A stretch of 64,000 bases of DNA from an uncultured virus (IMG/VR IMGVR_UViG_3300023054_000005) (Duplodnaviria; Heunggongvirae; Uroviricota; Caudoviricetes). The notes below the pieces were generated by a model that saw only the letters and a list, made by a program, of their open reading frames with translations, did not search any database and was not told the origin of the DNA. Shown in pieces: positions 1-64,000 of the stretch (the stretch's first letter is position 1; each line of letters opens with the position of its first letter). The stretch is from the IMG/VR virus record IMGVR_UViG_3300023054_000005; one strand, given 5' to 3'. Both the position numbers and the translations under genes were made by a program.

Positions 1-74
1 TATACAACCAAGCATTATCAGCAGAAGAAGTAAAACAAAATTTTAACGCATACAAGAATAGATTTAACTTATAA
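1..74 (+). CDS. 3' end of upstream gene, likely LamG/concanavalin A-like virion protein (partial)
   Basis: Manual translation YNQALSAEEVKQNFNAYKNRFNL*; the YNxALSxxEV tail is typical of LamG-like domains. Confidence 0.6.
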   Translation, partial: YNQALSAEEVKQNFNAYKNRFNL

Positions 75-123
75 ACGTATATTTATAATCGTACCTTTTG
101 GACAATGAAAAAAGGATAAAACT

Positions 124-3100
124 ATGGCAAACGAATTTAAAGTAAAAAATGGCCTTATTGTTGGAGGCGATTCTACATTTTCAGGAAATATAACAATTCC
201 TCAAACAGCAGCAACAACAGACACAGACAAATTTGCTGTTTTAGACAACGGTATAATAAAATTTAGGACAGGTGCCCAGGTGCTATCTGATATAGGAGCA
301 CAAGTAACAGGTAGTTACGATAACTACGTTTCTTGGACTTTACAAGCACAAAACAGTGCCGGAGCTTCTTTAGGTACTTCTCCAATTACAAGTGGAGATA
401 CTGCTATTTTTAAAGCAGGTACAAATGTTACTTTAGCTTGGGCGGATGATAGTATTACGATAAACTCAACTGACCAATTCACAGGTACTATAACAGGAAC
501 AGGTGAAAATAATCAAGTAGCAATATGGAATGGTACAACAACTCAATATTCAAGTGCAAATTTAACATTTAATGGTACTACTCTTACTATAGGAGGTAAT
601 ATTAATACAGGTCAAGGTGCAACTGAAGTTCATTTAATGGACCAAAACATTCGTACAACAGATGCTGTAACCTTCACAACGGTAAATACGGGACAAGGTG
701 CAACTGAAGTCCATCTAATGAACCAAAATGTTCGTACAACAGATGCTGTAACTTTTTCAAATGTGTTAGCTACTGGTTTTGTGGGTAATAACACAAAACC
801 AACTAGAGATAAGTTAAGAGTATGGAATGATTCAACTTATACTATGGGTTTTAAGAGTGGATATTCCTTTGGTCATTTAGGTGAAGGCAGCACAGACTAT
901 GCTATGTCTTTCCAGATGAGTAATACAGACGCTAGAGGTTTTTGGTGGGGAGATAGTGCACATACAGATGCACAAGGTGCGATGTCTTTGACCACTACTG
1001 GTAAAGCTAATATTGCCAAATCACTATCTATAGGAGAAGGTGAAAGTATAACATCCCCTTCTACGACTCCGCTATATGTACAAGGCTCAGGCTCAATCAT
1101 ATTAGACATACAAGGCTCACAAGGTCAATTATTCTCGGTAACAGACGATTTAACAGGAGATATCTTCACAGTCTCTGACATTTCCGGGATACCTATCCTA
1201 AACGTAAATGCAGATGGTACAACAACACAAGATGGAAATCTAATAGTTAGTGGAAGTGTAGAGGTGACAGGTAATGTTATTGCCCCTTCTTTTACGGGTT
1301 CATTGCAAGGTAATGCAAATAGTGCTACTCAAGTTTCAATTGTAGATGCATCCGCAGATACTACTACTTTTGTAGTTTTGGCAGGTGATGCAACCGGAGT
1401 ACAAACTTTAGAAAGTGACGCAGGTTTAACATACAATGCATCATCCAACGCTTTATCAGCAACAACTTTTGTTGGAACATTATCAGGAACTGCAAACCAA
1501 ACGGCACAATCCGTTACTTTTAACAATGTTGGGGCCGGGGAGGTTTCGGGGACAACTTTTAACGGTTCTACTGCTAGAACTATTTCATACAATACAATTG
1601 GAGCACAAGCAGCAGGAAGTTACGATAACTACGTTTCTTGGACTTTACAAGCACAAAACAGTGCCGGAGCTTCTTTAGGTACTTCTCCAATTACAAGTGG
1701 AGATACTGCTATTTTTAAAGCAGGTACAAATGTTACTTTAGCTTGGGCGGATGATAGTATTACGATAAACTCAACTGACCAATTCACAGGTACTGTAACA
1801 GGAACAGGTGAAAATAACAGATTAGCTATTTGGAACGGAAATGCAGCTATAGATTCTGATTCTGATTTTTATGTTGATGGTGATACAATTTTCACTACTA
1901 ATTTAGAAGCCAGTGGTTTAGTAAGCGCTTTAGGAGGTAACTCTACACAATGGAACACAGCTTATACAGATAGATTGAAATGGGATGGTGGTGTAACTGG
2001 ATTAGTAGCCGCAACAGGTAGAGCATCTTTAGGGGGTACTACCATTGGGTCAAACATGTTTACTCTTATAAATCCAAGTGCTATTACATTTCCAAGATTT
2101 AATGCAAACAATACTGTAAGCGCTTTAAATGCCGCTGATTTTAGAACAGCAATTGGAGCAGGTACAAGTTCTTCAAGTGGTGTAACAAGTGTTATAGCAG
2201 GAACCGGATTAACTGGAGGAGGTACAAGCGGAGCAGTTACATTAAATGTAGCAGCTAGTACGTATACTCCTTTTAATGACATAAGATCATTAGGTACAAA
2301 TGCCTTTACTAATGGGGCCAATTCAGTTATTACTACTGCTCAAGTAATGGCAGAAATAGAGGCTGATGGTGGATTTGATTCATACTCTTCAGTTTTCAAA
2401 ACATCTTGGAGTTATGCAGGTAATTATAATTTAACAGATGCTGGTTATTTTACAGAAACAGCGGGATCTTCTTGGTTAACATGGACGGATAATTCAAGTG
2501 ATTCTACTAGGGGTAACATAACAACATTAGCTATAGCACCAAATACAGGTGGTTCAGCTGGAGGAGTTTTTATATATAATGATCAAGGGGCAGGCTATTC
2601 TCCAGGATGGAGACAAGTTTGGACCAGTACTACTGACGGGGCTGGTTCAGGTCTTGATGCTGATAAGTTAGACGGTCTTGAAGGTTCGGCTTATTATCTT
2701 GATAGTAATCCTGATAGTTTCACCTCTAACGTAGGTACCGTAACAGGAACAGGTACTACAAACTATTTACCTAAATTTACAGGAACTACTGCTTTAGGGA
2801 ATAGCTTAGTTTATGATAATGGAACTAACGTTGGCATTGGGACGACTAGTCCTTTCGGTAAGTTAGATGTTGCTGGAAATATAAGACTTCAAAGCGCTAA
2901 CCGAATTTATTTTGGAGGAACAGGTTCAATACCTTATTGGAACGTAGGAGTTCAAAATACTACTACTAATAATTTTGAAATAGGAGGTCAATCTTATTAC
3001 TCAGGCGTCAGACATATATTATTAAACCCCGTTAATAACGGTAAAGTCGGGATCGGGACCACGAGTCCTAATGCTAAATTAGAAATAAAAGGCACCGGAA

Positions 3101-3816
3101 CCGGAGACAACACCCCCCAACTTATAATTGAGTCCGGCGGGACAGACAACAACTCTATAATACATTTTACAGATGATGGAGGTGGTCAGGTAAATGCAAT
3201 TGGGGCCTTAGAGGGAAATATGTTGACTTTTGCAGGTTCTACATCTTTAATATTTAAAACAAATACAGGTAGTATTCTGGGTAACACCAATACTAGGTTG
3301 ACCATAAACAGCTCAGGTGCTGTTTTTACATTACCGGTAGCTGGATCTTCATTTGTAAAAACTGGAGGAACATCTACTCAATTTTTGAAAGCGGATGGTT
3401 CTACAGATGCTAGAACTTTTCTAGTTAATGAGTCTGTATTGTATCACGAACACATAGCATTAAGTAACGAGACCACAGATTTAACTACAGGGACATCTAA
3501 AGTTACATTTAGAGCTCCTCGATCAATACTAGTAACAGGATTTAGAATAAGTTGTAATACGGCTCCAACTGGATCTACGATAATAGTAGATGTAAATAAA
3601 GGAGGAGTATCTATGTTATCTACTAAGCTGTCAATTGATGTTAGTGAAAAAACTAGTGTGACAGCCTCTTCTCAATCTGTTTTGATTACGGCATCCGCAG
3701 CTAATGCCGTTGATGATGACGTAGAAATAACTATTGACATTGATCAAGTTGGAAGCACAATAGCTGGAAAAGGATTAAAATTGATAATGTATTATACATT
3801 AGACCCACTTCTTTAA
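124..3816 (+). CDS. Long tail fibre / receptor-binding-like structural protein (1230 aa)
   Basis: Gly/Thr/Ser-rich, repeated GNVGIGTTSP-type motifs, internal duplications, next to sheath and tube genes, TATTTATA motif upstream. Confidence 0.75.
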   Translation: MANEFKVKNGLIVGGDSTFSGNITIPQTAATTDTDKFAVLDNGIIKFRTGAQVLSDIGAQVTGSYDNYVSWTLQAQNSAGASLGTSPITSGDTAIFKAGTNVTLAWADDSITINSTDQFTGTITGTGENNQVAIWNGTTTQYSSANLTFNGTTLTIGGNINTGQGATEVHLMDQNIRTTDAVTFTTVNTGQGATEVHLMNQNVRTTDAVTFSNVLATGFVGNNTKPTRDKLRVWNDSTYTMGFKSGYSFGHLGEGSTDYAMSFQMSNTDARGFWWGDSAHTDAQGAMSLTTTGKANIAKSLSIGEGESITSPSTTPLYVQGSGSIILDIQGSQGQLFSVTDDLTGDIFTVSDISGIPILNVNADGTTTQDGNLIVSGSVEVTGNVIAPSFTGSLQGNANSATQVSIVDASADTTTFVVLAGDATGVQTLESDAGLTYNASSNALSATTFVGTLSGTANQTAQSVTFNNVGAGEVSGTTFNGSTARTISYNTIGAQAAGSYDNYVSWTLQAQNSAGASLGTSPITSGDTAIFKAGTNVTLAWADDSITINSTDQFTGTVTGTGENNRLAIWNGNAAIDSDSDFYVDGDTIFTTNLEASGLVSALGGNSTQWNTAYTDRLKWDGGVTGLVAATGRASLGGTTIGSNMFTLINPSAITFPRFNANNTVSALNAADFRTAIGAGTSSSSGVTSVIAGTGLTGGGTSGAVTLNVAASTYTPFNDIRSLGTNAFTNGANSVITTAQVMAEIEADGGFDSYSSVFKTSWSYAGNYNLTDAGYFTETAGSSWLTWTDNSSDSTRGNITTLAIAPNTGGSAGGVFIYNDQGAGYSPGWRQVWTSTTDGAGSGLDADKLDGLEGSAYYLDSNPDSFTSNVGTVTGTGTTNYLPKFTGTTALGNSLVYDNGTNVGIGTTSPFGKLDVAGNIRLQSANRIYFGGTGSIPYWNVGVQNTTTNNFEIGGQSYYSGVRHILLNPVNNGKVGIGTTSPNAKLEIKGTGTGDNTPQLIIESGGTDNNSIIHFTDDGGGQVNAIGALEGNMLTFAGSTSLIFKTNTGSILGNTNTRLTINSSGAVFTLPVAGSSFVKTGGTSTQFLKADGSTDARTFLVNESVLYHEHIALSNETTDLTTGTSKVTFRAPRSILVTGFRISCNTAPTGSTIIVDVNKGGVSMLSTKLSIDVSEKTSVTASSQSVLITASAANAVDDDVEITIDIDQVGSTIAGKGLKLIMYYTLDPLL
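313..1794 (+). repeat. Identical 177-nt in-frame direct repeat inside the fibre gene (313-489 and 1618-1794)
   Basis: SYDNYVSWTLQAQNSAG...STDQFTGT occurs twice with identical DNA, 1305 nt apart. Confidence 0.9.
604..756 (+). repeat. Tandem 81-nt (27 aa) imperfect repeat in the fibre gene
   Basis: NTGQGATEVHLM(D/N)QN(I/V)RTTDAVTF occurs twice. Confidence 0.85.
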
Positions 3817-3836
3817 AATTAACAAATAAATAAATT

Positions 3837-4121
3837 ATGATAAATTCATTCATGTTCGCAGCAGCATTAACTTCTTTCTCATCGAGTGTGGGGAGTACTA
3901 GTCAAGGAACAACCTGCACTCAAACATTAAACCAAACATACTACCACAATGGGGCAAATACATTACCAGACGTGGGAGATACGGTCTACAGTGATTTAGC
4001 TGGAACTTCACCACTCTCTACAAATCACTATAGAAACAATTCTAGTGGTACTTTTAGAATTGAAGCCCCATCGTTTGGAAATCCCCAAACCGGGGTAGTG
4101 ATATCTACATCTTTATGTTAA
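3837..4121 (+). CDS. Hypothetical protein, possibly fibre-associated
   Basis: 94-aa ORF directly after the fibre gene with an A-rich start. Confidence 0.6.
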   Translation: MINSFMFAAALTSFSSSVGSTSQGTTCTQTLNQTYYHNGANTLPDVGDTVYSDLAGTSPLSTNHYRNNSSGTFRIEAPSFGNPQTGVVISTSLC

Positions 4122-4266
4122 GTATATTAGATACATCATATAAAGGCATAGTAAATAAAATAACTTGGAATATTGAAATATATTTAACATATTCAATTCA
4201 CATAAAGAATTAACAAGATTTTAATAGTATTAAATTTTAACCACACACAAAAACAATAAATAAAAC

Positions 4267-4605
4267 ATGATTACTTACAAATGGACCATAAACGCATTAG
4301 ATTGTAAAATAGATGAAGAGGGACTAGAAAATATCGTCCAAACAATCCACTGGAGATATAGTGGAACAGACGAAAATAGTTTATCCGCTGAAATATACGG
4401 AGCACAATCTGTTGGAACACCTAATCCTGAAGATTTTACACCTTTTACTGAACTTACTGAAGAGCAAGTAACAGGATGGTTGGAAGGTCAATTGGATATG
4501 GAATCAATGCAAGAAAATATTTCAAATCAAATTACAATTAAAGTAACTCCTGTAAATGTAGTATTACCTACTCCTTGGAATACACTTGTAGAAGAAACTT
4601 TATAA
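4267..4605 (+). CDS. Conserved phage protein, possible fibre assembly factor
   Basis: 112-aa acidic ORF with motifs (YKWTI, TIHWRY, FTPFTELTEEQVTGW, PW) common next to phage fibre genes. Confidence 0.6.
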   Translation: MITYKWTINALDCKIDEEGLENIVQTIHWRYSGTDENSLSAEIYGAQSVGTPNPEDFTPFTELTEEQVTGWLEGQLDMESMQENISNQITIKVTPVNVVLPTPWNTLVEETL

Positions 4606-4675
4606 AATAATTTGGAATATTGAAATATATTTAGTATATTCAATCCACAGAAAAAATAATCAAATTTAAAACAAA

Positions 4676-4927
4676 ATGGAAACAACAAATTTAACAGAAA
4701 AAGAATTACAAGAGTTAAAAGACATCCAAGTTAATTCGAATCAAATTACCATGTCATTAGGACAGGTAGAAGTTCAAAAAGCTATCTTAGAAGGTCAAAA
4801 AAATGATTTACTTAACAAACTCGCAGATTTACAAGAATCCCAAAACAAGTTAGGTAAAGATCTACAAGAAAAATACGGTATTGGTAATATAAATATTGAA
4901 ACTGGGGAATTTACCAAAGTAGAATAG
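4676..4927 (+). CDS. Small coiled-coil hypothetical protein
   Basis: 83 aa, heptad-rich, ends KYGIGNINIETGEF; has its own promoter motif. Confidence 0.65.
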   Translation: METTNLTEKELQELKDIQVNSNQITMSLGQVEVQKAILEGQKNDLLNKLADLQESQNKLGKDLQEKYGIGNINIETGEFTKVE

Positions 4928-4947
4928 TTTTTTAAGCTCTTGTGTCA

Positions 4948-4955
4948 TATTTATA
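4948..4955 (+). promoter_or_regulatory. Representative of the TATTTATA candidate late-promoter motif
   Basis: TATTTATA lies shortly upstream of starts at 80, 4948, 6724, 10465, 12737, 28474, 30368 and 63656. Confidence 0.7.
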
Positions 4956-4989
4956 ATAAACAAAAACAAAACTTTAATCATATTATAAA

Positions 4990-6708
4990 ATGGCAGAAAC
5001 TTTATTATCTCCAGGCGTTTTAGCAAGGGAAAATGACAAATCCCAGATTACACAAGGTCCAGTAGAAGTTGGAGCAGCAATTATTGGTCCAACTTCTAGA
5101 GGTCCCGTTGAAATCCCAACTATTGTTACTTCATACAGCCAGTATACATCTGTATTTGGTACTACTGTAGAAAGTGGATCAAACGTGTATTCTTATCTAA
5201 CTTCGATTGCAGCAAACAACTACTTCCAAAATGGGGGTAATTCATTATTAGTAACCAGAGTAACTTCAGGTTCATTCTCACCTGCAACATCTACTACCAT
5301 ATCTAATGGTGAGGCTGTTGAGGCATTTGCATTAGAAACTATATCTGAGGGTATTATTATGAATAGTACTAGCACGGAATCTGCAAATGGTTCTTTAGAA
5401 TTAGGTTCAGCAGATAATATTAGATGGGAAATTGCTTCATCAAATGCAAAATCCGGAACTTTTAGTTTATTAATCCGTAGAGGAAACGATAACAACAAAC
5501 AAAAATCAGTATTAGAATCTTACAACAACCTATCATTAGACCCTTATTCCTCAAATTATATTTCAAAAGTAATTGGAGATATGGATCAAACCTTAAAAAC
5601 AGATGATGGGTATTACATCCAAGAAGTAGGTTCATACCCTAATGCCTCTAGATATGTAAGAGTAAAATCTGTAAATAAACCAACTCCTAATTACTTTGAT
5701 AATGATGGTACTGTAAAAGATACGTACATTGACTTCATGCCAGCTATAGCTTCAGGTTCATTTGAAGGTGCTGCTGGTTCCAATGAAACTACTAACAGTG
5801 GTGGAAATCAATTTTATACTTCTATTAGTAATATAGATACTCAAGGTTTAGTAGGATCAGATTACGATAAGGCTATTGCATTACTTTCAAATGTTGATGA
5901 TTATAAGTTTAACATAATCTCAGTACCGGGTTTGATAAGTAAATTACCAAACCACGCTACCCAAATCACAAACTTAGTTAATAATAGTATTAGTAGGGGA
6001 GATAATATCTCAATAATAGATTTAACGGTTTATGATGCTGTGTCTTCTCAGGCTATTACTGCCGCTTCGGGATTTGATAATAGTTACGCTGCTACATATT
6101 GGCCATGGGTTCAGACAGTTGACCCAAATACAGGCCAATTACAATTCGTCCCAGCATCAACTATGATTCCTGGAGTATACGCATACACTGACGCAACAAG
6201 TGAACCTTGGTTCGCACCTGCAGGTGTTACAAGAGGTGGTTTAGGTCAGGTAGTTAGAGCTGCAAAGAAAATTACAGCGGGACAAAGAGATGCTTTATAC
6301 GGGGCTAATGTAAACCCAATAGCCACATTCCCAGGAACTGGGGTGGTAGTATTTGGACAGAAAACTCTACAGAAAAGGTCTAGTGCTTTAGATAGAGTAA
6401 ACGTAAGAAGATTGTTAATTTCTTTGAAATCATATATTTCTCAAGTTGCGGATACTTTAGTATTTGAACAAAACACTCTTGCAACCCGAAATAATTTCTT
6501 ATCTCAAGTTAACCCATATTTAGAAAGTGTTCAACAACGTCAAGGTTTATATACTTTTAAAGTGGTAATGGATGATACAAATAATACCGCCGATGTTATT
6601 GATAGAAATGAATTATTAGGTCAAATATTCATTCAGCCAACTAAAACAGCTGAATTCATTATATTAGACTTTAATGTGTTACCAACGGGAGCAACATTCC
6701 CTTCATAA
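4990..6708 (+). CDS. Contractile tail sheath protein (T4 gp18-like)
   Basis: N-terminal SPGV, YWPW, PWFAPAG..RG, VFGQKTL, RVNVRRL and PTKTAEFI motifs. Confidence 0.95.
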   Translation: MAETLLSPGVLARENDKSQITQGPVEVGAAIIGPTSRGPVEIPTIVTSYSQYTSVFGTTVESGSNVYSYLTSIAANNYFQNGGNSLLVTRVTSGSFSPATSTTISNGEAVEAFALETISEGIIMNSTSTESANGSLELGSADNIRWEIASSNAKSGTFSLLIRRGNDNNKQKSVLESYNNLSLDPYSSNYISKVIGDMDQTLKTDDGYYIQEVGSYPNASRYVRVKSVNKPTPNYFDNDGTVKDTYIDFMPAIASGSFEGAAGSNETTNSGGNQFYTSISNIDTQGLVGSDYDKAIALLSNVDDYKFNIISVPGLISKLPNHATQITNLVNNSISRGDNISIIDLTVYDAVSSQAITAASGFDNSYAATYWPWVQTVDPNTGQLQFVPASTMIPGVYAYTDATSEPWFAPAGVTRGGLGQVVRAAKKITAGQRDALYGANVNPIATFPGTGVVVFGQKTLQKRSSALDRVNVRRLLISLKSYISQVADTLVFEQNTLATRNNFLSQVNPYLESVQQRQGLYTFKVVMDDTNNTADVIDRNELLGQIFIQPTKTAEFIILDFNVLPTGATFPS

Positions 6709-6753
6709 GATCTAACTTTAATATATTTATAACAAAATAAAAACATATAAAAA

Positions 6754-7242
6754 ATGGCAGTATTAGACCCAAACGAAATATTTTATACCTCCTTCGAACC
6801 TAAACAAAAGAATAGGTTTATAATGTACATGGATGGTTTTCCATCATACATTGTAAAAGGAATGGGAGCCGTAACTTTAACCCAAGGAACCGTAGCTCTT
6901 AACCATATTAACGTTGAAAGATATGTAAAAGGTAAAACTAAATGGGGAACTATCCAGTTCACATTGTTTGACCCAATCACACCTTCAGGTGCACAATCAG
7001 TAATGGAATGGGTAAGATTACATCACGAATCTGTAACTGGTAGAGATGGTTATAGTGATTTCTATAAAAAAGATTTAACATTTAACGTGTTAGGTCCTGT
7101 AGGAGATGTAGTATCAGAATGGATCATCAAAGGAGCATTAATTACAGATGCTAGTTTTGGAGAGTATAACTGGGATACTGAAAATGCTGCTCAAGAAATT
7201 ACAATGACAGTTCAACCTGATTATTGCGTGTTAAATTTCTAA
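6754..7242 (+). CDS. Tail tube protein (T4 gp19-like)
   Basis: 162 aa directly after the sheath gene; EPKQKNRF, YKKD and W.IKGA motifs. Confidence 0.88.
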   Translation: MAVLDPNEIFYTSFEPKQKNRFIMYMDGFPSYIVKGMGAVTLTQGTVALNHINVERYVKGKTKWGTIQFTLFDPITPSGAQSVMEWVRLHHESVTGRDGYSDFYKKDLTFNVLGPVGDVVSEWIIKGALITDASFGEYNWDTENAAQEITMTVQPDYCVLNF

Positions 7243-7269
7243 AATTATACTTACAATTAATCTTAAATT

Positions 7270-7296
7270 GGCTTGGCTTTATAGCCAAGCCTTTTT
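7270..7296 (+). terminator. Intrinsic terminator overlapping a promoter motif
   Basis: GGCTTGGCT-ttat-AGCCAAGCC followed by TTTTT. Confidence 0.75.
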
Positions 7297-7307
7297 ATAT
7301 TTAACAA

Positions 7308-7955
7308 ATGATAAAACTACTAGACATACTCGAAAATAAAATATTAGTACCTCGTCGTTCTGCTGAAGAACGTGCTAATAATTTTTTAATTGCTACCCAA
7401 AAAAAAATACAACAATATATTAAAAATGGAGGAAAAGGAGAACTAGACCTATCAAATTCACCTATAACCTCTCTACCTAATAATTTACAAGTAGGAGGAG
7501 GTTTAGTTTTACGAAATACTAAAATAACTTCTCTACCTGATAATTTAAAAGTAGGAGGAGATTTATGGGTATCTAATACCCCAATTACCTCTCTACCTGA
7601 TAATTTAAAAGTAGGAGGATATTTATGGGTAGCTAATACCCCAATTACCTCTCTACCTTATAATTTAAAAGTAGGAGGAGATTTATGGGTAGATAATACC
7701 CCAATTACCTCTCTACCTGATAATTTAAAAGTAGGAGGATATTTAGGGGTAGCTAATACCCCAATTACCTCTCTACCTGATAATTTAGAAGTAGGAGGTT
7801 ATCTTTATTTAAATGATACCTCAATAACCACCCTACCTCAAGGTTTAAAAGTAGGAGGTTATCTTAATTTAAGAAATACCCCCATTTCTAAAAAATACTC
7901 TAAAGAAGAAATCAAAAAAATGGTACCTGGAGTAAAAGGAAATATCTTTATTTAA
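7308..7955 (+). CDS. Leucine-rich-repeat-like protein, copy 1
   Basis: About 7 tandem 20-aa repeats NTPITSLPDNLKVGGxLxx. Confidence 0.8.
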   Translation: MIKLLDILENKILVPRRSAEERANNFLIATQKKIQQYIKNGGKGELDLSNSPITSLPNNLQVGGGLVLRNTKITSLPDNLKVGGDLWVSNTPITSLPDNLKVGGYLWVANTPITSLPYNLKVGGDLWVDNTPITSLPDNLKVGGYLGVANTPITSLPDNLEVGGYLYLNDTSITTLPQGLKVGGYLNLRNTPISKKYSKEEIKKMVPGVKGNIFI

Positions 7956-7967
7956 AAAATTTATATT

Positions 7968-8717
7968 ATGAAATTTAACAACTCAAAACTACTTACCGAA
8001 AACAAACATTCCATATTAGAGAATGTAAAACAAGCAAAACAATACGTTGATTCAGGTAAATTAACGAATGACGAACTTAAGACATTGGTTGATACTGACC
8101 CAACTCCAACACGTAAATACGTTGGATGGATGGCAAAACAATGGGTAAATAAACAAGTTACAGACATAGATGATTTACGGAATACTATTGAAGAATTTAA
8201 TACTTTCCTAGAAAAAGGTAAAACTAAAACTAAGGATATTTACCAAATTAAATCCTTTAAAGATCTATCCGATGAAGTAGACCAAATCAACAAAACAGGA
8301 GAAGGAGTATCCGTTAAAGACTTAGAATCTGACTACGACACAGTACTAGACAACTCCGATTTACTTATAATGTCACCACACACACATGAAGCCTCTCGTA
8401 AATTAGGATTATCACAATTTGCATTCAGGGATTGCGGAGATGGTTCCAAAGACTCATCATGGTGTACTACATATAAAGCCCCAGACCACTTCAATGATTA
8501 TTACTACAAAAACAATGTAACTTTTTATTATATTAAAACAAAATCCCAACAAATGATAAAACAATTACAACAATCTTTTCCCAAAAAATGGAAAAACATG
8601 GTTGTTGTAGCTCTAGCGGTTTTAGATGGTGGTAAAATAGATGGATATGATGGTTTAGATAAACAAATTAAATCAAGTGATATTAAAACATATACCAACA
8701 TTATAGGTATTTCATAA
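7968..8717 (+). CDS. Hypothetical protein (249 aa) between the two identical LRR genes
   Basis: Full ORF containing DPTPTRKYVGWM and SWCTT motifs; function not recognised. Confidence 0.7.
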   Translation: MKFNNSKLLTENKHSILENVKQAKQYVDSGKLTNDELKTLVDTDPTPTRKYVGWMAKQWVNKQVTDIDDLRNTIEEFNTFLEKGKTKTKDIYQIKSFKDLSDEVDQINKTGEGVSVKDLESDYDTVLDNSDLLIMSPHTHEASRKLGLSQFAFRDCGDGSKDSSWCTTYKAPDHFNDYYYKNNVTFYYIKTKSQQMIKQLQQSFPKKWKNMVVVALAVLDGGKIDGYDGLDKQIKSSDIKTYTNIIGIS

Positions 8718-8718
8718 T

Positions 8719-9366
8719 ATGATAAAACTACTAGACATACTCGAAAATAAAATATTAGTACCTCGTCGTTCTGCTGAAGAACGTGCTAATAATTTTTTAA
8801 TTGCTACCCAAAAAAAAATACAACAATATATTAAAAATGGAGGAAAAGGAGAACTAGACCTATCAAATTCACCTATAACCTCTCTACCTAATAATTTACA
8901 AGTAGGAGGAGGTTTAGTTTTACGAAATACTAAAATAACTTCTCTACCTGATAATTTAAAAGTAGGAGGAGATTTATGGGTATCTAATACCCCAATTACC
9001 TCTCTACCTGATAATTTAAAAGTAGGAGGATATTTATGGGTAGCTAATACCCCAATTACCTCTCTACCTTATAATTTAAAAGTAGGAGGAGATTTATGGG
9101 TAGATAATACCCCAATTACCTCTCTACCTGATAATTTAAAAGTAGGAGGATATTTAGGGGTAGCTAATACCCCAATTACCTCTCTACCTGATAATTTAGA
9201 AGTAGGAGGTTATCTTTATTTAAATGATACCTCAATAACCACCCTACCTCAAGGTTTAAAAGTAGGAGGTTATCTTAATTTAAGAAATACCCCCATTTCT
9301 AAAAAATACTCTAAAGAAGAAATCAAAAAAATGGTACCTGGAGTAAAAGGAAATATCTTTATTTAA
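8719..9366 (+). CDS. Leucine-rich-repeat-like protein, copy 2 (identical to 7308-7955)
   Basis: Same 215-aa translation; no DNA differences seen. Confidence 0.8.
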   Translation: MIKLLDILENKILVPRRSAEERANNFLIATQKKIQQYIKNGGKGELDLSNSPITSLPNNLQVGGGLVLRNTKITSLPDNLKVGGDLWVSNTPITSLPDNLKVGGYLWVANTPITSLPYNLKVGGDLWVDNTPITSLPDNLKVGGYLGVANTPITSLPDNLEVGGYLYLNDTSITTLPQGLKVGGYLNLRNTPISKKYSKEEIKKMVPGVKGNIFI

Positions 9367-9445
9367 AAAACAGTTTGGATTCCTAACACTTCTTTCTTAT
9401 ATTAATATTTATCAACGATAAAAAAGTTATTAACTAATAAAGATT

Positions 9446-10171
9446 ATGGCCGAATTTAAATTCCCAACAGAAGAAATCGAATTACCCTCTAAAGGATTAA
9501 TATACCCTTTAGATAACCCACTTTCAAGTGGTAAAGTAGAGATTAAATATATGACCGCTAAGGAAGAAGATATTTTATCCAATCAATCCTACATCCAAAA
9601 AGGAAACGTATTAGACAAACTTTTAGAATCTGTTATTGTATCTAAAATAGACATCAAGGATTTAATCGTAGGAGATAAAAACGCAGTTTTAATTGCAACT
9701 CGTGTACTGGGGTATGGTAAAGATTATAAAGTAAACATCAAAGGTGAAGAACAAGTTATAGATTTATCTACACTTGAAAACAAACCATTAGATAAACCTT
9801 CAATTACTCAAGGAAAAAACGAATTCCATTTTACTCTACCAAACTCAGAAACTAAAATCACCTTTAAGATTTTAACGGGACATGATGAAATTAAAATCGA
9901 AAGAGAATTAGCAGGTTTAAAGAAATTAAACAAAGAATCTTCACCTGAACTCTCTACTCGTTTAAAATACATGATTACTTCCGTTGAAGGTGAAACAGGA
10001 ACAAAAGAAATTAGAGAATTTGTAGACAACTATTTACTTGCAAGAGATTCCAGAGCATTAAGAGAATATATTAGAAACAACCAACCAGATGTAGATCTAA
10101 ATTACGTTTTAGATAATGGAGAGGAGGTTATGGTCCCTATAGGACTTAGCTTTTTTTGGCCTGACATCTAG
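9446..10171 (+). CDS. Baseplate hub assembly protein (T4 gp26-like)
   Basis: ELPSKG..Y, MTAKEEDIL and terminal FFWP motifs. Confidence 0.75.
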   Translation: MAEFKFPTEEIELPSKGLIYPLDNPLSSGKVEIKYMTAKEEDILSNQSYIQKGNVLDKLLESVIVSKIDIKDLIVGDKNAVLIATRVLGYGKDYKVNIKGEEQVIDLSTLENKPLDKPSITQGKNEFHFTLPNSETKITFKILTGHDEIKIERELAGLKKLNKESSPELSTRLKYMITSVEGETGTKEIREFVDNYLLARDSRALREYIRNNQPDVDLNYVLDNGEEVMVPIGLSFFWPDI

Positions 10172-10184
10172 TATAGTACCCCAA

Positions 10185-10451
10185 GTGAGAATGAGTTTAT
10201 TCTCACAAATTCATCAAATTATATTTTATGGTAAGGGCGGATACGATTATGGTACAATATATAATATGCCAATATGGCTCCGTAAATTTACATTTAATGA
10301 AATTAAAAAATTTTATGAAGAAGAAAAATCAGCATCTGAAGGCAAAACACCAGAGGGTCAAACTAATTTAATAGGTCCAGATGGGAAAGTTAATGCACCC
10401 GAATTTGCAAAAGCTAGTGAACAGTATAAAGGGAAGAGCAGCTATAAATAG
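10185..10451 (+). CDS. Baseplate/tail assembly chaperone (gp51-like)
   Basis: IYNMPIWLRKF motif; follows the gp26-like gene. Confidence 0.55.
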   Translation: MRMSLFSQIHQIIFYGKGGYDYGTIYNMPIWLRKFTFNEIKKFYEEEKSASEGKTPEGQTNLIGPDGKVNAPEFAKASEQYKGKSSYK

Positions 10452-10488
10452 TTGCTCTTTTCTATATTTATAACATATACCAAATTAT

Positions 10489-12729
10489 ATGGCTACCGAA
10501 CAAGAATTAAATAACCAAAAATCATTAAATAACGAAATTAAGGAGCAATTATCCTTAGAACAAGAGTTACTTAATATTTTATCCCGTAGAATAGGTATCA
10601 ATTCTCAAACTTTATCTAGTCAACAAGATATAAGTAATGTTCTTTCGGATCAATTAAAACAATTAAAATTTCAATCTACTGAAAGGAGATTATTATTAAA
10701 TACTCTTAATAGTATTAATAGATTAAATAAGGAAAGTTATGGTTTGTCTATAGATATTTTAGGTAATGAGAAAGAATTAACTAAAACTACTAAAGATATA
10801 TCTAAATTAGATAAAGATGTAATATTTTTAAAACAACAACAATTAAAGTTTTCTAAAGAAGAAGATGAATTATCCCAAAACATATCTGAAAATTTAAAAA
10901 TTCAAGTTAAAGAAGCAGAACTTCTTAAAAAAGAATTAAAAATAGTACAAGAAGATTCCCAAAAAGTAGCAGATAATTTTGGAGCCAAAACTTTTGGTGC
11001 TTTATCTGATATAGCAAATAAAATCCCAGGATTAAGTAAATTTTCAAAACCTTTTGATGACGCCGCCGAATCTTCAAGAAAACAAGCTGCTAGTAACCTC
11101 CAAATGTTTGGTTCAGTCAAAGGTGCTTCTAAAGAACAACTTCAAATGCTTAGAACTGGGGAAGGTCTTACTAAAGAATTAGGGGCCCAATTTGGGTTGT
11201 TTGGAAAAAATGGAAAAGCACTTTCAGGTACTGCTGCTGCTGCTAGGGCTCAATCCTTAGGTTTAACTAAAAATTTAAACCCTTTTATGGCTGGGCTTAA
11301 AACTTTAGGTCCGGCAATAGGAGCGGTTTTCAAAAAAGTATTAGGTCCTCTTACTATAATTCTAGAATTATTATCCGCCTTTGGTAGAGTTAACAAAGAA
11401 ACAGTTGAACTTCAAAAAGGAATGGCTTTATCTGCAAATGAAGCTGCTAGTTTTAGATCAAATTTATCCACAGCTGCCAAACAATCAGGAGATATAAATA
11501 TTACTGCTTCTAAATTATTAAAAACATTTAGTGATTTAAACAAACAATTTGGTTTTATAACTAATTTTGCATCTAGTACGTTAGTTACAATGACTAAACT
11601 TACAAATGTAGTAGGTGTATCATCTGAAGCAGCCGGTAATTTGGCTGCAGCCTCAACGTTAACAGGTAAAAGCTTCGAATCAAATTATAAAGATGTATTA
11701 GGAACTAGTTATGAACTTCAACGTCAAGAAGGAGTTCAATTTGATTTAAGAGAAATATTAGAAGAAACAGGTAAAGTAACAGGAACTGTTAGAGCAAATT
11801 TAGGAGCAAATCCTGCAAATATAGCAAAGGCCATTACACAATCTAAACTATTTGGTGCTTCTTTACAACAAGTAGCAAGCGCAGGTAAATCTTTATTAGA
11901 TTTTGAATCATCAATAACATCAGAACTAGAAGCTGAACTATTGTTGGGTCGGGATATTAATCTAGAAAAAGCTAGATTAGCTGCTTTAAATGGTGATCAA
12001 GTTACTTTAGCTAAAGAATTAAGAAAAGAAGCAGGAGATTTTGATAGCTTCATGAAAATGAATGTTCTTCAACAAGAAGCCATAGCTAAAGCTATGGGCA
12101 TGCAATCTGATGAACTTGCTGACATATTATTTAAACAAGATATACAAGGTAAAACAGCTAAAGAATTAAGAGCATTAGGTAAAGATGAACTAGCAGATAG
12201 ATTAGAAGCCCAAACTGTTCAAGACAAATTTAATGCCTCTGTAGAAAAACTTAAAGAAATATTTGCAGACGTAGCTACTGCTTTAATGCCCGTATTTGAA
12301 TTTTTAGGTATGATATTTAATCTTGTAGGAAAAATAGTGAAATTCTTAGAACCTATTATGGGGATTTTAGGGGGTGCCGCAACAGGAGCAATAGCGGGAG
12401 CAGCATTTGGGGGTGTTGGAGCCATCCCTGGAGCAGTTATAGGAGCAATTACAGGAGGAGCATCAGATATTAGTAGAGCATCCAGAGCAGATGATGCTAT
12501 AATCCCTTCAGGATATGGAGAAACCATAATTAAAAAAGGTAAAGACACAATTGCTCTTAACAATAACGATACTGTAGTAGCGGGCACTAATCTAGGAGGA
12601 GGAAACAATTCAGAAGCTAAGGAAACAAATACTTTATTACGCCAAATCCTATCTAAACAAGGTACAATAAAACTAGACTCAACAGACATGGGTACAGCAA
12701 TGTCTGTAAACAGATACGCAATCCAATAA
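10489..12729 (+). CDS. Tape-measure-like protein
   Basis: 746 aa, helical/coiled-coil, Ala/Gly-rich hydrophobic segment near the C-terminus; position in the tail module. Confidence 0.65.
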   Translation: MATEQELNNQKSLNNEIKEQLSLEQELLNILSRRIGINSQTLSSQQDISNVLSDQLKQLKFQSTERRLLLNTLNSINRLNKESYGLSIDILGNEKELTKTTKDISKLDKDVIFLKQQQLKFSKEEDELSQNISENLKIQVKEAELLKKELKIVQEDSQKVADNFGAKTFGALSDIANKIPGLSKFSKPFDDAAESSRKQAASNLQMFGSVKGASKEQLQMLRTGEGLTKELGAQFGLFGKNGKALSGTAAAARAQSLGLTKNLNPFMAGLKTLGPAIGAVFKKVLGPLTIILELLSAFGRVNKETVELQKGMALSANEAASFRSNLSTAAKQSGDINITASKLLKTFSDLNKQFGFITNFASSTLVTMTKLTNVVGVSSEAAGNLAAASTLTGKSFESNYKDVLGTSYELQRQEGVQFDLREILEETGKVTGTVRANLGANPANIAKAITQSKLFGASLQQVASAGKSLLDFESSITSELEAELLLGRDINLEKARLAALNGDQVTLAKELRKEAGDFDSFMKMNVLQQEAIAKAMGMQSDELADILFKQDIQGKTAKELRALGKDELADRLEAQTVQDKFNASVEKLKEIFADVATALMPVFEFLGMIFNLVGKIVKFLEPIMGILGGAATGAIAGAAFGGVGAIPGAVIGAITGGASDISRASRADDAIIPSGYGETIIKKGKDTIALNNNDTVVAGTNLGGGNNSEAKETNTLLRQILSKQGTIKLDSTDMGTAMSVNRYAIQ

Positions 12730-12751
12730 CATTCAATATTTATAGTAGAAT

Positions 12752-14845
12752 ATGTTAGTTAATTTAAGAACGAATTTAAAATCTTTACGTTATGGTAAAG
12801 ATAGAATAGGAGGGGGGAGTAGTAACCAACCTTATATTAAATCTAAACTTCCTTCAAATGAAGGGGATTTAGTTTCTACGGGAGGTCCTGACTTTCTCTT
12901 AAGAGGAGGATTATTAACACCTGGTAGAATTTTAAAAGATACATCTCGTTTAACACAGATGTTTTTTGATTTTAAATCACCAAATGGTTTATTATTTACT
13001 GTAAAACAAAATATATTATCGCGTAGCTCGGTAGCAACCAATGGAGAAGGTGCCATATTAAATAACGGTATCTATTTGCCTACTTCTACCATATTATCTG
13101 CTGCAGGGGCTCCTTTAGGATTACATTTAAATAAACAAGGTTTAAATCCACTTAAGGGGATTGGGAAAGGAAACAATAATTTTATTAATTCTATATTAGA
13201 TTTTGATCCTTTAGGTCAACCTTATTATAAAGATTTAGTTAACAAAAAAAGCAAAAGTAGATTAGAGGGTTATTTAAATAAACACATTTTAACTACTTCA
13301 TCTGGAAACTTATATGACTATTCAGGAGGACCAGGTTCAATATTGGGGATAGGGAGAACTAAAATTAAATTACTTTCCCCAAATGATAGAACCGGTATAA
13401 ATAATCCCAATTTAAATTATACCCCAGTTAAAATAGGATGGAGTAGTGATGTAAACTTTTCTCAATCTCAAAATTTTACACCAAGTCCAATTGATGGCAA
13501 ATTTAATTTTAATTTTAATTCACCACAAAACTCATTTACATCTAGTACTCTTACATTTGGTTCTACTTTAAATAATCAAAACAACACTAGTTATATATCT
13601 TCTATATTCCCATTTCAAACCCCCTTTACACGTAGAGAAGAAGGAAAAGAATATGACAATAAAATTAACAATGACCAATTTTTAAGAGTTGGTGCTTCTC
13701 CAAAGTACGCAAGTTTATTAGGAGGCTCTATTCCAAACATGGATTTAGATAATCTAAAAAATGTATTCCAATCAAATGGTAAAGCTTCACCTCCACCATC
13801 AGTATATAAGCCTAATACTCTTAAAACTAATACCCAAATAGCAGGAAGTAACACTCTTACTCAGGAACAAATAATATTAAAAACATCTTCTAGGTTTGAA
13901 CCTAAAATAGGACCTAATATCCTAAACCCCAAAGGATATTCTAGATTAGATTATAATAAAGCAGGAAATATAGAAATAAGAGTAAATTTAGGAAACCCTG
14001 GAAAGAAAGAAAAAGATGATAGTGTAGTATTAGATACTATTAATTATAGGCAAATATATAAAACATTACCTAATCAAAATGTATCAAATGTTCCTGCTGT
14101 AAATGACCTTGTTAAATTTAGAATAGGTGTTATAGATAATGAAGACCCTACTAAAAAAACTAATATTCATTTCCGAGCTTTTATAGATTCGATGAGTGAT
14201 TCTTATTCTGCAGATTGGCAATCCCAAAAATTTATGGGAAGAGGTGAAAACTTTTATAGATATAATGGGTTTGACAGATCAATTTCATTATCTTGGACGG
14301 TAGTTGCCCAATCAAAAGCAGAACTAATACCTATGTATCAAAAATTAAACTATTTAGCCTCAGTATGTGCTCCTGATTATTCAAAATTAGGATATATGCG
14401 TGGTAATTTAGTAAAATTAACAATTGGTGGGTACTTATACGAACAGGTTGGAATAATGACCTCTATTACATACGATGTGCCTCAAGAGTCACCATGGGAA
14501 ATTGCAATCCCTTATGGGTCAGCAAAAGAATCTTCACCTCTAGAAGTAGAATCAGATGATAGTGTAAAAGAATTACCCCACATGATTAAAGTAACAGGAT
14601 TCAAATTTATCCCAATCCATGATTTTGTACCTGCTGTACAAAAGAATACATTTGGTAAGAATAATGAAGGAGAATTAACTAAATATGGTGATGAAAGATA
14701 TATAGCATTAAGTAATGGTTTAACAACAAATTATAATTTAAATACCAAGATTAAACCCATCCCTTTTCCGTTAACCTCTACTTTTAAACCCTTAACACTC
14801 CAACCTTTAGTTTCTTCAACTTCATTGTCAACTGGGTTGGTATGA
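12752..14845 (+). CDS. Baseplate/tail-tube initiator-like structural protein
   Basis: C-terminal FRAFI...W....MGRGE.FY.Y.GFDR and LTIG motifs; tail module context. Confidence 0.55.
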   Translation: MLVNLRTNLKSLRYGKDRIGGGSSNQPYIKSKLPSNEGDLVSTGGPDFLLRGGLLTPGRILKDTSRLTQMFFDFKSPNGLLFTVKQNILSRSSVATNGEGAILNNGIYLPTSTILSAAGAPLGLHLNKQGLNPLKGIGKGNNNFINSILDFDPLGQPYYKDLVNKKSKSRLEGYLNKHILTTSSGNLYDYSGGPGSILGIGRTKIKLLSPNDRTGINNPNLNYTPVKIGWSSDVNFSQSQNFTPSPIDGKFNFNFNSPQNSFTSSTLTFGSTLNNQNNTSYISSIFPFQTPFTRREEGKEYDNKINNDQFLRVGASPKYASLLGGSIPNMDLDNLKNVFQSNGKASPPPSVYKPNTLKTNTQIAGSNTLTQEQIILKTSSRFEPKIGPNILNPKGYSRLDYNKAGNIEIRVNLGNPGKKEKDDSVVLDTINYRQIYKTLPNQNVSNVPAVNDLVKFRIGVIDNEDPTKKTNIHFRAFIDSMSDSYSADWQSQKFMGRGENFYRYNGFDRSISLSWTVVAQSKAELIPMYQKLNYLASVCAPDYSKLGYMRGNLVKLTIGGYLYEQVGIMTSITYDVPQESPWEIAIPYGSAKESSPLEVESDDSVKELPHMIKVTGFKFIPIHDFVPAVQKNTFGKNNEGELTKYGDERYIALSNGLTTNYNLNTKIKPIPFPLTSTFKPLTLQPLVSSTSLSTGLV

Positions 14846-14866
14846 CCAACATAAATTTAAAATTAA

Positions 14867-15169
14867 ATGGGTAGATATACACAAATACCAACAACAATCT
14901 CAACTAAAGGAAAGACATTTAGAACAATAACTAAATATCCGGATATTCCTTTAAGTTTTAGTGATATTTACGTTTATACAACTGTGGGAGACAGATTTGA
15001 TACTTTAGCTCAAACTTATTATAGTAATTCCTCACTATGGTGGGTAATTTCTATAGCAAACCCACAATTAAAACAAAATTCATATTATCCACCCGTTGGT
15101 TCTCAATTAAGAATACCAACAAATATAAGTCAAATTACATCTTTATTTAATGAATTAAATAATAACTAG
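14867..15169 (+). CDS. LysM/gp53-like baseplate wedge protein
   Basis: GDRFDTLAQTYY...LWWVISIAN...G.QLRIP. Confidence 0.75.
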   Translation: MGRYTQIPTTISTKGKTFRTITKYPDIPLSFSDIYVYTTVGDRFDTLAQTYYSNSSLWWVISIANPQLKQNSYYPPVGSQLRIPTNISQITSLFNELNNN

Positions 15170-15171
15170 TT

Positions 15172-18100
15172 ATGGAACAAGGGAATATCCTAGGTGAAGA
15201 ATTTAAACAATACGTTTTTGATCAAATAGATATAAGACAAAAATTAAATGGTGCGGGGAGTGTAGGATCTTCTATAAATAGAACAAACAACACAACACTA
15301 TTAACTTATTTAAATAATAGAAATGCTTGGGTCAAAATGGCTTCAGGTGTAGCTTTAGTTGATAAAATTGATGGGAAAAATCTACCTGAAAAAAGTACGG
15401 GAATATCTAGATTAACTTCTATATCTAAAGATTTAGGTGATCCGTCTTCAAAAATTGGTTATATTAAATATAATGGTCAGGGTTTAGCTAAAAACTTTGT
15501 ATTATTTAATACTTTATCTAATCTTAACTTTAAAAAAGGAACTCAAGATTTTTCTGATTATACTTTTAGAAGGGGTATACAAACCTCCCAACAATCTTGG
15601 TTAGATGTAGATTCTTCTTACGGTTTTGGAGGTACAGAAATGGGCCTACAACCCACCCCAGGTATAATAGATGTATCTATAGATTGTGTAAATAGAGGCT
15701 CAATTCGTAAAGCAACTGTAACTTTAAAAGCATTCAATAGATACCAATTTTCTATTATAGAAATGCTTTACTTAAGATTAGGTTACACTATGATGTTAGA
15801 ATGGGGATGGGATAAATATATTAAGGAAATAAAACAAGATGGTACCTTTACTATAGAAGAGACAGGAAATACCATTATAGAAGATTTATGGTTTAAAAAC
15901 GAAACTTATACCCCTTCTAAAATGATTCAAGCTATAGAAAGATATAGAAGCGATATATATCATGGTAATTATGATGGGTTTTTCGGTAAAGTAAATAACT
16001 TTACATGGAATTTTAATCCCGATGGTAGTTATGATATAACAATAAACTTAATTACAGTTGGAGATGTAGTAGAATCTTTAAAGGTTAACACTAGTGCCCC
16101 AATAGCAGGTAAAGAGGAATTAACCTTAAATCAAACTAAATTAAAAGCTAAAGGTTTTGATGAGGAATCTTTAAATTATCTTTCTATGGGTAATGACGTA
16201 GTAAGTCGATATCTTAATAAAAAAATAATTAATCATGATAAAAATACTAAAGATTCCCCTCTAATTTCATATAAAGATATCCCAGGTGTAACTGAAGCAG
16301 TATATGGTAAACCTTTACCTAAAGGAGAATTCAATTATTTTATAAGACTTGGACTCTTTTTAGATAATCTAACAGACCTAGTAATCCCTAAAGCTTCAGA
16401 AAATGAAAGTATTATATCCATAGAAACATCACCTGAAGATAATTATATAAAAACATATTTTAATCAACTTCCATTTGACCCCAAAGTGTGTTTATTTACA
16501 ATGAAGTGGGGGAAAAACTTTTTAGATTCTTATCAAAATTTAAAAGATAAATCACCCTTTAGTAAAATCAATGTAGGTTTACCCCAAAAGTTTATGGTAG
16601 AAAAAGATGGTTTTACTGCCGGCAAATTAATGAATGTGTATTTAAATGTTAATTTTCTTCTAAAAATTTTAAAAGATAATGTAGATGAAAATGGAAACTT
16701 AAGTCTTTATACTTTAGTTGAATCCATATGTAATGGTTTAAATCAATCTTTAGGAGGATTTAACAATTTAGAACCTGTAATTAAAGATGATAAAACTTTA
16801 GTTATTATAGACCAAAACCCAATCCCGGGGTTAAGTAAATTTATCCAAAAATCCCCACCATCACCAAAGACAAATCCAAAAATAGAAGTTTTTGGTTATA
16901 ATGGTGGAAAATCCAACTTTTTAAAAGATATAAAATTTCAAACAAAAATAGACAACTCTATGGCTAGTATGATTTCTATTGGGGCTACAGCCGATGGTAA
17001 ATCAACTAAAAATTCTGATGCTACTGCTTTTTCTAAATGGAATATAGGTTTAAAAGATAGATTTCAACTCCAATATAAAGACCCCATACCATTCCTCTCT
17101 TCTAAAGATAAAACATCTACCGGTACAGATTTAATTCAATATAAAAAGGATGCATATAATTATGCCTTAGCAACCCTTGAGAGTGACTCAAGTAATGCTA
17201 AATGGATTTTACCTTATTCATCCAGTTACCCTACTACAAGTGGTCGTAAGTGGATTGGTTATAAAGATCAATTAGGTACTAAAGAAGATGTTGCTAGAAA
17301 ATTTGTACAAGATACTACTAAGAAAAAAATAGAATTAGATGCTAAAACATATGAGGAAAATGAAATAGAAAGAATAACACAAAATACATATGCAGGTTGT
17401 TTACATGATATATTCGGTGCAAATTTCCCTTATACTTTTAGTAATGGAACTGCAAAAAAAGAATTTAACATATCAAAAAAATATAATAAATTATTTATTG
17501 ATGATGATTTAATAAATAGGGGTAAATCCACCTTTAAATCTTATATAGATACTTTATCCCAAAACCAATTTAAAGAAACCCAAGAAGCCTCAGGCAACAT
17601 AGGGTTTATCCCTGTATCTTTTGATCTTACTTTGGAAGGACTTTCGGGTGTAAAGATATATAATAAATTAAATATAGATACTAGATTTTTACCTCCTAAC
17701 TATGGGGAAGCTCTTGATTTTTTAGTTACCAAAATAAACCATAGAATATCTGGCAATAATTGGGATACCGTATTAGGAACAATTTCTACGTCTAATTTAA
17801 AAGATAATACTTCTAATGGCATATCAAGTGTTACAAATGTTAGTGGAGATCTTCCTGAAGTCATAGTAACAGATTTTAGTGGGAATAGAGGAGGAACAAC
17901 TAAACAAATATTAGGAACTACATATACAAACGGAGAAATCCCAAATAATAAATTACGTACTATTAATAATGAATTTGAATATAAAGGATATATTCAAAGT
18001 GATGAAAAGAGAATCCGTTTATTCACCGAAGCATCTTTAGCCTTAGATAAGTTATTAGAACAAGCTAAAAAAGATAACATTCAATTTAAAATCAACAGTG

Positions 18101-18462
18101 CTTATAGGACGTATGATGATCAAGAAAGAGTCTTTAAACAAAATTGCTCAAATCTACCAGCAAGAGGTGCAAAATGCCAACCAATATCTGGAAAAGGTGC
18201 AGCAGCATCCCCAGGATCATCAAATCATGGTTTTGGTGTAGCTGTAGATTTTGCAACTCTCTCTTTTTCCGCAATAAAACCACAAGACCCCCAATACAAA
18301 TGGTTAGCAAAAAACGCAATAAAATTTGGTTTTAAACGTCTAAATCCAAAAACAAGAGATGAAAGTTGGGAAGCTTGGCATTGGGAGTACCAAATCAGTA
18401 GTGTAAGTGATACTCAATCTAATATTTTAGCAGCAACATCAATTTTCAACAACCTTTTTTAA
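15172..18462 (+). CDS. Baseplate hub-like protein with C-terminal M15 (VanY-like) peptidase
   Basis: C-terminal SAYRT..Q, A.PG.SNHGFGVAVD and EAWHWEY zinc-peptidase motifs. Confidence 0.75.
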   Translation: MEQGNILGEEFKQYVFDQIDIRQKLNGAGSVGSSINRTNNTTLLTYLNNRNAWVKMASGVALVDKIDGKNLPEKSTGISRLTSISKDLGDPSSKIGYIKYNGQGLAKNFVLFNTLSNLNFKKGTQDFSDYTFRRGIQTSQQSWLDVDSSYGFGGTEMGLQPTPGIIDVSIDCVNRGSIRKATVTLKAFNRYQFSIIEMLYLRLGYTMMLEWGWDKYIKEIKQDGTFTIEETGNTIIEDLWFKNETYTPSKMIQAIERYRSDIYHGNYDGFFGKVNNFTWNFNPDGSYDITINLITVGDVVESLKVNTSAPIAGKEELTLNQTKLKAKGFDEESLNYLSMGNDVVSRYLNKKIINHDKNTKDSPLISYKDIPGVTEAVYGKPLPKGEFNYFIRLGLFLDNLTDLVIPKASENESIISIETSPEDNYIKTYFNQLPFDPKVCLFTMKWGKNFLDSYQNLKDKSPFSKINVGLPQKFMVEKDGFTAGKLMNVYLNVNFLLKILKDNVDENGNLSLYTLVESICNGLNQSLGGFNNLEPVIKDDKTLVIIDQNPIPGLSKFIQKSPPSPKTNPKIEVFGYNGGKSNFLKDIKFQTKIDNSMASMISIGATADGKSTKNSDATAFSKWNIGLKDRFQLQYKDPIPFLSSKDKTSTGTDLIQYKKDAYNYALATLESDSSNAKWILPYSSSYPTTSGRKWIGYKDQLGTKEDVARKFVQDTTKKKIELDAKTYEENEIERITQNTYAGCLHDIFGANFPYTFSNGTAKKEFNISKKYNKLFIDDDLINRGKSTFKSYIDTLSQNQFKETQEASGNIGFIPVSFDLTLEGLSGVKIYNKLNIDTRFLPPNYGEALDFLVTKINHRISGNNWDTVLGTISTSNLKDNTSNGISSVTNVSGDLPEVIVTDFSGNRGGTTKQILGTTYTNGEIPNNKLRTINNEFEYKGYIQSDEKRIRLFTEASLALDKLLEQAKKDNIQFKINSAYRTYDDQERVFKQNCSNLPARGAKCQPISGKGAAASPGSSNHGFGVAVDFATLSFSAIKPQDPQYKWLAKNAIKFGFKRLNPKTRDESWEAWHWEYQISSVSDTQSNILAATSIFNNLF

Positions 18463-18472
18463 TACTTAATTT

Positions 18473-19084
18473 ATGTATTTCCCAAAATCACAAATAAAAA
18501 CAAATTTATCTACATCTGGTGAAGAATTTATAATTGAAGCCACAGGAGAAGAATATATTGGTTCTTATTTTTCAACATCTACTGGTGCCTATTATACGGG
18601 TAAAAACCCACAAGACCAACCTGTAAGACTTTTAATAGAACTAGAATCAAAAATTATAAATGATCAAAGTTTAGGCCTTGCCAATCTTTCCCTAATTTCT
18701 AAAACAAAAACAACAATATGGACTTGGGATTATTTAAACACCCCCCTCCCAAATACCGTTACACCATCTCAACCCATCAGAATCTATCCTCAACCAACAG
18801 AATCCGATTATAAATTAGGTGAATTTCAAAGATATTTTTTAAGTAAAACAAACGAACCTAAATTCATAGAGGTAAACAAAGAACAATATCAAAAATATGT
18901 AAATAGAGATGAAATGGTAGCATATCAATTATATGAACCAATTACATTACCCTGGGACATAACCGGAGATAGAAATCAAGTGTATAATACAAATAAAAAT
19001 ATTGTTGAAAAATCCCAAAGAGATAATAGGTTAAGAGGTTTTACATCTTACTTTAAAGAAAGATACGACCAATTCTGCAAATAA
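18473..19084 (+). CDS. Hypothetical structural-module protein
   Basis: 203-aa ORF at the end of the tail operon. Confidence 0.65.
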   Translation: MYFPKSQIKTNLSTSGEEFIIEATGEEYIGSYFSTSTGAYYTGKNPQDQPVRLLIELESKIINDQSLGLANLSLISKTKTTIWTWDYLNTPLPNTVTPSQPIRIYPQPTESDYKLGEFQRYFLSKTNEPKFIEVNKEQYQKYVNRDEMVAYQLYEPITLPWDITGDRNQVYNTNKNIVEKSQRDNRLRGFTSYFKERYDQFCK

Positions 19085-19196
19085 ATGTTGATATCTTAAT
19101 TTACTTTCATATATTTATACCAAATAACAAATAACAAACAACAAATAACTAGGCTCCCATAGGGAGCCTTATTACATTACCAACAAAAGGTTATAA

Positions 19197-20489
19197 ATGT
19201 ATTGGTTAATAGAAACAGAAGAGCAATTAAGGTGTTTCCACAATAGTGGTTATAAGGAGGCATTCATAGAAGTAATACCATACAATGATAATATACACCC
19301 AACACAAAACCACATATCTTTAGTGTATATTAGACCAAATGAATCAAGCAAGGGGTTTATGTTAGGGGTCAACCATAGTGAAACTTTAAACGAATTAAAC
19401 ACGTATGAAACAGACATATTTGACATACTAAAAAACTTTGAAGTTCTATATTGTAGAGATAAAAAGGAAATATTACATTATTTTCCTCTAAAAACACTTT
19501 GGAACACCACACCACCCCCCACTACGTATATACGACCTACAACACAAACACATGAATTATATTATAGACAACATGGTGATAACCCAAATATAAACCAAAT
19601 TATCCCGGTTGTTAAACATTATGAATTATGTGAAACGATATTCAGAGATTTAAAAACAACTATAAACCAATGTAAAACAAAATACAATGAATTCTTTAAT
19701 AATAAAGTATCAATGGTATTCAACGCAATCGAGCGAAGTGGAATTAAAGTACATGTACCAACCTTCGAAGAATATTTCCACCCCCTATCAGGTGAGGAAT
19801 ACGTCTACACTCAATATAACTTAAAAACAACAACAACAAGACCCTCAAATAAATTTAAAAACGTAAATTATGCCGCACTTAATAAAGAAAATGGATGCAG
19901 AAAAAGTTTTATACCACGTAATAACAGGTTTGTGGAACTCGATGTTAAAAGTATGCATGTGGTTATTTTATCTAAACTTATAGATTATAAAATACCCTCT
20001 GGGGGTATATATGAATACTTAGGGGAAATTTACGGCTTAGGGAGGAAAGAGGCAAAAATATTAACTCTAAAACAAATAAATAGTAGTACTTTAGAAGAAT
20101 ATAAAGATTTAGAATTTTTCCAAAAAATATCATTATATAAAAAAAATTTATGGGATGAATATAATAAGCAAGGATATATAGTATGTCCCATATCTGGTTA
20201 TATTTTATCTAAAATCAATCATGTTAATATGAACCCTGGGAAAATTTTAAATTATTTATTACAATGTCTTGAATCTTCTATGCAAGTAACAATTTTATGG
20301 GAGGTGCTTAGTAAGTTAAGGGGTTTTGATTCAAAACTAATTTTATATGTATATGATTCAATACTTTTAGACATAAGGGATAGTGAAATGGGTGTTGTCC
20401 TAAATATAATTAAGAACATATATACGAATTATGGGTTTGAATTAAATTATAAGGAAGGAGAAAATTACCATTCTCTGGTCTCCCCCTAG
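19197..20489 (+). CDS. Divergent, truncated family A DNA polymerase-like protein
   Basis: IERSGI, T.T.RPS, RKSFIP..N.FVELD (motif A), RKEAK (motif B), LYVYDSIL (motif C-like). Confidence 0.6.
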   Translation: MYWLIETEEQLRCFHNSGYKEAFIEVIPYNDNIHPTQNHISLVYIRPNESSKGFMLGVNHSETLNELNTYETDIFDILKNFEVLYCRDKKEILHYFPLKTLWNTTPPPTTYIRPTTQTHELYYRQHGDNPNINQIIPVVKHYELCETIFRDLKTTINQCKTKYNEFFNNKVSMVFNAIERSGIKVHVPTFEEYFHPLSGEEYVYTQYNLKTTTTRPSNKFKNVNYAALNKENGCRKSFIPRNNRFVELDVKSMHVVILSKLIDYKIPSGGIYEYLGEIYGLGRKEAKILTLKQINSSTLEEYKDLEFFQKISLYKKNLWDEYNKQGYIVCPISGYILSKINHVNMNPGKILNYLLQCLESSMQVTILWEVLSKLRGFDSKLILYVYDSILLDIRDSEMGVVLNIIKNIYTNYGFELNYKEGENYHSLVSP

Positions 20490-20511
20490 TTTTTCTAATG
20501 TGTATAATAAA

Positions 20512-20693
20512 ATGAAGAAATGTTCTAAATGTGGGGAAATACAAGAAATTTACACTTTATTCCTGCTTTAGAAAATTGGAGTAAGAAAAATAATTTTAAT
20601 TCTCCAATTAATGGGGAGTATAATATATTAGTTAAAAATTATATAGAAGACGAATTGAAACCCCATATAAAAATATTAGGTGGGTCTAAGTAA
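20512..20693 (+). pseudogene. Internally deleted HNH-endonuclease remnant
   Basis: MKKCSKCGE start joined out of frame to RNLHFIPALENWSKKN..., the two typical ends of phage HNH proteins. Confidence 0.5.
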
Positions 20694-20738
20694 GGGTTGT
20701 ATATTTACATATAAATTATAAATTAAAAGTAAAGGAAA

Positions 20739-21215
20739 ATGAAGGAAGCAGTTACAACTTTAGATAAATCCCCATATATGTATAATTCGAGTTATGATAT
20801 TATAACCGAATTGAAAAATGTTGGTGATTTGAACAATAAATTATTTGCAACTTTTACTAATACCGAGGAATTAGATAAGTTAATAGAAGATATAAAATCT
20901 AAATATGACATAATGTACAATAAGATATTTGTACTTGCCATTGAAGATAAAGACGAATATGTAGTTACATACAATGTAGATCAAGGGAATGTTAATACCA
21001 TCCCAGATAATACTATTCTAGTGCATAGGAAAAAGGATTCTAATACCTTATATACTATTAATGCTTTAAATCAATTGATTAAGAGTTTGAATGGTGGTGT
21101 GGTAGATCCTAGATATAGAATTGAGTGGAAACACTATAAAAATTGTATATTACTTACTCAAAACAACGAGTTGGCACAATTGAATACTAAAATACATAAA
21201 ATAATAGAGTTATAA
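20739..21215 (+). CDS. Conserved hypothetical phage protein
   Basis: 158-aa ORF (HRKKDSNTLYTINALN) behind a promoter motif. Confidence 0.7.
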   Translation: MKEAVTTLDKSPYMYNSSYDIITELKNVGDLNNKLFATFTNTEELDKLIEDIKSKYDIMYNKIFVLAIEDKDEYVVTYNVDQGNVNTIPDNTILVHRKKDSNTLYTINALNQLIKSLNGGVVDPRYRIEWKHYKNCILLTQNNELAQLNTKIHKIIEL

Positions 21216-21553
21216 TGAAAGAATTAAACACATTTAGAAAATACTTAGCAGAAGGAGAAATTAGAGAAGATAACATCCTTTCCTTCCTTAAACAAAATAA
21301 AGCAGAATTTATAGGTAAGTTAGCCCAAGAGCTTCGATTTGATGAAGATGATAAAGAAGAGTATAATGGGATGGAAATTGAAGTAGGTGGAGATAGTGAA
21401 GGTGAACTAGACAATGCAATAGCAGGATTTGGTGAAGCAGGTTTAGATTTCTCTTTTGATAAAAGCAAAGTAGAAGATATTTTTGGTGATGCATATAATT
21501 TCACTTTGGAAGTAGGAGGAAAAACACTTTATGCTATATCATACAACGTCTAA
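21215..21553 (+). CDS. Acidic hypothetical protein
   Basis: 112 aa, coupled to the previous gene through TAATG. Confidence 0.6.
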   Translation: MKELNTFRKYLAEGEIREDNILSFLKQNKAEFIGKLAQELRFDEDDKEEYNGMEIEVGGDSEGELDNAIAGFGEAGLDFSFDKSKVEDIFGDAYNFTLEVGGKTLYAISYNV

Positions 21554-21637
21554 AGAAAAAACAAAACAAATTAGGAACCCCGGAAGGGGTTTCATATATT
21601 TAATTATTACAAACAGTTATCAAATAAAAGTAAAGTT

Positions 21638-22474
21638 ATGGATTTATCAGTATTGAAAAAGAAGTTAGAAGGTCTTCAACAAAAACAAACCTCAAATTTA
21701 AAAACAGATTACACTACCATTTTTTGGTCACCTAAAGTAGGAAAGCACCAAATTAGAATTGTACCCTCTGTTTTTAACCCTAAAAACCCATTTAAGGAAT
21801 TAAAATTCTACTATGGTATTACTAATAAGGTTATGGTTTCACCCTTAAATTTTGGTGAGAAGGACCCAATTGCATTGTTTGCACAAAAACTTAGAGAAGA
21901 GTATAACAAGGAAAATTATTTACTTGCTAAAAAATTAGACCCTAAAAACCGTATTTTTATCCCTGTAGTAGTTAGAGGTGAAGAAGATAAAGGTGCTAGA
22001 TTGTGGCAGTTTGGAAAACAAGTATATGAAGAATTATTAGCCCTTGCGGTGGATGATGAAATTGGAGATTATACTGACATTGTAAATGGGAGAGATTTAA
22101 CAGTGGAGACAGTAGGACCAGAATCTACAGGTACCGCTTATAATAAATCATCGGTTCGTGTTAGATTAAAATCAACACCATTAAGTGAAAATAAAGAAGA
22201 AGTTGAAACTTGGATGAAAGACCAACCAAACCCTGAAGATTTATTTAAGAAATATTCATTTGAAGAGATGAAATCTGCCCTTGAAAAATGGTTATCACCC
22301 GAAGACGCAAACAGGGAAGGTGATATAATCTCAGAACCATCAGTAGGGTTTGAGTCTAATAAAACTGATTTTTCATTAAATACATCAACACCAAGAGTTA
22401 AACAATCTAAAGGAAACCAATTTGATACTTTATTTGGAGATCCAACTTTAGAAACAGATGATCTACCTTTTTAA
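21638..22474 (+). CDS. Single-stranded DNA-binding protein (gp32-like)
   Basis: FW.PK.G..IRIVP, D...GRD motifs and acidic tail DDLPF; upstream of the recombinase. Confidence 0.75.
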   Translation: MDLSVLKKKLEGLQQKQTSNLKTDYTTIFWSPKVGKHQIRIVPSVFNPKNPFKELKFYYGITNKVMVSPLNFGEKDPIALFAQKLREEYNKENYLLAKKLDPKNRIFIPVVVRGEEDKGARLWQFGKQVYEELLALAVDDEIGDYTDIVNGRDLTVETVGPESTGTAYNKSSVRVRLKSTPLSENKEEVETWMKDQPNPEDLFKKYSFEEMKSALEKWLSPEDANREGDIISEPSVGFESNKTDFSLNTSTPRVKQSKGNQFDTLFGDPTLETDDLPF

Positions 22475-22477
22475 TAT

Positions 22478-23557
22478 ATGGCAAAAAGACCACCTAAATC
22501 CCTTTCAGCGGCAGTGTCCGCTGAAATACAAAGTAAATTTGATTTAAATAAATTTAAAAGCAAGAAGGGATTAGATAAAAACATCAAATTTAAGGATCAA
22601 AAATGGATACCATTATCCCCTGCTTTTCAAGAAATCGCTGGAATACCTGGTATACCTATGGGACACATTTCATTACTTAGAGGACATTCTGATACTGGTA
22701 AAACAACTGCTTTGCTTGAAGCAGCCGTATCAGCACAGAAAATGGGGGTATTACCCGTCTTCATCATTACGGAAATGAAATGGAATTGGGAACACGCTTC
22801 ACAAATGGGGCTAGAAGTTAATATTATTAAAGATAAGGATACAGGTGAAGTTCTTGACTATGATGGTAATTTTATCTACGTTGATAGAGAGACAGTTCAT
22901 ACTATAGAAGATGTAGCTGCCTTTATTATGGATTTAACAAATGAGCAGAAAAAAGGTAATTTACCTTATGATTTATGTTTCTTTTGGGACTCAATTGGTT
23001 CTATTCCTTGTGCTATGTCAGTTGAAAAATTGAAAAATAACAATGAATGGAATGCAGGTGCAATGTCAACACAATTTGGTAATACAGTTAATCAAAGTAT
23101 TGTATTGTCTCGTAAAGAATCAGCACCTTATACCAATACTTTGTGCTGTATCAATAAAGTCTGGACTGCTAAAGCTGAATCACCTATGGGTCAACCTAAG
23201 ATGATGAATAAAGGGGGTATGGCTATGTGGTACGATGCAACATTCGTAGTTACATTTGGAAATATATCTAATGCCGGGACCTCTAAAATCAAAGCAATTA
23301 AAGATGGGAAACAGGTTGAATTTGCTAAACGTACTAATTTACAAATTGATAAAAACCACGTTAACGGTGTAACTACTAGAGGTAAAATTATTATGACTCC
23401 TCATGGGTTCATTAATGATGATGAGAAGGAACTGAAAGCATATAAAGCCAAATATTCTCAAGAATGGAGTAAATTTTTAGGTGGAGATGACTTCCAGGTT
23501 GTTGAAGAAGGAGATGAAAGCCAAGGTATGTCCCATTTTGAAGTAGAACCAGAATAA
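22478..23557 (+). CDS. uvsX: RecA/UvsX-like recombinase
   Basis: GIP.G.I..L.GHSDTGKT Walker A, FFWDSIG Walker B, KGG motif. Confidence 0.85.
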   Translation: MAKRPPKSLSAAVSAEIQSKFDLNKFKSKKGLDKNIKFKDQKWIPLSPAFQEIAGIPGIPMGHISLLRGHSDTGKTTALLEAAVSAQKMGVLPVFIITEMKWNWEHASQMGLEVNIIKDKDTGEVLDYDGNFIYVDRETVHTIEDVAAFIMDLTNEQKKGNLPYDLCFFWDSIGSIPCAMSVEKLKNNNEWNAGAMSTQFGNTVNQSIVLSRKESAPYTNTLCCINKVWTAKAESPMGQPKMMNKGGMAMWYDATFVVTFGNISNAGTSKIKAIKDGKQVEFAKRTNLQIDKNHVNGVTTRGKIIMTPHGFINDDEKELKAYKAKYSQEWSKFLGGDDFQVVEEGDESQGMSHFEVEPE

Positions 23558-23560
23558 AAT

Positions 23561-24598
23561 ATGAACAACAAAGAATTATTTAGTCTCCTGGATAATATCC
23601 AGGAACAAGGGGAAGAGCCTCAATTAAAAAGACATGATAGAGTTTTAATATTAGATGGGTTAAACCTATTTTTTAGAAATTTTGCTATGATGAATATGGT
23701 TAACCCCGATGGGGTGCATGTTGGGGGACTAGGTGGTTTTTTTCGTTCATTAGGAGCTATGATCCGTCAAACAAACCCCACATCTGTGTATGTGGTGTTT
23801 GATGGCGCGGGTTCATCCTCGAGTAGAAAAAATCTAATCTCTGAATATAAGGGAACTAGAAATTTACAACGTATTACTAATTGGGAGGCATTTGACAATC
23901 TAGAAGATGAACATGATTCTAAAATCGATCAAATTGTAAGGATTATTCAATACCTAAAACTATTACCTGTTAAAACTACTATACTTGATAAAGTAGAAGC
24001 AGATGATATCATAGCGGTATTATCCGAAAAGTTGGTAGAAAAATTTAATTCTACTTGCTTTATTGTATCCTCTGATAAAGATTTCCTTCAGTTAGTTACG
24101 GATAAAATTATTGTGTACCGACCTATGGAAAAAGAATATTATACTCCAAAGGTGGTAGAGGAGAAATTTGGGCTTTTACCTTCAAATTTTATTTTAATGA
24201 AAACATTATTAGGAGATTCATCCGATAATATCCAAGGTATCAAGGGTTTAGGAGCTAAAGGTTTATTTAAAAAATTCCCGGAATTAAAAACCCAAGAATT
24301 AACTTTAGAAAATATATTTGAGATATCAGCCGGAAAATTTAAAGAACATATTGTATATTCACGTATACTTCAAGAAAGAAGTAGAATAGAGATTAATTAC
24401 AAGGTAATGGATCTAAGTAATCCTATGATAGATGATAGGGGTAAAGCACACATCGACACTTTAATTAAAAATGACTTACCTGATTTCTATCCCGAAATGT
24501 TTATTCAGTTTTATAATGAAGATAAACTTGGGGGTATGATTAGAAATTTAGACATATGGTTAAAAGAAATCTTTACCCCCTTTACTAAATACAATTAG
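23561..24598 (+). CDS. 5'-3' exonuclease / flap endonuclease (RNase H-like)
   Basis: ILDG.N, VVFDG, YKGTR, EADD, SSDKDFLQ and GDSSDNI.GIKGLG motifs. Confidence 0.9.
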   Translation: MNNKELFSLLDNIQEQGEEPQLKRHDRVLILDGLNLFFRNFAMMNMVNPDGVHVGGLGGFFRSLGAMIRQTNPTSVYVVFDGAGSSSSRKNLISEYKGTRNLQRITNWEAFDNLEDEHDSKIDQIVRIIQYLKLLPVKTTILDKVEADDIIAVLSEKLVEKFNSTCFIVSSDKDFLQLVTDKIIVYRPMEKEYYTPKVVEEKFGLLPSNFILMKTLLGDSSDNIQGIKGLGAKGLFKKFPELKTQELTLENIFEISAGKFKEHIVYSRILQERSRIEINYKVMDLSNPMIDDRGKAHIDTLIKNDLPDFYPEMFIQFYNEDKLGGMIRNLDIWLKEIFTPFTKYN

Positions 24599-24627
24599 TA
24601 TTAATATTAAAAATAAAAGTTATATAA

Positions 24628-26004
24628 ATGACCCTTTCCTCAGTAAACCAGTATGGAAATGACTTCCAAATAAAAGTGTTATCATCTTTATTAAGTCATA
24701 AAGAATTTCTAATTAACATCCACGATATTATTTCGGAAGATGATTTTGAGAATAGTGCAATGAAGTGGATTATTAGAGAAATTTTAAAATATTACCAAAA
24801 ATACCACACAACACCCTCATTAGATATTTTAAAAGTAGAATTACAAAAAGTAGACAACGAGGTTTTACAAATTTCAATTAGAGAGCAACTTAAACAAGCC
24901 TATATTTCTTCTGATGATGATTTAGAATATGTTCAAGAAGAATTTACTAATTTTTGTAAAAACCAACAATTGAAAAAGGCATTAATGTCTTCGGTTGATA
25001 TGTTACAAGCCGGGGATTATGATGGGATTCGTTTTTTGATTGATAGTGCTTTAAAATCGGGGCAAGATAAAAATTTGGGGCATGAATATGTTAAAGACAT
25101 TGAATCTCGTTATAGAGAAAATTCAAGAACTACTGTTCCTACTCCTTGGGAACGCGTAAATACTATCCTACAGGGAGGTTTAGGTAATGGTGATTTCGGT
25201 CTTATATTTGGTAATCCTGGGGGTGGTAAATCCTGGTCATTAGTAGCATTAGGAGGGTATGCTGTTAAATTGGGGTATAATGTTTTACATTATACTCTAG
25301 AATTAGGTGAAGAATATGTAGCTAAAAGATACGATGCTTTTTTCACCAAAATACCAGTTGATAAAATAGACTCCCACCGTGATAAAGTAGAAGAAATTCT
25401 ACCTCAATTACCTGGAAGTTTGATTGTAAAGGAATACCCTACAGGTAGAGCAACAGTATCAACCATTGAATCTCATATATCTAAGTGTATTAGCTTAGGG
25501 ATAAAACCTGATATGATTATTATAGATTATGTAGATCTTCTTGCATCAAGAAAAACCAACCGTGAGCGTAAAGATGAAATTGATGATATTTATACAAGCA
25601 CTAAGGGATTAGCAAAACAGTTAAATATACCTATTTGGTCAGTTTCTCAAGTTAATCGTGCAGGTGCAAAAGATGATATTATTGAAGGGGATAAAGCAGC
25701 AGGGTCTTATGATAAGATTATGATTACTGATTTCTGTATGTCTCTTTCACGTAAAAAAGAAGATAAAGTTAACAATACCGGAAGATTCCATATAATGAAA
25801 AATAGATATGGTATTGACGGTCTTACATTTGGTGTAAATGCTAACACTTCAACTGGACATTTTGAAGTATACGATTACCAAGATACGAGTAATGGGGACG
25901 AGCATTTAACCCCTGCCCACCAATCAAATAAGTTTGATACGGGTGTAAATGCTACAGATAAACAATTATTAAGAGAAAGGTTTTTTGAATTAGGTAACGA
26001 ATAA
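24628..26004 (+). CDS. Replicative DnaB/gp41-like helicase
   Basis: GNPGGGKS, TLEL, IIDYVD, SQVNR and KNRYG motifs. Confidence 0.9.
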   Translation: MTLSSVNQYGNDFQIKVLSSLLSHKEFLINIHDIISEDDFENSAMKWIIREILKYYQKYHTTPSLDILKVELQKVDNEVLQISIREQLKQAYISSDDDLEYVQEEFTNFCKNQQLKKALMSSVDMLQAGDYDGIRFLIDSALKSGQDKNLGHEYVKDIESRYRENSRTTVPTPWERVNTILQGGLGNGDFGLIFGNPGGGKSWSLVALGGYAVKLGYNVLHYTLELGEEYVAKRYDAFFTKIPVDKIDSHRDKVEEILPQLPGSLIVKEYPTGRATVSTIESHISKCISLGIKPDMIIIDYVDLLASRKTNRERKDEIDDIYTSTKGLAKQLNIPIWSVSQVNRAGAKDDIIEGDKAAGSYDKIMITDFCMSLSRKKEDKVNNTGRFHIMKNRYGIDGLTFGVNANTSTGHFEVYDYQDTSNGDEHLTPAHQSNKFDTGVNATDKQLLRERFFELGNE

Positions 26005-26018
26005 TTAATTATTAAATC

Positions 26019-27008
26019 ATGAGTAAAAAAAGAGACATTAAAGAAGAAAGAATAGTTTACAAGCCATTCGAATACCCTGAAGCCCACGATTATTGGTTAA
26101 AACAACACCAAGCACATTGGCTCCACACAGAAGTTCCCATGATGTCAGATGTAAATGATTGGAAACAAAATTTAACAGTAAATGAAAAAAATATTGTAGG
26201 TTCAATCCTAAAAGGATTTGCACAAACTGAAACTGTAGTAAATGATTATTGGACCAATTTAGTTACCTCTTGGTTCAGAAAACCCGAGATTATTAAAATG
26301 GCGGTTACATTCGGGGCATTTGAAACTATACATGCTGAAGCCTATTCTCTATTAAATGAAGAATTAGGTTTAGATAATTTTTCTGAATTTTTAGAAGATG
26401 AAGCTACAATGGCAAAAATTCAAGCTTTAATGGATGTGAGAGATTCACATAATGGGGAACCAGATTGGTCTGCCCGAGCAAAATCCTTAGCAATCTTCTC
26501 TGCATTTACCGAGGGTGTTAATTTATTTTCATCCTTTGCTATTTTATTATCTTTTAAATTACAAAATAAATTAAAAGGAGTAGGACAAATTGTAGAATGG
26601 AGCATCAGAGATGAATCATTACACTCAGAAGCAGGATGTTGGTTATTTAGACAATTAATGGTAGAAAACCCTGACCTAAATACCCCTGAATTAAGAATTG
26701 AAATTGAAGAAGCAGCTAAATTATCTTTAAAACTTGAATTAGGCTTCATTGACAAAGTATATGCAATGGGAGATTTAGAGGGATGCTCAAAATACGATTT
26801 AGTATCTTTTATCAAATATAGAGTTAATACTAAAATGCAAGATTTAGGATATGATTCTATTGTAAATGGTATAGATGCAGCTTCTATTAAAAGAATGAAA
26901 TGGTTTGATAGTTTATCTGCTGGAAAACAACATACCGATTTCTTTGCCTCAAGGGTAACTAATTATTCAAAAGGAGTACAGAATTGGGATGTAAACGACT
27001 TATTTTAA
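26019..27008 (+). CDS. nrdB: Ribonucleotide reductase class I beta subunit
   Basis: ETIHAEAY, EGVNLFSSF, RDESLH and DFFA..VTNY motifs. Confidence 0.95.
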   Translation: MSKKRDIKEERIVYKPFEYPEAHDYWLKQHQAHWLHTEVPMMSDVNDWKQNLTVNEKNIVGSILKGFAQTETVVNDYWTNLVTSWFRKPEIIKMAVTFGAFETIHAEAYSLLNEELGLDNFSEFLEDEATMAKIQALMDVRDSHNGEPDWSARAKSLAIFSAFTEGVNLFSSFAILLSFKLQNKLKGVGQIVEWSIRDESLHSEAGCWLFRQLMVENPDLNTPELRIEIEEAAKLSLKLELGFIDKVYAMGDLEGCSKYDLVSFIKYRVNTKMQDLGYDSIVNGIDAASIKRMKWFDSLSAGKQHTDFFASRVTNYSKGVQNWDVNDLF

Positions 27009-27025
27009 TAAACTAAAACAAAAAA

Positions 27026-28144
27026 ATGGACAATAATTCACTAATAGCAGATTATAGTAATTGGATTGCAGGTAAAGATTACCCTGAATACATGGATGAA
27101 ATCTCATTAGCAACAATCAGCAAGGGTTACTTACTACCTGGAGAAACAGTAAGAACAGCATATAAAAGAGTAGCAAATGCCTCCGCTTTTAGATTAAAAA
27201 AACCAGAATTAGCATCCAAATTCTTTAAAATAATGTGGAATGGTTGGTTAGGCCTGGCATCCCCCGTTTTATCAAATATGGGAACAAGCCGTGGGTTACC
27301 AATTTCATGTTTTGGTATAGATACACCCGATTCTATACGTGGAATAGGTTTAACAAACGCAGAACTAATGAAATTAACCGCCTCCGGTGGTGGGGTAGGT
27401 ATTGGCTTATCTCGCATCAGACCACGCGGTACTGAAATCTCGGGAAATGGGAAATCTGAAGGGGTTGTACCTTGGGCTAAAATATTCGATTCATCTATTA
27501 TAGCTACAAATCAGGGCAATGTTAGAAGAGGAGCAGCTTCAGTTAATTTAGACATCAATCACGAGGATATTAATGAATTTTTAGAAATTAGAAGACCAAA
27601 AGGAGACCCAAACAGACAATGTTTAAATTTACACCAATGTGTTGTTGTAGATGATCATTTTATGCGTAGATTAGAAACACGGGATTCTGAAGCTTTAAAT
27701 ACTTGGGCTAAAGTCTTAAAATCAAGAATGGAAACAGGTGAACCTTACATTATGTACAAAGATAATGTAAATAAACAAAATCCAATGGCTTACATGCTAA
27801 ATAATCTAGAAGTAACAATGACCAATATATGTGTTACTGGGGATACTAAAATTAACATTAAAATAGGAGATAAAAAACAAGAAATAGAAATTCAAGACCT
27901 TGAGTTTTTACTTCAAACCCATTCTGAAGTTTATGTTTTAAGTTATAATCTTGAGACTTTGGAAAAGGAATATAAACTTATTACCAATTATGGAGTAACC
28001 AACCCTGAAGCTGAATTATTAGAGATTGAGGATGAAGTAACGGGATTTAAAATACAATGCACTCCAGAACATAAAATATTAACTAAAAATAGAGGTTGGA
28101 TTGAGGCTCAAAATTTAATAGAAGATGATGAACTTATTTACTAA
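27026..28144 (+). CDS. nrdA: Ribonucleotide reductase alpha subunit, N-terminal part fused to N-intein
   Basis: ASPVLSN, PISCF, GGGVG, RRGA and GEPY motifs; after TNI an intein starts with CVTGDT and contains CTPEHKILT. Confidence 0.92.
   Translation: MDNNSLIADYSNWIAGKDYPEYMDEISLATISKGYLLPGETVRTAYKRVANASAFRLKKPELASKFFKIMWNGWLGLASPVLSNMGTSRGLPISCFGIDTPDSIRGIGLTNAELMKLTASGGGVGIGLSRIRPRGTEISGNGKSEGVVPWAKIFDSSIIATNQGNVRRGAASVNLDINHEDINEFLEIRRPKGDPNRQCLNLHQCVVVDDHFMRRLETRDSEALNTWAKVLKSRMETGEPYIMYKDNVNKQNPMAYMLNNLEVTMTNICVTGDTKINIKIGDKKQEIEIQDLEFLLQTHSEVYVLSYNLETLEKEYKLITNYGVTNPEAELLEIEDEVTGFKIQCTPEHKILTKNRGWIEAQNLIEDDELIY
27830..28141 (+). mobile_element. Split intein, N-terminal half (~104 aa)
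   Basis: Block A CVTGDTKI, block B TPEH, ends RGWIEAQNLIEDDEL. Confidence 0.88.
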
Positions 28145-28454
28145 AAACCATCATACAGAAAAAATATTAACTTCTCAAGGTATGTTTTTGGGGTTGTCTA
28201 AAAATCAATCTACTAGAAATTTGGAGGTAGGGGATTATTTTTGTATGTTTGATAATAAAAAAGATTTATTGATTTTTATACAAAAGGAATGGCAGAAAGT
28301 TTGGTTTCTAGATGTATCTGATGATCAGATTGTTGGGGAAATAGAGTATAATATTCTAACGGATAAAAATGAGTTTATATCGACCACTCCAACTTTTAAA
28401 AAGTTATACAAAAATGAATTAAAAAACTTAAAAAAACAATTAAAATTTTCTTAG
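28125..28454 (+). CDS. Hypothetical protein between the nrdA halves
   Basis: 109-aa ORF overlapping the nrdA-N stop. Confidence 0.55.
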   Translation: MMNLFTKNHHTEKILTSQGMFLGLSKNQSTRNLEVGDYFCMFDNKKDLLIFIQKEWQKVWFLDVSDDQIVGEIEYNILTDKNEFISTTPTFKKLYKNELKNLKKQLKFS

Positions 28455-28488
28455 ACTTTTTCTTAGATCTATATATTTATAAACGATA

Positions 28489-28632
28489 ATGGGACGTATA
28501 AAAAAATATCAAACCGAGGATGAACGTGTTCAAAAACAACTTGAATATAGTAAAACTTATTATTGGAAAAATAAAACAAAAGTAGATGAAAATGTTAAAA
28601 GAAAGTATCACGAAAGAAAAGCCAACTCCTAA
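28489..28632 (+). CDS. Small basic protein (47 aa), not in the ORF track
   Basis: MGRIKKYQTEDERVQKQLEYSKTYYWKNKTKVDENVKRKYHERKANS*, just after a TATTTATA motif. Confidence 0.5.
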   Translation: MGRIKKYQTEDERVQKQLEYSKTYYWKNKTKVDENVKRKYHERKANS

Positions 28633-29230
28633 ATTCATAGTTTATATAACAACTAATTTAGTAAATGAGAAAAAATATATAGGTTCCCATACTTGTAAAG
28701 ATTTAAATGATGGATACTTAGGGAGTGGAACTTATTTAAAGTTAGCTTTAAAAAAATATGGTGTAGATAATTTTAAAAGAGAAATATTAGAGAATGTCCT
28801 TAATTCTAAAGTAATGAAAGAAATGGAGGAATATTACATAGGACAGTATAATGCTTTTGAAAGCGAATTATTTTACAATAAAAGCAGAAAGGGAGTTGGT
28901 TACCCATATGGTAGAAAAAAACCAAAATGGCATTGTGAAAATTTAAGAATTGCCCATAAGGGTAAATCTAAGGGTCATAAAGGTAGAATATCCCCAATGA
29001 AAGGGAAAACCCAATCCCCAGAGTCTAGAGAAAAAGCAAGATTAAATAATTTAGGTAAAAATAATAAACCTATATTACAATATGATTTAGAATTAAATTT
29101 TATAAAAGAATGGGAATCTATAATTAAGGCGGCTCATTCTTTAAATAAAAAAACAGGAGCCGCTATTGGGGAATGTGCCAAAGGAAAAAGACCCACAATA
29201 TATGGGTATAAATGGAAATATAAAATATAA
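28586..29230 (+). CDS. GIY-YIG homing endonuclease with NUMOD-type C-terminus
   Basis: IVYITTNLVNEKKYIGSH, YLGSG, FKREIL, and tail KEWES...YGYKWKY. Confidence 0.88.
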   Translation: MKMLKESITKEKPTPKFIVYITTNLVNEKKYIGSHTCKDLNDGYLGSGTYLKLALKKYGVDNFKREILENVLNSKVMKEMEEYYIGQYNAFESELFYNKSRKGVGYPYGRKKPKWHCENLRIAHKGKSKGHKGRISPMKGKTQSPESREKARLNNLGKNNKPILQYDLELNFIKEWESIIKAAHSLNKKTGAAIGECAKGKRPTIYGYKWKYKI

Positions 29231-29241
29231 AAATTAAAAAA

Positions 29242-29343
29242 ATGGGATTAAAAATTTCGAAATTATCAAATAAAAAACCGGTATATGATATAACGGTACA
29301 GGACAATAAAAATTTCTATGCTAATGGTGCTGTAGTTCATAAC
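29242..29343 (+). mobile_element. Split intein, C-terminal half (34 aa)
   Basis: Block F VYDITV..NFYANG and block G HN followed by Cys+1. Confidence 0.9.
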
Positions 29344-30255
29344 TGTTCTGAAATTACCTTATTTACAGATGAAGAACATTCTTTTATTTGTTGTTTATCA
29401 TCTTTAAATTTAGCAAAATACGAAGAATGGAAAGACACAGATACTGTGGAAATGTCTACCTGGTTTTTGGATGGTGTAATGCAAGAATTTATAGAAAAAT
29501 CTAATGGTATAGATTCATTAACTAGGACGAATGCCCATGCCCGAAAAGGTAGAGCATTAGGTTTGGGTGTAATGGGGTGGCATACGTTTTTGCAACAAAA
29601 AGGATTACCCTTCAATTCAATAGCATCCACCGCCCACACTCATAATATTTTTAGCGATATTAGAATCAAAGCGGAAAGAGCATCCCGGGACCTGGCTGTA
29701 GAATATGGAGAACCATTATGGTGTAAGGGTACGGGCATGAGAAATACACATCTGTTGGCAATTGCCCCTACAGTATCTAATTCTGTAATAACCGGTGGTA
29801 TCTCTGCAGGTATTGAACCACTTCCTGCTAATATCTATACCTTTAATGGTGCTAAAGGTACTTTTATTAGAAAAAATAAAGTATTAGAAGTATTATTGGA
29901 AAGTAAAGGTGAAAACCAAGAAGAATATTGGGACCAAATGTTAAGAGATAATGGGTCTGTAGTAGGATTACCTGATAATGTCCTATCTCCTGATGAAAAA
30001 GAATTATTCTTAACCTTTCCTGAAATTAATCAATTAGAATTAGTACGTCAAGCAGCGATTAGACAAAGATATATTGATCAAACTCAATCTCTAAATTTAA
30101 GTTTTGATGTAAATGATTCACCTAAATGGATTAATCAAGTCCACTTAGAGAGTTGGAAATTAGGCATTAAAACACTTTACTATTTAAGAACAGATTCAGT
30201 TATCAAAGGTGACTTAGGCTCCCGACAAGCTCTTTGTGTGAGTTGTGAAGGATAA
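29242..30255 (+). CDS. nrdA: C-intein fused to ribonucleotide reductase alpha C-terminal part
   Basis: VYDITVQDNKNFYANGAVVHN|CSEI, then CCLSSLNL, LGLGVMG, AIAPT, QSLN, KTLYY and terminal CVSC. Confidence 0.92.
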   Translation: MGLKISKLSNKKPVYDITVQDNKNFYANGAVVHNCSEITLFTDEEHSFICCLSSLNLAKYEEWKDTDTVEMSTWFLDGVMQEFIEKSNGIDSLTRTNAHARKGRALGLGVMGWHTFLQQKGLPFNSIASTAHTHNIFSDIRIKAERASRDLAVEYGEPLWCKGTGMRNTHLLAIAPTVSNSVITGGISAGIEPLPANIYTFNGAKGTFIRKNKVLEVLLESKGENQEEYWDQMLRDNGSVVGLPDNVLSPDEKELFLTFPEINQLELVRQAAIRQRYIDQTQSLNLSFDVNDSPKWINQVHLESWKLGIKTLYYLRTDSVIKGDLGSRQALCVSCEG

Positions 30256-30303
30256 GATGTGTTTTTAAACACTTTCAGTGAAAAAATTTAAACAAAAAAA
30301 TTA

Positions 30304-30336
30304 AATACCTCTAAGTAATTAGGGGTATTTTTTTTT
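30304..30336 (+). terminator. Intrinsic terminator after nrdA
   Basis: AATACCTCTAA-gtaa-TTAGGGGTATT followed by a long T run. Confidence 0.75.
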
Positions 30337-30410
30337 GAGGGAAATTTAATATTTAAATTATTTGTTATATTTATAATAAAATCGAGTTGTTAATTTAAAA
30401 CAGTTATACC

Positions 30411-30665
30411 ATGTTAAACTTTATAAAAAATAAATGGATGGCTTTTAAAGACATTTTTAAAGACGAAAACGATATTAACGAGAAATCAGTGGTTGGTTTC
30501 TTATCTTTCACTGTAATGGTAATATTTGCCTTTGTAGATATTATCACGGGTTATTTTGGAAAAGACTTAGTAATAAACGAACTTATTTACAATTCATTTG
30601 TAATCATAACTCTAGGTTCTTTTGGGATAGCGGAAGCAGGTAAAATATTTGGTAAGAAAGAATAA
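30411..30665 (+). CDS. Small membrane protein, holin-like
   Basis: Two hydrophobic helices; first gene of the lysis cassette after TATTTATA. Confidence 0.55.
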   Translation: MLNFIKNKWMAFKDIFKDENDINEKSVVGFLSFTVMVIFAFVDIITGYFGKDLVINELIYNSFVIITLGSFGIAEAGKIFGKKE

Positions 30666-30674
30666 ATTACTAAA

Positions 30675-30875
30675 ATGAAAGAAAGAGTTGTATTGATATT
30701 AGTTACGGGCATAATGTTATTACTATTAATTATAGTAGTAGGAGATTTCCATATAGCCATGGAAGATAGTAGACCCATAAACGAAAATATAATACACCTT
30801 TTACAAGTAACTATTACCGGATTAGTAGCCATAGTGGGTACTTATTTCGGTATGAATAATAATAAAGATAAATAA
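30675..30875 (+). CDS. Small two-TM membrane protein
   Basis: 66 aa, two hydrophobic segments, GTYFG end. Confidence 0.55.
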   Translation: MKERVVLILVTGIMLLLLIIVVGDFHIAMEDSRPINENIIHLLQVTITGLVAIVGTYFGMNNNKDK

Positions 30876-30888
30876 AGTTATATAGATT

Positions 30889-31650
30889 ATGAAGAATCCA
30901 TTTAAAAAACCTAAACTACCAAGTGTACCAAAAATACCAAGTGTACCAAAATTACCAAGTGTACCAAAAATACCTAATCCAATTGATGTAATTGTAGATA
31001 CAGTGAATGATGTTGCTAAAACAACTACAAACATCTATAAGGATTCTACTAAAGCAGTAGTACACACAACTAATGTGGTTGCTAAGAATACTGAAGAAGC
31101 TGCAAAACAAGGATTAGATGTAGAAGATGATACTTGGAAAGCGGGTAGTGCTCAAGCAATTGATTTTGCTAAAGATGGATTGGAAGTAGTAGAAGATACA
31201 GCTAACGTAGCAGTAGATTGGTTGGATGAAAACGCTTGTTACATTGGATTAAATATGGCACTTACAACAGGGTGTGTAATGTACTTCACTCCTAAACCAG
31301 CACCAACAGATCCCGGTACTGTAACTTCTACAACTATTAGTGCTACTATGCTAGCAACAATGGCAACAATGGGAGAGAAAGCAGCAATGATGGCAGTATC
31401 TACCGTAGTTGGTAAACTTTTAGCTGATGGTATCTTTTTAATACCTGGAGTAAAAGGAAAATGTAATAAAGAGTTACTAACAAAGGTACTTACTAATGTA
31501 GTAGGTAAAGCAAATCCAATATATGCAACAGCAGCATTATCAACACCAGCAGGAGTAGGTATATTTGTAGGTTCAGTAGTATCTCCAATAGTAGCAACCT
31601 TAATTTGTGAAGGAGTTGTTCCAAACGGTTTTTCTAAATTAGATTCTTAA
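30889..31650 (+). CDS. Hypothetical protein with PSVPK repeats and hydrophobic C-terminal half
   Basis: Three PSVPK(I/L)-type units; Ala/Thr/Val-rich helices. Confidence 0.6.
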   Translation: MKNPFKKPKLPSVPKIPSVPKLPSVPKIPNPIDVIVDTVNDVAKTTTNIYKDSTKAVVHTTNVVAKNTEEAAKQGLDVEDDTWKAGSAQAIDFAKDGLEVVEDTANVAVDWLDENACYIGLNMALTTGCVMYFTPKPAPTDPGTVTSTTISATMLATMATMGEKAAMMAVSTVVGKLLADGIFLIPGVKGKCNKELLTKVLTNVVGKANPIYATAALSTPAGVGIFVGSVVSPIVATLICEGVVPNGFSKLDS

Positions 31651-31671
31651 TACAAATATAAAAATTATTTT

Positions 31672-32289
31672 ATGAGTTTAAAAAACCTACAGAAAAAAAT
31701 TGGAACAACATCAGACGGTGTTTTTGGGCCAGGTACAATGAAAAAAGCAATGGAGTTTTATAAACTAACTCCTGTAAGAGCCGCTCATTTCTTTGCACAA
31801 ACCTCCCACGAAACAGGTAATTTTAAATTATTCTCAGAAAATTTAAACTATTCTGCCAGCGGGTTAAATAAGATTTTCTCTAAATATTTTAAAAACACAG
31901 GTAAAGATTCTAATTTATATGCCCGTAACCCCGAAAAAATTGCAAACCTAGTATATGCCTCTAGAATGGCTAATGGGAACGAAGCTTCGGGTGATGGTTG
32001 GAAATTTAGAGGTAGAGGAGCATTACAATTAACAGGTAGAGCTAATTATCAAACCTTTGCAGAATATATAGACAAACCCGAAATAATGGATAACCCCGAT
32101 TTAGTGGCAACAGATTTCTCTTTTGAATCCGCTATGTTCTTTTTTGAAAGAAATAAATTATGGGCCATCTGTGATCAAGGGATTAATGATAAATCCATAT
32201 TATCTCTTACAAAAAGAATTAATGGTGGAATTCATGGGTTAGAAGATCGAAACCAGAAAACTAAAAAATACTACGAATACGTAAAATAG
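31672..32289 (+). CDS. Endolysin, glycoside hydrolase family 19
   Basis: AHFFAQ..HET, ENLNYS, DGWKFRGRG.LQLTGR.NY and INGG..GLEDR; short peptidoglycan-binding-like N-terminus. Confidence 0.92.
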   Translation: MSLKNLQKKIGTTSDGVFGPGTMKKAMEFYKLTPVRAAHFFAQTSHETGNFKLFSENLNYSASGLNKIFSKYFKNTGKDSNLYARNPEKIANLVYASRMANGNEASGDGWKFRGRGALQLTGRANYQTFAEYIDKPEIMDNPDLVATDFSFESAMFFFERNKLWAICDQGINDKSILSLTKRINGGIHGLEDRNQKTKKYYEYVK

Positions 32290-32303
32290 AATAAAGTTAT
32301 AAG

Positions 32304-32723
32304 ATGAAAACAACCCTTTTAATAACACTATCATTGACAACCGTATTAGCATTTATATGTTCGTATTTCATGAACCTAACTATTAACAATATTGAACAAT
32401 ACCTCTCAGTATCCTTTGTGATATTTGCTGATGGTTTTTTTGGTGTATGGGCAGGTATCAAAAGAGAAGGATTTAAAACCTTTAGAGCATTAAAAGTATT
32501 AAAAACATTTGGCTTTTGGGTCATAATTCTTTCTGCTATTTTAACAATTGAAAAAGGATTTACCGGGACTAGCTGGTTAAGTGAAACCATTATAGCACCC
32601 TTTTTAGTATTTCAATTAATTTCAATTTTTAAAAATGCTTCAATGTTAGGTATTATAAAAAATGAATTATTGGTCCAAATCCTAGATAAATTAGACAAAC
32701 ATAAAGGAGAAAGAGAAAAATAG
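32304..32723 (+). CDS. Holin-like membrane protein
   Basis: 3-4 hydrophobic helices and SIFKN motif, directly after the endolysin. Confidence 0.7.
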   Translation: MKTTLLITLSLTTVLAFICSYFMNLTINNIEQYLSVSFVIFADGFFGVWAGIKREGFKTFRALKVLKTFGFWVIILSAILTIEKGFTGTSWLSETIIAPFLVFQLISIFKNASMLGIIKNELLVQILDKLDKHKGEREK

Positions 32724-32759
32724 GTTGGAATCATTCTAATCTTTTTTTATATTACATCT

Positions 32760-33836
32760 ATGGTAAAAAATATTCAAAAAGGACTATTCCCATTCCTTAT
32801 AGGGTTATCAGCCCTAACAGTATCGGGTTCAGCAGCATATTACTCGGTTAGTGGGTTAAGTAAGTTATTTGCGGGAGCACAATTTGCAGTCATATTGATG
32901 GCAAGTTCTCTAGAATTTGCTAAGTTAGTAACCGCATCTCTATTATACCAATATTGGAGTGAATTAAGTAAAACATTAAGGGTATATTTGTCAATCGCAA
33001 CTGTAGTACTAGTATTGATTACTAGTATGGGTATTTATGGGTTTTTAAGCTCGGCGTATCAAAACACTTACAGCAAATTTACAATAAAAGAAAACCAAAC
33101 TAAATTCTTAGAACAGAAAAAAGATTTTTATGAAACAGATGTTATACGTCATGACTCAGAACTTAAAAGAATTTCTAGTAATATCTCTTCTCTCAGTAAC
33201 GCAAAATCTACCTCAATCCAGATTAAAGACGCATCGGTGGTTGGGGGCTTTAGAACCACCGTCTCTACTACAGAGCTTAGACTTTCCCAACAGCGTATCG
33301 GGGTGGAAGAAGAAAATAGAAAACAAGTTCAATCTAAAAGGGAAGTATCGGCGGATAGTTTACAAAAATACCAACTCCAAATATTAGAACTAGAAAACAA
33401 TATTGATTTGGCAGGGGAATTAGGACCACTACAATACCTATCCGGTCTTACAGGTGCACCTATGGATAAGATTATTAACATACTTTTACTTGTAATCATA
33501 TTTGTATTTGACCCTTTAGCCATTGCTCTTGTAATTGCATCTAATTTTGCGTTTGATAGAGCTTACCCTAAACATAAAGAAAAAGTTTTAGTTGATTCAG
33601 ATCTAGATGAAATTGAAGATGTAACATCCCCACTAGAAAAAGAATTTAATATCCTAGATACCAACCAGGATGGTATTGTTGATAAGGAAGAAATCATCTC
33701 AGCACATCAAAAAATTTCTAAACTAAAAAACACCCTTACACAACCCCTCTCAGGGTGGAGGAGAAACAAAATCATAAATGAAATTAACCTCCTACAATCT
33801 CTTCTAGATTCTGAAGAGGATGTTAAAACTTATTAA
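32760..33836 (+). CDS. Membrane protein with coiled coil and C-terminal EF-hand-like motif
   Basis: N-terminal TM helices, SMGIYGFLS, GPLQY, FVFDPLA, DTNQDGIVDKEE. Confidence 0.7.
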   Translation: MVKNIQKGLFPFLIGLSALTVSGSAAYYSVSGLSKLFAGAQFAVILMASSLEFAKLVTASLLYQYWSELSKTLRVYLSIATVVLVLITSMGIYGFLSSAYQNTYSKFTIKENQTKFLEQKKDFYETDVIRHDSELKRISSNISSLSNAKSTSIQIKDASVVGGFRTTVSTTELRLSQQRIGVEEENRKQVQSKREVSADSLQKYQLQILELENNIDLAGELGPLQYLSGLTGAPMDKIINILLLVIIFVFDPLAIALVIASNFAFDRAYPKHKEKVLVDSDLDEIEDVTSPLEKEFNILDTNQDGIVDKEEIISAHQKISKLKNTLTQPLSGWRRNKIINEINLLQSLLDSEEDVKTY

Positions 33837-33842
33837 AATATA

Positions 33843-33873
33843 TTTGGCTCCCTAGTGGAGCCTTCGTATATTT
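33843..33873 (+). promoter_or_regulatory. Representative of a recurrent promoter motif T(T/A)GG-N19-TATATT, often with an internal hairpin
   Basis: Exact 19-nt spacing checked by hand at GG positions 4167, 4614, 7275, 9377, 19152, 20679, 21574, 32727, 33846, 34690, 37499, 39242, 41766, 42388, 42674, 46043, 46342, 52331, 53630, 60118 and 63863. Confidence 0.8.
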
Positions 33874-33894
33874 AAGTAATAAATAAAGGTTAAC

Positions 33895-34371
33895 ATGAAA
33901 AATTTGTATTCTCCAATTTTATCTAAAGAACAATTAGATAAAAAATTCTCTAATCTTCGCAAATTAAAATATAACCAATTTCGTTGGTGGAGGATGTACG
34001 ATAACCCAAAACCACCCTTACACCATAAACAATCCCTTAGAGATAGAATTTTAAATGGTGATTTTGAATATTCACACTACAAGTATCAAGCGGAATGGTG
34101 TGAACATGAAATAAACCAAATATGGGGGGAATGCTATCCTGATATTGGTAAATTCAACGAAATGTCCTCTTTACTACGCACACGTCGAAAACGTTTATTA
34201 GAAGATTTTGAAAAAGATGAAAATAATAAATTGTCTGAACTCATGTCTTTATTTACTAAACATTGTAAATTAAGTATAGAAGAAGTTGAAGAAGAAATGT
34301 TAAAATCTAGGGGATCCTTAATAGATTTTTATTACATTATAAAAGATAAATATAAAACAAATAAATTATAA
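33895..34371 (+). CDS. Hypothetical protein
   Basis: 158-aa ORF (YNQFRWWRMY) behind a promoter motif. Confidence 0.7.
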   Translation: MKNLYSPILSKEQLDKKFSNLRKLKYNQFRWWRMYDNPKPPLHHKQSLRDRILNGDFEYSHYKYQAEWCEHEINQIWGECYPDIGKFNEMSSLLRTRRKRLLEDFEKDENNKLSELMSLFTKHCKLSIEEVEEEMLKSRGSLIDFYYIIKDKYKTNKL

Positions 34372-34374
34372 GTC

Positions 34375-34731
34375 ATGAAAAAAGTAGTATTAGTAATATT
34401 ATTATTATTATTTACAAGGTGCGCCTCAAACCCTTTAAAAAACATTTCTACTGAGGGTCTAACGTATAAAGAAACCGGTATATATTATATGGGAGAATTA
34501 TGTGCAACTCTATCCGCCGTCGAAATTTCATATGATAATAAAAAAATAGTCAGAGAAGTTACATTTGTCTTAACAAGCTCTAAATTTAATGATAAAGCTC
34601 TACAAATTATCAAATTAGTTAATTTATCAAACCCTAATATTGAAGTTGAAGTAGAACTTAAACCTATAAATAACTCTTTAAGAAAAAGTGGAGAAACAAC
34701 ACCTTCTTCGTATATTGATAAATATAAATAA
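34375..34731 (+). CDS. Putative lipoprotein
   Basis: MKK, hydrophobic stretch, then FTRC lipobox-like cysteine. Confidence 0.6.
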   Translation: MKKVVLVILLLLFTRCASNPLKNISTEGLTYKETGIYYMGELCATLSAVEISYDNKKIVREVTFVLTSSKFNDKALQIIKLVNLSNPNIEVEVELKPINNSLRKSGETTPSSYIDKYK

Positions 34732-34736
34732 AGATT

Positions 34737-34961
34737 ATGAAAGGAATATTAGAATACGATTTAGACGACAGAGATGATGAGATGGCAATGAAAATAGCTA
34801 TGAAATCCTCAGATATGGCATCTTTTATATGGGAATTAACACATAACTTTTGGAGAAAATGGAAACATGATGACTCAGACTTTAATTTAGAAACTTATAG
34901 AGAAGCGTTGAATGGTTTATTAGATGATCATGACATCAATACCGATGAATTAATATATTAA
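34737..34961 (+). CDS. Hypothetical protein
   Basis: 74-aa ORF behind a promoter motif. Confidence 0.6.
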   Translation: MKGILEYDLDDRDDEMAMKIAMKSSDMASFIWELTHNFWRKWKHDDSDFNLETYREALNGLLDDHDINTDELIY

Positions 34962-34980
34962 ATATAAAAAGTTATAAATT

Positions 34981-36060
34981 ATGATAGTAAACCACGAAGT
35001 GCCAAAATTCCTACTCAATATTTCTCCTGAGTTTAATGAGTATGATTTTTGCTTACCCCATTTATTGGACCAAGATAAAGAATATTTAAAATATTTTAAA
35101 GAAGCAAAAGCTAAAGGGAGGTATGTTATTATGGATAATTCCTTACATGAACTTAAAGATGAAAACGGGGGGCACGGTTATGACCATAGTCGTTTACTTT
35201 TTTGGGTTAAAGAATTAGAACCAGATGAATTCATAGTACCTGATGTTTGGATGGATTGTCATCAAACCGCGGCACAGGCCAAGTATTGGAAACAGTTTAA
35301 ATTCCCTAAAAAAACCAAGAAAATAGCAGTAATCCAAGGTAAGGATAAAAATGACGCATATCTGTGTGCTGGATTGTTAAGGGAATTAGGATATGAAAAA
35401 TTATGTGTATCTTACGGTGCTACTTGGTATAATGATTTTTTCCCACATAGTAACGCGGATATGGGAAAGGCATTGGGTAGAGTACGATTTGTACAAGGTT
35501 TACTAAATTTACGCCATTTAAAAGATATTAAGTTACATTTATTGGGTTGTTCAATACCACAAGAATTTGGTTGGTATGATAACCACCCTCAAATAGAATC
35601 CATTGACACCTCAAACCCCGTAATGTCAGCTTTAGAAGGGGTTGAATACAAAAGTTATGGTTTAAACACTAAACCAACCGCAAATATCAATAACTACTTT
35701 GATATGGAGTTGGATGAAATTGGTATTTCTAGAGTTGGATATAATGTAAATAAATTCAGAGAAATTAATAATTTAAATATAAAAACAATCATGAGTACAA
35801 AAAAAAATGATTCATCCGATATGATGTCACTTTATGATTACCTAGGAAAAGCCGCAGGTAGTGAATTAGGAAAAGAGGTTTGTATTGTAGCAGTACAATT
35901 AAAAGAAACAATTCAGGAAAGGGCTATTGAAAATCCAAAATATAAAGGAAATGTCCACTTATATCGTAGAGAATTTTTAGACGATTATTTTGGGAATAGA
36001 GTATATGAACAATCCGAAGTAGAACCTTCTACAGGTGATCTACAAGATTATCAATTGTAA
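34981..36060 (+). CDS. tRNA-guanine transglycosylase/DpdA-like protein with an extra C-terminal domain
   Basis: TGT-fold motif series IMDNS, VPDV, AVIQG, LHLLG, SIDTSNP; adjacent to queC. Confidence 0.65.
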   Translation: MIVNHEVPKFLLNISPEFNEYDFCLPHLLDQDKEYLKYFKEAKAKGRYVIMDNSLHELKDENGGHGYDHSRLLFWVKELEPDEFIVPDVWMDCHQTAAQAKYWKQFKFPKKTKKIAVIQGKDKNDAYLCAGLLRELGYEKLCVSYGATWYNDFFPHSNADMGKALGRVRFVQGLLNLRHLKDIKLHLLGCSIPQEFGWYDNHPQIESIDTSNPVMSALEGVEYKSYGLNTKPTANINNYFDMELDEIGISRVGYNVNKFREINNLNIKTIMSTKKNDSSDMMSLYDYLGKAAGSELGKEVCIVAVQLKETIQERAIENPKYKGNVHLYRREFLDDYFGNRVYEQSEVEPSTGDLQDYQL

Positions 36061-36114
36061 AATAGCGTTTGCCTATACGCTTTTAATACCTGGCAATAAA
36101 TTAAATTAAATAAA

Positions 36115-36987
36115 ATGAGTAAAACAAAAAAACATTGTGTGGTTAGTCTCTCAGGTGGAATGGACAGTAGCACATTATTATTAAGAGCATTAAAAGATTA
36201 CGACACTTGTACCGCCATCAGCTTCGATTATGGTCAAAAACACAGAGTAGAATTAGATAGAGCTAAATCATTAGTAAGATATCTAAACAGACATGGGGAA
36301 TCAGAACATCCAAATACTTTTACATACCATCAAATCACTTACCGTCAAATTAAATTAGATGGTTTATCAGATTTATTGGATTCAGCATTAGTAGAAGGAG
36401 GTAATGATGTACCTGAAGGGCATTATGAAAACGACAACATGAAAGAAACAGTTGTTCCTAATCGTAATAAAATATTTGCTTCTATTACACAAGCGGTTGC
36501 CTTATCAATAGCAAATAGAACAGGGGAAAATTGTGATATCGCTATGGGGATTCATGCTGGAGATTTCGAAGTTTATCCTGATTGCCGACAAGAGTTTAGA
36601 GATGCAGACGATAAAGCCTTTAGAGAAGGAAATTGGGATGCAGATAGAGTAGGTTATTTTACACCCTATATTAAAGGTAATAAATTTACAATATTACAAG
36701 ATGGAGAAATATTATGTGAAGAATTTGGAATAACCTTCGACGAGGTTTATAAAAGAACACTTACTTCATATAAACCAATTTTTATAGGTTCAGTTGATGG
36801 TAATGACAATTCTATGAAGGGAGAATGGTACTCAGATTACAAATCAGCAAGTTCAGTAGAACGTATCGAAGCCTTTATCAAATTAGGACGTCCTGATCCT
36901 GCGAGTTATGCAGATGAAACAGGACCAGTATCTTACGAAGTGGCAGAAGCACACGTAAAACAAATACTTGCACAACATAACAAGTAG
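36115..36987 (+). CDS. queC: 7-cyano-7-deazaguanine (preQ0) synthase
   Basis: SGGMDS PP-loop, FDYGQKH, VVPNRN and YPDCR motifs. Confidence 0.92.
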   Translation: MSKTKKHCVVSLSGGMDSSTLLLRALKDYDTCTAISFDYGQKHRVELDRAKSLVRYLNRHGESEHPNTFTYHQITYRQIKLDGLSDLLDSALVEGGNDVPEGHYENDNMKETVVPNRNKIFASITQAVALSIANRTGENCDIAMGIHAGDFEVYPDCRQEFRDADDKAFREGNWDADRVGYFTPYIKGNKFTILQDGEILCEEFGITFDEVYKRTLTSYKPIFIGSVDGNDNSMKGEWYSDYKSASSVERIEAFIKLGRPDPASYADETGPVSYEVAEAHVKQILAQHNK

Positions 36988-36997
36988 ACCCCTAATA

Positions 36998-37131
36998 GGA
37001 TAATAAACAGTACTCATCACGCTCAGGGGATTAATCTTTACTTCCTTGAGCGTACCAGGATGAGTCTTTTACGTAAGGAAGGATTAAAACCCCTACTTAC
37101 AAAAGGTTAATTAGTAGTAACCGTTTTATCC
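36998..37131 (+). ncRNA. Candidate structured ncRNA (multi-stem junction)
   Basis: GGATAA/TTATCC closes three hairpins in an ORF-free gap. Confidence 0.4.
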
Positions 37132-37290
37132 GCCTACGCTAGCACATGGGCAACAGAGAGAAAAGATAATTAATTATTTAGGCTTCTTGAAGATAGCTGT
37201 GTAAACGTTACTACTTATTAATTCTTTTAAGGATGATATTTTTTTATTTAAATCCTTATACATCAACATTTTTTCTGAAACAATTACATA

Positions 37291-37325
37291 AAGACTTGCC
37301 TATGCGAGTCTTTTTTTGTATATTC
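37291..37325 (+). terminator. Terminator/promoter cassette, nearly identical to 48947-48980
   Basis: AAGACTTGC-(c/a)..-GCGAGTCTT plus T run ending in TATATT. Confidence 0.7.
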
Positions 37326-37353
37326 AAGTATAACATTTAAACATACCTACAAT

Positions 37354-37494
37354 ATGGAATTTCAAGAAAAATTAAACAAAATTGAAGTAATTAGTAAAAC
37401 TATTTTAGAATTAAAATCATCTATTAAAACACCTCTAACAAAATTACGTATTCAAAAACTCCAACAAGAATTAGATAAAATTACTATGTCATAA
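37354..37494 (+). CDS. Small coiled-coil protein (46 aa), not in the ORF track
   Basis: MEFQEKLNKIEV...QQELDKITMS*, between two promoter motifs. Confidence 0.5.
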   Translation: MEFQEKLNKIEVISKTILELKSSIKTPLTKLRIQKLQQELDKITMS

Positions 37495-37558
37495 ATTTGG
37501 CTACCCGAAGGATTTATCGTATATTTAAACATAATAACAAATAAAAACAATTAAGGTT

Positions 37559-37963
37559 ATGCATTATATTAAAAGATTAGGTCAAAAAACATTTATACAC
37601 ATTAAAAAATTAGTAGACCCAAACCATATCCCCAAAAGGGATCCTCAACAAACATCTATATATCTTATTTGCAAAAAAATTATAGAAAATGAAAAAACTA
37701 CCTTGCACATAGCCCCCTTAAGTGGTAAAAGATATTTAAGACAAGAAAAAGGAAATTTATTTATTATTATAGGTAAAGAAACTATAGAAATAATCAATCA
37801 TGTTTATAGTTATATTATCCCTATGAACTCTATCATTTTACGAAAAATTACTAAATCCTTTGATAATCGGATGGAGGTAATAAGAAACAACATGGAGAAT
37901 GAGATCAAAAATAACATACAAAACTCACTAACTCGATTATTAAGAGATTTAAATAAATATTAA
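37559..37963 (+). CDS. Hypothetical protein
   Basis: 134-aa ORF behind a promoter motif. Confidence 0.65.
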   Translation: MHYIKRLGQKTFIHIKKLVDPNHIPKRDPQQTSIYLICKKIIENEKTTLHIAPLSGKRYLRQEKGNLFIIIGKETIEIINHVYSYIIPMNSIILRKITKSFDNRMEVIRNNMENEIKNNIQNSLTRLLRDLNKY

Positions 37964-37974
37964 ACTTAATAAAA

Positions 37975-38169
37975 ATGAAGCTTTATAGTAGAGAAATAGA
38001 TGATATATTATTGATCGTAACGGCTGACAGACGGGCTTATGAATTACAAGCAACTCCCAACTCCGATTACATATCGATAACCCCGGATGAAGGAGACCCG
38101 GAACCAAGTCAAATAGAAAGAAATGAGTTTTTACACCTTTGGAAAAATACTAAATTTAAAAATAAATAA
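37975..38169 (+). CDS. Hypothetical protein
   Basis: 64-aa ORF in an operon-like run. Confidence 0.5.
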   Translation: MKLYSREIDDILLIVTADRRAYELQATPNSDYISITPDEGDPEPSQIERNEFLHLWKNTKFKNK

Positions 38170-38171
38170 TT

Positions 38172-38492
38172 ATGAGCGGAGGACACTTTGAATACAACCA
38201 ATTTAAAATTAGAGATATAGCGGATGATATCCAAACAGAACTAGATAATCAAGGTAAAGATATACCTGAATACGAGCTTTCTTATTTTGCTGATGCTTAT
38301 CTTGAAAAATACCCAGAGGAAAGATATAATCGTATTTATAGAAAGGATGTTCAAGAGGAATTTAAAAAGGCCATTAAGGTATTAAGACAAGCCGAGATAT
38401 ATGCACAAAGAGTAGATTGGTACCTATCCGGAGATGATGGGGAGGATTCATTTATAAGTAGATTAAAAGAAGACTTAGAAGAAATAAAATAA
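38172..38492 (+). CDS. Conserved hypothetical phage protein
   Basis: MSGGHFEY start and RVDWYLSGDDGEDSF motif. Confidence 0.7.
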   Translation: MSGGHFEYNQFKIRDIADDIQTELDNQGKDIPEYELSYFADAYLEKYPEERYNRIYRKDVQEEFKKAIKVLRQAEIYAQRVDWYLSGDDGEDSFISRLKEDLEEIK

Positions 38493-38541
38493 AAAAAAAT
38501 ATTATTACCTCAAAAAGAGGTAGACCTAAAAAATAGAAGTT

Positions 38542-39222
38542 ATGAAAATTTGGCATATTGGGGATACTCACACGTACCACAACTTATTAGAAATACCAAA
38601 GGGTGTTGATATGGTCATCTTTAGTGGTGATTGCTCAAACCCCCGAGACCCTTACAGCAATGAGCCTGAGGTAAGAAGATTTATAGATTGGTTTAGTTCA
38701 TTACCAATTAAATATAAAGTATTTATTGCGGGGAATCATGATAGTTCAATAGAAAAAGGTTTAGTAACTAAAGAAGATTTCGATAAAAAAGATATTTATT
38801 ATTTAGAAAATACTCATATTACTATCGAGGGTATAAAGATATTTGGTTCTCCTTATACACCCCAATTTGGGCAATGGTCTTTCATGAAAGAAAGACATAA
38901 ACTGGATAGAATGTGGGATAATATAATAGAGGATGACTCAGATATTATAGTAGTGCACGGTCCTCCTAAGGGAATGTTAGATTTATCTTATGATAGAAGA
39001 GGAAACCTTGAAAATTGTGGGGATAAATCACTGATGAATAAAGTTCAAATAGTAAAACCCAAGTTAATGTTATTTGGTCATATTCATGATAACAACAATA
39101 TCATAAACGCTGGTACTAGAACAGTAAGAGGATTAGATACAATTTTCTCAAACGGTTCCGTGGTTACTGATGGAAAATTTGGTAGATTGAGTAGTAATGG
39201 GAACATATTAGAAATAAATTGA
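38542..39222 (+). CDS. Calcineurin-like metallophosphoesterase, copy 1
   Basis: GDTH, SGD, AGNHD, HGPP and FGHIH motifs. Confidence 0.9.
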   Translation: MKIWHIGDTHTYHNLLEIPKGVDMVIFSGDCSNPRDPYSNEPEVRRFIDWFSSLPIKYKVFIAGNHDSSIEKGLVTKEDFDKKDIYYLENTHITIEGIKIFGSPYTPQFGQWSFMKERHKLDRMWDNIIEDDSDIIVVHGPPKGMLDLSYDRRGNLENCGDKSLMNKVQIVKPKLMLFGHIHDNNNIINAGTRTVRGLDTIFSNGSVVTDGKFGRLSSNGNILEIN

Positions 39223-39298
39223 AAGTAATGCGCGGGGGTTTGGCTACCCGTGTTTTCTTTCGTATATTTACTTATAAGTTAAATTTTAAATAAAAGTT

Positions 39299-39865
39299 AT
39301 GTCAACATTAGAAGTAAATAATAATCAATTAAGGTTAATACAGAAAGCATTAGACTTTTACTCAAGAATAGGAATGGGTCAATTTAATGTGATTAAAGAA
39401 CACCCAACATTTGAAAAACATTTATATGAGGTTTGTAGCCCTGTTAAAGAGATTGAAGTAGGAGACAGAACCCCTCAAGGAAAAATCCTTGAAATAAAAG
39501 AGGGGAAGGCATTAATATCAGGAAGTGTGAAGGATGGGTATTGGAATAAGGAGCATGTTTGGAAAAAATTAAAGGATGTTAAATTATCTACCAACTACAC
39601 AAAATATCACCAAATTAGGGATAATATTGATAACCAACTTGCCGAAGTTAGAAATAACTTAATACAGGATTATTCAGTAGGAAAAAATGGGAGTTGGGGA
39701 ATACATAACCCAAAAGTAGATGAATCTTGTAGAGAAGCGTATGATATAATTCAGGTAATAAGACATGAGTTCTGGAAAGCAGATGAAACAAGAAGTAGTA
39801 TAACAGTGGATTCTCATGTTATGTTAACAACAAAAGATACAGGAAATATAAAAGTATCATTATGA
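39299..39865 (+). CDS. Hypothetical protein
   Basis: 188-aa ORF behind a promoter motif. Confidence 0.65.
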   Translation: MSTLEVNNNQLRLIQKALDFYSRIGMGQFNVIKEHPTFEKHLYEVCSPVKEIEVGDRTPQGKILEIKEGKALISGSVKDGYWNKEHVWKKLKDVKLSTNYTKYHQIRDNIDNQLAEVRNNLIQDYSVGKNGSWGIHNPKVDESCREAYDIIQVIRHEFWKADETRSSITVDSHVMLTTKDTGNIKVSL

Positions 39866-40065
39866 AAATCACAAGAAAATCACAGTTATCCGGTAAAACA
39901 AACACCATGGAATTGGATGCAACTAATGAGCAATTAGTAAGACATGAAAGAGGAGAATTAGCTCAAAATGTATTTACAAATATAAGCTCAGATGAAAGAG
40001 AGTTTATAATCTCAGGTATTACACCAGAAGAATGGGTAAATGCATTTGGTCACGAAGAAGCATAA
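39862..40065 (+). CDS. Conserved small phage protein
   Basis: EREFIISGITPEEW motif; ATGA coupling to the previous gene. Confidence 0.65.
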   Translation: MKITRKSQLSGKTNTMELDATNEQLVRHERGELAQNVFTNISSDEREFIISGITPEEWVNAFGHEEA

Positions 40066-40077
40066 TTAAAATAAATA

Positions 40078-40221
40078 AAACATGTTAAATTTGATAGAAA
40101 CTAAGCAATATATGAATGTGTAGAATGTAGTGGGGAAATAATAGATCTCTATTATATTATAGAAGATAAATATAAAAAATACAATATTATTACCTCAAAA
40201 AGAGGTAGACCTAAAAAATAG
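40078..40221 (+). pseudogene. 3' remnant of a homolog of 33895-34371
   Basis: KHVKFDRN*AIYECVECSGEIIDLYYIIEDKYK aligns without gaps to KHCKLSIEEVEEEMLKSRGSLIDFYYIIKDKYK. Confidence 0.6.
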
Positions 40222-40226
40222 AAGTA

Positions 40227-40907
40227 ATGAAGATTTGGCATATTGGGGATACTCACACATACCACGGTTTATTAGAAATACCAAAAGGAATAGATATGGT
40301 CATCTTTAGTGGTGACTGTTCTAACCCTAGAGATCCTTATAACAATGAACCTGAAGTTAGAAACTTTATAGATTGGTTTTCTGAATTACCTATCAAACAT
40401 AAAATATTTGTAGCAGGTAACCACGATAGTTCAATTGAAAAAGGATTGGTATCCATATCTGATATTCAAGTGAATGGTATTCACTACTTAGAGAATGAGC
40501 ATATTACTATTGAAGGAATCAAAATATTTGGTTCACCATTAACACCATCATTTGGTAATGGTTGGTCATTCAACAAAGCAAGAAACAAGTTAGATAGAAT
40601 TTGGAGTGGTATAATTGATAAGGATGTGGATATTATTGTAACCCATGGCCCACCAAAAGGAATATTGGATATGGGTATTGATAGAATGAACGTAATGGAG
40701 TTTTGTGGGTGTAAAAGTTTATGGAACGTTGTTAAATTAATCAACCCTCAACTCATGTTGTTCGGTCACATACATAACTGTAAAGACATTATCAATGCTG
40801 GGACTCGAACTGTTGATGGTTTGGATACAGTATTTTCAAACGGTTCCGTGGTTACTGATGGAAAATTTGGTAGATTGAGTAGTAATGGAAATATTTTAGA
40901 GATATGA
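40227..40907 (+). CDS. Calcineurin-like metallophosphoesterase, copy 2
   Basis: Same motifs and length (226 aa) as copy 1. Confidence 0.9.
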   Translation: MKIWHIGDTHTYHGLLEIPKGIDMVIFSGDCSNPRDPYNNEPEVRNFIDWFSELPIKHKIFVAGNHDSSIEKGLVSISDIQVNGIHYLENEHITIEGIKIFGSPLTPSFGNGWSFNKARNKLDRIWSGIIDKDVDIIVTHGPPKGILDMGIDRMNVMEFCGCKSLWNVVKLINPQLMLFGHIHNCKDIINAGTRTVDGLDTVFSNGSVVTDGKFGRLSSNGNILEI

Positions 40908-41215
40908 AACAATTAGAGTATAAAGGTCGAAAGTTCCTATACAGTGTTAAAGAATTTGGTGGTGAGTTAGAACATGGTAGGGACTTTACGGGTTATAATA
41001 CCTATTTTTACGACACGTTACCCATTATTAAAGTTAGAAAAAGGTATTGGTTATTTGGTGAAAAATTATTTAAAAAAACACACAATCTCCTTTTTATTTT
41101 ATATTGTGATATCGAATCACCAACAATTACAAAAAAATATATACAAAATTTATTAGATAAACAATTTATAATATTAGATAGACTTGAGGAAATCAATAAT
41201 AATGGTATAGTATGA
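40904..41215 (+). CDS. Hypothetical protein
   Basis: 103 aa, ATGA-coupled. Confidence 0.55.
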   Translation: MKQLEYKGRKFLYSVKEFGGELEHGRDFTGYNTYFYDTLPIIKVRKRYWLFGEKLFKKTHNLLFILYCDIESPTITKKYIQNLLDKQFIILDRLEEINNNGIV

Positions 41216-41538
41216 GTAAAATAAAACAAATAAAAATACCGGTTAATATTCTAAAAGAACAAGGTATAGAAACAGAATTTAATTACAAACTAGTTAGGGA
41301 AAGAGACGGGTTAACCAAAAATAGTAAAGACGTAAGATGGTTGGAATTTAATGAAAATGGCAAGGGTGTTAAAGCTATGCATACATTACCTGAAGTAGGT
41401 TTTACGTTAATAATGTCACCCTTTAATCAATTTTTTACTTGGCAAACCACTACCGTAACTGAAATCCTTGAGCAATCTGAGGGTTATGTGAAGTTTAGAA
41501 CTTCTAATAGTGTGTATACTCTATCAAAAACTATATAA
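41212..41538 (+). CDS. Hypothetical protein
   Basis: 108 aa (WQTT.VTEI, FRTSNSVY), ATGA-coupled. Confidence 0.6.
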   Translation: MSKIKQIKIPVNILKEQGIETEFNYKLVRERDGLTKNSKDVRWLEFNENGKGVKAMHTLPEVGFTLIMSPFNQFFTWQTTTVTEILEQSEGYVKFRTSNSVYTLSKTI

Positions 41539-41539
41539 C

Positions 41540-41728
41540 ATGGTAGTTTATAGGTATAGAAATAAAAATTACGAAATAGTAGTTGAAGATGAGGGTGAAT
41601 TCAACCAACAAAGAAAAGAAATAATATTACGTGACTTTATAGCATGTGAAAAATCAGGAGATTACATTACAATTAAAAACCGAATGACTAAAGGCATAAA
41701 ATGGGGTTGGTTAAAGTTAATAAATTAG
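41540..41728 (+). CDS. Hypothetical protein
   Basis: Track ORF 41510-41728; the ATG at 41540 right after the previous stop is the likelier start. Confidence 0.5.
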   Translation: MVVYRYRNKNYEIVVEDEGEFNQQRKEIILRDFIACEKSGDYITIKNRMTKGIKWGWLKLIN

Positions 41729-41825
41729 AAAAATTAAACCCATAAACTGAATATTCAATAAATTTGGTTTCCCATAATATCTTTCGTATATTCAGGTATA
41801 ATAACAATTAAAAACAATTAAGGTT

Positions 41826-42365
41826 ATGTATTATAAATTTAATCAAGAAACGATGTTATATGAAAAAACTAGTATAACAAGCAGATCCTTATTGGGGTTT
41901 GGGGCGGTATTAGGGTTAGTAACCATATTTGGTCTTACTTACAATAATAACAAAAAAACAGAAAATATATCCTTAGAAGATAGGCTTATTATAATACGAG
42001 AAGCAAATACTTTTTCTGAAGAAAAATTAAAAGAGAAAATATATAGTTTAAACTTTAAATTTCCCCATATTGTATTGGCACAAGCTAAACTCGAGTCCTC
42101 TAATTTCTCTTCCCACATATTTTTGGAAAATAATAATTTATTTGGGATGAAAGAAGCAAGATCAAGAGCTAATTTAGCAGTTGGAACTAAGAGATCACAT
42201 GCTCATTATAACAATTGGCAAGACTCGGTACTAGATTATGCCCTGTATTATTCAACTTATCTATATAAAATTAGAACAGAACAAGAATATTATAGTTATC
42301 TATCTCAATATTATGCGGAGGATCCCAACTATGTAAATGCGTTAAAAAAAATAATTAAAAAATAA
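41826..42365 (+). CDS. Membrane-anchored glucosaminidase (GH73-like)
   Basis: AQAKLES, NNLFGMK and YAEDPNY motifs; N-terminal hydrophobic helix. Confidence 0.8.
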   Translation: MYYKFNQETMLYEKTSITSRSLLGFGAVLGLVTIFGLTYNNNKKTENISLEDRLIIIREANTFSEEKLKEKIYSLNFKFPHIVLAQAKLESSNFSSHIFLENNNLFGMKEARSRANLAVGTKRSHAHYNNWQDSVLDYALYYSTYLYKIRTEQEYYSYLSQYYAEDPNYVNALKKIIKK

Positions 42366-42435
42366 AAGAAAAAGAAAAAAATTCCTTGGCGACTTAATAT
42401 CTTTTTCATATATTTATTATAGAATAAAAATAAAC

Positions 42436-42591
42436 ATGAAAACACTTCAAAACATATTTACAAATCTACATGCCTCGATGCAGGTCCTTAATATATGGAC
42501 GTTATCGTTATGTAGTGATGTGATTTGTGGCTTTACATTTAATAGCGAATATAAGCAACCGAGACATATTTCCGGGTACATTATGAGTTGA
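42436..42591 (+). CDS. Candidate attenuator leader peptide (51 aa, all 20 amino acids)
   Basis: MKTLQNIFTNLHASMQVLNIWTLSLCSDVICGFTFNSEYKQPRHISGYIMS*; promoter motif at 42386-42414; followed by a terminator. Confidence 0.6.
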   Translation: MKTLQNIFTNLHASMQVLNIWTLSLCSDVICGFTFNSEYKQPRHISGYIMS

Positions 42592-42617
42592 TAGTTTAAA
42601 ATACATATCATTTATAT

Positions 42618-42652
42618 AAAACCCGGATCTGAAAAGATTCGGGTTTTTTTTT
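42618..42652 (+). terminator. Intrinsic terminator upstream of the tRNA array
   Basis: ACCCGGATCT-gaaa-AGATTCGGGT followed by a T run. Confidence 0.85.
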
Positions 42653-42721
42653 AAAATTTATGCAAAAAAATTAGGTTACCCGGAGTAGATTTCGTATCTT
42701 CATGGGGTAGAAAGTAAAAAA

Positions 42722-42750
42722 GGTTCATTGACATATTGGATAAGATTAAA
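42722..42750 (+). promoter_or_regulatory. boxA-like antitermination leader (second copy at 46616-46645)
   Basis: GTTCATTGACATATTGGATAAGATTAAA and ATCATTGACATAATTGGATAAGATTAAA each lie just before the first tRNA of a sub-array. Confidence 0.6.
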
Positions 42751-42837
42751 GGAAGGTTGACAGAGTCTGGCTTATTGTGCTAGTCTTGAAAACTAGTGAT
42801 TGTAAAAGATCCGTGGGTTCGAATCCCACACCTTCTT
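42751..42837 (+). tRNA. tRNA-Ser(TGA)
   Basis: Anticodon arm CTAGT-cttgaaa-ACTAG, long variable arm, GGTTCGAATCC. Confidence 0.88.
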
Positions 42838-42925
42838 CAAAACTATCAATTCTGATTCGAACGCTGGCATAATGGTCCAGCTGATATGCTTAATTGAGGT
42901 AGTAAGAGCCCAACTCTTACATTAT

Positions 42926-42997
42926 TGGTCTGTGGTATAACGGTTATTACATTTGACTTTGACTCAATTAATGGGAGTTCGATTCTCTCCAGACCAA
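42926..42997 (+). tRNA. tRNA-Gln(TTG)
   Basis: Acceptor TGGTCTG/CAGACCA, loop ctttgac. Confidence 0.85.
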
Positions 42998-43064
42998 CAA
43001 TAATTTACAAAATAACCTGGCTAAAAGGCTTAGCTAAAATAACCAGGCTAAAAGTAGATTAATT

Positions 43065-43136
43065 CGGGTAGTATTCTCGAGGTGAGAAGCTCGCTTTGGA
43101 AGCGAGAGGCGGCAGGTTCGACTCCTGTCTACCCGA
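43065..43136 (+). tRNA. tRNA-Pro(TGG)
   Basis: Acceptor CGGGTAG/CTACCCG, arm CTCGC-tttggaa-GCGAG. Confidence 0.88.
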
Positions 43137-43332
43137 CAAAAACTATCAAAAGAAGGAATGATACGAGCCCGCAAAGTTCGAAAAGAGTCCGCAATAGTTT
43201 TAATAAAAGATTAAGCTTAATATCATAATAAGCTCTCTTAGCCAAAGGGGTAACTGTGAAACAGGTTTAAATGTAATGATATCAAAACATTTAAATGGAG
43301 GTTATTGATACACCAATCTTTTATTTACTTCT

Positions 43333-43404
43333 ATCCCTGTAGCAAACCGGTGTAGGCAACTGTCTTTTAAACAGTGGGGTTAGGTTCGACTCCTAACAGG
43401 GGTA
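43333..43404 (+). tRNA. tRNA-Lys(TTT)
   Basis: Arm ACTGT-cttttaa-ACAGT, T-arm TTAGGTTCGACTCCTAA. Confidence 0.85.
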
Positions 43405-43436
43405 CAAATTTGCAAGTTGAGGTTATTAATTTCCGG

Positions 43437-43501
43437 GGTTGTGTGGTGTAACGGTTAACATGGCGGTCCGCAAGATATAGGTTCGAATCCTATCATAACT
43501 A
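43437..43501 (+). ncRNA. tRNA-like RNA with truncated anticodon arm
   Basis: Acceptor, D- and T-arms present; anticodon arm reduced to GCG-gtc-CGC. Confidence 0.6.
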
Positions 43502-43514
43502 AAAAATTAAACTT

Positions 43515-43585
43515 ACCTCTTTGACGTAATGGTAGCGTATTTGTTTTACATGCAAAGTGCGATGGTTCGATTCCATCAGGAGGTA
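43515..43585 (+). tRNA. tRNA-Val(TAC)
   Basis: Arm TTTGT-tttacat-GCAAA, acceptor ACCTCTT/AGGAGGT. Confidence 0.85.
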
Positions 43586-43684
43586 CAAAAATAGTTGGGT
43601 GAAGAGAATCATTACTACAATAGTGATCTAAACACAGACTACTCTATAGAGGTTAGGAATTGTAGTTCCAATTAATTATAGTTT

Positions 43685-43756
43685 TTGGCGTTAGTGGAAT
43701 GGTGACCACGCCCGGCAATGAGCCGGGAGAAGCAAGTTCGATTCTTGTACGTTAAC
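43685..43756 (+). tRNA. Atypical tRNA, apparent anticodon ATG (His-like, A33)
   Basis: Full cloverleaf; arm CCCGG-caatgag-CCGGG; C discriminator. Confidence 0.55.
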
Positions 43757-43831
43757 TAATTCTAGTTTTAAACGTTAGAAATAAAACAAGGTGTAAAAGT
43801 CTTGGTAAAGATTATTTTAAGATTAGAAAAT

Positions 43832-43912
43832 GGGGGTTGAAAGTCGTTCGGATACGACAGCGGGACTGTAAATTCCGTCCGAAAGGGAGTGGTTCGAGTC
43901 CACCATCGCCCA
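43832..43912 (+). tRNA. tRNA-Tyr(GTA)
   Basis: Arm CGGGA-ctgtaaa-TTCCG, variable hairpin; acceptor stem imperfect. Confidence 0.75.
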
Positions 43913-43999
43913 CGATAGTGAAGATGTACCTTTATACAACCTAGGACAATGTATAAAGGGTGTGGTTAAATTACATCGGGTCCCACCACATTCTTATTT

Positions 44000-44075
44000 G
44001 GTACTGTAGCTCAAACGGTAGAGCACTAGACTGAAAATCTAGGTGTAGTTGGTTCGATACCAATCAGTACCACCA
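44000..44075 (+). tRNA. tRNA-Phe(GAA)
   Basis: Arm CTAGA-ctgaaaa-TCTAG, encoded CCA. Confidence 0.9.
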
Positions 44076-44080
44076 TTACA

Positions 44081-44161
44081 TTACGATGCAGGTGCGTTGA
44101 CTGTCTCATGAGCAGTAGCGGCAGATATGTCCAATGAAGGTTCGAGTCCTTTAATCGTAAC
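44081..44161 (+). ncRNA. Atypical tRNA-like RNA, CAT anticodon, reduced D-arm
   Basis: Acceptor TTACGAT/ATCGTAA, arm ACTGT-ctcatga-GCAGT, only ~12 nt in the D region, long variable region. Confidence 0.55.
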
Positions 44162-44168
44162 TAAAAAT

Positions 44169-44242
44169 TCCTCAGTAGCTCATCTGGTTAGAGCGGCGCA
44201 CTGTTAATGCGTAGGTAGTAGGTTCGAACCCTACCTGAGGAG
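44169..44242 (+). tRNA. tRNA-Asn(GTT)
   Basis: Acceptor TCCTCAG/CTGAGGA, loop ctgttaa. Confidence 0.9.
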
Positions 44243-44248
44243 CAATTC

Positions 44249-44321
44249 CGGAGTGTAGCTCAATTGGTAGAGCATTGTCCTGATACGACAAAGGTAGTAG
44301 GATCGTAACCTACCACTTCGA
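44249..44321 (+). tRNA. tRNA-Ile(GAT)
   Basis: Arm TTGTC-ctgatac-GACAA. Confidence 0.85.
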
Positions 44322-44326
44322 CAAAA

Positions 44327-44412
44327 GGAAGATAAACTATGATGGTGATTAGGGTATCCTGCTAAGATAATCGTGCTGTAAAAGGCATTCGGTTCGATTC
44401 CGATTTCTTCCT
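44327..44412 (+). tRNA. tRNA-Ser(GCT)
   Basis: Loop ctgctaa, long variable arm, T-arm TCGGTTCGATTCCGA. Confidence 0.82.
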
Positions 44413-44418
44413 CAAAAC

Positions 44419-44490
44419 ATCAATATAGCTCAGTGGTAGAGCGGTTCTTTCATATGGAACAGGTCGATGGTTCAATCCTATCTATTGATA
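44419..44490 (+). tRNA. tRNA with CAT anticodon (Met or Ile2)
   Basis: Arm GTTCT-ttcatat-GGAAC, acceptor ATCAATA/TATTGAT. Confidence 0.78.
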
Positions 44491-44591
44491 CTATTTAAAA
44501 CCACTCGGGTTAAAGGATAATTTAGTCACCTGCTTCTGCAAAGATAAAACTTTAGACTAACAAGTAAGGAAAGTGGGAGCCTTACAAATAT

Positions 44592-44665
44592 GGTGTTTGT
44601 AGCTCAATCGGAAGAGCGTTCGGTTGTGATCCGAAGGGTAGTGGGATCGAAACCCACCTTACACC
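44592..44665 (+). tRNA. tRNA-His(GTG)
   Basis: Arm TTCGG-ttgtgat-CCGAA; G-1 and C73; two mismatches in the acceptor stem. Confidence 0.8.
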
Positions 44666-44764
44666 CCTATTGACGCCCAAAGGGTGATCGAATTGGTCAG
44701 AGATGAAAATTCTTGCAAAGACATTACCTAAAGATGTCCTGCTAACCTACGGGGTTGGCTTTAT

Positions 44765-44844
44765 GCCCGTGTGATGAAATTGGAAAACATGGTCGTCTTA
44801 AACGCGATTGCTTCGGCTTGTAGGTTCGAATCCTATCACGGGTA
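44765..44844 (+). tRNA. tRNA-Leu(TAA)
   Basis: Loop cttaaac, variable hairpin GC-ttcg-GC. Confidence 0.85.
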
Positions 44845-44866
44845 CAATAAGGAAAAACCTCCAAAT

Positions 44867-44939
44867 ATTTCCGTAGCATAAATGGCAATGCCCTCGAATA
44901 CGAATCGAGAGATTGAGAGTTCGAATCTCTCCGGGAATT
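44867..44939 (+). tRNA. tRNA-Arg(ACG)
   Basis: Arm CTCGA-atacgaa-TCGAG. Confidence 0.85.
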
Positions 44940-44946
44940 CATTAAT

Positions 44947-45019
44947 GCCCTTGTAGTTTAACTGAATAAAACAGTAGGCTTCTATCCTTCCAATCCCAGT
45001 TTGAATCTGGGCAGGGGTT
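44947..45019 (+). tRNA. tRNA-Arg(TCT)
   Basis: Loop cttctat, acceptor GCCCTTG/CAGGGGT; T-loop variant TTTGAAT. Confidence 0.75.
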
Positions 45020-45089
45020 CAAAATAGAAAAACAGGATCCCCAATCTGGACAGCTTCGGCAGGATTGAATCTGAACAGTTTTTCTATAT

Positions 45090-45158
45090 GCGTCATAGGT
45101 TATGGTAACCAAACGGATTCCAACCCCGTAGGACAGAGTTCGATTCTTTGATGGCGTG
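45090..45158 (+). tRNA. tRNA-Trp(CCA)
   Basis: Acceptor GCGTCAT/ATGGCGT; loop ttccaac above an ACGG/CCGT stem. Confidence 0.75.
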
Positions 45159-45232
45159 CAAAATTAAATAATTTAAAAATGAAAAAAAAATTCGATGCTC
45201 TTTAGGTAAATTAACCTAAAAACAGAGCAAAC

Positions 45233-45412
45233 ATGTTAAAAAAAGTAAAAAAATTTCAACAAACAACAACCAATTCTCGTACGTACAAAATGTACCACTC
45301 CGGACAAGTATTAGGGTGTCCATTATGTGGTCCCAATAGTGGATGTAATGGTAGGAATAAACGTAAAGAGATAAATTGGAAAACGTTTAGAAACACACAA
45401 TATAAACCATAG
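45233..45412 (+). CDS. Small basic Cys-containing protein (59 aa), not in the ORF track
   Basis: MLKKVKK...GCPLCGPNSGCNGRNKRKEINWKTFRNTQYKP*; preceded by an 8-codon uORF and a hairpin. Confidence 0.6.
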   Translation: MLKKVKKFQQTTTNSRTYKMYHSGQVLGCPLCGPNSGCNGRNKRKEINWKTFRNTQYKP

Positions 45413-45422
45413 TTATTTAATC

Positions 45423-45932
45423 ATGAAAAACCGTTATGACAAAACCTTAGTAATTGACACTAGTTATATTGCTAGGAGTATTATTACTACAGAAAGGGCA
45501 TTCGTAATCTCATATAAGGGAAATGCTGATGTAGTAACGGAATACCCAGAAACATTTGGTGTAGTAAACCCAGAATTAACAATCTTTAAACCCTCTATTA
45601 TTAGAGTACACACTTATGTGAAGATGAATTTTCATAAAGTACCTCTAACACGTGAGAATATATTCAAAAGAGATGGGTATGAGTGTGTGTATTGTGGTTG
45701 TGAAAACCGCAAGACTCTAACGTTAGATCACGTTATACCTCAATCTAAAGGTGGGCCTAATAAATGGGATAATTTAGTTACTGCTTGTAAAAGATGTAAC
45801 AATGAAAAAGCGGATTTAACTTTAAAGGAATATGGTAAACCAATACCAAAACCCCAAAGGCCGCATTATTTGATGTTATTAAAAAAGACAACATTTATCC
45901 CGGATGAATGGAAACCATATTTAGGTATGTAA
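45423..45932 (+). CDS. HNH endonuclease inside the tRNA array
   Basis: RDGYECVYCG, TLDHVIP.S.GG...W.NLV.AC..CN..K. Confidence 0.9.
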   Translation: MKNRYDKTLVIDTSYIARSIITTERAFVISYKGNADVVTEYPETFGVVNPELTIFKPSIIRVHTYVKMNFHKVPLTRENIFKRDGYECVYCGCENRKTLTLDHVIPQSKGGPNKWDNLVTACKRCNNEKADLTLKEYGKPIPKPQRPHYLMLLKKTTFIPDEWKPYLGM

Positions 45933-45935
45933 AAA

Positions 45936-46008
45936 GAGTGGGATGTTCATGGTTGGGCAGTTGGTTTGCAAAACCAATTTTTAACGGGTTCGATTCCTGT
46001 CTCACTCT
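45936..46008 (+). tRNA. tRNA-Cys(GCA)
   Basis: Arm TTGGT-ttgcaaa-ACCAA; T discriminator. Confidence 0.82.
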
Positions 46009-46036
46009 CAAAAGCAATTAAACAGTAATTGCAAAA

Positions 46037-46374
46037 ATATTAGGATACGTGGGGTATGTTTCGTATCTTCACGTGTTCGTAAGGTTCGAACATTAAAAAC
46101 AATAAAGGTTATGAGCGTAGATTTAAGAAATTGTAAAAAAGGTGATATTTTAATCAGTTCACACGGTGCTAAGTTAATGTATTTGAGACCAACAACTGAT
46201 ACTGAATATCTAGATCATGTTGTAGGTTATTTAGATAAAGGATTAGGTCAAGGAACAAGAACACATGATGGGTTTGTATTTCTAAAAAATAGAATACCAG
46301 AAACTGATCATGATATTGTAAAAATAATTAAAGAATAATTAGGATACGTGGGGTATGTTTCGTATATTCACGTA
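46037..46374 (+). repeat. Near-identical ~36-nt promoter cassette repeated (46039-46074 and 46338-46374)
   Basis: ATTAGGATACGTGGGGTATGTTTCGTAT(C/A)TTCACGT occurs twice. Confidence 0.85.
46111..46338 (+). CDS. Hypothetical protein
   Basis: 75-aa ORF between the repeated promoter cassettes. Confidence 0.6.
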   Translation: MSVDLRNCKKGDILISSHGAKLMYLRPTTDTEYLDHVVGYLDKGLGQGTRTHDGFVFLKNRIPETDHDIVKIIKE

Positions 46375-46403
46375 TAAGTAATAAATATAAAAACCGAGAA
46401 GTT

Positions 46404-46604
46404 ATGTCATCAAAGAGTAATGGAGTTTCACATAGTATGCTATTATCATCAAAAGATAGAAGAAGAACAGTTTATTCAAGATTATCAGATCAATTAAAAT
46501 CTGGAACAAAAACTTGTAAGGAAACAAAAAAACAAATTCCCTTAACTGATAAGAATATAATTCGTATCGAAAGCGAATTAAAAACATTAAAACTTAGGTT
46601 TTAA
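46404..46604 (+). CDS. Small basic hypothetical protein
   Basis: 66-aa ORF behind the second cassette. Confidence 0.55.
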   Translation: MSSKSNGVSHSMLLSSKDRRRTVYSRLSDQLKSGTKTCKETKKQIPLTDKNIIRIESELKTLKLRF

Positions 46605-46646
46605 GATTAATAAAAGATCATTGACATAATTGGATAAGATTAAATT

Positions 46647-46728
46647 GCGTTTGTGTTGGAATTGGTAGACATGCTAGATTTAGAATCTAGTGCCTTAAGG
46701 TGTGAGAGTTCGAATCTCTCCAAACGTA
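46647..46728 (+). tRNA. tRNA-Leu(TAG)
   Basis: Arm CTAGA-tttagaa-TCTAG, variable arm. Confidence 0.88.
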
Positions 46729-46922
46729 CAAAAAACTTCTCGAGTAGCATCTACGACTTATTACTCTAGATGTGAAGTGGTGGGAACTTTATACCTAGAA
46801 GGTTGCATATCAAGAACATATAAGCATTAGTCCTTACGCTGGACTTGAGATATGAGCGGTTAGATTCCGAAGTATTAACAGATTTAAAAGGATAAGCTAG
46901 TTACTGTTAGTGCAAAAAATAT

Positions 46923-47025
46923 AGCTGTGAGATCATTGGTTGATAGCACCTCTCCAAGGTTAAGTTTAACGATAAGTTCACTTAGTATTGTAAAGCCGGA
47001 TTAGGTTCAAATCCTAACATAGCTA
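46923..47025 (+). ncRNA. Expanded tRNA-like RNA (~103 nt)
   Basis: Acceptor AGCTGTG/CATAGCT, T-arm TTAGG-ttcaaat-CCTAA, oversized middle. Confidence 0.55.
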
Positions 47026-47037
47026 CAAAATTAAAAT

Positions 47038-47189
47038 AGTCCTATATGTAGTAGTAGGTCGCCCCTACTCTTACTAGTGGGGTAACGTTACGGCTTTTGG
47101 TTTAACACTTCTTATACTAGTTTGAAGAGAAAGTTAAAGCATTAGAGTAAGTAACTTATCAAAGGTTGGTTCGATTCCAACTAGGACTA
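47038..47189 (+). ncRNA. Expanded tRNA-like RNA (~152 nt)
   Basis: Perfect acceptor AGTCCTA/TAGGACT, T-arm GTTGG-ttcgatt-CCAAC, ~120-nt middle. Confidence 0.6.
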
Positions 47190-47613
47190 CAAAATCTCTT
47201 TAAAGCCCTGGCCTAACTGTGGAGTTGGTATGCAGCCAAAACTACGGGACCGTAAGGATAAAGAGCTTCTGATTGTTATTAAAGTAAGCTAAGGATTTGA
47301 AACCAAGGTATAAACAACCAAGGAAGATATGCCGGCCCTGCTGATAAGAGAAAACTTATTTAATAACTACGCTAAATAATTAATACGCGTTAAAAGTTTA
47401 GATACTAGTCCATACAGAAGTATTGGGTAGAATTAGAAGTAAAATATAAAGTTAGACGTTCAAGGGTGAACTGAAAAGGGATTCAAACAACCATTCTAAC
47501 TTATAATATTAAGAGAGTAAGTGAAGCTAGGACAAGCTGGAATAAGATAAAGGTTTATCTCCAGTCCCAGATATTTCTAGAAACCTCGAAAGACCCGAAC
47601 CTCTCTTATATTT

Positions 47614-47685
47614 GCCTCCAAAGCATAAATGGTAATGTACCCGGTTTGTACCCGGATTAACAGGGTTCGATTCCTTGTGGAGGCT
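47614..47685 (+). tRNA. tRNA-Thr(TGT)
   Basis: Acceptor GCCTCCA/TGGAGGC, loop tttgtac. Confidence 0.87.
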
Positions 47686-47752
47686 CAAAAGTAATTCAAC
47701 CTCGCCTATTGAGCAGAACCTCATGTGGGGTGGTCAATGTTTTACTTTTAAT

Positions 47753-47824
47753 GCGAGTGTAGTATAATGGCTATTATATCTGGCTTCCAACCAGAGGACG
47801 AGAGTTCGATTCTCTCTATTCGCT
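47753..47824 (+). tRNA. tRNA-Gly(TCC)
   Basis: Arm TCTGG-cttccaa-CCAGA, GCG start. Confidence 0.88.
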
Positions 47825-48003
47825 CAAAACGGCCTGATTCCGATGCATAGGATAGGGAACGAAGCACACGGATGACGGGTCTGTTTAATATTAAACCTCA
47901 ATATCTTTCGAGTATTGGATTGTTAAACAGATGGGCGCGGATGCCATTCGAATCGTTTTGTCGAATTAGTTGGTAACTCTAAGGTGTTCTAAAAGTTACA
48001 ATT

Positions 48004-48085
48004 GGAAGAGTGGACAATGGTTGTTAAGCTGTCTTGAAAACAGTCGGGTGTAAAAGCTTTGTAGGTTCGAATCCTATCTCTTCCG
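48004..48085 (+). tRNA. tRNA-Ser(TGA), second gene
   Basis: Arm GCTGT-cttgaaa-ACAGT, long variable arm, G discriminator. Confidence 0.82.
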
Positions 48086-48091
48086 CTGAAT

Positions 48092-48163
48092 GTTCCTGTC
48101 GACAACTGGCTAAGTCACTACCCTTTCACGGTAGAGTAGAGGGATCGATACCCTCCAGGAATA
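48092..48163 (+). tRNA. tRNA-Glu(TTC)
   Basis: Arm CTACC-ctttcac-GGTAG. Confidence 0.87.
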
Positions 48164-48336
48164 CAAATTAAAAATTCTTTGCTTGAAGATAAACAATAGT
48201 ATTCAGACTTGTAAAATACCTCAAGTAATATGTAAGCTGTATCAGCAGTTGTGTTTATTGTAGAGGTTATCTACTCTCTGAAACAAAGGAGCGTAATTCC
48301 ATAACTGAAATTTGGACAAAGAGTTTTTAATTAATT

Positions 48337-48408
48337 GGGGTTGTAGCTAAATTGGCTTAGCAGTACCTTTGCAAGGTAAAGTATGTGGGTTCGAGTCCCA
48401 TCTACTCC
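48337..48408 (+). tRNA. tRNA-Ala(TGC)
   Basis: GGGG start with G3-U70, loop tttgcaa. Confidence 0.82.
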
Positions 48409-48625
48409 ACAATAAGTAAGAGATACTTACAGACATCCATGGAGTCTATAAACAAAATGGGGGTACTAGAGTGGACATCCTTAACGCCGCTCTCTGAGGA
48501 ATAAAGACGGGTAATAGAGTCTCCCAGTAATTTGACTTTGTTTCATGTGGTAAGACACTTATGAGTTTGTTTGAAAGGAAATAAAACCGTTAAAATCTAG
48601 CTTAGTAATCTCACTAAGCAAAACC

Positions 48626-48700
48626 GGTCTATTTGTGAACTGGCTATCATGCTACCCTGTCACGGTAGAGTAGAGGGATCGAAACCCTCATAGACCGCCA
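48626..48700 (+). tRNA. tRNA-Asp(GTC)
   Basis: Arm CTACC-ctgtcac-GGTAG, ends GCCA. Confidence 0.88.
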
Positions 48701-48703
48701 AAT

Positions 48704-48774
48704 TGCGGTTTGGTGTAATTGGCAGCATGTAGGGCTCATAACCCTGAGGCGAGGTTCGAGTCCTCAATCCGCTT
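48704..48774 (+). tRNA. Initiator-like tRNA-fMet(CAT)
   Basis: GGG/CCC anticodon stem around ctcataa; mismatched 1-72 pair. Confidence 0.78.
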
Positions 48775-48836
48775 CTAAATAGTTTTACAGGTCGTTCTGT
48801 CCTTGAGTTCTATCCTAAAAACTCTAAAAAAGGCAA

Positions 48837-48909
48837 GGTCCGTTATCTCAGCTGGTAGAGAAGTTCGCTCATAACGAAAAGGTCATAGGTTCGATTCCTA
48901 TACGGACCA
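48837..48909 (+). tRNA. tRNA with CAT anticodon (Ile2 or Met)
   Basis: Acceptor GGTCCGT/ACGGACC (C4 and C5, as in TilS substrates), loop ctcataa. Confidence 0.85.
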
Positions 48910-48992
48910 CAATAATTTTATCCAATATCTCAAATAAATGTATAAGAAGACTTGCCAATGCGAGTCTTCTTTTGTATATTAACACATAAATT

Positions 48993-49157
48993 ATGAACAA
49001 CCAAAAAAACCCAGATGACCACCTTCACCAAAGAATTAACTTCACTAAGTCATGTATCCGTATCTTAGGTTACATTTCTTTATGTTATAGTTTGGATTTC
49101 GCAGTAGGTTTACTTATATTAAGTGAAGGAATAGGAATAGTAGAAGAATTAGTATAA
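48993..49157 (+). CDS. Small membrane protein (54 aa), not in the ORF track
   Basis: MNNQKNPDDHLHQRINFTKSCIRILG...LSEGIGIVEELV*, behind a promoter cassette. Confidence 0.55.
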   Translation: MNNQKNPDDHLHQRINFTKSCIRILGYISLCYSLDFAVGLLILSEGIGIVEELV

Positions 49158-49182
49158 ACCAAAATAAATTAAATAACTAAAA

Positions 49183-49434
49183 ATGAGAGAAATATTGTAC
49201 TTCACAGGGACCTGGTGTGGACCATGTAAACAGTTAGCACCCCGAATGGAAAAATTACAATCCGAAGGAAAAATCAACTTCAAAAAAGTTGATGTAGACC
49301 AAAATACCGAGCTTACGGCGAAATACGCAATACGAAACATCCCCACTCTAGTCTTACTAGAAAATGGTGAAGCAAAAGATAGATTATTAGGGTTAAATAC
49401 AGAACAAGCAATTCAAAACTTCTATAATGGGTAA
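49183..49434 (+). CDS. Thioredoxin
   Basis: WCGPCK active site, VDVD and IPT motifs. Confidence 0.92.
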   Translation: MREILYFTGTWCGPCKQLAPRMEKLQSEGKINFKKVDVDQNTELTAKYAIRNIPTLVLLENGEAKDRLLGLNTEQAIQNFYNG

Positions 49435-49891
49435 ATTTCAATCAAGTAAAGTATTCGACGGATTCAGCACTGTATTCCGTCAATGGAGAGCAGAGGGTAC
49501 AATGTGTAAATTCATACACGGTTATGGAATTTCATTCAAAGTTTACTTTGAGGGTGAATTAGACGATAGGAATTGGGTTTGGGATTTCGGTGGAATGAAA
49601 CGCGCATCTACTTTAATTGATGGTAAACAACCAAAAGCTTGGATGGATTATACTTTCGATCATACCTTGATTGTAGCAGAAGATGATCCTGAAGTAGAAG
49701 CATTTAAACAAATGGGAGAAGCAGGAGTTGCTCAGGTAAGAGTAATACCTTCTACAGGAGCAGAAAAATTCGCAGAGTATATCTTTGGTAAATTAAATGT
49801 ATTTGTTAAAACAGAAACGTTTAATAGAGTTAGGGTTACTAAGGTGAAGTTCATGGAACATGGAAAAAATGCTGCCTATTATTGCGAATAA
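49427..49891 (+). CDS. queD: 6-carboxy-5,6,7,8-tetrahydropterin synthase
   Basis: CKFIHGY, WVWDFG, FDH and AE motifs; adjacent to queE and folE. Confidence 0.85.
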   Translation: MGKFQSSKVFDGFSTVFRQWRAEGTMCKFIHGYGISFKVYFEGELDDRNWVWDFGGMKRASTLIDGKQPKAWMDYTFDHTLIVAEDDPEVEAFKQMGEAGVAQVRVIPSTGAEKFAEYIFGKLNVFVKTETFNRVRVTKVKFMEHGKNAAYYCE

Positions 49892-49897
49892 AAAATA

Positions 49898-50785
49898 GTG
49901 AAACAAAAACCACTTAAAAAAATTATGGAACAAAAACAATTAAAACGATTACCAGACTATGATAAGGTTTTACCTATTGTAGAAGTTTACACCGCTGTAC
50001 AATCAGAAGGATCTAGAGCAGGATACCCAACAGTAGTTATACGTACAACAGGATGTACCCACAGATGTTATTTTGGTGAAGGTGGATGGTGCGATTCTTT
50101 TTATACATCAATCCACCCAGAAAAAGGACAATTTAACTTTAATGATATTAAAGAGGCTTATATCAAAAACCCCCACATCAAAGAGATGATGTTAACCGGA
50201 GGTTCACCTACAATGCACCCTGCGTTAGTAAACGAATTAACACATTTTGCCTACAAAAATGATATCTTTATTACTATCGAAACAGAAGGTAGTCATTTCT
50301 TACCTACAGACTACCCTATCCATTTATTATCTATTAGCCCTAAATTTAGCAATTCAGTACCCGTTGTGGGGGTAGAAACACCTCAAGGTGGAATTACTGA
50401 TGAAAGAATGGTGAAACAACATAATAAACTTAGGTTAAATATAGATGCAATTGCTGATTCGATAGTTTATCATCAAGATTTCCATTTAAAACCTGTATGG
50501 GACGGAAAAGATGAAGTAGCTTTAGCTGAAATAAAAGAATTCATCAATCAGTTAGTAGAAAAATTACATGAAAGAGCTTACGGGACAACATCTTGGACTG
50601 ATGCTTATACAGTAGATGAGATGAATGACTGGATTAAAGAAAAAGTGTGGTTTATGCCTAGTGGTGATACAAGGGAGGGATTATTTCAATCATACCCTTT
50701 AGTATTTGATTGGGTTAGAGATAACGGATACCGCATGACTTGGCGCCCACACATTATAGCATTTGAGCAAGACCGATGCGTATGA
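49898..50785 (+). CDS. queE: 7-carboxy-7-deazaguanine synthase (radical SAM)
   Basis: QSEG..AG.P.V.IR..GC...C...WCD, LTGG.P, IETEG and SISPK; true start may be the ATG at 49925. Confidence 0.9.
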   Translation: MKQKPLKKIMEQKQLKRLPDYDKVLPIVEVYTAVQSEGSRAGYPTVVIRTTGCTHRCYFGEGGWCDSFYTSIHPEKGQFNFNDIKEAYIKNPHIKEMMLTGGSPTMHPALVNELTHFAYKNDIFITIETEGSHFLPTDYPIHLLSISPKFSNSVPVVGVETPQGGITDERMVKQHNKLRLNIDAIADSIVYHQDFHLKPVWDGKDEVALAEIKEFINQLVEKLHERAYGTTSWTDAYTVDEMNDWIKEKVWFMPSGDTREGLFQSYPLVFDWVRDNGYRMTWRPHIIAFEQDRCV

Positions 50786-50933
50786 TAATGTTTAAATACA
50801 ACAATTAATTTGGATAAGCAAGAAGCCCTTCGTATATTGGAGGAAATAGAGGAGAATATTAACGTCTGTTGTGCAATAACAATGGACCCCGATGATGTAT
50901 TAGTTTTAATAGATAAAATAAAAAGTTATATAA

Positions 50934-51635
50934 ATGAGCAATGTTAACGATAGAAGAAAAATCCACGAAGAGTTAGAAGTGGTAAAAGAAGGATTTGCTA
51001 ATGGTGTTGCCTCTGGTTTTCCCTTATCCCATTTAGAAAAACAACAAATGATAGAGGATGCCGCCTCGGCATTCGGTCAGTTTCTAGATGCATTAAGATG
51101 CGATTGGAGAAACGATCCAAATTCAATGGAAACACCAAAACGTATTGCTAAAAAATATGTTTTAGAACAATGGGCTGGGAGATATAATTCCCCACCCTCA
51201 ATTACATCTTTCCCCTCAGATGGTTATCAGGGGATGGTTTTGGAATGTAATATACCTTTAACAAGTATGTGTAGTCACCACCACGAATCTATATTAGGTA
51301 GAGTCCATATAGGATACATCCCGGGTGAAGGGGGTCAAGTTGTGGGTTTAAGTAAATTAAATCGTCTTGTAGAACACTTTGGACGTAGAGGTGCAATTCA
51401 AGAACAATTAACTGTGGCTATCCATCAGGCTATAAATAAGATATGCGAGGGAAATATCGGAGTTGCAGTTTCAATTATAGCATCACATTCCTGTGTATCA
51501 TGTAGAGGTACAGGACATAGAGGAGCATCAATGGTCACCAATGAACTCTCAGGTGTATTTAGGGAAAAACCAGAAGTAAGAAAAGAATACTTCGACTCTA
51601 TTGCAATGGCTAATAATTTAAAAGATAGTCATTAA
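50934..51635 (+). CDS. folE: GTP cyclohydrolase I
   Basis: ETPKRIAK, SMCSHH, GLSKL.R, IQEQLT and H.C...RG motifs. Confidence 0.93.
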   Translation: MSNVNDRRKIHEELEVVKEGFANGVASGFPLSHLEKQQMIEDAASAFGQFLDALRCDWRNDPNSMETPKRIAKKYVLEQWAGRYNSPPSITSFPSDGYQGMVLECNIPLTSMCSHHHESILGRVHIGYIPGEGGQVVGLSKLNRLVEHFGRRGAIQEQLTVAIHQAINKICEGNIGVAVSIIASHSCVSCRGTGHRGASMVTNELSGVFREKPEVRKEYFDSIAMANNLKDSH

Positions 51636-51700
51636 TAAATTAAACCCTTAGTATACTTTTATTACTCTCCTTAGGGTTTCATATATGTATAACAAAAATT

Positions 51701-52405
51701 ATGATTATATACGAAACAACTAATCTGGTAAATGGTAAGAAATATATAGGTAAAGATAGAAATAACTCCCCCTACTATTTAGGTGGGGGGGTTCTTTTAA
51801 AAGAAGATATTCAAAAGTATGGTAAAAATAATTTCATCAAAAAAACAATTGAAACTTGCTTATCTATTGAGGATTTAAAGATTAAAGAGGTTTATTGGTT
51901 AGAATATTATAATACCAAGGATAACCCTCTTTTTTATAATTTAACTAATAAAAGTTATGGGAGCGACGGAGGTCCTACGAAAACACAAAAGTATTTAAAT
52001 AGAGGGAAGCAAATCTCCAAATCTCGAACTGGTAAAACATACCCTCTAGTTAGTGAAGCCCTTCAAGGTCTTAAAAAACCCAAAATAAGTAAGGCATTGC
52101 TCGGAAAACCTAAAACAAAGGAACATAAAAAGAATATAAGTTTAGGAAAAAAGGGAATACCTAGTAAAAGAAAAGGTAAACCCTGTTGGAAGCAAAGAGG
52201 AAAACCTAAACCTGGTGCCGGGGGTAAAGGAAAATTAAAATTAGGAGCAGGACCAAAAACAGGTAAATATATTAAAAATATAGAAACTGGAGAAATATAC
52301 CCCTCAGTTAAAAAATGTATGGAAAAATTTGGAATACATAAAAGGAAAATGTATATTATGTTGAAAGACGAGAATAGTAAATTTAAATATTTAAAATCAT
52401 GTTAA
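51701..52405 (+). CDS. GIY-YIG homing endonuclease
   Basis: IIYETTNLVNGKKYIGKD, YLGGG, FYNL; Lys/Gly-rich NUMOD-like tail. Confidence 0.85.
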   Translation: MIIYETTNLVNGKKYIGKDRNNSPYYLGGGVLLKEDIQKYGKNNFIKKTIETCLSIEDLKIKEVYWLEYYNTKDNPLFYNLTNKSYGSDGGPTKTQKYLNRGKQISKSRTGKTYPLVSEALQGLKKPKISKALLGKPKTKEHKKNISLGKKGIPSKRKGKPCWKQRGKPKPGAGGKGKLKLGAGPKTGKYIKNIETGEIYPSVKKCMEKFGIHKRKMYIMLKDENSKFKYLKSC

Positions 52406-52833
52406 AGGTAGATAATAAGTTAATATTAAGTTGGGGTGATGTAGAAACATTAGTTAAAACATTATGTGAGAAGATTATAACTGAGACACCAAACATAGAT
52501 TCAGTACACGGTATTGCTAGGGGAGGTTTAATCCCTGCTGTAATGGTTTCACATATGTTAGATTTACCTTATGTATACGTAGTAGGTCCTAATACTTTAG
52601 TAATAGATGATATTGCTGATAGTGGAACAACATTAAATAACTCACCGGGTGTGTATACAGCAGTACTACACTATAAACCCCACACTAGTAGTTTTAAACC
52701 CACAATATGGGCTGAGGAGCATAAAGGAGATGAGTGGCTTATCTACCCTTGGGAGAAAACAGATAGTAACCACATACAAGATTATTTGGGTGATGCTGTT
52801 AAAGTTGAAGCTCCAAATCAAACATTTTTTTAA
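52399..52833 (+). CDS. Purine phosphoribosyltransferase-like protein
   Basis: GIARGGLIPA, LVIDDIADSGTT PRPP loop, W..YPWE. Confidence 0.88.
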   Translation: MLKVDNKLILSWGDVETLVKTLCEKIITETPNIDSVHGIARGGLIPAVMVSHMLDLPYVYVVGPNTLVIDDIADSGTTLNNSPGVYTAVLHYKPHTSSFKPTIWAEEHKGDEWLIYPWEKTDSNHIQDYLGDAVKVEAPNQTFF

Positions 52834-52861
52834 ATAAATAAAAACTAAAAACAAGTAGATT

Positions 52862-53059
52862 ATGAATTATTGGCAAGTAGATGTAAAACTTACATTAGAA
52901 AACGAACAAGGTAAAATACAAAGAGTTACTGAAAAGTATTTAGTGGAAGCAATTTCACCAACAGATGCGGAATCCAAAGTGTACAAAGACTTTGAGGGTG
53001 AGAGCAATTTTACAGTAGATAAAATAGTAAAAACCAAAATTATAAAAATAATAGCTTAA
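52862..53059 (+). CDS. DUF4494-like small protein
   Basis: VTEKYLVEAIS.TDAE motif, recalled from a Bacteroidetes family; not search-verified. Confidence 0.55.
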   Translation: MNYWQVDVKLTLENEQGKIQRVTEKYLVEAISPTDAESKVYKDFEGESNFTVDKIVKTKIIKIIA

Positions 53060-53619
53060 TGGGGAAACAATTAGATTTTGGGTTTTATTATTCCCCTAAT
53101 AGTATAGCTGACGTGCCCTTTGTAAATGAAGTAGAAATTTTTAACCACACATTCGGAAAACCAAATGCTTATGAATCAATCATCCCCGAAAAAAAAGAAT
53201 GGCAATTTGTTTACGACTTCGTACTCGAAGAACTTGAAGAATATAGAGAAGCTTGCGAAAGTGGAAACATCGTGGAAGTTTTGGATGCTATTTGTGATAT
53301 TACTTATGTTACCTTGGGGAACGCTACTATGCTACACGGTCTTAAGGATAAGATATGGCCCGCGTATCAAGAGGTACAGGCAAGTAATATGTCAAAAACT
53401 TGTGCAACTGAGGAAGAAGCCATGGATACTGTCACCAAAAGAAGCGAAGAACAGTTTGAGTCATGTCATTTCGAAAAAGTCGGTGGTAGATTCGTAGTAT
53501 ATAGAACAAGAGATAGAAAGGTCATGAAATCAATTTCATACTTCCGACCTGATCTAAGACAATTCTTTACACAAGAGGAATTAGATAAAGATTATCTAAA
53601 ATCAGATACAAACCAATAA
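53059..53619 (+). CDS. MazG-like nucleotide pyrophosphohydrolase
   Basis: EELEEY, EVLDAICDI.YV, V..SNMSK and KVMK motifs. Confidence 0.8.
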   Translation: MGKQLDFGFYYSPNSIADVPFVNEVEIFNHTFGKPNAYESIIPEKKEWQFVYDFVLEELEEYREACESGNIVEVLDAICDITYVTLGNATMLHGLKDKIWPAYQEVQASNMSKTCATEEEAMDTVTKRSEEQFESCHFEKVGGRFVVYRTRDRKVMKSISYFRPDLRQFFTQEELDKDYLKSDTNQ

Positions 53620-53677
53620 ATAAAAACTAGGCTCCTTAAGGGAGCCTTGTTATATTTAATAAAATAAAAGTTTTACA

Positions 53678-55411
53678 ATGTCTTATAAAAAATGTTATTC
53701 TACTAGATTAGGAAACAATAAATATAAAATCCACTTATGGGATGAAGCGGGTTACGATGAAATAGAATGGTATGATTATGCTTACCAAGTATGTTCTCCT
53801 GGGGATGGTAATTATAAAGGTTTAAGTGGTGAATCCTTGAAAAAAATTCAAAAATGGGATAAAAATACACCTAATCTACATTTTAATAAAATGAAAGCGG
53901 AACAAAAATACCTTATTGAGAAATATGGGATTAATGATACTCCTTCGGTAGGTCATAGAGAACTATTTTTTGATATTGAGTGTGAAATTGGTGGGGCTTT
54001 AACTGAAGAGTATATAGAAGGTGCTCCTATGCCTATTACTTCTATCGCTTATTGGGATAAAACCCCGGATGAATGGGTAATTTTAATTTTAGATAAAAAG
54101 AATAATGTTACTTTAACTGAAAATGGGAATACAAAAATAATTCCCCTTAAAACCGAAAAAGAGTTATTATATAAATTCTTAGAATTTTTTAGAGAAATAG
54201 ACCCAGACATTTTAGTGGGATACAATAGTGATTTTTTTGACATTCCTTATCTTTATTATAGAATGTGTAATGTGTTAGGTAAAAATTTAGCGGATATGTT
54301 ATCTCCTTTAGGATTGGTAAATGTCAAGAAAAATAATGATTATTTCTATAAACAAGATCAATATGTTGATTTAATTGGTGTGGAATCATTAGATTATATG
54401 AGATTACATAAAAAATACAGTTGGAAAGATGAACCAAGTTGGAAATTAGATGCTATTGGGGCAAAGTATGTAAATTTAGGCAAAATTGAATATAAAGGAA
54501 ATCTAGATCAATTATTCCAAAAAGATATTCATACTTTTATAAAATACAATTTTCGAGACGTAGAAATACTTCAAAAATTAGATGAAAAGCTCCAATATAT
54601 ATCTTTAACCAAAAATTTATCACATAAAGGAAAACATAATTATAGTGAAGTTTATGCTAACAGTAAAACCCAAGATGGAGCAATTTCAGCTTATTTACTA
54701 TCAAAAGGTATAATTCCACCACCTAAAGAGCCAAACCCACAGAAAAAAAATAATTATGCTGGTGGTTTTTTATTTTGCCCTAAAGCGGGTTTGTATAAAT
54801 ATATGTTTGATGAAGATTTAACTTCTTTGTATCCATCAATTATTATGACTATAAATATAGGTAAAGAAACATTTATAGGCCGCATTATAGATGGGGATGA
54901 TAGAAACAATAGACTAGGACTCAATGATTTAAAAGCCAAAGACCCAGATGAATTGTTAGAAGTTGAAAATGGTAGGAGACAACAAACTAGTGTCAAAGTT
55001 AAAGATTTAATTAACATAATTGAAAATGGAAAATTAGCAGTCTCCGCTAATGGTTCAATGTTTAGAACCGATAAAGAATCTGTTTTATCTACTATTTTAA
55101 AAAAATGGTTTGATGAACGTGTTTTGTATAAAAACCGTATGAAAGAAGCATACAAAGCAGGTGATAAAGAAGCTGGAGAATACAATCACCTAATGCAATA
55201 CACTATGAAAATACTCTTGAATTCACTCTATGGTGCTACAGCTTTACCTTCTTTTAGATACGGAATGAATTTATCCATCCTTAGTGAAGCTATTACATTA
55301 TCTGGCCACAGAATCATTCAGGAATCGGCGTTATGTGCAAACACACACATGAATAAACTTATGAGGGATAATAATTTAGCTACAGAGTTTAAAAGAAAAT
55401 TAAAAATATGA
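53678..55411 (+). CDS. Family B DNA polymerase, N-terminal part (exonuclease, motifs A and B)
   Basis: FDIE, GYN..FFD.PY, YN..DV, DLTSLYPSII, KILLNSLYG. Confidence 0.92.
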   Translation: MSYKKCYSTRLGNNKYKIHLWDEAGYDEIEWYDYAYQVCSPGDGNYKGLSGESLKKIQKWDKNTPNLHFNKMKAEQKYLIEKYGINDTPSVGHRELFFDIECEIGGALTEEYIEGAPMPITSIAYWDKTPDEWVILILDKKNNVTLTENGNTKIIPLKTEKELLYKFLEFFREIDPDILVGYNSDFFDIPYLYYRMCNVLGKNLADMLSPLGLVNVKKNNDYFYKQDQYVDLIGVESLDYMRLHKKYSWKDEPSWKLDAIGAKYVNLGKIEYKGNLDQLFQKDIHTFIKYNFRDVEILQKLDEKLQYISLTKNLSHKGKHNYSEVYANSKTQDGAISAYLLSKGIIPPPKEPNPQKKNNYAGGFLFCPKAGLYKYMFDEDLTSLYPSIIMTINIGKETFIGRIIDGDDRNNRLGLNDLKAKDPDELLEVENGRRQQTSVKVKDLINIIENGKLAVSANGSMFRTDKESVLSTILKKWFDERVLYKNRMKEAYKAGDKEAGEYNHLMQYTMKILLNSLYGATALPSFRYGMNLSILSEAITLSGHRIIQESALCANTHMNKLMRDNNLATEFKRKLKI

Positions 55412-55671
55412 CATTAAAAAAACAATCTATTAGAAAAAATATGATGATTTTAGCTAATAACAAACTAGTTACAAAGGAAGAATTAATAAAGGAAAGTGAA
55501 AATTGGTCTGAACCCCAAGAATTATTTTTTAAAAAAATGATTAAACAAGGAGGTACTTTTAATGTAAATAAAGTTCAATATAAGGTAAGTATAGAACGAA
55601 GAGATGACTTAGACTCCAATGGAAACAAACCCATTAATTTACCCCTCTCCCCAGGAGAAAGATCATTTTAA
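55408..55671 (+). CDS. Hypothetical protein between the polymerase halves
   Basis: 87 aa, ATGA-coupled to the N-terminal part. Confidence 0.6.
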   Translation: MTLKKQSIRKNMMILANNKLVTKEELIKESENWSEPQELFFKKMIKQGGTFNVNKVQYKVSIERRDDLDSNGNKPINLPLSPGERSF

Positions 55672-55717
55672 ATTAAAGTTTATGTTAGTAGAAATACCAA
55701 ATGAAAAGAAATAAGTT

Positions 55718-56668
55718 ATGAAACATTTAGAAGATACACCTTGGTTTATCTGTGATAGTGATGATGAAAATTATTGCGCTTACATGGACACAGACTCAGT
55801 ATACATTAATGCTGAACCCCTATTAAACTTTTTATACCCCAATTTTGAAGGTTTAGAAGATAGTAAAAAAGATGATTTATTAGAGGGGGTAGCATTAGAA
55901 TATCAAGACATAATCACACACCAATATAACACTTTAGCTAAAGAATGTTTTAACGTACCTAATGGTGTAGTTAATAAACATAGATTAGAGATGAAAACAG
56001 AAGCTGTTATCCGATCTGCATACTTTAGGGCAACTCGTCGTTATGCCCAATGGATTACTAAAAAGGAAGGTATAGCTAAGGAAGAATTAGAAATTAAGGG
56101 GTTGGAATTTATGAAAGCTAATTTCCCACCTATTTTAGGAGAATTTTTTAATGATATACTACACCAAGTACTTAAAGGTGGTGAAAAAATTGATATTCTA
56201 GATCAGATTAAAGTTTTTAAAAAACAAATTTTAGACGGTACAATCCCACTAGCAAAATTGGGAAACCCTACCTCAGTCAAAAAGCTAGAAAAATATTCAG
56301 GAAATACCCCCAGATCCGGTGAGATTTTCACGGAAATAAAAAAACGTGCACCAGCACCCGTTAGAGCAGCAATTCGCTATAATGATTTATTAAGACTGTG
56401 GCAGTTGGATAGAACTTATAATTTAGTTACTATGTCTGATAAAGTTAAATGGATTTACTTAAAAGATAACCCATATAAAATAGAGGCATTAGCATTTTTT
56501 GATTATGAAATCCCTGATAAAATCCAAAACTTTCTAACCCTTTATGCTAATAGACAAAGAGTCTTTGAAACTATCTTACTTAACAAATTAGAAGGATTCT
56601 TTTCAGACCTTTCATGGGAACTTAACTTAAATCCTCACCTAAATGTGTTAAAATCCTTTGAGATATAA
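55718..56668 (+). CDS. Family B DNA polymerase, C-terminal part (motif C, thumb)
   Basis: YMDTDSVY, RRYA and IKGLE motifs. Confidence 0.9.
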   Translation: MKHLEDTPWFICDSDDENYCAYMDTDSVYINAEPLLNFLYPNFEGLEDSKKDDLLEGVALEYQDIITHQYNTLAKECFNVPNGVVNKHRLEMKTEAVIRSAYFRATRRYAQWITKKEGIAKEELEIKGLEFMKANFPPILGEFFNDILHQVLKGGEKIDILDQIKVFKKQILDGTIPLAKLGNPTSVKKLEKYSGNTPRSGEIFTEIKKRAPAPVRAAIRYNDLLRLWQLDRTYNLVTMSDKVKWIYLKDNPYKIEALAFFDYEIPDKIQNFLTLYANRQRVFETILLNKLEGFFSDLSWELNLNPHLNVLKSFEI

Positions 56669-56707
56669 AATATCTTTTGTATATTCACTAATATAAAAAA
56701 CAATAAA

Positions 56708-57433
56708 ATGATTAATAAAGTAAAGTTAACATCTCTAATTTCTAAGTATTATTTAAATGGGTTGAATAATCAAGCAAAATGGAGAATTAAAAATAATCAA
56801 CTTACAATATATGCAGGGGAATCAGGTAAAGTGTGTAAAGTAGTATTGAAAGATTTCCCATTAGGGGATGGTGAATTAGGGATATTTGATACCGGGAAAT
56901 TGTCAAAACTAATGTCTATTACAAGTGGGGATTTAATGTTAGGGGTGGAAAAACTTAAATCTATATTTACAAAATTATATATTAAAGATTCTCATTTCGA
57001 TTTAACATATTCTTTAGCTGATGTTTTAATTTTAGGGAAAAATATATGGTATGACGAACCCCAAGATTACAATTTTAAGTTAAAACTTAACAGTGAAGAC
57101 ATTGACCATTTAATTAAAGCAAAAAATGCTTTAGGGGAAGTTGAAAACATGCTAATCAGAACCACTACTGATTTAGATAAAAACCCAATATGTGAATTCA
57201 TATTTGGAGATAATACAGGGTTTTCAAATAAAATTACATACCAAATTGGTGGTGGAGATATAAAGGATTTAGAATTAGAAATCCCTTACAATTCTAGTAT
57301 ATTTAAAGATATACTCGCTGCTAACAAAGACCAAGAAACCTGTATCTTAACACTTTCTTCAAAATCTACCTTAAAATTAGATTTCAAATCTCCAGATATA
57401 GAAAGTGAATATTTTCTAGCTAGAAATGAATAA
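56708..57433 (+). CDS. Sliding clamp (gp45-like)
   Basis: 241 aa after the polymerase; GIFD...L..L and terminal YFLA pattern; clamp loader nearby. Confidence 0.6.
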   Translation: MINKVKLTSLISKYYLNGLNNQAKWRIKNNQLTIYAGESGKVCKVVLKDFPLGDGELGIFDTGKLSKLMSITSGDLMLGVEKLKSIFTKLYIKDSHFDLTYSLADVLILGKNIWYDEPQDYNFKLKLNSEDIDHLIKAKNALGEVENMLIRTTTDLDKNPICEFIFGDNTGFSNKITYQIGGGDIKDLELEIPYNSSIFKDILAANKDQETCILTLSSKSTLKLDFKSPDIESEYFLARNE

Positions 57434-57499
57434 CTTCACCAAAATAGCGTGTCTTAGCACATTATTTTTCGTATATTGACATCTAAATAAACAAGTCAT

Positions 57500-57823
57500 A
57501 TGTCTGAAGTTAAACAAAGAAAATCAATCCAAACTATTACTGATCCTCTATTAGAACCCTTTTTTATAACAAAGGATGAATATAGTTACACAGTAAAACA
57601 AAATGTAACATCTGATTCTTCTCATTTTAGGAGCAAAGGAAAAACAAAAACTTATGAAAAATCTTTATATTATTTCACAAATTTAGATCAAGCTTTAGTA
57701 AAAATTTCAAATTTGAAAGCGGATATAGAAGATGTAAGTTCATTAGAAGAGTATATAAACAATTATATAACAATAAGTAATAACATTAAAAAATACACAG
57801 ATGGCATTAGAAGCATTGTTTGA
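57500..57823 (+). CDS. Hypothetical protein
   Basis: 107-aa ORF behind a promoter motif. Confidence 0.6.
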   Translation: MSEVKQRKSIQTITDPLLEPFFITKDEYSYTVKQNVTSDSSHFRSKGKTKTYEKSLYYFTNLDQALVKISNLKADIEDVSSLEEYINNYITISNNIKKYTDGIRSIV

Positions 57824-58094
57824 TGCAGTTATAGTTAAACCTATAGAAGCAGAAGAAACCACGTATGGTGGAATTATTGTACCTGACTTAGGTAAAGAAA
57901 AAAATGAAACAGGAGAAGTAATCGCTGTAGGTCCAGGGAGATATACAATTTCAGGTAAACTTCTACCTACACAATTAAAAACAGGTGACATAGTAGTATT
58001 ACCTACCATGGGGTTTACTAAATTACCATACAATGGTGAGGAATATTATGTAGGTCCTGAGAATAGTGTCTTAGCAAAAATAAACTCTAATTAG
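57801..58094 (+). CDS. groES: Co-chaperonin GroES
   Basis: TYGGIIVPD and GEVIAVGPG motifs. Confidence 0.93.
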   Translation: MALEALFDAVIVKPIEAEETTYGGIIVPDLGKEKNETGEVIAVGPGRYTISGKLLPTQLKTGDIVVLPTMGFTKLPYNGEEYYVGPENSVLAKINSN

Positions 58095-58138
58095 TCAAGA
58101 AAATCAAATTTTTGTAAGAAAATCAAATCTTTGCATAT

Positions 58139-58264
58139 TTAGAATCAAATCCTATAAAAGAATGGGATTCTGCTAAAGATATAAATCTAGCATTTCCCGG
58201 AAACATATACGATGTTTTATATTCAAACGGAAAACGACATGGTTATAAATGGAAATATAAATAA
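58139..58264 (+). pseudogene. NUMOD1-like tail remnant of a homing endonuclease
   Basis: Start-less frame NPIKEWDSAKD...HGYKWKYK* resembles the tail of 28586-29230. Confidence 0.55.
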
Positions 58265-58283
58265 TAAATTTACAAAATAAAAA

Positions 58284-59906
<1,623 letters not shown>

Positions 59907-59928
59907 AATTTTAAACTAGATTATAACA

Positions 59929-60096
59929 ATGAATAAGCAGGAAATTTTTGAACAGATTACAGAATTATTTAACATTTTTGTAGAAAAACATAATAAAACT
60001 ACAAAAAAATCACAACAAGAAGCTAGAAAAAGTCTAGGTAATATAAAAAACCTAGTAACCGAATACCGAAAGGCATCCGTGGCTGAAAGCAAATAA
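59929..60096 (+). CDS. Small helical protein, Hc1/histone H1-like (55 aa), not in the ORF track
   Basis: MNKQEIFEQ...EARKSLGNIKNLVTEYRKASVAESK*; ARK..L...K....YRK.S pattern. Confidence 0.55.
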   Translation: MNKQEIFEQITELFNIFVEKHNKTTKKSQQEARKSLGNIKNLVTEYRKASVAESK

Positions 60097-60099
60097 AAT

Positions 60100-60136
60100 A
60101 TATGGGGAAGTTTTTATGGCTTCCCCATTATTTTTT
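60100..60136 (+). terminator. Terminator hairpin overlapping a promoter motif
   Basis: ATGGGGAAG...CTTCCCCAT followed by a T-rich tract. Confidence 0.7.
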
Positions 60137-60150
60137 CGTATATTATATCT

Positions 60151-60417
60151 ATGGAAATAAAAATAGACAAAATCAAAATAGAATTAATAGCTATAAGACA
60201 AGCCCCCGGTGATAGATATCGCTTAGTATCTGACGGTCCTGAAGGTAAAATCTATACATCTTTAACCAATACCTTAGAGGCTTATATTGTAAAAACTAAG
60301 TTTGTTGGGGATTTTAAATTATCCCCACTTAAAGGAGAATTATATACTATTGCAACATCAGAAAAAGAAATAGAACCTAAACCAATTAAAAAATATTCAA
60401 TTTATGGGGAGTTTTGA
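60151..60417 (+). CDS. Hypothetical protein
   Basis: 88-aa ORF. Confidence 0.6.
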
Positions 60418-61324
60418 TAGAGAACAAACTTTGCTTAATGAACGTTATAGACCTAATACTTTAGAAAACTTTGTAGGTAATGCTACCTTAAAATCTTCAA
60501 TTGATAGACAGTTAAAGAATAATGACATACAAAACTATCTATTTTATGCCGGGGCGGGTACAGGTAAAACAACCCTAGCTAAAATTATAGTAAACAATCT
60601 TGATTGCGAATCCCTATACATAAATGCCTCAGATGAAAGAGGTATTGAAACTATTAGGGATAAAGTATCAGGGTTTGCTTCAATGGCATCATTTAAACCT
60701 CTTAAAGTGGTTATTTTGGATGAAGCGGATTATTTAACAATAAATGCACAAGCATCTTTAAGGAATGTGATTGAAACCTTTTCACGTAGTACTAGATTTA
60801 TTTTAACTTGCAATTATATTGAACGTATTATTGATCCAATCCAATCTAGATGTCAAACTTTTAAAGTAGAACCCCCAACTAAAAAAGAAGTTGCGGTTCA
60901 TATAGCAGGAATATGTGATAAAGAGAAAATAAGCTATGACTTAATAGATATAGCTAAAATCGTAAATAAAACATATCCTGATATTAGGAAGATGATAAAT
61001 ACCATACAATCTAGTTCTATAGATGGAGTATTAATATTGGATGATGATTTAATTATTTCTTCAAGTTATATATACGATGTTTTAACGGAATTGGCAAAAC
61101 CAAAACCACAATTTAAAGTTATAAGACAAATTATTGCCGATTCTAATATTAATGATTATGAAGAATTATTTAAATCACTATATGAAAGGTCTGAAGAATA
61201 TTTACCAAATAGAGGGGGTACTGTTGCTATGTTAATAAACGACCACCAATATAAAGCAAATTTCCGTATAGATAAAGAAATAAATGCCCTGTCCTTAATC
61301 CAAAATTTAATAAACAACAAATAA
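60404..61324 (+). CDS. Clamp loader AAA+ subunit (gp44/RFC-like)
   Basis: [26 protein letters not shown] and IQSRC motifs. Confidence 0.93.
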
Positions 61325-61325
61325 T

Positions 61326-61574
61326 ATGCAAAACCCACAATCGGCACAAATGCCACCAATTGATTTGAAAAACACTACCGAAGTTAAAAACTCTGATGGA
61401 GGGAGTGTATTTGTACAAGGAGTAATTTTACGTAAAGTATCCAAATTTATTACCGGAACAGATGAGGATGCTCTTCTTCCTATCCCTGTGTTTTTTGATC
61501 CTGTAACAAAAAAAATCTTAAAAGACTCGGTCCCAAAAGATTTAAGAGAGGAACTTAAAGAAGAGTTGTGTTAG
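61326..61574 (+). CDS. Hypothetical protein
   Basis: 82-aa ORF (LRKVSKF.TG..D...PIPVF). Confidence 0.6.
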   Translation: MQNPQSAQMPPIDLKNTTEVKNSDGGSVFVQGVILRKVSKFITGTDEDALLPIPVFFDPVTKKILKDSVPKDLREELKEELC

Positions 61575-61575
61575 A

Positions 61576-61989
61576 ATGAAAACTGTATTTGATTGGCTAA
61601 AACAAATTAATACTACCAAATCTCCCACTGATTCATTTTCAGAATCAGATTGGGAGACTTGGAATAGTTATATGGTTCATAGATTTCTAAGTCAGAATGA
61701 AGATTTTTTAGAATTGGTGAACGAGGTACAAGTTATACCTCCCCAAAACAAAAAAGAAATATACTCAGTATATGTCGAATTTATTCCTAAAAATAATAAA
61801 TGGAGTAAATACATTAAATCTAAAGTTAAAGAAAGAAATAATGAATTATTAATACACTTAAAGGACCATTTTAAACTATCTATAAGAGAAGTAAAAGAAT
61901 ATTTATATTTTTTGGATAATGAACATATTGTTCGTATATTAACAAATAGAGGATTAGATAATAAAGAAATTAAAAAAATTATAAAATGA
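61576..61989 (+). CDS. Clamp loader small subunit (gp62-like)
   Basis: FDWL..I, YMVHRFLS and S.RE..EYL pattern; near the gp44-like gene. Confidence 0.65.
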   Translation: MKTVFDWLKQINTTKSPTDSFSESDWETWNSYMVHRFLSQNEDFLELVNEVQVIPPQNKKEIYSVYVEFIPKNNKWSKYIKSKVKERNNELLIHLKDHFKLSIREVKEYLYFLDNEHIVRILTNRGLDNKEIKKIIK

Positions 61990-62213
61990 ACCCATTATTA
62001 TACAAAATGTTATTAACTTCTGCAGAAGCAGATAGAGCAAAAGCCATGCTATCCTTTGATTTATTAGGAAATAAGGCAGCAGGAATTGGTGATCATTCAA
62101 CCGAAGATTTTTATAAAAATGCTGAAGAGACACTTAGGATGTTGATTGATGCTGATGAGAGAATAGAAAAACTAAAAATTCAATTTTTAAAATTTACACA
62201 AATAAATGGGTAG
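61986..62213 (+). CDS. Hypothetical protein
   Basis: 75 aa with GIGDHST motif. Confidence 0.6.
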   Translation: MNPLLYKMLLTSAEADRAKAMLSFDLLGNKAAGIGDHSTEDFYKNAEETLRMLIDADERIEKLKIQFLKFTQING

Positions 62214-62670
62214 CGCTGTAACAAAACATTTCGAGAATGTGGAAAATAAATTACCTCATAACCAATTCCCCATAGGGAAAAAATATTGGGAAAATCTTAC
62301 TCACCCTACAAATATGAGAGGTGAAGTACCCCAAAATGCAGTACAAATATTTGAAAACGAATACGGGGCACTATCCAATGAGTTTAAACAAATACAACAT
62401 GAACAATACGAGTTATTTGCTAGAAAACACTTAGATTATGGACTTAATAATATTGCTTTGGGCGGAGATATCGTTAATAATAGCAATGACAAGAAGTTTT
62501 CACTAACTGGGTTGTGTATTAGATTAACGGATAAAATATCACGTTTAAAAAATTTATTAGTTAATGGAAAAAGTTTTGTTGAGGGTGAAGGGATGGAAGA
62601 TACATTTATAGATATAGCAAATTATGGAATAATAGGTTTGTTAGTTGGTAGAGATAAATGGCGTAAATAA
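62206..62670 (+). CDS. DUF1599 / nucleotide-modification-associated domain protein
   Basis: K..DYG, IR..DKI.RL and EDT..DIANY motifs. Confidence 0.7.
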   Translation: MGSAVTKHFENVENKLPHNQFPIGKKYWENLTHPTNMRGEVPQNAVQIFENEYGALSNEFKQIQHEQYELFARKHLDYGLNNIALGGDIVNNSNDKKFSLTGLCIRLTDKISRLKNLLVNGKSFVEGEGMEDTFIDIANYGIIGLLVGRDKWRK

Positions 62671-62675
62671 TTTGA

Positions 62676-63647
62676 ATGAAAAAGATCCCAAAAATAGTAA
62701 AAGAAATAAGAAATAATCCACCCTCACTGGTGAATTATGCTTACCAAAAGAATGTATCCCATTCTCAGATGTCAATTTTTAGGAATTGCCCCCACAGATG
62801 GAAACTTCAGTATAAAGAAAGAATTAAACGATTCACATCTTCAATACATACTGTTTTTGGGACCTCTATACATGAAGTAATGCAAAATTATCTAAATGTA
62901 GCGTACGAAACATCATTTGCCGCCGCAGATAGGGAAATTGATATGGAAGACACTTTCCAAAAAACCTTTATAGAAGAATACCAAAAACAATATAAATCAA
63001 ATAAAAACGAACACTTCTCATCAGCAATTGAAATGAGGGAGTTTTTTGAAGATGGGGTAGGTATTCTAAATTGGTTTAAGAAAAAACGTAGTTCTTATTT
63101 CACAAAAAAAGGTACTTATTTAGTGGGTTGTGAACTCCCATTAGTAATAGCACCAAATAAGGGATATAATAACGTACTATACACCGGATACTTAGATATT
63201 GTGTTATACCATGAACCTACAAACACCTTTAAAATAATTGACATTAAAACAAGCACTAGGGGGTGGAGGGATCAAGATAAAAAAAATGAAGATAAACAAT
63301 ATCAATTACTTTTATATAAGCAATTTTTCTCTGAACAATACAATATCCCGTTAGAAAACATAGAAATAGAATTTTTTATAGTTAAACGTAAAGTATTGGA
63401 TTGGGATGATGAGAAATTAATGTCACCACACCAATCATACAGAGTTCAAATTTTTGTTCCCCCTAGTGGTAAAATTAAATTAAATAAAGCTAAAAATGCT
63501 ATAAACCATTTCATAACCACCTGTTTTAATTCAACTGGGGAAATTAAAAACATAGACTACCCTAAAAACGCCAGCAAATGGAATTGTGGTTTCTGTCCAT
63601 TTAAATTAGATAAGGAGAATTGTGGTGAAGGGATATGTTTTGAATAA
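62676..63647 (+). CDS. PD-(D/E)XK exonuclease (Cas4/RecB-like)
   Basis: S.S....F..CP, G..IH, GYLD, IIDIKT, QL.LY, terminal CGFCPF...C. Confidence 0.85.
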   Translation: MKKIPKIVKEIRNNPPSLVNYAYQKNVSHSQMSIFRNCPHRWKLQYKERIKRFTSSIHTVFGTSIHEVMQNYLNVAYETSFAAADREIDMEDTFQKTFIEEYQKQYKSNKNEHFSSAIEMREFFEDGVGILNWFKKKRSSYFTKKGTYLVGCELPLVIAPNKGYNNVLYTGYLDIVLYHEPTNTFKIIDIKTSTRGWRDQDKKNEDKQYQLLLYKQFFSEQYNIPLENIEIEFFIVKRKVLDWDDEKLMSPHQSYRVQIFVPPSGKIKLNKAKNAINHFITTCFNSTGEIKNIDYPKNASKWNCGFCPFKLDKENCGEGICFE

Positions 63648-63695
63648 TTTATATATATTTATATTAAACAATACAAACATACAAATATACAAACT

Positions 63696-63875
63696 ATGAG
63701 TAATCAAAAATTAACAAGTGTAAAAATAGATGGGAATCTATGGGAAGAATTTAAAATTGAGTGTATCAAAAGGAAATTCTCATTTCAAAAACTATCTGAA
63801 CGTGCTATTGAACTTTATATGAAAGATGAGGAATTTAGGAGAAAAATAACAAACCATAATTTGGCCTCGGAATAG
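63696..63875 (+). CDS. Small ribbon-helix-helix-like protein (59 aa), not in the ORF track
   Basis: MSNQKLTSVKIDGNLWEEFKIECIKRKFSFQKLSERAIELYM...*; TATTTATA upstream. Confidence 0.55.
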   Translation: MSNQKLTSVKIDGNLWEEFKIECIKRKFSFQKLSERAIELYMKDEEFRRKITNHNLASE

Positions 63876-63905
63876 AAATTTATTATATTAATAAAAAGTT
63901 ATTAT

Positions 63906-64000
63906 ATGAATAAAAGTTTTAAACATCTTCCACAAAAAGAAAGGAAAAAAATACTCCTCTTATGTGATGACCTTAGAGTACATTCTGGTGTTGCAACTAT
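63906..64000 (+). CDS. 5' end of a probable glycosyltransferase (partial)
   Basis: KKILLLCDDLRVHSGVAT resembles a GT-B N-terminal strand and loop. Confidence 0.5.
   Translation, partial: MNKSFKHLPQKERKKILLLCDDLRVHSGVAT

Follow-up and report, generated by a model that had tools for sequence, protein, structure and literature searches.

Why would a phage place a 51-codon open reading frame (ORF), followed by a strong terminator, at the head of a tRNA array? The initial annotation of this locus proposed that the ORF is the leader of a trp/his-type attenuator that samples every tRNA rather than one amino acid. This question was addressed in the whole stretch of DNA (64,000 nucleotides, hereafter the window) and in related phages. 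The features concerned are the following:

42386-42416, + strand: predicted promoter P1 (TTG at 42386-42388, 20 nt, then the TATATTTA box at 42409-42416)
42436-42591, + strand: leader ORF (51 codons, 20/20 amino acids, 33 distinct codons)
42506-42511 pairing with 42542-42547, + strand: helix inside the leader ORF (RNAalifold on alignment A4, columns 93-98 with 165-170)
42571-42577, + strand: 5' strand of the antiterminator, TCCGGGT, 12-18 nt ahead of the stop codon
42582-42616, + strand: spacer hairpin, including the stop codon at 42589-42591 and enclosed by the antiterminator helix (minimum-free-energy folds)
42618-42652, + strand: intrinsic terminator (stem 42618-42647, T run to 42652)
42671-42702, + strand: predicted promoter P2 (TTAGG at 42671-42675, TATCTTCA box at 42695-42702), holding ACCCGGA at 42678-42684
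42723-42750, + strand: conserved 27-nt box directly ahead of tRNA-Ser, described as "boxA-like" in the initial annotation
42751-48910, + strand: tRNA array, starting with tRNA-Ser(UGA)

Every feature of the initial annotation was recovered at its given coordinates, the leader ORF with the same boundaries, amino acids and number of codons. From the comparisons reported here, the unit is fairly likely to be a ribosome-mediated attenuator at the head of the tRNA array, with a leader that samples the whole amino-acid set, tRNA production by the phage probably rising as decoding slows.

The leader peptide of the window, taken alone, retrieved only itself from 5.8 billion proteins, gave no match better than E = 0.3 in phage records and had a single match in PHROGs (phrog_28564, E = 0.024), hence no significant profile. 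The family first came to light in a related 153-kb record, when the sequence preceding its tRNA array was read. A terminator-pattern scan yielded 36 viral loci (26 distinct), in which 22 distinct homologous ORFs lie 30-37 nt ahead of the terminator. A peptide-alignment scan yielded 49 loci which, with the window and two further loci (L194 and L183), give 42 distinct viral units, each at the head of a tRNA array. Homologues of the leader peptide amount to 238 database proteins at E ≤ 0.001, and a single unit was found in each of three large phage records (G001-G003). In relatives, a promoter leads into an ORF of 44-51 codons and its terminator, after which a second promoter (in most cases), the conserved box and tRNA-Ser follow. 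In 39 of the 42 units, the terminator is followed at a distance of 46-287 nt by a tRNA on the same strand, namely Ser-UGA in 37 and Gln in 2. The alignment upstream of related tRNA arrays that had been proposed as a check thus revealed a homologous short ORF together with a covarying terminator and antiterminator.

Other routes to relatives were less productive. The core unit was absent from named phage records by blastn and by tblastn at E ≤ 1, so that these records offer no isolate carrying it. Flavobacterium phage vB_FspM_immuto_2-6A, the nearest named phage, carries a 51-codon CDS before tRNA-Ser that has no likeness to the leader and was rejected. The endolysin gene was abandoned as an anchor for diverged junctions (79 viral and 80 metagenome loci), a tRNA array being found only behind four identical copies (L005, L006, L011 and L095). 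These showed no sequence variation, and the next endolysin relatives, at 57-63% identity, had no tRNA behind the gene. A tblastx comparison of the window region with the loci collected up to that point found nothing, and patterns built from the window's own repeats matched the same phage only.

In the window, ARAGORN by default called 25 tRNAs covering 19 amino acids, and 23 tRNAs reached the gathering score of Rfam. Candidates for Cys(gca) and Ser(gct) appeared at a relaxed threshold only. The complete tRNA set claimed for this array therefore holds with the relaxed calls and fails with the default ones. The leader codons cover 20 of the 22 anticodon species of the array. The 27-nt box precedes tRNA-Ser in the relatives inspected; in the window it is repeated ahead of tRNA-Leu and is found inverted after the last tRNA. 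A leader-trailer inverted repeat around the array was rejected as part of the unit, G002 and G003 being without it at up to 3 mismatches.

Transcription of the unit was considered from its predicted promoters; of 24 sequencing runs listed for it, 4 are of RNA, with small shares that carry no weight as evidence. The arrangement of P1 is the -33/-7 layout of Bacteroidota, the position and consensus of the -7 box being those given in PMC6847099 and PMC9723704. The motif TTTCRTATMTTYA, with at most one mismatch, has 19 matches in the window vs 3.52 expected; 16 of the 19 are on the + strand, and all 16 of these lie 24-92 nt ahead of a gene start. Exact matches stand at 42404-42416, ahead of the leader ORF, and at 42690-42702, ahead of tRNA-Ser. 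In relatives, the P1 motif precedes the leader ORF and further genes. The promoter motif that had been proposed at 42386-42414 is present and also fits this phage-group motif. It scores 9/12 matches in a sigma-70 scan, but sigma-70 calls as such were rejected because their matches were not enriched in the window (54 found vs 56.2 ± 8.2 in shuffles) and because the host group uses other promoter elements, according to PMC6847099. The P2 element is repeated at 46021-46082 and 46320-46381, each time ahead of an ORF. With a loose pattern that misses the window's own P2, at least 29 of the 42 units show a P2-like motif behind the terminator, and L258 is the only unit seen without P2 at this place. 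P2 would offer a second way into the tRNA array, so that the leader is not the sole route to it and read-through can only add to array transcription. The caveat already attached to the proposal, that the leader may modulate rather than gate expression, is upheld.

Such a layout would also suit an independent small gene that is transcribed from its own promoter to its own terminator and yields a small RNA of ~230 nt or a microprotein of 44-51 residues, while the array would be driven by P2 alone and the pairing between ORF end and terminator arm would be the RNA's own fold or a tuning of its 3' end. P1 and P2 indeed belong to one promoter family and are separated by a strong terminator, and the phage has other promoter-led small ORFs, e.g., at 37354-37494. 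Besides, trans-acting leader peptides and attenuator RNAs are on record, as described for Sinorhizobium trpL in PMC6614838 and PMC7298713. The coding properties of the ORF bear on this explanation. None of the 41 leader sequences contains an internal stop, and the +1 and +2 frames, with 3.1 and 4.8 stops on average, are open in 0/41. All 12 gap blocks of the nucleotide alignment are multiples of 3. This kept frame points to a translated short leader ORF; a pure small RNA leaves both the 41 open frames and the in-frame indels unexplained.

The constraint on the leader nevertheless appears, from these alignments, to be unlike that of an ordinary protein. Divergence is flat across codon positions (0.216/0.204/0.233) and the leader pN/pS is 0.72 (741 pairs). 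In the same 15 loci, pN/pS is 0.83 for the leader vs 0.64 for the neighbouring gene, values too close to serve as proof against a protein role, and this argument was dropped. Synonymous variation at conserved residues was used instead because of this narrow contrast. Among conserved degenerate residues in the 15 loci, codons vary synonymously in only 2 of 14 columns of the leader vs 17 of 21 columns of the neighbouring gene. An ordinary protein would explain neither these frozen synonymous sites nor the pN/pS of 0.72-0.83, nor the relocation of His, Trp, Tyr and Pro codons described below. A microprotein also meets with the lack of any Pfam family (0/22 leader-peptide members match at E ≤ 1) and with the PHROGs match mentioned above as the sole one. 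In favour of the small gene, blocks of the leader are conserved as nucleotides and one of them forms a helix, as in a structured RNA, and some hydrophobic positions retain T at the second codon position. Given this retained T and the small pN/pS contrast, the peptide itself may therefore have a role.

The second part of the argument concerns the alternative RNA folds. The terminator stem comprises 13 pairs, including one G-U, with 5 G-C pairs. TCCGGGT at 42571-42577 is exactly complementary to the terminator 5' arm ACCCGGA at 42621-42627, as had been noticed initially. In the window, the terminator hairpin has a fold energy of -17.7 kcal/mol and the antiterminator fold of the nascent RNA -18.5 kcal/mol. 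When the alternatives were folded as suggested, the two segments paired with a probability of 0.84-1.00 in the nascent transcript (42420-42634), whereas full-length RNA preferred the terminator with a probability of 0.97. The latter value would be expected as well from a small gene ending at its own terminator. The default fold of the untranslated transcript is the antiterminator. Among dinucleotide shuffles of the 198 nt upstream, 3/400 compete with the terminator equally well; such an alternative pairing to the terminator arm is thus unusual in the window. The antiterminator excludes the terminator, and a ribosome standing at the stop codon would cover the antiterminator's 5' strand.

The conserved helix inside the leader ORF does not include the antiterminator strand. 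Its pairs are mostly invariant, a compensatory change occurring at one pair in 2 sequences, and the helix (42506-42547) may act as a hairpin for pausing or timing. When the full-length RNA of the window was folded, part of the antiterminator strand was occupied only by a weak 5-pair hairpin. A third exact copy of ACCCGGA was found within P2, at 42678-42684, as the initial annotation had pointed out. In all, the window holds 5 copies vs 2.73 expected, 3 of them within 114 bases. A protein-binding site was rejected as an explanation of ACCCGGA, because in relatives the motif changes together with its RNA partners.

In 22/22 relatives folded, the core of the terminator 5' arm pairs upstream with a probability of about 1, and the upstream partner is located 2-19 nt before the stop codon in 17 of them. 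Taken singly, 8/22 units were no better than 5% of their own shuffles for the alternative pairing; in the majority clade, just 5 G-C pairs make up the antiterminator, and the balance is 10-12.7 kcal/mol in favour of the terminator. In the terminator, over 41 sequences, 98.5% of cells are paired and 4/10 pairs have changed on both sides (23 cells), a covariation score reached by 0/500 shuffles, kinship among sequences being ignored. The arms CCCGGATC / GATTCGGG accompany an ORF end CCGGG or GATCTGGG; the arms CTCGGATC / GATTCGAG, in 11 sequences, accompany CCGAG or G-U-compatible ORF ends; and the arms CCCAAATC / GATTTGGG, in 3 sequences, accompany the ORF end GATTTGGG. Cognate duplexes between ORF end and arm average -10.65 kcal/mol vs -9.39 ± 0.18 when permuted, with 0/5000 permutations as low, again irrespective of kinship. 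By these comparisons, ORF end, terminator 5' arm and 3' arm covary three ways. Neither a small RNA nor a protein explains this joint change or the fixed site before tRNA-Ser in 37/42 units. An independent small gene is therefore judged unlikely, and the attenuator remains the preferred reading.

According to the attenuator model, RNA polymerase would start at P1 (about 42410-42420) and transcribe the leader ORF. In the growing RNA, the antiterminator formed by TCCGGGT and ACCCGGA would be the first to fold. A ribosome running smoothly to the stop codon would cover both the antiterminator strand and the spacer hairpin; the terminator would then fold and transcription would end at 42652. If the ribosome were held earlier in the ORF, or were absent, the strand would stay free, the antiterminator would persist and the polymerase would enter the tRNA genes, its transcripts adding to the output of P2. 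Stalling would thereby be converted into read-through. Because the leader has at least one codon for each amino acid, tRNA transcription could go up whenever any charged tRNA runs short. There are exceptions: in the window's leader, the sole Arg codon and the second of the His codons are no more than about 10 nt away from the antiterminator strand, and a ribosome stalled there would probably cover it. The direction of the switch, its natural signal, translation in vivo and the coupling of polymerase to ribosome are inferred here.

Which property of translation would be sensed is a separate issue. A translation-coupled attenuator could instead report the overall rate or availability of ribosomes rather than each charged tRNA, with host shut-off, ribosome-targeting toxins or early-infection timing as stimuli; the all-20 composition would merely accompany the conservation of RNA blocks. 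Control by a ribosome is supported by the alternative helices and by where the stop codon lies, without showing which stall matters, the antiterminator folds first when no ribosome is there, and the leader ORF is without tandem codon runs of any kind. General attenuators responding to stalled ribosomes are besides known, such as antibiotic-sensing leaders and mycobacterial whiB7 (PMC10274678, PMC9226507 and PMC10314930). Within the core clade, the codons for all 20 amino acids fall inside nucleotide-conserved blocks, at least one of which forms an RNA helix, and part of the all-20 conservation could therefore be hitch-hiking.

The composition of the peptides speaks to this point. All 20 amino acids occur in 113/120 proteins among the matches listed and in 142/151 distinct peptides, the other 9 having only 19. 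Column shuffles gave 112.5 ± 3.2 all-20 peptides with a maximum of 123, and 0/2000 reached 142, in a test that ignores sequence relatedness. Moreover, lost single codons are found elsewhere in the ORF. A second copy of His occurs in 16/19 peptides in which the canonical one is absent vs 3/132 in which it is present. The corresponding counts are 3/3 vs 0/148 for Trp, 4/4 vs 6/147 for Tyr and 2/2 vs 5/149 for Pro. The relocated His is found at no fewer than four (≥4) different places. The divergent window and L194 likewise have the complete set of 20, although their His, Arg, Pro and Tyr stand elsewhere (alignment A3). The initial observation that the peptide contains all 20 amino acids thus extends to relatives, and the all-20 composition appears to be under selection, from which such relocation of lost codons is expected. 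A sensor of overall ribosome rate does not predict this relocation, does not account for shuffles that never reach the observed number, and does not explain why the window and L194 hold the full set with residues moved. Its probability is accordingly low. The sampling has its own limits: Met other than the start codon is absent in 103/151 peptides, elongator tRNA-Met therefore being often unsampled, and Cys was lost without replacement in a clade where Trp occupies its place (L257, L183 and the G003 unit).

The window alone would have been far less informative. Of 12,973 51-codon windows drawn from 45 long ORFs, 1.5% contain the full set of amino acids, as do 3.7% of 5,000 composition-matched random sequences without stops. 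For 33 or more distinct codons, the frequencies are 2.1% among gene windows vs 43% among the random sequences. By this diversity check, which had been suggested with the proposal, the diversity of amino acids and codons in the window is just mildly unusual. The G/C-ending codons that had been pointed out in this AT-rich genome are present. In the window alone they resemble non-coding composition, since such codon numbers are common in random sequence, and in relatives they are conserved at the nucleotide level, partly owing to RNA helices. The codon log-odds of the leader ORF (-0.24 per codon) lies under every gene window and is the same as for its own antisense ORF; the start context is marked by A at -3, -6, -12 and -13 relative to ATG, positions at which upstream adenines are favourable according to PMC6847099. 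A chance open frame with chance complementarity in the endolysin 3' untranslated region, before an ordinary terminator, would agree with the missing coding signature, the random-like codon number and the peptide's lone self-match, but it is contradicted by a unit, frame, composition and pairing conserved over 42 units, 238 proteins and many contigs, and is very improbable.

The leader reads as if built to hold every amino acid, in what would be a large family of phages of Flavobacterium-type hosts. Host tRNA can be lost through starvation, host shut-off or anticodon-nuclease defence. It is conceivable, although we hold it only tentatively and rather doubt it, that the attenuator works as a sensor of the whole tRNA pool, in which losing any host tRNA would open the terminator and the phage would raise its replacement set, closing a counter-defence feedback loop; tRNA loss by starvation or by an anticodon nuclease would then be the natural signal. 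If the attenuator reading is true, this would be the first case of tRNA genes regulated by decoding itself. Phage tRNA arrays would gain a regulated, on-demand role, which would bear on why phages carry tRNAs, the candidate reasons being codon usage, host shut-off and evasion of defences that cut tRNA. The unit would also represent a compact natural sensor of translation capacity, and the comparative signals (in-frame indels, frozen synonymous sites, codon relocation and three-way covariation) point to clear mutants.

Finally, the unit can be compared with known systems. The attenuators of amino-acid operons include trpL, hisL, pheL and leuL, and the multivalent thrL and ilvL. Like the phage unit, they have a short leader ORF, an intrinsic terminator and an alternative helix that takes the terminator 5' arm; the place of the ribosome picks the helix, and a ribosome finishing at the stop codon covers the antiterminator strand (for pheL, see PMC3082878). 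Leader-peptide attenuation is also reported for flavobacterial amino-acid operons in PMC9723704. The trp/his-type geometry initially put forward thus holds for the ORF, the terminator and the antiterminator; tandem regulatory codons are missing, and the untranslated RNA folds by default into the antiterminator. As no clear anti-antiterminator (1:2) pairing was seen, an untranslated phage leader should read through. The phage leader is also long (44-51 codons), a second promoter stands behind its terminator, and it precedes phage tRNA genes, whereas amino-acid-operon attenuators control biosynthetic genes. In the Rfam search, the Thr operon leader (RF00506) scored 23.2 bits vs a threshold of 55 (E = 0.69), on the terminator hairpin only (42591-42653), and no family of Rfam 15 matched the leader unit.

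T-box leaders of Gram-positive bacteria (Rfam RF00230) likewise use terminator/antiterminator alternatives to report tRNA charging. A T-box, however, responds to direct binding of a single uncharged tRNA, independently of translation, whereas the phage unit keeps an ORF and has neither specifier nor T-box sequence. The T-box covariance model gave no match at E ≤ 1 in 41500-49500 and none at the gathering score in the whole window. Another comparison is with the antibiotic-inducible leaders of vmlR and msrD and with that of mycobacterial whiB7: slowed translation of an upstream ORF opens a terminator, and translation stress rather than a single metabolite is sensed. These leaders are short, with specific stall sites (a drug-bound ribosome or particular codons), unlike the phage leader, and in the sources cited above none is reported with all 20 amino acids or with control of tRNA genes. 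No sequence likeness between the phage leader and the vmlR, msrD and whiB7 leaders was found.

The promoters of rRNA-tRNA operons are regulated at initiation, through ppGpp/DksA. In the phage, transcripts from the upstream promoter instead cross a leader ORF and a terminator. To our knowledge, each known leader-peptide attenuator senses one or few amino acids and controls biosynthetic genes, and the literature searched contained no report of an all-amino-acid leader before tRNA genes. The tandem P1/P2 of bacterial rRNA-tRNA operons resembles the phage arrangement in that stable-RNA genes are preceded by two promoters, of which one is regulated and the other more constant (PMC5179076). The class of mechanism is known, and what would be new is a leader of all amino acids before tRNA genes: where amino-acid-operon attenuators carry a run of codons for a single amino acid, this leader carries one or few codons for each of the 20, apparently kept by selection.

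The attenuator reading, put forward in the initial annotation, holds that the position of the ribosome on a short leader ORF decides between an antiterminator and a terminator ahead of the tRNA array. The elements concerned are the following (window coordinates):

41826-42365, endolysin-like gene (PHROGs endolysin families)
42366-42750, leader region, between the endolysin-like gene and the first array tRNA
42404-42416, P1, promoter motif TTTCRTATMTTYA, preceding the leader ORF
42436-42591, leader ORF, 51 codons, 33 different codons, all 20 amino acids
42506-42511 with 42542-42547, conserved helix in the leader ORF, nearly invariant, one conserved block pair
42571-42577, antiterminator 5' strand TCCGGGT, exact complement of ACCCGGA at 42621-42627
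42618-42647, terminator, strong hairpin followed by nine T
42690-42702, P2, promoter motif TTTCRTATMTTYA, after the terminator and preceding tRNA-Ser
42751-48910, tRNA array, 25 tRNAs (ARAGORN)

The ORF with its 20 amino acids and 33 codons, the strong terminator behind it and the exact complementarity between TCCGGGT and the terminator arm were thus all recovered where they had been placed. Taken alone, the window nevertheless argued against the attenuator reading, which would be judged improbable on that evidence. The codon usage of the leader ORF is unlike that of the window's genes: its codon log-odds (-0.24 per codon) fall below those of every 51-codon stretch from 45 long ORFs and equal those of its own antisense ORF, and G+C at codon positions 1/2/3 is 0.31/0.35/0.37 vs 0.42/0.36/0.21 in genes. 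Of the diversity initially put forward, the codon count turned out to be ordinary, as 43% of random stop-free sequences reach at least 33 codons, whereas the presence of all 20 amino acids is mildly rare (3.7% of random stop-free sequences, 1.5% of gene windows). Array tRNAs can read 38/51 leader codons, which is the gene average. Compared with 5.8 billion proteins, the leader peptide matched itself alone; four further copies of the locus were all identical, and an endolysin-anchored search of viral and metagenome loci returned no diverged copy of the endolysin/tRNA-array junction.

Other features of the window favour the attenuator reading. ACCCGGA occurs five times, and its copies are clustered, three lying within 114 bases. 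In the nascent transcript (42420-42634), the TCCGGGT:ACCCGGA helix formed with a probability of 0.84-1.0, enclosing a hairpin in which the stop codon lies, and the antiterminator structure (-18.5 kcal/mol) was on par with the terminator (-17.7 kcal/mol), which prevailed in the full-length RNA (probability 0.97). Dinucleotide shuffling of the 198 nt upstream gave an equally strong rival to the terminator in only 3/400 cases, and no comparable competitor was present at the window's two other clean terminators.

The leader unit (P1, ORF, terminator, in most cases P2, and a box) was found in relatives. The related virus G002 (153-kb record; 53% endolysin identity) carries it upstream of its tRNA array, in the order promoter motif, 49-codon ORF, terminator, second promoter motif, box and tRNA-Ser, sharing with the window the last ORF codons, the terminator arms and the box. 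A terminator-pattern scan gave 36 viral loci (26 distinct), in which 22 distinct homologous ORFs end 30-37 nt ahead of the terminator; outside these are L199 and L206/L212, with the same hairpin in unrelated contexts, and the incomplete L207. A search with the peptide alignment of leader ORFs (A3) retained 238 proteins at E <= 0.001 from 346 candidates, nearly all named "hypothetical protein" and forming a family without a Pfam domain. It reached 49 viral loci which, with the window, L194 and L183, make 42 distinct units, so that the short ORF foreseen upstream of tRNA arrays in related phages is indeed conserved. The large records G001, G002 and G003 hold one unit apiece, and none was found in the provirus G004, which carries 4 tRNAs. 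In 39/42 units, a tRNA gene on the same strand (Ser-UGA in 37, Gln in 2) stands 46-287 nt downstream of the terminator, its place being taken in the remaining 3/42 by an ORF or a tRNA-like element that was not called.

Both helices are maintained in these relatives. Terminator pairs are formed in 98.5% of cells, 4/10 being altered on both sides (23 cells), and the covariation score was matched by 0/500 shuffles. The ORF end changes along with both arms, as the initial annotation had anticipated. Units with arms CCCGGATC / GATTCGGG have CCGGG or GATCTGGG just 5' of the stop; of the 11 sequences with arms CTCGGATC / GATTCGAG, 6 have the ORF end CCGAG, 4 have ends compatible with G-U pairing and 1 has a longer complementary stretch; the 3 sequences with arms CCCAAATC / GATTTGGG end in GATTTGGG; and units with the ORF end CCGAGGTA have an arm of either CTCGG or TACCCGG, the latter pairing with one bulge. 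Cognate ORF-end/arm duplexes averaged -10.65 kcal/mol, compared with -9.39 +/- 0.18 for permuted arms (0/5000 as low) and -8.49 kcal/mol with arms of another type. In the nascent RNA of 22/22 folded units, the 5'-arm core was paired upstream (probability ~1), its partner lying 2-19 nt before the stop in 17/22. Sacrificing the terminator cost less than the shuffle mean in 22/22 units, and in 14/22 the cost fell within the lowest 5% of shuffles. In the majority clade the antiterminator comprises only five G-C pairs and, because the terminator is favoured there by 10-12.7 kcal/mol, antitermination, if any, would have to be kinetic.

The leader ORF is kept as a reading frame, under a constraint unlike that of an ordinary protein. 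Its frame has no internal stop in 41 aligned sequences, while the +1 and +2 frames, with averages of 3.1 and 4.8 stops, are open in 0/41; 12/12 gap blocks inside the ORF are multiples of 3 in the nucleotide alignment (3, 6, 6, 3, 6, 3, 15, 3, 18, 15, 3, 6). Divergence is flat across codon positions (0.216/0.204/0.233, 19 core sequences), and pN/pS is 0.72 over 741 pairs. Taken singly, this ratio is a weak sign of non-protein constraint, because in the same 15 loci the leader gives 0.83 vs 0.64 for the neighbouring gene. Where a residue is conserved in >=90% of sequences, synonymous variation was seen in 2/14 leader columns vs 17/21 in the neighbouring gene, a clearer contrast; therefore, the conserved leader parts are held constant at the level of nucleotides or codons. 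They include the rare TCG, CCG and GGC, and amino acids change freely in the variable parts.

All 20 amino acids are present in 113/120 of the proteins listed, 7/120 holding 19. Once protein matches had been trimmed of N-terminal extensions and merged with the loci, 142/151 distinct peptides of 44-51 residues contained all 20 and 9/151 contained 19, whereas within-column residue shuffles gave 112.5 +/- 3.2 (maximum 123; 0/2000 reached 142), this test and that of relocation treating the sequences as unrelated. The excess comes from relocation of the codons of once-only amino acids.

Second copy of an amino acid in leader peptides lacking or holding the usual one
His: usual one absent, 16/19; present, 3/132
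Trp: usual one absent, 3/3; present, 0/148
Tyr: usual one absent, 4/4; present, 6/147
Pro: usual one absent, 2/2; present, 5/149
Arg: usual one absent, 3/4; present, 19/147
Glu: usual one absent, 2/4; present, 54/147
Cys: usual one absent, 0/2; present, 1/149

Although the sequences are otherwise conserved, relocated His is found at 4 or more distinct positions, suggesting that several relocations arose independently. His is entirely missing from three sequences, Cys is lost in L257, L183 and the G003 unit, where Trp replaced its codon, and 103/151 peptides have no Met beyond the start codon. Because the core clade carries all 20 amino acids in conserved blocks, RNA constraints could account for part of this conservation, though not for the codon relocations. 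In the window, under simple wobble rules, the leader codons cover 20/22 of the array anticodon species, the mean of gene windows being 16.1, with 3.9% reaching 20.

Judged by its sequence, the window is a phage of Flavobacterium-type hosts, which bears on how promoter and start signals are read. Among named records, Flavobacterium phage vB_FspM_immuto_2-6A is the nearest (~70% identity over parts). According to excerpts of PMC6847099 and PMC9723704, promoters of such hosts have -33/-7 elements (TTTG / TAnnTTTG at -12 to -5), Shine-Dalgarno sequences are lacking, and A is favoured at -3, -6, -12 and -13. At <=1 mismatch, TTTCRTATMTTYA has 19 matches in the window vs 3.5 expected; 16/19 are on the + strand, and 16/16 of these lie 24-92 nt ahead of a gene start. 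The caveat raised at the outset, a second promoter after the terminator, is borne out in the window and most relatives, and P2 is the main limit on the attenuator claim. Its motif, TTG-N20-TATATTTA, is kept in most leader units. Because of this conservation, the leader would add to array transcription, modulating rather than gating it. L258, the sole unit seen without the motif, has no promoter-like motif between terminator and box, and L243 has lost the terminator 3' arm; these natural variants are useful controls for the leader unit. P2 belongs to a 62-nt repeat (42652-42713, 46021-46082, 46320-46381), the further copies at 46021 and 46320 each preceding an ORF. An inverted repeat around its -7 box, with arms varying by copy (TACCC/GGGTA vs ACGTG/CACGT), hints at a hairpin or operator.

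The array and its relatives hold further features. A 21-nt box directly ahead of the first tRNA (42728-42748) recurs before tRNA-Leu (46620-46644), and its reverse complement (19/21) directly follows the last tRNA (48913-48933). The 6.2-kb array is therefore bracketed by inverted repeats, which could be leader-trailer pairing or cassette ends; at <=3 mismatches, no inverted box was seen at the array ends of G002 and G003. Between P2 and the box, L216, L225, L226, L234, L235 and L243 carry a ~130-nt tRNA-like element with two T-arm-like motifs, uncalled by ARAGORN, and similar uncalled stretches lie within the window's array (47000-47035, 47168-47194). A tRNA-His with anticodon ATG adjoins the normal GTG one (among 43685-43756, 43437-43501, 44330-44413 and 45932-46009), and low-score candidates (Ser(gct), Cys(gca) and one odd anticodon loop) appeared only with a relaxed threshold or Rfam. 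The array also contains an HNH endonuclease ORF (45423-45932), and in L188, L211 and L239 an ORF is inserted directly behind the leader terminator, its N-terminus presumably resembling a GIY-YIG homing endonuclease. In Flavobacterium phage immuto (L001 2825-2980, gp238), a 51-codon CDS with a promoter motif before it and tRNA-Ser directly after is unrelated to the leader ORF, with 18 amino-acid kinds and no terminator behind. Elsewhere in the window, ~300 G+C-richer, ORF-free nt after a QueC-like gene (36988-37313; no Rfam match at E <= 5) end in a clean terminator (37290-37313), directly followed by a promoter motif and a 46-codon ORF, and may be a structured RNA.

In the core clade, none of the once-only codons falls within roughly the last five codons of the ORF, a placement that fits the design logic of an attenuator: given usual ribosome footprints, a ribosome stalled on one of them would leave the antiterminator strand free. 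Rfam 15 holds no family for the leader region, matches being far below threshold and covering the hairpin alone, and in literature represented largely by abstracts, neither an all-amino-acid leader nor attenuation before phage tRNA genes was found. By its mechanism class, the leader unit would be a leader-peptide attenuator. Unlike the known members, of which tandem regulatory codons are the defining feature, it does without them, and its target, phage tRNA genes, differs from the usual ones; it would thus represent a variant of the class, outside any named leader family.
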